DNA of 25,564 nucleotides, taken from an uncultured Dehalococcoidia bacterium (GTDB taxonomy: Bacteria; Chloroflexota; Dehalococcoidia; SZUA-161; SpSt-899). Every line of letters starts with the position of its first letter. Positions within the stretch are counted from its first letter, which is position 1. The stretch is taken from positions 1 through 25,564 of the forward strand of contig CAZDMY010000001.1 of assembly GCA_964506405.1 (NCBI GenBank). Direction: 5' to 3'. The translations under genes and the position numbers were made by a program. The notes beneath the pieces were generated by a model. It did not search any database and was not told the origin of the DNA. It saw only the letters and a list, made by a program, of their open reading frames with translations. Of this stretch, positions 1 to 25,564 are shown piece after piece.

Positions 1-110
1 ATTATATAGCCCGGGATAAATATTTCATGGAGCCCTGCCAGCGTTCCGGTAAAAGCGAGTAACGGGCCGATGATCATAGAGCCGGCAGCTATTTCAGCCA
101 GGTAATTCAT
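1..110 (-). CDS. Partial hypothetical hydrophobic/membrane protein, running off the window edge
   Basis: ATG at 108-110 preceded by GGAG; reads MNYLAEIAAGSMIIGPLLAFTGTLAGLHEIFIPGYI with no stop before position 1. Not in the ORF track. Confidence 0.45.
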   Translation of the reverse strand, partial: MNYLAEIAAGSMIIGPLLAFTGTLAGLHEIFIPGYI

Positions 111-160
111 TGAGGTTCTCCAGCATTCTCATTGTTCCGCCTGTTCAGGCTTTGGTTAGA

Positions 161-169
161 ATTCTAGCA
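161..169 (-). promoter_or_regulatory. Putative extended -10 promoter (TGcTAGAAT) for the edge ORF
   Basis: TGn-TAGAAT on the - strand in the 111-244 intergenic gap; no good -35. Confidence 0.3.
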
Positions 170-244
170 CATTTCAGCCGGCAATACCATCCAAAACGAA
201 AAGAGGTGAAACAATGAGTCCGGCCTGAGAATTAGAGGCGGGTT

Positions 245-688
245 TCAGGCGCTTCGGGCCACCGATCTGAATAGCGCGTTACTATCGGATGTTGCCAGCA
301 CCATCGTTGCCAGCACCATACTTTCTTTGATGAGGTCGTCCAGCGTCAACATCCCAACCAGCTTTCCTCCGTTCTGCACGACGGGTAAATACCGCACGCC
401 GTGGTTAGCCATAATCTTGGCGGCTTCAACGGCGTCACATCCGCAGGGAATCCTGGGCCCTTCATTGGTCATCAATGCCCCGGCCCTTTCCCGTTTTGGG
501 CTGTTGCCGGATGCTACAATCTTTGAAATGATGGATCTATCCGTGATCAGGCCACGCAAAATACCCTTTTCACAGACAGGAATCGCACTCATGCCGCTAT
601 CGCGCATTTTCTTAGCTACTTCCGTAATAGGAGTGGAAGGGGCCACGAAACAACAACCGTTCGCCATGATTTCTTCGACTTTCGCCAT
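245..688 (-). CDS. Stand-alone CBS-pair (Bateman domain) protein
   Basis: Two CBS repeats (IPVCEKGILRGLITDRSI; LPVVQNGGKLVGMLTLDDL); SD AAGGAG upstream. Confidence 0.9.
   Translation of the reverse strand: MAKVEEIMANGCCFVAPSTPITEVAKKMRDSGMSAIPVCEKGILRGLITDRSIISKIVASGNSPKRERAGALMTNEGPRIPCGCDAVEAAKIMANHGVRYLPVVQNGGKLVGMLTLDDLIKESMVLATMVLATSDSNALFRSVARSA
291..319. repeat. 15-bp-period tandem duplication encoding MVLAT-MVLAT
   Basis: GTTGCCAGCACCAT at 291-304 and 306-319. Confidence 0.85.
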
Positions 689-733
689 GGTAATCTTTCT
701 CCTTGGTTTTTGTTACTGGAATATGTAGAACGG

Positions 734-994
734 CTATGTCGTCAGACGAACTTTTACCCTTGCATGTGGGTCGGCTACCCGGCGAACCTGGGCAAAAACC
801 TTACCCAGGTGATCCCGATAGCCATCAGAACTCTCGAGACCGGGTGAAATCCCTTCGTTGTTGAGAAGACCAGGGCTGGCACTTATGCTACCAGGGAAAT
901 CCAGCCCTTTATTGTACAGTTCTTTGATCATCTGGAGAGCCTCTTTTTCCTTACCCTCTGTAATGTTATGCTGGACTTCAATTGTTACGAACAT
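734..994 (-). CDS. Small hypothetical protein, N-terminus resembles the ABM (antibiotic biosynthesis monooxygenase-like) dimeric ferredoxin fold
   Basis: Strong SD AAGGAGG; pattern MFVTIEVQHNITEGKEKEALQMIKELY...FPGSIS resembles ABM beta1-alpha1-PG; C-terminal half divergent. Confidence 0.5.
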   Translation of the reverse strand: MFVTIEVQHNITEGKEKEALQMIKELYNKGLDFPGSISASPGLLNNEGISPGLESSDGYRDHLGKVFAQVRRVADPHARVKVRLTT

Positions 995-1224
995 CTGCGC
1001 CTCCTTTTAACTAACTCCGCTCAAGCCACCGGTATCGGTCATCAAAAGATACTGAATTCAAAGCGAAGTTAATAAGATGAGATTTCATATCAGATCCCCG
1101 TTTGACCAGTTACATACAGTTTCCCGATTACTCCGACTCAGGCTATTCTATTTGATTGATGGGAATAATCGTTTACCGTATTTATTTTTCATAATTCATC
1201 GTACAACGTGTTCGGTTGAGTAAC

Positions 1225-1242
1225 AATGGGCATTTGCCCATT
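1225..1242. promoter_or_regulatory. Palindromic candidate transcription-factor site AATGGGCA-TT-TGCCCATT
   Basis: Perfect 8-2-8 inverted repeat in the 995-1314 intergenic region, downstream of the NarL-type regulator and upstream of the ABM-like/CBS genes. Confidence 0.55.
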
Positions 1243-1314
1243 TCGAGGGGATATGAAGCCCGTTTATTGTCTACCGGTTTCTGCCGATCTGCTACTATTG
1301 AGGATTAGACTAGA

Positions 1315-1968
1315 TCACATATCCAGGTTGGTCAATCCCTTACGAATGGCGTATTTAATGAGCCCGCTATATCCCTGAACCTGGAGTTTATCTATGATAC
1401 TGGCCCGGTGATTGCGCACCGTTTTGACGCTGATAAACAAGCTTTCAGCAATTTGTTCATTGGTGTAATCTTCGGCGATCAGCTTAAGAATCTCACGTTC
1501 CCGGTCGGTAAGACTATCGTAGCGATCTTCCTCTTCAGTATTCGTCTTACGAAGGTTCTCGACCACCGCTGTAGCCATGGACGGATACAGGAAAGAGTCG
1601 CCCATATAGACTGTATGAACCGCAGCAATAAGATCAGTGGCCAGCGCATGCTTGGGGATACATCCGGCGGCTCCGGCCTTGATGCTCGAGAGAATATACT
1701 CCTGATTGTCGTGTTGCGTGAGGATAACGATCTTTGTATCGGTGTGCTTTTTATGGATGCGACGGGTTGCCTCAAGGCCATCCATTTTGGGCATAGCGAT
1801 ATCCATCACCACCACATCGGGCATCAATTTTTCAACCTCTTCAAGGGCCTCTCTCCCATTAGTGGCCTCGCCCACGACTTCAATCTCGTTATCCATTGAG
1901 AGCAGGGCCCGGATTCCCTGGCGAACAATTGAATGGTCGTCAACAACAAGCACTTTTATTATCGGCAT
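1315..1968 (-). CDS. NarL/FixJ (LuxR-HTH) family response regulator
   Basis: REC domain (VLVVDDH, VVMDIAMP phospho-Asp) plus LuxR HTH (LTDREREILKLIA...SVKTVRNH). Confidence 0.97.
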   Translation of the reverse strand: MPIIKVLVVDDHSIVRQGIRALLSMDNEIEVVGEATNGREALEEVEKLMPDVVVMDIAMPKMDGLEATRRIHKKHTDTKIVILTQHDNQEYILSSIKAGAAGCIPKHALATDLIAAVHTVYMGDSFLYPSMATAVVENLRKTNTEEEDRYDSLTDREREILKLIAEDYTNEQIAESLFISVKTVRNHRASIIDKLQVQGYSGLIKYAIRKGLTNLDM

Positions 1969-1983
1969 TAAGTAATCCTCTGG

Positions 1984-4900
1984 CTATAAAGGAACCTCAA
2001 CCAGAATCCTGGTCCCTTGCCGAGTCTGAGACTCAACAGAGAAAGTCCCACCCAGTATCTCTGCTCTTTCCCTCATGGAAACGAAGCCAAAACCCTTCAT
2101 GGGGCCTTTATCGAACTGCCCTTCGGGATAGCTGATTCCTTTTCCATTGTCTTCTATTTCGAGAAATATGGATTCACGCGTAAATTCAACCCGTACAGTA
2201 GCCCGTGTCGCTTTAGCGTGTTTGACGATGTTAGTTGTTGCTTCCTGTATGATCCTGAATAGCGCCGTCTCCATTTGTGGCTCGAGTTTCTTAGCTCGTC
2301 CTTTTGTTTCAAAACGGGCTTTTATTCCAGCTCTTCCCAGGTATTCCTCCGCCTGCCAGCGCGCCGCCGCTACAAGCCCCAGATCATCCAGCATGGTCGG
2401 TCGAAGCTCATAAATAATATTTCGTACGTCAACGAGCATGCTGGTAAGCGATGCGCGTACCTGCTTCAAGTTCGATTTGACCTGATCGAAGCCCCAGGGC
2501 AGGGAAGCGACTGAAGCTTCGATCATGGCCGATGCACCGGTTAATACTTGACTGGTCTGATCATGGAGTTCTCGGGCAATACGCCTCCGTTCCTCTTCCT
2601 GCATCAGAATGGACTGGCGCAATCCCTCCCGGCGTACCTGACCTTCATGATGGATCTTTTCGTAGAGTAATGAGTTCTCAACAACGGTACTGATTTGAAG
2701 GCCGATAGTGATTAGTAAATCCTGTTCCACTCTGGTGAGTTCTCGCTCCGGCCCCGAGATAACAGTCAGCACACCGAGTATCTCCCCCTTTGCTTTTAGC
2801 GGCACAAACATCGCTGATCCCAGCGGTACCCCTTCGATAACTTTGACGATATGCTTCTTGATATTATCCCTGACATCTTCCAGTGATGCCACAAATCTGG
2901 GTTCACCAGTTCGTACCACCTGCCCTAAAAGGCTATCCGTCAAATCAAATCCCTGCAGCAGGTGAACATATTTATTTGGGATACCTCGATATACCCTGAG
3001 ATTGGCATGAGATTCATCCTCCAATAGTAACACGAAGCATTGTTTTATGGAGAAAAGCTCGATTATCTTATCGAGAGTGTTATTTAAGACATCGTTCAAA
3101 TTCAGCGAGGATGTCAAGGTTTGTGCGATGGCATTAAGCGTGGTAAGCTCCAGGTTTCGCTGCAGGAGTTGTTTCTCTGTTTGTTTTCGTTCAGAAATAT
3201 CCCGCGTAACACCGATTATTCCGATCGGCCGTTTTGCTTCGTCTCGCAGAAAACGCATTGTTATTTCAACCCAGATTGTATGGCCATCTCTATGGCGCGT
3301 CTCTACTTCAACCGTCCGTGTTCGGGATAAATCAACACCGGGCTCATTTTCCCGCTCGATTTCTTCCGCGAGGATTTCTGTCACGATCCTGTATGAATCG
3401 GGGGCCAGGTTTTCCTCCGGTCTTCTGGTCAGAGCTTCTTTCACGGTGTATCCCTGCATCTCGGTAATCGACGGGCTGATATACGTATACCGAAGGTGCA
3501 TATCCATCGTCCAGATCACATCAGTAACGTTTTCTGCGAGTAACCGATACAATCGAACGCTTTCTTCCAGCGCATCCTCGGCCTCTTTTCGTTTAGTGAT
3601 ATCGCGGATAACGACCAGAATCCCTTGTGTTCCCTGACTTAGCGTGAGCAAGCTTGGCCTGGTATCGGCAATAATGTTACCACCGTTTCGATGGTGGATT
3701 ACAATCTCAATCGATTGGGGTGGAACGCCTTTCGTAACCGTTTCATTCAGTGTACGTTCGACATCGGGAAGCGATTCTTCACTCAACAGCCCTGTTTCTG
3801 AAAATCTCTTTCCGATCATTTCCTCTGGGTCATGGCCACAAAGGTCCATTAACCTGGAATTGACATCAATAATCGTTCCTGTCATATCGACGTAGACAAT
3901 GGTATCTGTAACGTTTTCAAATATTGAGCGGAACCTTTCCTCGCTGTCAATCAAGGCTTGCTGGGCAATTTGACGATCAGTGATATCCTCAATAATACCA
4001 TCGAAGTAGAGGATGTCCCCCTCATCCCCCTTGACTGCCACGGCGGTAACCGAACAGATGATAGGCGTTCCGTCTTTCTTCTTCAATATCACGAGCTCGT
4101 TATTTATCGATCCCCGGGTCTGAAGTTTCCGGCTCAGTTCGGTTCTATCTTCAGGATCTACATAAAGGTCCGAAACATTGATTTCCAGGAATTCCTCCTT
4201 ACTATCATATCCGAACATCTTGTAATGGAACGGATTGATTTCGAGGAATTTCCCCTCATCGCCCGGAGTGTTTCGATAAACCCCCACCGCCAGATTATTG
4301 GTCAGCGTCTTGTATTTTTCTTCACTCTCGATTAAGGCCATTTCGGCCAGCTTTTGAGCGGTAATATCAGTCACAATCCCGGTGATACCAACGATATCAC
4401 CGCCCTTAACCATCTTCCGGCTGGAAGTACGCACAAACCGAATCCGGTTATTACAATCCACAATTCTAAACTCATGAGGTTCATACTGGCCTCGCAATGT
4501 TTGTTCGTAACTGGTAACCAGCCCCGGCAAATCCCCGGGCATAACAAATTCGGTGAAGTGCTTGAACAGGACATCCTCAACACGGTAACCCCAGATGCTT
4601 TCGATAACCGGGCTGGCATAGGTAAAATATCCCTGGGTATCGAGTGAGAAAATGACGTCATTGATATTCTCGACCAGCGATCGGTATTTCTCCTCCGATT
4701 CTTTCACTGCCATCTCCGCCTGCTTGCGTTCGGTGATATCACGAACCAGGTTGATGGAGCCGATTGGCGTGCCTGCGCTGTCGTATATCAGCGAAGCGCT
4801 TGCTTCGACATCGAATTCCTCCCCGTTCCGTCTAATAAAACGGTATTCACAGGGCTTGCTGAATCCATTTTTCAGTAACTCTTCTACTTGTAGATTCACC

Positions 4901-5985
4901 CTATCTCGATCGCTTTCACTAATGAATTGAAATCCGTTCACGCCTATCAGTTCTTCCTTCGACGAGTAGCCGCCCATACGAACAGCAGCTTCATTCAAGT
5001 CGATGGTATTCCCTTCGAGGTCGGTCAATGATATCCCGTCCTGTATGGCTTCAAACATGGCTCGTAACTTTTCTTCACTGGCACGCAAGGCTTCCTCTTT
5101 GCGTTTTCTATCGGTGATATCGCGGGCGATCATGACAAGCGTTACGATTTTCCCATCCCTGGTGATGGGGCCAAATCGCGTTTCCAGAGTATATGTTTGT
5201 TTGTCGGGGAAGATTACTTCGGTCTCAATAATTTCGAATAATCCGGCATTGAACGTATTAAAGGCTGCACTCTTGAATCGATCATGGTCCCGGGGTGAGA
5301 TATAATCCAGCACATTGGACCCAATCGCTTCTTTGATTGTATGCCCGGGTGCTGGCTGGTTGGCAAATAGAATGGTAAAATCCCTGTCAAACTCAACAAT
5401 GTAATCCGGCGAGTTCTCCAAAATCGATGTGGACCGCTCTTCGCTTTCCCGTAGCGCCTGCTCTACACGTTCTCTTTCCTCGATTTGATCTTGCAGCAAT
5501 TCGGTTCTCTCCAGGACCATGACCTCGAGGTTTTCCCGGTATCTATCCAGTTCATCCTCTATTTCCTTCTTTTCAGTGCAGTCATGAGATACAATCTGTA
5601 TTGCGAATATATCTCCTGACGTATCCTTAACCGGATAGAAATGAGATACAAACCACCTGTCACCTTCAGGAAGGTTAATACGGTCCTCAAACTGGTCCCC
5701 TTGCCCCTTTTTCAGGACATGTTTGATCCGTTCGTCGGTGATATCCGCCAAATCCGGTAATATTTCACGAAGGCATTTGCTTATAAATGATTCCGGTGTT
5801 CCGCCTAGATTATGAGCACCGATCTTGTTGATCAACAATACATACCCATCAAGAGTCAGGTAGGTAATAGGAATCTGAGTATTATCCACCAGGACGCGGT
5901 AGCGTTCTTCGCTGGCGATCACATGCTGGCGCATGCGCGTCAACTCTTTTGCCAGCTCGGCACGGGTTTTGTTTTGGTGATCCAT
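1984..5985 (-). CDS. Cytoplasmic sensor histidine kinase: about 7 PAS/PAC + GAF + HisKA_3 + HATPase_c
   Basis: Seven PAC-type linkers (DCTEKK, DITDRK, DITERK, DITAQK, DITDRQ, DITKRK, DISERK); H-box RRIARELHD; N-box QEATTNIVKHA; G1 EDNGKG; no obvious TM segment. Confidence 0.95.
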   Translation of the reverse strand: MDHQNKTRAELAKELTRMRQHVIASEERYRVLVDNTQIPITYLTLDGYVLLINKIGAHNLGGTPESFISKCLREILPDLADITDERIKHVLKKGQGDQFEDRINLPEGDRWFVSHFYPVKDTSGDIFAIQIVSHDCTEKKEIEDELDRYRENLEVMVLERTELLQDQIEERERVEQALRESEERSTSILENSPDYIVEFDRDFTILFANQPAPGHTIKEAIGSNVLDYISPRDHDRFKSAAFNTFNAGLFEIIETEVIFPDKQTYTLETRFGPITRDGKIVTLVMIARDITDRKRKEEALRASEEKLRAMFEAIQDGISLTDLEGNTIDLNEAAVRMGGYSSKEELIGVNGFQFISESDRDRVNLQVEELLKNGFSKPCEYRFIRRNGEEFDVEASASLIYDSAGTPIGSINLVRDITERKQAEMAVKESEEKYRSLVENINDVIFSLDTQGYFTYASPVIESIWGYRVEDVLFKHFTEFVMPGDLPGLVTSYEQTLRGQYEPHEFRIVDCNNRIRFVRTSSRKMVKGGDIVGITGIVTDITAQKLAEMALIESEEKYKTLTNNLAVGVYRNTPGDEGKFLEINPFHYKMFGYDSKEEFLEINVSDLYVDPEDRTELSRKLQTRGSINNELVILKKKDGTPIICSVTAVAVKGDEGDILYFDGIIEDITDRQIAQQALIDSEERFRSIFENVTDTIVYVDMTGTIIDVNSRLMDLCGHDPEEMIGKRFSETGLLSEESLPDVERTLNETVTKGVPPQSIEIVIHHRNGGNIIADTRPSLLTLSQGTQGILVVIRDITKRKEAEDALEESVRLYRLLAENVTDVIWTMDMHLRYTYISPSITEMQGYTVKEALTRRPEENLAPDSYRIVTEILAEEIERENEPGVDLSRTRTVEVETRHRDGHTIWVEITMRFLRDEAKRPIGIIGVTRDISERKQTEKQLLQRNLELTTLNAIAQTLTSSLNLNDVLNNTLDKIIELFSIKQCFVLLLEDESHANLRVYRGIPNKYVHLLQGFDLTDSLLGQVVRTGEPRFVASLEDVRDNIKKHIVKVIEGVPLGSAMFVPLKAKGEILGVLTVISGPERELTRVEQDLLITIGLQISTVVENSLLYEKIHHEGQVRREGLRQSILMQEEERRRIARELHDQTSQVLTGASAMIEASVASLPWGFDQVKSNLKQVRASLTSMLVDVRNIIYELRPTMLDDLGLVAAARWQAEEYLGRAGIKARFETKGRAKKLEPQMETALFRIIQEATTNIVKHAKATRATVRVEFTRESIFLEIEDNGKGISYPEGQFDKGPMKGFGFVSMRERAEILGGTFSVESQTRQGTRILVEVPL

Positions 5986-6080
5986 GTTATCGATCTTGCT
6001 CTATCAAAGACTTGGTTTAAGAATCATATTTATTCAAGGTGTTGCCTATTATAACGATAACCTCAAGAAAAAACCAGCCG

Positions 6081-8450
6081 TTAACTTGCTTGCTCTTTGA
6101 CCACCTGGGAGAGGTCCAGACGGCTTGCGTTGCGTAAACCCGGTATCTGTGAAAGTAAAACGACGAGAACGACAATCCCGGCAGTGAGTGCGTAAGTTGA
6201 GGGAAAGATGATAAGATCCATCGAGAACATATCACCCTGGAACAAACTGAAAAAGTAAACGGCCAGTCCGTATCCCAGAATAATACCGGGGATTAATCCT
6301 GCCAACCCGAGAATGAGGTTTTCAATAGTGATCATCCCGGCAATACGGCTGTTCCCTTCTCCCAACGTGCGCATGGTAGCGATCTCACGGCGACGCTCCA
6401 GGATATTCACGGTCACGGTGGTAAATACAATCGATCCTGAAAGCGTTGCACCAAAAAGTAACATGATCCACAACATTGCTGTACCCGATTCCATCATGGT
6501 TTCAATCTGTTCATGAGATTCGGAAGACAGTTCCACGGAAGCTGCCCCGGCCTTGAAAGCGTTATCTCGAATATCGTCTTCATATTCTTGATCAACTGAG
6601 AGTAATATCCCGTTTAGTATGTTGTCGTTCAGTAGAGACCGGACCGTCTCGATATCGACATACCCGAAGTTACCCATAGGGTCTTTTATGAACCCTTGTA
6701 TCACCATCGGCATACGAACAGATCCTGATGGCATCTGTACCATGACGGAAATTGTCTCACCTGCGGAAACATCAAGGGTATCGCCCAGGGATTCGGTAAG
6801 CATAATCCCCGTTTTACTAACTGAAACCGAATCACGCGAAGGTGAATACAAACCCCTTAGTTCACTATTTTCCGGAAGGGCGGTTAGAAGCGTGGTGTAG
6901 CTGGCTCCCTGGTATGACAATTTGGCCGGAGCCTCCAGAATGGGCTCAGCTTTTTTCACGCCTTCCCAATCTTGAAATTCATTCAATAAGTTATCGGAGC
7001 GGGGCTCGGCAAAAAGAATCTTTACGTCGTATCGCTGGATTTTATTGAACTGCAGGTCGATCATATCCTTCATGGAGTCGATCATTCCGGCCGATACCAG
7101 AATAAGGCTTATTCCCAAAATTACCCCAATAACAGTGTAAAGGCTTCGCCTGCCATTGCGAAAGATGTTCCGCAAAGGAATCTTCCAGAGTGAGGACATT
7201 TTGCTGATAAACGGGAATATGCGCTCCAGCAGAAGCCGTCGGCCCGCTGCCGGCGCAGGTGTTCGCATGGCCTCAGCCGGAAGTATACGGGAGGCCCTCC
7301 ATGCCGGCATCAAACCCGCGATTGCACAGGGAAGAACACCGAGCATGATGCCGGTCCCTATGGAAGTCCAATGGCTCTGGGTGGTAGTGAATGGCAGATT
7401 GATCAGCGAAGCATAAAACTCGGTCAACAATTCGGAAAGGAAATAACCGGTGATGATCCCGGCAATCGAACCCAGAATGCCTATCCCCAGAGAGAAGCCC
7501 AGATAGTGAGTCATAACCCTTCTCCGTGAATAGCCAACGGCACGCATCAATCCGATTTGATTCCTCTGGTTGTAGACGATTCGAGTGAGTAGAATATAGA
7601 TTGCCATCGCACCTACAATAACGAACAGAGCCGGAAACATCTGCGCCATAGTCTGAAACTGCTCCAAATCCATCTCCAGTCCGGCATAGCTTGGGACATC
7701 TTCCTTCATAACGATATCCAATATCTTGTTTTCCAGTGATTGTTCAATTTGCGGGCGAACGTCCTCGAGTTCGGTGCCTTTCTCAAGTAAGAAACAGTAT
7801 TCATTGATGGGTTCATTCAGTAAACCGGCTCTTATTTGTTCTGGAACGAAAACAACTCCCCACACCTCAGGAGAAACCAGTAATTCCTGACGGCTTTTGG
7901 CATAGAAAATGTACTCCGGACTGGTGGCAATTCCCACTACTTCAAAAATGGTTTCTTCACCCTTAAGGTTCAGCAAAACCGTATCGTCGGGTTCGATTGC
8001 ATGGTGCTGGGCAAAATGCTTTTCCAGTATGATTGAACGTTCATCGTTTTCGCTGAAGAAGTGCCCGTCTTCAACATGAATATCGTTAACGGTATCCGAT
8101 TCGGAATTTGAAGCAGAGGGTAGGGATAGTGTTCGTACCAGGACATTTTTCCTTCGATCGCCGGGCAGTGTAAGAGAGTAATCGGCATTCATTCTACCCG
8201 TAACAGCCTTTATTCCCGGGATGGATTCAAGGTCTGCTTCGACATCGCCAACCTCGTCCGATAACTGGATGGTGAAATCAGCGAAATTGAGTCTATCATA
8301 TGAATAATCGTATGAACCATTCAGGTTTTCATAGGCCATAAACATGATGCCGAAGAAAGTCACTGCCAGGAAGATGACAATCGTGACGGCGACAAACAGG
8401 CCTTTAGATGAACCGAAATCTCGAATCAGTTTGCGGTCCAGTTTGTTCAT
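6081..8450 (-). CDS. ABC transporter permease, duplicated MacB/FtsX-type
   Basis: Two MacB_PCD+FtsX halves, each with the conserved motif (QRNQIGLMRAVGYS; ERRREIATMRTLG). Confidence 0.92.
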   Translation of the reverse strand: MNKLDRKLIRDFGSSKGLFVAVTIVIFLAVTFFGIMFMAYENLNGSYDYSYDRLNFADFTIQLSDEVGDVEADLESIPGIKAVTGRMNADYSLTLPGDRRKNVLVRTLSLPSASNSESDTVNDIHVEDGHFFSENDERSIILEKHFAQHHAIEPDDTVLLNLKGEETIFEVVGIATSPEYIFYAKSRQELLVSPEVWGVVFVPEQIRAGLLNEPINEYCFLLEKGTELEDVRPQIEQSLENKILDIVMKEDVPSYAGLEMDLEQFQTMAQMFPALFVIVGAMAIYILLTRIVYNQRNQIGLMRAVGYSRRRVMTHYLGFSLGIGILGSIAGIITGYFLSELLTEFYASLINLPFTTTQSHWTSIGTGIMLGVLPCAIAGLMPAWRASRILPAEAMRTPAPAAGRRLLLERIFPFISKMSSLWKIPLRNIFRNGRRSLYTVIGVILGISLILVSAGMIDSMKDMIDLQFNKIQRYDVKILFAEPRSDNLLNEFQDWEGVKKAEPILEAPAKLSYQGASYTTLLTALPENSELRGLYSPSRDSVSVSKTGIMLTESLGDTLDVSAGETISVMVQMPSGSVRMPMVIQGFIKDPMGNFGYVDIETVRSLLNDNILNGILLSVDQEYEDDIRDNAFKAGAASVELSSESHEQIETMMESGTAMLWIMLLFGATLSGSIVFTTVTVNILERRREIATMRTLGEGNSRIAGMITIENLILGLAGLIPGIILGYGLAVYFFSLFQGDMFSMDLIIFPSTYALTAGIVVLVVLLSQIPGLRNASRLDLSQVVKEQAS

Positions 8451-8453
8451 GCT

Positions 8454-9161
8454 CTACCACCTGAGCTCACGAGGATCCACTGGCGTATCCACCTGCTGGA
8501 TATCGCTGATTTCGCCGCTCCTCATGCGCACGATCCGGTCGGCCATATCTCCAATGGCCGTGTTATGGGTCACGAGAAGAACCGTTTTTTTTCGCTCCTG
8601 GTTGATGTTTCGCATGGCGGCCAGTATGAGTTTGCCTGTATCGAAATCGAGATCTCCCGTCGGTTCATCTGCCAGGATAATTGGAGGATCTTTGACCATG
8701 GCTCGAGCAATGGCCACCCTTTGCTGTTCTCCACCGGAAAGCTCGCTGGGGAAATGATCGGCTCGACCACCTAAACCGACAATTTCCAGAACCTCTGCCG
8801 CACCTCGAGGGTTTTTGACAAGTTCACCAGCAAATTCAACGTTCTCCCGAGCAGTCAGCGAGGGAATCAAATTAAAAAACTGAAAAATAAACCCGATATG
8901 CTCACGGCGATACCTGGTTAATCCTTTCTCATTGAGCTTGCTGATATTGAGACCATCGGATATTATGGTGCCGGATGTGGGTGAATCCATTCCCCCCACA
9001 AGGTTCAAGAGTGTGGTCTTGCCTGAGCCACTGGGACCCAGTATCACGATAAATTCCCCTTTCTGAATGGTCAATGAAACATTTGATAATGCATTAACCT
9101 CGACTTGCCCCATCCGGTAAATGCGAGAGACGTTGTCCATTTGGAGTAACGGTTCTGCCAT
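8454..9161 (-). CDS. ABC transporter ATP-binding protein (LolD/MacB family)
   Basis: Walker A GPSGSGKT, signature LSGGEQQ, Walker B ILADEPT, H-loop VTH. ATG at 9161 chosen (SD GGGGGA) over the TTG at 9164. Confidence 0.96.
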   Translation of the reverse strand: MAEPLLQMDNVSRIYRMGQVEVNALSNVSLTIQKGEFIVILGPSGSGKTTLLNLVGGMDSPTSGTIISDGLNISKLNEKGLTRYRREHIGFIFQFFNLIPSLTARENVEFAGELVKNPRGAAEVLEIVGLGGRADHFPSELSGGEQQRVAIARAMVKDPPIILADEPTGDLDFDTGKLILAAMRNINQERKKTVLLVTHNTAIGDMADRIVRMRSGEISDIQQVDTPVDPRELRW

Positions 9162-9182
9162 CAAATTCCCCCACGTATCGAT

Positions 9183-9863
9183 TTAGTTACCGACGAATGC
9201 AAGTAATATATCCTTTCCAACGATACCGATGCTCCTTTCGGGTGCCCTTAGTATTCTTTCAACAGTTGTTTCCAGAGCAGTGTATTTTTGCTCCAGCCTG
9301 TTGAAAACGCTGTCACTCGATTTCTCATTCAGTATGATCAGGGCGGAACTCTCACCTACACTGGAAACGAGCATCATGATTTGTTCGGCTGTCTCGTGAG
9401 GATCACGTATGTCAAACACACCTTCGGTCGAACCCTGTTCAAGAACAAGTTCAAGTTTTGGGATGATAATCTCCATGGCACGACGTGTCATTTTTTGTCG
9501 AAGCAGCGTATTCTCGGGCTTATATATTATTTGAATCAACATTTGAACGAATGCCTTGTTTTCCATTTTCAGGGTTGCTACCTCAGCGAAGTATTGATTA
9601 AACTTTTCCAGTCCGTTAAGAGAGCTATTATTCATGATCCTGTTCAAGGTGGCGTCAATATCACTAGTGAACCTTTCCACAAGCTGGTCCAGAAGATCCT
9701 CTTTGGATTTGAAGTAATGATAGAATGTGCCTTTGGCGATACCGGCGGCTTCGATTATCTCCGATACAGGTGTTGCTCCATATCCCTTTTCCGAGAATAA
9801 ACTTTGCGCAGTATCAATCAGTTCATTTCTGCGCACTTCGTGTGGTTTTATGACTCTTTTCAT
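9183..9863 (-). CDS. TetR/AcrR family transcriptional regulator
   Basis: N-terminal HTH RNELIDTAQSLFSEKGY...AGIAKGTFYHYFKSKEDLL; SD GGAG. Confidence 0.96.
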   Translation of the reverse strand: MKRVIKPHEVRRNELIDTAQSLFSEKGYGATPVSEIIEAAGIAKGTFYHYFKSKEDLLDQLVERFTSDIDATLNRIMNNSSLNGLEKFNQYFAEVATLKMENKAFVQMLIQIIYKPENTLLRQKMTRRAMEIIIPKLELVLEQGSTEGVFDIRDPHETAEQIMMLVSSVGESSALIILNEKSSDSVFNRLEQKYTALETTVERILRAPERSIGIVGKDILLAFVGN

Positions 9864-9892
9864 CCAAAAGCTCCAAAACTACCTAAACCATA

Positions 9893-9973
9893 TTACAGAA
9901 GGACTCTTTGATACTCAGTCCCTATGGGCTCACACACCGCTGACACAAAAATTCCGGTTGCTGGTTCAAGCAT
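9893..9973 (-). CDS. Possible 26-aa small ORF or leader peptide (MLEPATGIFVSAVCEPIGTEYQRVLL)
   Basis: ATG at 9971-9973 with AGGAG about 10 nt upstream; stop at 9893; lies between the operator and tetR. Confidence 0.25.
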   Translation of the reverse strand: MLEPATGIFVSAVCEPIGTEYQRVLL

Positions 9974-10023
9974 TATAGCCGGTCTCCTGAAATAAATCGA
10001 CAAATTCATAGTCAACCGAGCAT

Positions 10024-10052
10024 TATAATAGACCGACCGTCGGTCTATTATA
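10024..10052. promoter_or_regulatory. Putative TetR operator: perfect 29-bp palindrome TATAATAGACCGAC-C-GTCGGTCTATTATA
   Basis: 14-bp arms with 1-bp spacer, immediately downstream of the predicted -10 of the tetR-ABC promoter. Confidence 0.85.
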
Positions 10053-10080
10053 TGGTAAGCTTTTTGTCTCTTACCGTCAA
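10052..10080 (-). promoter_or_regulatory. Sigma70-type promoter for tetR-ABC (TTGACG-N17-TACCAT)
   Basis: -35 at 10075-10080, 17-nt spacer, -10 at 10052-10057. Confidence 0.6.
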
Positions 10081-10164
10081 CGAAAAAGCAGATTTTAAGG
10101 AATTGCCTGGAAATAGTTGTGACGGGGATCAGATCAGGAAGTTGAATGCAACAGAAGGGCGATA

Positions 10165-10911
10165 TCAAGCTTCAGTCCATTCGATTACCTCGCTACACCA
10201 GACATCTGAAATTGTGGCCGTCACAGCAGACCTGTTTGGTCTTCTCACATTAAGTATCCGATCCACGACATACGGATCGAATCTCTGCAGGAATGTACAC
10301 TGTTTGCGAAAACCGGCGATCGTATTTCGCTCACCGCCGTAGAACAGGTAATCCATGTCTCGTATATGGGGTTCCAGCTTCTCTCTCACGTGCTGGCAAA
10401 CCCGGGTAAAAAACATTTCTATCTGCTTCTCGCGGTGACGTTCAAATCGGCGCTGCGATGAACCTCCCTTCTTGTGCCTGGAATGCACCAGACCGGTTCC
10501 ATGCTTGTGGTCAAGAAAGGTTTCTCCCCGGAAGGTGGCGACAGCGTACTGGCCAAGTCGAATCAGAACAAGGCTGATGAGTGCCTCCTGTCGAAGCATA
10601 TCCTGTATCGGCGCAGTGTGAATATCGGGATGATACGCACCTGCTATTACGGGGAACGGTGGTATAAGGCAGCATTTATACTGCGTGCCCCAGAAGAGCA
10701 CTGCGCCGGTTTTCGATGCGGTGACAGACCGTAGCACTTCCGCGATAACATCCGATTCTTGCACTTGTTTTCTAATCAGGTCCTCTCTATCACCGGAAGT
10801 CGCCCCTGTGACATAGTATCCGGTGGTACATTCTTGCGAGGACGATTCGATTTCATCCAGCAAGCCCAGGGTACGAGCTCTGGTAAGTCTGCGCTGAATT
10901 GAGGTATACAT
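10165..10911 (-). CDS. Vms1/ANKZF1-like release factor (acVLRF1 family, putative peptidyl-tRNA hydrolase)
   Basis: LVLIRLGQYAVATFRG...SRHKKGGSSQRRFERHREKQ...LFYGGE matches the aeRF1-superfamily VLRF1 core with the GGxSQ catalytic-loop Gln (codons 10453-10467). Confidence 0.85.
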   Translation of the reverse strand: MYTSIQRRLTRARTLGLLDEIESSSQECTTGYYVTGATSGDREDLIRKQVQESDVIAEVLRSVTASKTGAVLFWGTQYKCCLIPPFPVIAGAYHPDIHTAPIQDMLRQEALISLVLIRLGQYAVATFRGETFLDHKHGTGLVHSRHKKGGSSQRRFERHREKQIEMFFTRVCQHVREKLEPHIRDMDYLFYGGERNTIAGFRKQCTFLQRFDPYVVDRILNVRRPNRSAVTATISDVWCSEVIEWTEA

Positions 10912-10954
10912 CGTTAGTTAATGGGAAGGTAATATAGCGGCAGTTTGCAGAGCG

Positions 10955-13315
10955 CTATAGTTTAACAAGGGTGACACCGTCTCCCCCCTCGTAGTCTTTA
11001 CCACTTCGAAAGGACCGAACCAGCGGATGGGAGGCCAGCATGTCCCGGACGATCTGCCGCACTGTTCCGGTCCCGTATCCATGTATGACGCGAACCTCAT
11101 CGAAACCAGCGATGGAAACATCGTTCAGGTAAGTATCCAGTTCCGGTTCAACCTCATCGGCGCGACGACCTCGTAGATCAAGCTCCAGTGAGCGATACGG
11201 CTTATCCCCGGAGGGTTGGTAAGTATGTTTGCGTGCAAGAGGGGAGGTGTCAGAGGAGGTCTTCTGCAAGTCCGCGGCTGAGACTTTGAACCTGGATTTT
11301 CCGGCGTGAACCTCAACTTCACCCGTTTTTTCAAATATAGCAGCGACGGTTCCACGGATATTAGTATCGATCACTTTCACCGCATCTCCGGTGGATAGTT
11401 CCTGCAATTCAGTAATTATATCATCCGGTTCGGGATCGACCTGAGGAATTTGCCATTCTTTTGAAGAAAGCTCCTCCTTGACAGCCTCAATCGCAGATTT
11501 GGCCTGTTCGATCCGCTCCTTCGATTTCGATTTCCTGAGCGCAGAAGCGGCCTTCTGGATCTGCTTTTGTAAAGCCGCCGCTTCATGGATGATCCGTTCC
11601 TTTTCCGAGCGAATGACGCTTTGCTTCGTCTCCTCCAGGTTTTTCAGTTCGATTTCGATCTGTTGCCTGGCTTGCTCTGCGGCACGTTTTTCTTGTTCCA
11701 GTTCTGTCCGTAACGAACGAGTAGCCTCTTTTTCCCCGGATATTTCGTTAACCAGATCATCCAGTTCGGTCACGCCTTTCGGTAATATCGCCTTGGCACG
11801 CTCGATAATATTCAGAGGCAATCCCAAGTGTGCTGCAATCGCCAGTGCGTTACTTCCGCCGGGAACTCCCATGAGCATGTGGTATGTCGGCGAAAGCGTC
11901 ACCGGATCGAATTCCATAGAGGCATTACTCAATCCCGGCGTTTTATAAGCAAAGGCCTTGAGCTCGGCGAAATGTGTCGTTGCCGCCATGAGTGTTCGCT
12001 TCTCCACAAAATGCAGCATGATCGATTGTGCCAGCGCGGCACCCTCAGCAGGGTCTGTGCTGGTACCCAGTTCATCCAGCAGCACCAGGCTGTTACTGGT
12101 GGCCATCTCCACAACACGCACGATGTTTCCCATATGCCAACTGAAACTGGATAAGGTCTCTTCGATGCTTTGCTCATCCCCCATATCGGCAAAAATATTA
12201 TCGAAAACAGGGATACTGCTTTCGCCGGAGGCTGGGATCGGCAGCCCTGATTGTGTCATGAGCGTCAGCAGGCCGATTGTTTTAAGCGAAACGGTTTTAC
12301 CTCCGGTATTCGGTCCGGTGATTACCAGCCCCGTATACCCAGCCCCGATCTGAACGGAAATAGGCACTGCCTTTTCCTTGAGCAACGGATGGCGAGCTTC
12401 CTTCAGCAGAATCACCGGATCTTCTTCCGGTGGCGCGATACGAGCTTCCACCGCCTGATAATCACGGGCAAATCTACCCTTAGCCAGGGCCAGGTCAAGT
12501 TCCGCCAAAAGGTTAGTATTGCTGATGATATCGTCGCTGTATTCGGCGATATCTTCACTTAACACACTGAGAATTCGCAGTATCTCCTGCTCCTCATCAG
12601 TGACCAGTTGACGCAACCGGTTGCCAAGCTCAACTGTAGCCATCGGCTCGACAAACACTGTTGCCTCAGTATTGGACACATCATGAATAATGCCTTTCAT
12701 CCGACCCTGGAAATCGATCTTAACGGGAATAACATATCGGCCGGCCCGTTCGGTGATAAAATCATCCTGGATCATTACTCGAGTGTCTTCGTTCCGAATA
12801 ATACGTTCGAGCCGGGTGATAATTTGACGTCGTGTCTCCTTGAGCTCATTCCTGATAGCTCCCAGTTCAGCTGAGGCAGTATCCAGTACCTCACCCGAGG
12901 GATCTATGCAACGTTCGATCTCGTCCGCCAGTTGTGGAAGAGAAACCAGTTGGGCGGCCACTTCCCAGAGAGAAGGCAGCATAGCGAGGTGTTCCCTGAA
13001 TACCGTCTGTAGTAAATCTGAAGCAATGAGTATGGAACGGATATCCAGAAGTGATTTAGGGTCCAGCACCTTACCGATTGTTGTCATGTGAACGGTTTGC
13101 CGCGAATCCGCCGGTTGCCCCAGGCTGAGATTGGGCTCAAGTGCGAGCAGTTGACGTGCCTCAGTTGATTGTTTGAGAAGCTGTTTTACCGTATCGTGGA
13201 AAATCTGCGGTTCGATCGAAAGGGCCAGATCATAGCTAACCGAGAAGGTGGTATATGCGGCCAGAATTCTTTTCAGTTTGGGCAGTTCGAGAACTTCGAG
13301 GCTTTTTTGGTCCAT
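10955..13315 (-). CDS. mutS2: MutS2 (MutS ATPase + coiled coil + KOW + Smr)
   Basis: Walker A GPNTGGKT, LLDELGTSTDP, ATTHFAELK, KOW-like GDAVKV...GTV, Smr ELDLRG...IHGYGTG...GGDGVT; no MutS1 mismatch-binding domain. Start at 13315 (MDQKSLEVLE) preferred over 13330. Confidence 0.96.
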   Translation of the reverse strand: MDQKSLEVLELPKLKRILAAYTTFSVSYDLALSIEPQIFHDTVKQLLKQSTEARQLLALEPNLSLGQPADSRQTVHMTTIGKVLDPKSLLDIRSILIASDLLQTVFREHLAMLPSLWEVAAQLVSLPQLADEIERCIDPSGEVLDTASAELGAIRNELKETRRQIITRLERIIRNEDTRVMIQDDFITERAGRYVIPVKIDFQGRMKGIIHDVSNTEATVFVEPMATVELGNRLRQLVTDEEQEILRILSVLSEDIAEYSDDIISNTNLLAELDLALAKGRFARDYQAVEARIAPPEEDPVILLKEARHPLLKEKAVPISVQIGAGYTGLVITGPNTGGKTVSLKTIGLLTLMTQSGLPIPASGESSIPVFDNIFADMGDEQSIEETLSSFSWHMGNIVRVVEMATSNSLVLLDELGTSTDPAEGAALAQSIMLHFVEKRTLMAATTHFAELKAFAYKTPGLSNASMEFDPVTLSPTYHMLMGVPGGSNALAIAAHLGLPLNIIERAKAILPKGVTELDDLVNEISGEKEATRSLRTELEQEKRAAEQARQQIEIELKNLEETKQSVIRSEKERIIHEAAALQKQIQKAASALRKSKSKERIEQAKSAIEAVKEELSSKEWQIPQVDPEPDDIITELQELSTGDAVKVIDTNIRGTVAAIFEKTGEVEVHAGKSRFKVSAADLQKTSSDTSPLARKHTYQPSGDKPYRSLELDLRGRRADEVEPELDTYLNDVSIAGFDEVRVIHGYGTGTVRQIVRDMLASHPLVRSFRSGKDYEGGDGVTLVKL

Positions 13316-13413
13316 ACTTTCATATACCATTGTACGTAGTAATTACTGAAATTTCTACATTTGCGGGGTAATGGAGCGCATTAAGTCCTTTTTCCATACC
13401 AGGTCAACAGCCA

Positions 13414-15225
13414 TTACTCGGCGTTGTTAGCCTCATCGACGGGATCAACCAGGCTGATGAGTGTCTGCCCGGGCTCGGGTTTCAGCGGGGTATCGGTGGT
13501 AAAAGCAAACGCATTACCAGCCGAACTGATCAAAAAAAGCGGGAGCGCTTCCGCCCCATAGTACGATTGAAATGCCGCAAAATCAAATTTTTCTGTTAGT
13601 GGAGTTGCTTTGATAATTGCGCCGGAATAGATACGCTGTGTGATATATTGATAAGTAATATCCTTACCAAACAGTAATCGCCCCCTTAAATGCTGTGATA
13701 CCTCTTCCTTGCGGCCTTCCTCGTCACCTCCGGGAGAAAGCTGATACACGTTCGCACGGCCCAGGTAAGGTGCGAAATGCAGAGCGGCCAGCGAGTTTGC
13801 TCCATTATTAGGAGTAATCGCCAGCAAACGGCCGATATCGCCCAGATCGATCTCGTCGAGGGCATATCTTGAGAGTATACTGGCCTGAAAAGTTGCCAGC
13901 CCCGCCTTGCGCGCAGCCAGGAGATTAGTACGTTCGGTGTCCACCATTAATACCTTGAATCCCTTTTCCTTCAGTATGGCTGCTATCATCCGTGACCAGT
14001 AATGTGCCCCCATTATCAGGAACCCTTGTGGATTCGGCTGTGATAGTTTCAACTTTTTGGCAAGCGGAAGCGCACCCAGGCCGTAAAGCACAACCGTGAC
14101 GACAATAACCAGGAAGGTAATAGGCACCAGCAGATCTGCCTGAGGATGGCCAATATCCGCAAGGCGCAAAGCGAAAACTGAGGAAACAGCAGCGGCCACG
14201 ATGCCGCGAGGAGCCATCCACATAAGAAAAGCACGTTCCTTCCAACGGAGATTCGAATGTATCGTCGATAAGATCACGGCGAGCGGGCGGGCAACCAGCA
14301 CCAGCACGGTTAAAAATAGAGGAGTGGCCCAATGCAACTCTTCCCAGTCGCTGGGATGCAGGCGGGCTGCCAGCAGCACGAACAGGCAGGAAACCAGCAA
14401 TACTCCCAGGTTTTCCTTGAACTCCACTATGTGCCTGATCGCAATTCGTTTCTGGTTTCCGAGAACGATGCCCATCACCGTAGCGGCCAGCAATCCGGAT
14501 TCTTCCTGAAAATGATTTGGAATTGTGTAGACAACCACAACCATCATCAGGACAGCGGATATTTGTAGAAAATCCGGTATCCAGAATCGCTTCAGTAGTA
14601 CAAGTAAGAAATATGCACCGAGTATGCCTACCGCAGTACCGATAAATATTGTTTTCGCAATTCCGATAACGATCTGGCCGGTCGCATCCTCCAGGCTTCC
14701 TCCCAATACTTCCTGGAACACAATAACTGCAAGTATAGCGCCTATGGGATCGATAACGATCCCCTCCCATTTCAGTACCGCACCCAGTTGCTTCATGGGC
14801 CGAACATGCCTGAGTATGGGCATAATTACTGTGGGTCCGGATACAACAAGGATCGCACCCAAAAGGATTGCGATATTCAGTTGCAGGTCGATAAGGTAAT
14901 AACCGGCGATCGTAGCAAGTGCCCAGGTGACCAGGGTGCCAATGATAATCAGGCGTGGAATGATGGTGCCCGCGGCACGCAGTTCCGAAATCCTTAAGCT
15001 TAAGCCGCCCTCAAACAGTATAATGGCAACGGATAGCGAAACAATCGGCAGCAGCAGATCGCCAAATAATTCATCCGGCTCGATTAACCCGGTTGCCGGA
15101 CCTGCAATAATACCGAAAACCAGTAGCAACAGTATAGAAGGCAGCTGGAATCGCCACGCAATCCACTGAGCACCAATTCCCAGAACAATGAGCCCGGCAA
15201 GCCCGAACAGTAATTCTTCACTCAT
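13414..15225 (-). CDS. CPA1/NhaP-type cation:proton antiporter with C-terminal TrkA-N (RCK)-like domain
   Basis: About 12 hydrophobic helices, IILFEGG, GPTVI, WEGIVIDPIG, MAPRGIVAAAVS; soluble tail with a Rossmann-like FLIMGAHYW segment. Confidence 0.92.
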   Translation of the reverse strand: MSEELLFGLAGLIVLGIGAQWIAWRFQLPSILLLLVFGIIAGPATGLIEPDELFGDLLLPIVSLSVAIILFEGGLSLRISELRAAGTIIPRLIIIGTLVTWALATIAGYYLIDLQLNIAILLGAILVVSGPTVIMPILRHVRPMKQLGAVLKWEGIVIDPIGAILAVIVFQEVLGGSLEDATGQIVIGIAKTIFIGTAVGILGAYFLLVLLKRFWIPDFLQISAVLMMVVVVYTIPNHFQEESGLLAATVMGIVLGNQKRIAIRHIVEFKENLGVLLVSCLFVLLAARLHPSDWEELHWATPLFLTVLVLVARPLAVILSTIHSNLRWKERAFLMWMAPRGIVAAAVSSVFALRLADIGHPQADLLVPITFLVIVVTVVLYGLGALPLAKKLKLSQPNPQGFLIMGAHYWSRMIAAILKEKGFKVLMVDTERTNLLAARKAGLATFQASILSRYALDEIDLGDIGRLLAITPNNGANSLAALHFAPYLGRANVYQLSPGGDEEGRKEEVSQHLRGRLLFGKDITYQYITQRIYSGAIIKATPLTEKFDFAAFQSYYGAEALPLFLISSAGNAFAFTTDTPLKPEPGQTLISLVDPVDEANNAE

Positions 15226-15326
15226 TGCACATACCGCGTTCCCTGAATGGTTGCATTATATTATCACCATAATCGATTCCGGTGCAAGATGCTATAAGGA
15301 ACCCCCCATTTGGCAAATCGAGCTAT

Positions 15327-15354
15327 TTTACGCATAACTGTTAGATGGTATAAT
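15327..15354 (+). promoter_or_regulatory. Promoter TTTACG-N16-(TGG)TATAAT for the MFS cluster, possibly leaderless
   Basis: -35 at 15327-15332, extended -10 TATAAT at 15349-15354, ATG at 15360, no SD. Confidence 0.6.
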
Positions 15355-15359
15355 CAACC

Positions 15360-16613
15360 ATGATGCTTCCTGATCCCATCGAATATGATGATCCCCCACA
15401 GGCTGCCAATGGCATCCACGAAAACCCAGCCGCAACAGGGTATTGCCTGATTCTTTTGGCCGTCGCTTGCGGCATCATTTACTCCTTTGGCGCGTTTTAT
15501 CCGGCCCTGCAGCAACAATTCGATTTAAGTTACGAGTCGGTCTCCGTGATATTTTCGATTTTTCTGGTGTCCGCGGCGGCGGCAGCACCCTTTGCGCGAT
15601 TCATGGAGCAAAAGGCCGGCGGCTGGCTGGTCATCACTATTGCGGGAACACTGACGGGTCTCGGGCTGTTCCTGGCTTCTTTGGCTGAATCGGCCTGGCA
15701 CCTGTTCTTGACCTGCGGTTTGACAACCGGACTGTGTGTCGGTATCTTACTGCCTGTTGTTATTCGGATTCTTGCCCGGTCGGCAAAAAAACGTCGGGTA
15801 CTGGTTCTCAGCATCGTCAGCGGCGGTGTGGGAATAGCTGTTATCGCGCCGCTATCGGGCTGGATAATCAATAACTACGAATGGAGCGATGGATACCGGA
15901 ACCTGAGCATTATTACCTGGGTTTTCTTCATACCGATAGGTATATTATTGAAATTTGCTTTCTCAGGCAACATCGATCATTCCCCGGAAAAGAGCGAAGA
16001 TCACTCAACCGATTCAAATGAGGGCATTCCATCACGTAATTTCTGGATAGCCTTTTTCTACTGGTTCTGTTTATCATTCGTGGTTCACATGGTCATTATC
16101 CATATCAGTCCCGATGCATATTCCAATGGTATTTCCCTGGTCCATTCAACCTTTCTGCTGAGCGTATTATCGGGCATAACAATCATATTTGCGTTATTGG
16201 TTGCTGGTTTCACCAGTGTCACTGACCGTAAAACGTTAGGCATCATATTCTCCCTCGTAGGTGCAGCGGTTCTGTTCTGGTTGACCGAAGCTGAAAACAT
16301 GAGTCAATTTTACCTGTTCGCCATCCTGTTCGCCCCTGTCTGGGGTGGAATGTCAGTGATGATGAGTCAACTATATTCATTGGGACGGACCACCTATTTG
16401 AATAAATACAACTGCTATTTGGTTATTGGTGCATGGGGATGTGGTGGTGCGCTGGGAGCATACATCGGCGGGCTGTCTATGCGCCTGATGGGGGATTATC
16501 ATCTTGCTTTGTTCATCAATGCCTGGGTCCTGGTTGCTGCAGCAGTCTTTATCTGGGCAATAAACCCTTCAACACAGTCGAAGCTGGAGGTACAATCAGC
16601 CACTGATGAGTGA
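15360..16613 (+). CDS. MFS transporter (OFA-like)
   Basis: About 12 hydrophobic segments in two 6-helix halves; typical IYSFGAFYPALQQQF N-terminus. Confidence 0.85.
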   Translation: MMLPDPIEYDDPPQAANGIHENPAATGYCLILLAVACGIIYSFGAFYPALQQQFDLSYESVSVIFSIFLVSAAAAAPFARFMEQKAGGWLVITIAGTLTGLGLFLASLAESAWHLFLTCGLTTGLCVGILLPVVIRILARSAKKRRVLVLSIVSGGVGIAVIAPLSGWIINNYEWSDGYRNLSIITWVFFIPIGILLKFAFSGNIDHSPEKSEDHSTDSNEGIPSRNFWIAFFYWFCLSFVVHMVIIHISPDAYSNGISLVHSTFLLSVLSGITIIFALLVAGFTSVTDRKTLGIIFSLVGAAVLFWLTEAENMSQFYLFAILFAPVWGGMSVMMSQLYSLGRTTYLNKYNCYLVIGAWGCGGALGAYIGGLSMRLMGDYHLALFINAWVLVAAAVFIWAINPSTQSKLEVQSATDE

Positions 16614-17172
16614 ACACTTACCCACTCATGACGAGGCAATGGCGTTGCTTGGCGAGTATAACCGCAGCGATAGCCTGCTTAAACATGCCTATGCGGTTGA
16701 AGGAGTTATGCGGTACCTTGCCCAACAGCTTGGAGAAGATGCCGATAAATGGGCGGTTGTCGGGCTCGTCCATGATCTTGATTACGAGCAATTTCCCGAC
16801 CAGCATTGTCACAAAACCAAAGAGATTCTTGAGGAACACCAATGGCCCCAGGAATACATTCGGGCGGTTGTATCCCATGGATGGGGTATATACAATGATA
16901 TCGAACCTCAATCATTGATGGAGAAATATCTCTATACTATAGATGAGCTTACGGGCCTGGTCGCCGCGGCGGCGCTGGTGCGCCCTTCGAAAAGCGTAAT
17001 GGACCTTGAAGCGAAATCGGTAGTTAAAAAATGGAAGGATAAATCATTCGCGGCCGGCGTGGACCGTTCAGTTATCGACAAAGGGGTCCAGATGCTGGGG
17101 ATCGAGCGCAATCAAGTTATTACAGATACCATTATGGGTATGCGCCAGGTATCGGAGAAGATCGGGCTTTAA
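16606..17172 (+). CDS. HD-superfamily metal-dependent hydrolase (HDIG/COG2316-like)
   Basis: LLKHAYAVE...GLVHDLDYE...SHG...DELTGL; 8-nt overlap with the MFS stop. Confidence 0.9.
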   Translation: MSEHLPTHDEAMALLGEYNRSDSLLKHAYAVEGVMRYLAQQLGEDADKWAVVGLVHDLDYEQFPDQHCHKTKEILEEHQWPQEYIRAVVSHGWGIYNDIEPQSLMEKYLYTIDELTGLVAAAALVRPSKSVMDLEAKSVVKKWKDKSFAAGVDRSVIDKGVQMLGIERNQVITDTIMGMRQVSEKIGL

Positions 17173-17192
17173 ATAATAACCCGGGTGATGCT

Positions 17193-17864
17193 ATGGGGAA
17201 ACCCAGGCGAATTGAAAAAGATGTTTACATGATCGGAGGGGCGGACCTCTCTCATCCCGACGATTGTGCCGTATATCTGATAGATGCCGGCGGACTTGTA
17301 CTCATCGATTGCGGGGCCGGCCTTAGCTTTGCGCAATTGCTGGATAACATCCATGTTATGAACCTTTCACCCCAAAACATCAAGGCTGTACTGGTTACCC
17401 ACGCCCATATCGACCACATTGGCTCTTTGAAACAGTTCAAGGATGAACTCGGGGTTCAAGTCATTTGCCATGAACTGGATGCCGATAACATCGAACAGGG
17501 ATTCGGTGTTGGCGCCGAATTGTACGGGCTGGATTATTCCCCTTGTCCGGTCGATGTCAAAATCAAGGACGAAGAAACCGTTCTCCAGTTTGCAGAAAAG
17601 GATTTGAAAGTGATACACATACCGGGGCACACGCCCGGTAGTATCGCTGCCTACATTGACGTGGATGATAAGCGAATCCTTTTTGGACAGGATGTGCACG
17701 GTCCATATTTACCTCAATGGGGTGCAAACCTGGAAGATGCCCGCATTTCATTGCAAAAGCTTATCGACCTCAAGGCCGATACCCTTTGCGAAGGTCATTT
17801 CGGTATCTACCGACCTGGAGAAACTGTTCGAAAATATATCAAGGGATACCTCAACAGCATCTGA
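17193..17864 (+). CDS. Metallo-beta-lactamase-fold hydrolase (glyoxalase II-like)
   Basis: THAHIDH, PGHTPGS, FGQD, EGH metal-binding motifs. Confidence 0.93.
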   Translation: MGKPRRIEKDVYMIGGADLSHPDDCAVYLIDAGGLVLIDCGAGLSFAQLLDNIHVMNLSPQNIKAVLVTHAHIDHIGSLKQFKDELGVQVICHELDADNIEQGFGVGAELYGLDYSPCPVDVKIKDEETVLQFAEKDLKVIHIPGHTPGSIAAYIDVDDKRILFGQDVHGPYLPQWGANLEDARISLQKLIDLKADTLCEGHFGIYRPGETVRKYIKGYLNSI

Positions 17865-17895
17865 AAAGACGCTGCTCGGTTTCTCAACTGAGAAA

Positions 17896-18717
17896 ATGCC
17901 TTCGCCACAAGATAAGGTCGTTACCGCCAACGGCATAAGCCTTCATTACCTCGAATGGGGTGATGCCGAGTCGTCTCCCATGATCCTGCTTCACGGCCTC
18001 TTTGGGAACGCACACTACTGGGATTTCTTCGCCTCAGCTTTAGAGGACGATTTTCACATTATTGCCCTGGATCAGCGCGGCCATGGCGACAGCGGCCGGG
18101 CCGAGCATTATGGACCGAAGGAATACGTGGCTGACCTTGCCTGTTTAATAGAAGCCCTCGGTATAACACATTTCACGCTTGTCGGACATTCGATGGGCGG
18201 GATCACTGCGGCACTTTACGCTGAACGTTATCCTCACCACGTGGACCGACTGATCATAGTGGATATAGGTCCCGAAATCGATGCGGTGGGTGCCGAACGG
18301 ATGATAACCGAGATGAGCCTCAGGCCCGAGTGGTTCTATTCTATGGAGGAGGCTTTTGCCTGCCTGAGGGAACTGGAGCCGTTCTGTGCAGATGATTTCC
18401 TCTGGCACCAGCTTGAACATTCATTGAAATATGAGGACATGCGGTATGTCTTCAGGTTTGATTCCGCACTTGCCCGAACCGAGATGCATTCGCCGTACTG
18501 GTTATGGGATTACCTGGAAAGAATTTTCTGCCCGGCACTGATCCTGCGAGGAAACCAGAGCGATATGCTGGGTCCGGCCGTTGCACAAAAGATGTCGGAG
18601 ATGTTACAGTCAGGTTCGCTTAACGAAATCGAACGCGCAAGCCACGGCATTCCTGGTGATAATCCAACCGCGTTCCATAATGCCGTTTTGAATTTCCTCC
18701 GGGACGGCACACAATAA
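17896..18717 (+). CDS. Alpha/beta-fold hydrolase
   Basis: HGLFG oxyanion motif, DQRGHG, nucleophile GHSMGG, C-terminal ASH; start reassigned to ATG 17896 (MPSPQDK) to avoid overlap with the MBL gene. Confidence 0.92.
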   Translation: MPSPQDKVVTANGISLHYLEWGDAESSPMILLHGLFGNAHYWDFFASALEDDFHIIALDQRGHGDSGRAEHYGPKEYVADLACLIEALGITHFTLVGHSMGGITAALYAERYPHHVDRLIIVDIGPEIDAVGAERMITEMSLRPEWFYSMEEAFACLRELEPFCADDFLWHQLEHSLKYEDMRYVFRFDSALARTEMHSPYWLWDYLERIFCPALILRGNQSDMLGPAVAQKMSEMLQSGSLNEIERASHGIPGDNPTAFHNAVLNFLRDGTQ

Positions 18718-18749
18718 AAAAGGGCCCGCAATTCGGGCCCTTTTTTATT
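18713..18749. terminator. Bidirectional intrinsic terminator
   Basis: AATAAAAAAGGGCCCG-CAATT-CGGGCCCTTTTTTATT: perfect 16-bp arms with T-tracts on both strands, between convergent genes. Confidence 0.93.
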
Positions 18750-18760
18750 TTACATAACTA

Positions 18761-20326
18761 TCAGGGTTGACCGTACTTTTCCCGCAGGATCTTCCGCTGG
18801 ACTTTTCCTGTCGACGTACGCGGTAATTCATCAATAAATACTACGCTGGTGGGACGCTTGAACCCGGACAGCTTCTCTTTACAGAAATCGAGGATCTCTT
18901 TCTCGGTGCAGGTCTCGCCGGGCTTGAGAACAATACAAGCTCTTGGATTCTGTCCCCATTCGGGGTCCGGTACACCAATCAGTGATGCATCGGCAACTTT
19001 GGGATGTTCATAAAGAACGTTCTCCACTTCCTCAGGCGATATGTTTTCGCCGCCTCGAATGATCATGTCATCCCCACGGCCGGCCAGGAAGATATATCCC
19101 TCATCGTCCATATAACCCTTATCGCCGGTATGCAGCCAGCCATCGGCGGTAAGTGTTTTGGCGGTTTTCTCATCATCCTTCCAGTAACCGCTCATCACCC
19201 GCTGGCTCTTGGCCATGATCTCACCGACTTCACCCGGCGGCAGGGCCTTACCGTTCTCATCCCAAATCTGAATCTGGACATCCGGCATGGCCCTTCCAAT
19301 AGAATTGGCAAGCCGGTTGAGTTTCTTGTTCTTCTCTTCTTCAGAAGCATCAGGCGGGATCATGTGATCATCCGGCCCTAACATAGTTATGGTAGAAGCC
19401 GTTTCCGTCTGGCCGAACGCATTGATAAACATCACGCCGGGGAAAACCTCTATCGCCTTTTTGATCACTTCAAACGGCATCGATGCCGCACCATAGGTTA
19501 TCACCTTGAGGCTGGAAAGGTCTTTCTTATTGAAATCCGGGTGCTCGACCACCCATTTGAGCATGGTGGGTACCAGCATGGCCCGGTTGGCCTTCTCTCG
19601 TTCGACGGTATCCATCCACTCGCTTGTTTCAAACTGTCGCATCATGGCAATGGAACGCCCTCCGTAGATGGCCGCCATCATCGCCTGGATACCGGCAACA
19701 TGATACAGGGGAACGGTTAAGACATTCGTCTCCTGAAGGTCGGGATCGACCGGCGTAACATTCTGAAGGGCGTACTCGACAAAAGCGTTGTGACGTATCG
19801 GGACACCCTTGGGAAGCCCGGTGGTACCCGCCGTATACATCAGGATGGTGATATCACCATCACCTATATCAGTGAAAACTTCCTCCGGTGAAGAATCTGC
19901 CAGCAGTTCTTCATAGTTCGCCATTCCCTCAACCTTGCTGTCCAGCGAAACTACTTGCGGCTGAGACGTAAGATTAGGCTGCATTGATTTCACCATATCG
20001 ATGTAGCGATCCCCGGTGAACAGAACCTTGGCCTCGGAGTTGTTGAGCATGTGTGTCAGCTCGTTATCCTTTGCCCGGAAATTCAGCGGAACAAAAATAG
20101 CACCAACCCTGGCAACAGCGAAATATATTTCGACGTACTGATTGCAGTTTACCTGGAGCACCGCCACGCGGTCCTCTTTCCCGACACCCATTTTCTGAAG
20201 CGCATTGGCTAATCGATTAACCCGTTCAGCGACCTCACCGAACGAGTACCGTTTCCCCTCGAAAATGACACATGGCCTGTCAGGGACAATAAGACTGGCA
20301 ATATTGAGGAACTCTGTCGTATTCAT
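18761..20326 (-). CDS. Acyl-CoA synthetase (AMP-forming, long-chain-fatty-acid-CoA ligase-like)
   Basis: A3 YTAGTTGLPKG, FGQTE, GWLHTGD, GRGDDMIIRGGENISP, A10 LPRTSTGKV; SD AAGGAG. Confidence 0.95.
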   Translation of the reverse strand: MNTTEFLNIASLIVPDRPCVIFEGKRYSFGEVAERVNRLANALQKMGVGKEDRVAVLQVNCNQYVEIYFAVARVGAIFVPLNFRAKDNELTHMLNNSEAKVLFTGDRYIDMVKSMQPNLTSQPQVVSLDSKVEGMANYEELLADSSPEEVFTDIGDGDITILMYTAGTTGLPKGVPIRHNAFVEYALQNVTPVDPDLQETNVLTVPLYHVAGIQAMMAAIYGGRSIAMMRQFETSEWMDTVEREKANRAMLVPTMLKWVVEHPDFNKKDLSSLKVITYGAASMPFEVIKKAIEVFPGVMFINAFGQTETASTITMLGPDDHMIPPDASEEEKNKKLNRLANSIGRAMPDVQIQIWDENGKALPPGEVGEIMAKSQRVMSGYWKDDEKTAKTLTADGWLHTGDKGYMDDEGYIFLAGRGDDMIIRGGENISPEEVENVLYEHPKVADASLIGVPDPEWGQNPRACIVLKPGETCTEKEILDFCKEKLSGFKRPTSVVFIDELPRTSTGKVQRKILREKYGQP

Positions 20327-20363
20327 TCAATCAAACTCCTTTTCGTAAGTTATTAACTAAAAA

Positions 20364-21155
20364 CTAGGGATTTATGCTTGCCCTCACCAGTTCCATAACC
20401 TGGGACATGGTTTCGCCGGCGCTTTCGTGGATGCAGATATCGGCGCGCGAATCAAGATCGGTCCGGTCACGATTTATTATAGCAAGCCTGGCCCCCGATT
20501 GCACTGCATATCGGGGAATGAGGGCCGCCGGATAGACCACCAGTGAGGACCCGATAACGATACATAAATCGCAGGTCATGGCCCGACGCTGGGATTCCAT
20601 AAGCACCTTCTCGGGCAATGGCTCGCCGAAGAATACGGCATCCGGTTTCAGCAGCCCGCCGCATTTACGGCACTCGGGTATTTCCACACCTTCAACCATC
20701 CAGTTGCGGATCTCATCCATCGAATACCGGGATTCGCATTTGATGCAAATGGCCATCTCCAGTGTTCCGTGAACGTGGAAAACCCTTTCGGGAGAATTGC
20801 CCGCCTGCTCGTGAAGACCGTCCACATTCTGAGTTACCACGCAATCGAGTTTCCCCATCCTTTCCAGTTCAGCTCCCGCATAATGGGCTGCATTGGGCTG
20901 AACGCCTGAACGCGGAATGAAATCGTCCCCTGCCAGTGCCTTCCAGTGCAGCTTGCGTGCCTCGACGTCGTTGAGAAAGCGGTGGATAGTGAACATCTCC
21001 GGGTCGTAACGGCTCCAGATGCCGCCCGGACTGCGAAAATCCGCAATACCCGATTCCGTACTCACTCCGGCCCCGGTAAAGATAACGATTCTTTTCGAGC
21101 TGATAATGATGTCTGCCAGGCCTCGAACCAGCCGGTCGAAAGCTTCATCCGGCAT
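20364..21155 (-). CDS. cobB: NAD-dependent protein deacylase (Sir2/CobB family)
   Basis: GAGVSTESGIADFRS, QNVDGLH, HG, Zn ribbon CIKC...CRKC, KPDAVFFGE, GSSLVVYPA, IINR. Confidence 0.93.
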   Translation of the reverse strand: MPDEAFDRLVRGLADIIISSKRIVIFTGAGVSTESGIADFRSPGGIWSRYDPEMFTIHRFLNDVEARKLHWKALAGDDFIPRSGVQPNAAHYAGAELERMGKLDCVVTQNVDGLHEQAGNSPERVFHVHGTLEMAICIKCESRYSMDEIRNWMVEGVEIPECRKCGGLLKPDAVFFGEPLPEKVLMESQRRAMTCDLCIVIGSSLVVYPAALIPRYAVQSGARLAIINRDRTDLDSRADICIHESAGETMSQVMELVRASINP

Positions 21156-21888
21156 GCTGCATCCCCCTTTCCACGGCCAGCTTGCGTGCCAGTATCTCTT
21201 CGGTTTCCAGCCCCTGCGCCAGCGTCATATCGAGCCCCCTGGTAATAGCCGCCTTGGCATATACCAGGGACAGGGAATCATTTGACATAATCTGCCGGGC
21301 AACCGCTTCGGCTTCCGCCAGAAGTTTCTCTCTGGGCACAACGCGGTTTATCAACCCGATGCGCAGCGCCTCTTCAGCACCGATCCGGTTGGCGCTCAGC
21401 ACGATTTCGGAAACCTTGCCGTGCAGCACCAGGCGGGGCATTGTTTGCGATCCTCCTGCAGTCGGCACCATGCCGAGATTGGCCTCGGGAAGTCCGAATT
21501 GAGAATCTTCCGAAGCGATACGGATATCGCAGCACATCGCCATTTCGATACCGGCCCCGAGTGCAAATCCTCCGATCGCAGCAATCATCGGTTTTTGTAC
21601 GCTGAGGAACATCCCCCACAGGTCTCGTTCCCAGCGAATCGACCGGGCAATAACTTGAGAAGGCGCAGTTCCAAATTCGGAGATATCCGCCCCCGCTGAA
21701 AACGCCCGGTCTCCGGCACCCTTGATAATCCCTACGCGCACTTCCGGATCGTCCTTGATTGCAGGTAGAATTTCGTATAATTCGTCACGCATACGAATAC
21801 AAACAGCGTTCATCGCTGCGGGACGGTTGAGTGTGACCCAGGCAATACCGCCGGTTTTTTCATAGATAATATACTCGAATTCGCTCAT
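21145..21888 (-). CDS. Enoyl-CoA hydratase/isomerase (crotonase) family protein, C-terminally short
   Basis: FSAGAD, GFALGAGIE, DIRIA, FGLPE; start at ATG 21888 (MSEFEYIIYEK). Confidence 0.93.
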   Translation of the reverse strand: MSEFEYIIYEKTGGIAWVTLNRPAAMNAVCIRMRDELYEILPAIKDDPEVRVGIIKGAGDRAFSAGADISEFGTAPSQVIARSIRWERDLWGMFLSVQKPMIAAIGGFALGAGIEMAMCCDIRIASEDSQFGLPEANLGMVPTAGGSQTMPRLVLHGKVSEIVLSANRIGAEEALRIGLINRVVPREKLLAEAEAVARQIMSNDSLSLVYAKAAITRGLDMTLAQGLETEEILARKLAVERGMQHAG

Positions 21889-21889
21889 A

Positions 21890-22636
21890 TCATTCACCGG
21901 TAAAATTGGGAGTGCGCTTTTCCTTGAACGCGTTGATGCCTTCATCACGATCGGTGCTGCTGTGGAGAATAAATGAAAGATCTGCCTCCAGTCCGAGCCC
22001 CTGGCTCAGTGTCATGTCCAGTCCCTTACCGATTGCTTCCTTGGCATAACGTTCGGCTATCGGCCCTTTAGAGGCCAGCAGACCGGCCAGCGATTCAGTT
22101 TCGTTGACCAGATCGTCGAGGGAATCGACGATCCTGTTAACCAGCCCGATTTCCCCGGCTTCGTTCCCATCAACAGTGGAGGCAGTCAATATGAGTTCGA
22201 GCGCCTTGCCGCGCCCCACAATGCGCGGCAATCGCTGAGTTCCGCCACCCGAAGGGATACTGCCATAGGAAACTTCCTCAAAGCCGAAGTTGGCGGTTCT
22301 TACTGCGATCCTGATGTCGCAAGCAAGTGCCAGTTCCAGCCCGGACCCGATAGCATCCCCTTGAATCGAAGCGATCACCGGTATCTTAAGCGATGCGATC
22401 GCATTGGCTGCGATTGCCGCCGTGGCCGGATCTTCGCCGGGCCGGCCGACGGAAAACGCATTACCCCGTGCCTGAAGGATGGTGACCCGGAGATCGGGAT
22501 CCTCATTAACCAGCCTGCAGCAGACGGCCAGTTCGTCAGCCATTGCCCCCCCAAGTGCGTTGTTATCTTCCGGTCGGTTCAGCCGGATCGTTGCGACAGC
22601 CGGTTTCTTTTCAAATGTGATGTATTTGTAGGCCAT
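21890..22636 (-). CDS. Enoyl-CoA hydratase/isomerase (crotonase) family protein, degenerate oxyanion/lid region
   Basis: LNRPE, GDAIGSGLELALACDIRIA, GGGTQRLPR, C-terminal DRDEGINAFKEKRTPNFTGE. Confidence 0.92.
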   Translation of the reverse strand: MAYKYITFEKKPAVATIRLNRPEDNNALGGAMADELAVCCRLVNEDPDLRVTILQARGNAFSVGRPGEDPATAAIAANAIASLKIPVIASIQGDAIGSGLELALACDIRIAVRTANFGFEEVSYGSIPSGGGTQRLPRIVGRGKALELILTASTVDGNEAGEIGLVNRIVDSLDDLVNETESLAGLLASKGPIAERYAKEAIGKGLDMTLSQGLGLEADLSFILHSSTDRDEGINAFKEKRTPNFTGE

Positions 22637-22647
22637 TTCGACGCCTC

Positions 22648-23190
22648 TTATTTAATAATGGTTTTAGCAAAACGTTCGTATTCGCTGTAAATACAACCGC
22701 AGTACTTTTGAAAGTAGAGGCCGATTTCCCGGCCGATTTTGTGGCTTTCCCGGAAACCTGCACTGAAATCTTCAAAATGGAATTCCACTCCGTTTTCCGC
22801 TGCAGCCCTGTTGCCGACGCGGTGAATCAACTCATGATCCTGATACGGGCTGATCAACAATGTGGTGGTGAAGCGCTCAATTCCCCGCTCGGCAGCAATC
22901 TGCGCCGTTCTCTCCAGCCGCATCAGGTAGCAATCTTCGCAACGCTCTCCTTCATGCCCTGTCACAGCGCGAAAGTAATCAACCATCTCATATCCATCCG
23001 TAACAATCAACGGAAAATCCCACAACTGCGCCAGTACTTTCATTGCCTCCAGGCGCTTCTGATGTTCGGTATACGGATGAATATTTGGATTGTACCATAG
23101 CGCCGAAACATCAAGATTCTGTTCCCGCAGCTTCTGTATAGTGTATGTGGCGCAGGGACCGCAACAGCAATGAAGTAATACCGTGGTCAT
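22648..23190 (-). CDS. queH: Epoxyqueuosine reductase QueH
   Basis: LLHCCCGPC, YNPNIHP, RCEDCY, TTLLISPYQ, QKYCGCIYS; start at ATG 23190 (MTTVLLH). Confidence 0.92.
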   Translation of the reverse strand: MTTVLLHCCCGPCATYTIQKLREQNLDVSALWYNPNIHPYTEHQKRLEAMKVLAQLWDFPLIVTDGYEMVDYFRAVTGHEGERCEDCYLMRLERTAQIAAERGIERFTTTLLISPYQDHELIHRVGNRAAAENGVEFHFEDFSAGFRESHKIGREIGLYFQKYCGCIYSEYERFAKTIIK

Positions 23191-23211
23191 ATCCGGATCG
23201 ATTCCCCCGAT

Positions 23212-23220
23212 ATTATAACA
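23212..23220 (-). promoter_or_regulatory. Extended -10 promoter (TGtTATAAT) for the queH operon
   Basis: Perfect TATAAT with TG extension 21 nt upstream of the queH ATG. Confidence 0.6.
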
Positions 23221-23247
23221 GATACGTACGGTGGTTGGCCAAGACAG

Positions 23248-23276
23248 TTGCCATTGATGCACTGGTTCATTAGAAT
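23248..23276 (+). promoter_or_regulatory. Promoter TTGCCA-N17-TAGAAT for the GGR-family gene, possibly leaderless
   Basis: -35 at 23248-23253, -10 at 23271-23276; GTG at 23282 and ATG at 23285; no SD. Confidence 0.65.
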
Positions 23277-23284
23277 TAGTTGTG

Positions 23285-24400
23285 ATGGCTACTTCTGTGA
23301 GATACGATGTTGTTGTTATCGGCGCCGGACCCGGCGGTGCCCTCGCCGCCAGGAAATGCGCCGAAAACGGCCTGCATACTCTGTTGGTGGAAAAGCGAAA
23401 ACTCCCTCGCGACAAAGTCTGTTCCGGAATGGTGATGGGCAGATGGGCGCAGGAAATACTAATAGAAAACTTCGGCCCCATACCCGATAATGTACTGGTA
23501 CCCCCTCGAAGTTTGCTGGGATATGCAGTCCACGTAAGCGGAACCCAGATACAATTGCTGGATGTTGAAACCCCGATAACCTGGCGTAAACATCTCGATA
23601 ACTGGATGACCAATCGTGCCCGGGATGCCGGAGCCGAGGTATGGGAGGAAACGCGGCTGATCGCAGCATCTGAGGTTGAAAAGCGATACAGCGTCCGACT
23701 GGCGAAAGATGACGGAATTTGCGATGTCGAATGCGCCTTTCTGGTCGGGGCCGATGGCGCAAGATCGGCACTCAGGGCAGCGCTGTTTCCTGAACTAAAG
23801 CCCGTCTACTGGCACTGTTACCGGGAGTGTTACAATACCGAACTGGACCTTCCGCCGCGCCGCTTCAACTTTTTCTCCAGCGTCCAAACAGCCCCTTTCT
23901 ACTTCTGCACTCACGATAAAGACGGTTATATGCTAATGGAGGGCGGTGCGCAAATCGGCCGAATCAAACAAACCGCCGGCGAATCCAGGGATTATCTTAT
24001 AAGGCATCATGGGCTGGATGCCAATGAGAAGCCAGTATGGAGAGATGGGTGTGTGGAACCGATCCTGTACGGTGAACTATTCAGCGGTACGTTCCGACCT
24101 GCCAGATCGAATGCAATGCTGGTGGGGGATGCTGCCGGGCTGAACATGCCGGTTACCGGAGAAGGCGTGGGCACCTCGATGAAAACAGGAGCTGAAGCGG
24201 CGAATGCCATCATTCAATCGGTAAAGCAGAATCAGCCGGCTGAAGCCCTGTATATGGAAACAATCGAGGATATCATCGACCGGTTCAAGGATATTTACCA
24301 GCATTCCCGGATAATCAAAGCGGCCGCTGCAGGTGGGGATGCCAAGGCATTATCGGATGCATTGCTGCAATCCTGGGACCGTGCCCTTAAATTATTCTAA
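23285..24400 (+). CDS. Geranylgeranyl-reductase-family FAD-dependent oxidoreductase
   Basis: VVVIGAGPGG, EKRKLPRDKVCSG, LVGADGARS, LVGDAAG...PVTGEG. Start could be GTG 23282. Confidence 0.9.
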   Translation: MATSVRYDVVVIGAGPGGALAARKCAENGLHTLLVEKRKLPRDKVCSGMVMGRWAQEILIENFGPIPDNVLVPPRSLLGYAVHVSGTQIQLLDVETPITWRKHLDNWMTNRARDAGAEVWEETRLIAASEVEKRYSVRLAKDDGICDVECAFLVGADGARSALRAALFPELKPVYWHCYRECYNTELDLPPRRFNFFSSVQTAPFYFCTHDKDGYMLMEGGAQIGRIKQTAGESRDYLIRHHGLDANEKPVWRDGCVEPILYGELFSGTFRPARSNAMLVGDAAGLNMPVTGEGVGTSMKTGAEAANAIIQSVKQNQPAEALYMETIEDIIDRFKDIYQHSRIIKAAAAGGDAKALSDALLQSWDRALKLF

Positions 24401-24870
24401 GGGCGCTTTCTATTCACCAGGCTTTCCAGACTGAACAAGTGTTTTTTCGGCTGGAAAAAGATAAGGATCAGCGATGCAATGATAATCAGGCAGTCCATGA
24501 TAATGGCCTGTTCCACTGGCAGGATGGTTAATTCACCAAAGCAACTGCCGCAATGCTCATCACCTCGGGAGATCGCCGTAACATTGGCAACCATGAAGCT
24601 GATCGCCATCAATAATGAGACAATGGCACTTATGCGCACCATGATGGCCAGCACCAGGTAAGCCCCGAAAATCAATTCCACCCAGGGCAGACTATCGGCA
24701 TAAGCCGTTGCCAGAAAATCGGGCAGGATATCATATCCCTTCACCACACCCACAAACTCTTCATGATGGGGGAACTTGGTCACCGCTGACGTGATGAACA
24801 TGATGCCCAGTAATCCCCTCAGCACGAGAAATAAATAGGCATTGGAAAGCCATTTACTCAATTTGCTCAT
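24397..24870 (-). CDS. MauE/DoxX family membrane protein
   Basis: LRGLLGIMFITSAVTK, LPWVELIFG, Cys motif HCGSCFG; about 4 TM segments. Confidence 0.88.
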   Translation of the reverse strand: MSKLSKWLSNAYLFLVLRGLLGIMFITSAVTKFPHHEEFVGVVKGYDILPDFLATAYADSLPWVELIFGAYLVLAIMVRISAIVSLLMAISFMVANVTAISRGDEHCGSCFGELTILPVEQAIIMDCLIIIASLILIFFQPKKHLFSLESLVNRKRP

Positions 24871-25562
24871 TGCCCTGACCCGCCTGTCTTTTTCAATTCC
24901 AGTTCGATTGCCTGAACCAGATCCTCCAGTGTACCGGGATACTTTTCGTATTCTTTGCCGTTGATAAACACCCCGACAAAATAAATGCCTTGTGCAACTG
25001 CTTCCTGCTTTGCTGCCTGTACCGAATGAAGAAATTCATTAGATTTGAGAGCATCCGACACTTCATTTGAAGACAGTCCCACCGCAGTTGAACCGGCAAC
25101 GATTTCTTCAATACTGGTCGGAGGATTGTCTAAGAACTCCTCGTACAGACCCCAGAACATCCCCTGGCTTCCGGCATACTCCAGGGCTTCAGCTACCTCG
25201 TTGGAGAAATCCGATTCCGGATAATGGTGATAAATGAAACGGAGACGTTCGGGATACATCTCTAATGCCTGAGCGATCAAGAGCCCCTTTTCCACGCAAA
25301 TATGGCACGTGAAATCAACATATGCATCTATGGTAACCGGGGCATCTTCCGGACCGAGGCAATAGCCGCTGCAATCCCCGTTTCCCGGCTCAATTTTTCG
25401 CTCACCGGCACTATCCCACAGAAAACTGCCGGTTGTTACGGCTATGATGGTAACGAAGGCCACCGAGATCAGGTTGAGCGAGCCGATCGCCAGGGCCGCG
25501 AAGCCGGCGGTCCACAACAGGCCGAAGACGAGCGTCAGCATGACGCTGGCGACGAGCCAGCG
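24867..25562 (-). CDS. Membrane-anchored DsbA/thioredoxin-fold protein; 5' end open and apparently chimeric
   Basis: GPEDAPVTIDAYVDFTCHIC (CxxC), RFIYHHYP, AEALEYAGSQGMFW, FINGK; frame stays open to the window end; ATGA overlap with the MauE/DoxX gene. Confidence 0.85.
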   Translation of the reverse strand, partial: RWLVASVMLTLVFGLLWTAGFAALAIGSLNLISVAFVTIIAVTTGSFLWDSAGERKIEPGNGDCSGYCLGPEDAPVTIDAYVDFTCHICVEKGLLIAQALEMYPERLRFIYHHYPESDFSNEVAEALEYAGSQGMFWGLYEEFLDNPPTSIEEIVAGSTAVGLSSNEVSDALKSNEFLHSVQAAKQEAVAQGIYFVGVFINGKEYEKYPGTLEDLVQAIELELKKTGGSGQ

Positions 25563-25564
25563 CG
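25455..25564 (-). other. Compositionally foreign segment encoding an HpnN/MMPL-like transmembrane fragment
   Basis: 36 of 36 codons end in G/C versus 9 of the next 20; about 69% GC over 25461-25564 versus 53% in the preceding 100 bp; peptide LVFGLLWTAGFAALAIGSLNLISVAF. Confidence 0.7.

Follow-up and report, generated by a model that had tools for sequence, protein, structure and literature searches.

Gene content of the locus

The window analysed here, a stretch of 25,564 nucleotides, belongs to a sediment Dehalococcoidia bacterium and carries, next to each other, mutS2 and a gene of the acVLRF1 family (Table 1). The sequencing runs listed for the locus were all DNA metagenomes, from sediment and seawater, with no RNA run among them.

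Table 1. Features of the mutS2–acVLRF1 locus, with positions in the window.
Feature	Position	Strand	Basis
acVLRF1-family gene; 248 aa, two-domain, aRF1-derived release-factor-like protein	10165–10911	minus	PF18859, 94.1 bits; AF2 model; fold matches
Release-factor M domain core (aa 112–242), acVLRF1-profile match	10186–10578	minus	profile searches
GGSSQ loop (aa 149–153), corresponding in position to the GGQ loop of eRF1	10453–10467	minus	sequence and conservation, 70 sequences
mutS2–acVLRF1 spacer, 43 nt	10912–10954	minus	read from sequence; consensus/terminator scan
mutS2 (ribosome-collision ATPase MutS2/RqcU)	10955–13330	minus	TIGR01069, 805.3 bits (cut-off 400)
Smr domain of MutS2 (aa 717–791)	10958–11182	minus	PF01713, 76.9 bits
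MSSS (KOW-like SH3) domain of MutS2 (aa 648–688)	11267–11389	minus	PF20297, 26.9 bits (cut-off 26.8)
Walker A GPNTGGKT of the MutS2 ABC-type ATPase (aa 339–346)	12293–12316	minus	conservation, 33 orthologues
Sigma-70-like promoter match TAGAAA-17-TACAAT ahead of mutS2	13329–13357	minus	consensus scan, 9/12; consensus match only

The identity of mutS2, as given in the original prediction, was borne out by the TIGR01069 score and by the profile-based domain architecture of a MutS2 equivalog, comprising the MutS_V ATPase (PF00488), the KOW-like MSSS SH3 domain and the Smr domain. The open reading frame from the ATG at 13330 encodes 791 aa. The orthologue alignments begin only at residue 5–6, and the −10 hexamer of the promoter-like match ends at 13329, overlapping the first ATG; for these two reasons the true start is probably the second Met, at 13315, which coincides with the end coordinate in the original prediction. 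In 33 aligned orthologues, seven of the eight Walker A residues were invariant and the eighth nearly so, and the Walker B motif LLDE (aa 417–420) was invariant or nearly so. The Smr domain contains DLR in place of DxH, and also HGxG, with L719, R720, H750 and G751 invariant and D718 nearly invariant. The SmrB-like DxH nuclease motif was thus not found in MutS2, DLR being invariant or nearly invariant across the 33 orthologues. The same DLR/HGxG pattern has been described for the non-cleaving MutS2 of B. subtilis (PMC10897456), and the Smr domain encoded here, being of the DLR type, is probably non-cleaving as well.

The mutS2 stop codon (TAG, 10955–10957) is followed on the same strand by the acVLRF1 start codon (ATG, 10909–10911). 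The 43-nt gap without a visible terminator that had been reported for the pair was confirmed, and a sequence scan of the spacer revealed neither a terminator-like nor a promoter-like site. With one strand, a short spacer, no terminator and conserved adjacency, the layout of the two genes is operon-like. A 91-aa open reading frame (9893–10168) overlapping the acVLRF1 stop was considered as a third operon gene and rejected, as Pfam and NCBIfam gave no match and none of 80 related loci had a counterpart. Complex prediction for MutS2 (aa 45–791) and acVLRF1 returned a score of 0.00, which counts neither for nor against binding.

Fold and affiliation of acVLRF1

The PF18859 match of acVLRF1 exceeded the cut-off of 27.1 bits more than threefold and covered profile positions 3–129 of 130; a six-frame search gave 95.4 bits. 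The protein scored 92.5 bits with NCBIfam NF041024, below the cut-off of 125. Its close relatives are named 'Vms1/Ankzf1 family peptidyl-tRNA hydrolase' by NCBI. The AF2 model (mean pLDDT 93.1) had an aeRF1-type fold, for which Foldseek returned aRF1/eRF1 (ranks 1–19), Balon (8v9j, E 5e-7; 8rdv), Pelota and Vms1 (29th; 6r84_R, E 7e-5). A profile search of the PDB likewise recovered aRF1 (E 3.6e-21), and Vms1 was absent from it at E ≤ 1. By both sequence profile and fold, acVLRF1 is therefore nearer to archaeal aRF1/eRF1 than to Vms1. The earlier description of the gene as having a VLRF1 core with a GGSSQ loop stood as to Pfam family and loop, but not as to closest affinity; 'VLRF1 core' is known here from the name of the Pfam family, and the VLRF-1 clade assignment is that of the phylogeny in PMC6514570.

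The best profile and fold matches to aRF1/eRF1 extended over the N-like and M domains, and both proteins have a GG-containing loop ahead of a long helix. In contrast to aRF1/eRF1 (approximately 370–440 aa), acVLRF1 has only 248 aa. The alignment to aRF1 (3agk) showed a gap over the NIKS-type segment and ended near aRF1 residue 270; according to this profile alignment, acVLRF1 lacks the stop-codon-binding element and the C domain, and its N domain is reduced. The loop also differs, reading GGQ in aRF1/eRF1 and GGSSQ in acVLRF1.

These traits agree with the acVLRF-1 family as defined by Burroughs and Aravind (2019, PMC6514570; PF18859, NF041024), namely a Pfam match well above the cut-off, a GGxSQ loop, here present as GGSSQ, the lack of a stop-codon-reading element and of a C domain, a short N-terminal part and a Chloroflexota host. 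The protein departs from the family in its sub-threshold NF041024 score and in belonging to a single mutS2-tied sub-clade. The defining paper of the family (PMC6514570) makes no mention of MutS or Smr. In our literature search no description of a mutS2–acVLRF1 pairing was found, and a MutS2 paper with Burroughs and Aravind among its authors is silent on it.

None of the Vms1 accessory domains (Rei1-type zinc finger, ankyrin repeats, VIM) was found in the 248 aa, for which Pfam gave release-factor-type matches only. Vms1/ANKZF1, the eukaryotic VLRF-1, frees nascent chains from 60S–peptidyl-tRNA after splitting, and detaches them by cutting the 3' end of the tRNA. acVLRF1 shares with it the superfamily fold, a loop of the Gly-x-small-Gln type and, as proposed, a codon-independent role that follows the action of a dedicated splitter. 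Apart from the missing accessory parts, acVLRF1 differs in having MutS2 rather than the RQT complex as its upstream partner, and RqcH/Rqc2-type tailing before release appears to be absent from its host. The aeRF1 fold is also found in Balon, a bacterial hibernation factor of the aeRF1 family, and in Pelota/Dom34, the partner of ABCE1. Balon and Pelota bind the A site without peptide release, and Pelota works with an ABC ATPase. Both have three domains, and their loops lack the GG-x-S-x-x-RF signature of acVLRF1.

The GGSSQ loop and its glutamine

The loop of acVLRF1 has the sequence HSRHKKGGSSQRRF. Among 70 sequences, G149, G150, S152 and R155 were invariant and F156 was nearly invariant. The loop Gln, for which the original prediction had suggested a mutant test, is present in the window's protein as Q153, but was missing from 26 of 70 mutS2-linked orthologues, which have Ala, Ser, Glu or Gly instead. 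To judge from this alignment, simple Gln-dependent hydrolysis cannot be the mechanism of acVLRF1 across the family, since so many linked orthologues lack the residue. The position following the missing Gln was His, Asn or Gln in 19 of 24 Gln-less orthologues, which suggests that function is kept in them.

Conservation and phylogeny of the gene pair

In a species-level search with 75 informative loci from other species, 61 had mutS2 directly upstream of acVLRF1 on the same strand, a proportion biased upward by a query set built mostly from linked acVLRF1 genes. Most of these 61 loci had spacers of 4–120 nt. Because of the query bias, 120 acVLRF1 loci were then sampled without bias from the class and the phylum. 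In this sample the mutS2-linked acVLRF1 genes formed one clade (SH-aLRT 98), and in 44 of its 48 members, from 16 GTDB families, acVLRF1 was immediately preceded by mutS2. At least six further acVLRF1 clades were unlinked to mutS2, and the unlinked loci amounted to 75/120. Beside these unlinked genes no second consistent partner was found, their neighbours encoding GNAT, radical SAM, metallo-beta-lactamase, PALP enzyme, DEAD helicase, rhomboid and enolase-family proteins. Synteny across Chloroflexota, as originally envisaged, thus held for one acVLRF1 clade inside Dehalococcoidia but not for the phylum or for acVLRF1 in general.

The genes flanking the pair were not conserved, and those in the window were shared only by its two nearest relatives; the pair has therefore been kept as a unit. 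One genome on a separate branch had the reversed order, acVLRF1 followed by mutS2. The adjacency is not due to chance, since it recurs in the linked loci and clade members counted above while the flanks differ, and the possibility that it is unique to one genome was thereby refuted. The linkage nevertheless traces essentially to one ancient event, so that the numerous linked genomes do not count as independent cases.

RqcH and other rescue factors

RqcH (NFACT_N) was found in 187 of 401 Chloroflexota genomes, whereas the 45 genomes of the same class, the 20 genomes with acVLRF1 and five further genomes all came up negative. In the window's genome (88% complete) RqcH was not found, the best match being sub-threshold (19.8 bits), and a short ArfB was not seen either; Pth, SmpB and class-I release factors are encoded. 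This distribution fits the co-occurrence expected for the pair. Fifteen of 29 same-class genomes with MutS2 had neither acVLRF1 nor RqcH, and acVLRF1 is therefore dispensable as a partner of MutS2. Conversely, acVLRF1 occurred without MutS2 in genomes G224, G083, G308 and G364.

The locus can be compared with the ribosome quality control (RQC) system of B. subtilis (MutS2/RqcU, RqcH, RqcP/YlmH and Pth; PMC11317155, PMC10897456). Common to both are the MutS2 ATPase, the KOW-like domain, the Smr domain with DLR and HGxG, and a Pth gene in the genome. Unlike in B. subtilis, RqcH was found neither in the window's genome nor in the same-class genomes searched, and a release-factor-like gene lies beside mutS2 instead. 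In the bacterial RQC literature no dedicated release factor is known, and the housekeeping Pth acts in Bacillus (PMC11317155). Pth, where present as in the window's genome, could free the chain just as in B. subtilis, which counts against a pathway through acVLRF1.

Proposed function of the pair

The original prediction, that the two genes encode consecutive steps of a eukaryote-like rescue pathway, was partly supported. As the likeliest reading, we give about an even chance to the view that mutS2 and acVLRF1 constitute a two-gene operon for successive rescue steps, splitting by MutS2 and then release by acVLRF1, in a lineage without RqcH. What we observed is the identity of both genes, their operon-like arrangement, the retention of the pair throughout its clade, the fold, the conserved loop and the phyletic pattern; every biochemical step of this pathway is an inference. 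MutS2 would recognise collided ribosomes via its KOW-like and Smr domains, and its ABC-type ATPase would split the stalled ribosome, leaving a 50S particle with peptidyl-tRNA; this role is extrapolated from B. subtilis MutS2. Derived from aRF1, and without the codon-reading NIKS segment and the GTPase-binding C domain, acVLRF1 would then enter the vacated A site of the 50S particle, bringing the basic, conserved GG-x-S-x-x-RF loop to the peptidyl-transferase centre. It would detach the nascent chain there, either by hydrolysis of the ester bond or by a Vms1/ANKZF1-like cut at the 3' end of the tRNA, two chemistries rated about equally likely because a third of the orthologues lack the Gln. Loss of the loop Gln, the single-event origin of the linkage and the occurrence of each gene without the other speak against successive steps.

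Alternatively, acVLRF1 might act before or during splitting, on the lead 70S ribosome, where it would bind the A site independently of the codon and then either release the peptide in an ArfB-like manner or serve MutS2 as a wedge, as aRF1 and Pelota do for ABCE1. Its closest relatives, aRF1/eRF1 and Pelota, act on whole ribosomes with an ABC ATPase, parallels between MutS2 and ABCE1 and between active and inactive members of the eRF1 family have been drawn (PMC10897456), and Gln-less orthologues are compatible with a non-catalytic wedge. We consider this unlikely, however, as acVLRF1 has lost the C domain by which aRF1 and Pelota meet their partners, its N domain is reduced and its GG-x-S-x-x-RF loop is invariant, unlike in Pelota; the lack of a predicted interface with MutS2 points the same way, although that result is uninformative in itself. 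Less probable still is a non-catalytic ribosome binder, either a Balon-like hibernation factor or an anti-association factor, lodged in the A site or in the peptidyl-transferase centre of the particles that MutS2 produces or senses. The presence of Balon, an aeRF1 homologue without catalytic activity, among the fold matches and the replaced Gln would suit such a role. Balon, however, has three domains and approximately 360 aa, whereas acVLRF1 has two domains; the Gly-Gly-x-Ser loop and its flanking His and Arg are conserved like an active site, and in most Gln-less variants the following residue is His, Asn or Gln. That the genes are mere neighbours by inherited accident, with MutS2 acting mainly on DNA (recombination suppression, its older assigned role) or the two serving separate translation pathways, is very doubtful: linkage from one clade, the wide occurrence of each gene without the other and the lack of a predicted interaction would fit, but the pair has been kept across 16 families amid reshuffled flanks, with short same-strand spacers, a second gene order on another branch and ribosome-related homologues in both families.

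Returning to successive splitting and release, the mutS2–acVLRF1 pair has good genomic support as a candidate for a bacterial rescue step devoted to the release of incomplete proteins. A narrower version is tentative: in RqcH-less Dehalococcoidia, acVLRF1 may be the dedicated termination factor of a minimal RQC, freeing an untagged chain from MutS2-split 50S–peptidyl-tRNA, perhaps through a Gln-independent, Vms1-like cut at the tRNA 3' end involving the conserved His/Arg loop. If true, such a pathway would give bacteria a split-and-release route with no Ala-tailing at all. The variable Gln poses a sharp mechanistic question, hydrolysis versus tRNA cleavage, and the pair offers a concrete candidate release factor open to genetic and biochemical tests. 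The linked lineage combines the splitting factor with the lack of a tailing enzyme, which is relevant to the evolutionary assembly of rescue pathways and to a possible bacterial counterpart to the eukaryotic order of splitting followed by release by an eRF1-like factor.

Gene pair in the window

The most likely reading of the pair, which we hold at roughly even chances, is a two-step module in a lineage without Ala-tailing. In the first step MutS2 would split the collided ribosome, and in the second acVLRF1 would free the chain from 50S-peptidyl-tRNA. All structural details of the original prediction were confirmed: mutS2 is followed on the same strand, 43 nt on and without a terminator, by an acVLRF1-type gene with a GGSSQ loop. 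No terminator-like or promoter-like match was present in the spacer. The sequencing runs holding the locus were DNA metagenomes from sediment and seawater, with no RNA run listed among them. Membership of the acVLRF1 family held well above the Pfam cut-off (listed below); the NCBIfam acVLRF1 score (92.5 bits) was under its cut-off of 125, and weaker profile matches were to baeRF_family10, eRF1_2 and aRF1_eRF1. The mutS2 stop codon lies at 10955-10957 (minus strand). Since orthologue alignments begin at MutS2 residues 5-6 and a promoter-like element ends at 13329, translation probably starts at the Met at 13315, as originally given. A 91-aa TTG-start ORF (9893-10168, minus strand), overlapping the acVLRF1 stop by 4 nt, is probably no gene; it had no family match and recurred in 0 of 80 related loci. 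The regulator and transporter genes at 6081-9863 form a probable efflux operon, whose two ABC-transporter genes were seen again in the closest relative (L032) alone.

Features of the window and of related loci (L-numbers, fetched loci with acVLRF1)
Feature	Location	Strand	Description
mutS2	10955-13330	minus	791-aa ORF; TIGR01069 805.3 bits (cut-off 400)
Promoter-like element	ends 13329		TAGAAA-17-TACAAT; consensus match upstream of mutS2
mutS2-acVLRF1 spacer	10912-10954	minus	43 nt
acVLRF1-family gene	10165-10911	minus	248 aa; Pfam acVLRF1 94.1 bits (cut-off 27.1)
TetR-family regulator, MacB/LolD-like ABC ATPase, duplicated FtsX/MacB_PCD permease	6081-9863	minus	just downstream of the pair
Sensor histidine kinase	1984-5985	minus	1333 aa; six or seven PAS, GAF, HisKA_3, HATPase_c
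IS200-like gene (none in window)	L044:2545-3135	plus	
IS200-like gene	L036:1723-2292	plus	
IS200-like gene	L033:647-1216	plus	
IS200-like gene	L047:1217-1852	plus	
IS200-like gene	L192:2332-2784	minus	
Second-clade acVLRF1	L019:471-1136		
Second-clade acVLRF1	L020:520-1131		

Predicted proteins

Profile searches placed MutS_V, MSSS/KOW-like SH3 and Smr domains in MutS2. In 33 orthologues its Walker A and B residues were invariant or almost so. Its Smr domain shares the DLR and HGxG pattern of Bacillus subtilis MutS2 (Park et al., PMC10897456), a protein that binds ribosomes after collision and splits them while leaving the mRNA uncut (PMC10897456).

The AlphaFold2 model of the 248-aa protein (70-sequence alignment) was confident, with a mean pLDDT of 93.1. 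Its top structural matches were archaeal aRF1 and eukaryotic eRF1 (E about 1e-11), followed by the bacterial hibernation factor Balon and then Pelota; yeast Vms1 ranked 29th (E 7e-5). Searched by profile against every PDB sequence, the protein matched aRF1 at E 3.6e-21 and had no Vms1 match at E<=1. By profile and predicted fold, the protein is thus nearer kin to aRF1 than to Vms1; the label 'Vms1-like' goes back to the phylogeny of Burroughs and Aravind (PMC6514570). The aRF1 alignment spanned the N-like and M domains, stopped before the C domain and was gapped at the NIKS-type codon-reading motif. Since the protein lacks this motif and the C domain, both present in aRF1, it is a pared-down aRF1 relative predicted to be unable to read a stop codon or bind a GTPase partner, and acVLRF-1 has been described in these same terms (PMC6514570). 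The kinship would speak for action on the 70S ribosome before or during splitting, as by aRF1/Pelota with ABCE1, and the losses against it; this reading seems unlikely. A non-catalytic, Balon-like role, to which the Balon match would point, is somewhat less likely still.

The loop reads HSRHKKGGSSQRRF, with the canonical GGSSQ at residues 149-153. Across 70 sequences G149, G150, S152 and R155 were invariant, and F156, H143, R145 and H146 nearly so. The Gln, for which a mutant test was originally proposed, varied: although the window's copy has it, the 70 linked loci carried Q (44), A (19), S (5), E (1) or G (1), and His, Asn or Gln followed in 19 of the 24 Ala/Ser forms. Because Gln is not conserved, a strictly Gln-dependent mechanism cannot, on these alignments, hold for the orthologous group. 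Since Vms1/ANKZF1 is currently regarded as an endonuclease that trims the CCA end off tRNA (PMC11317155), a comparable His/Arg-based tRNA cleavage is a live candidate alternative to ester hydrolysis.

Synteny and phylogeny

A first search (one genome per species) returned 217 relatives. Among the best 80, 61 had mutS2 as the immediate upstream neighbour in the same orientation, with gaps mostly of 4-120 nt; at 5 further loci a contig end was too near to judge. The query had been built mainly from linked genes, so an unbiased set of 120 loci (100 from the class, 20 from a phylum sample) was drawn too. acVLRF1 occurred in 123/401 genomes of the class, a tally including one unpublished genome (G602) left out of later steps, and in 11/11 of the window's family. 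mutS2 was near acVLRF1 in 45 of the 120 loci, and a maximum-likelihood tree placed 44 of the 45 linked genes in one clade (SH-aLRT 98). This clade had 48 members from 16 GTDB families, 44 of them linked; the four unlinked members look like secondary losses. The adjacency therefore extends beyond this genome, but the proposed synteny across Chloroflexota stood for one acVLRF1 clade and failed for at least six others of the same class, which were never linked. The reversed order, acVLRF1 then mutS2, occurred in one genome, whose branch on the tree was long and separate. The neighbouring genes in the window (ABC transporter, Na+/H+ antiporter) were common to only its two closest relatives, so the pair persists as a unit amid changing surroundings. 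The linkage is ancient, strongly retained and essentially one evolutionary event, and linked genomes are accordingly not independent replicates. That the genes are merely neighbours is improbable.

A gene of approximately 190 aa immediately preceded acVLRF1 on its strand in 8 distinct genomes and weakly matched an IS200-like Y1 transposase (23-29 bits). It sat mostly between mutS2 and acVLRF1, which accounts for spacers of 610-720 nt, and also between the genes in reversed order. One copy was frameshifted. Because the copies were only 40-79% identical to one another, the gene seems to be long resident or domesticated, not a recent insertion.

In a second clade of acVLRF1, with the loop GG[RS]S[QE]KRF and 26-31% identical to the window's protein, the gene never adjoined mutS2; in two genomes it followed a rhomboid protease gene. 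Both types occurred together in some genomes (G244, G388).

Co-occurrence with other rescue factors

The co-occurrence check originally proposed gave a fitting result: RqcH, the Ala-tailing factor (NFACT_N), was found in 0 of 20 genomes with true acVLRF1 and 0 of 45 same-class genomes, against 187/401 Chloroflexota genomes. It was also absent from five further class members whose acVLRF1 belongs to unlinked clades; each of the five encoded MutS2 elsewhere. The window's genome (88% complete, 529 contigs) contained Pth, SmpB and class-I release factors; RqcH and short ArfB were not found in it. The pattern of RqcH and acVLRF1 is complementary, yet not clean: 15 of 29 same-class genomes with MutS2 had neither, and four genomes had acVLRF1 without MutS2.

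In one family, f27 (G224, locus L003; G083, locus L004), acVLRF1 scored 144-156 bits with the loop GGWSQ. Neither MutS2 nor RqcH was found there, the best MutS matches being MutS1-level, so acVLRF1 can work without MutS2. ORFs of 370-530 aa from other Chloroflexota classes (e.g. G016, G028, G073, G126, G171) matched PF18859 more weakly (27-60 bits). They probably represent further bacterial families of the aeRF1 superfamily and, in contrast to true acVLRF1, co-occur with RqcH.

Relation to previous work

Both families are already known and named; no paper linking MutS2 and acVLRF1 was found in the literature, and the field knows of no dedicated termination factor for bacterial RQC (PMC11317155). 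To this the present analysis adds the linkage within one clade, an RqcH distribution complementary to that of acVLRF1, a protein standing nearer to aRF1 than to Vms1, and the residue counts for the loop.
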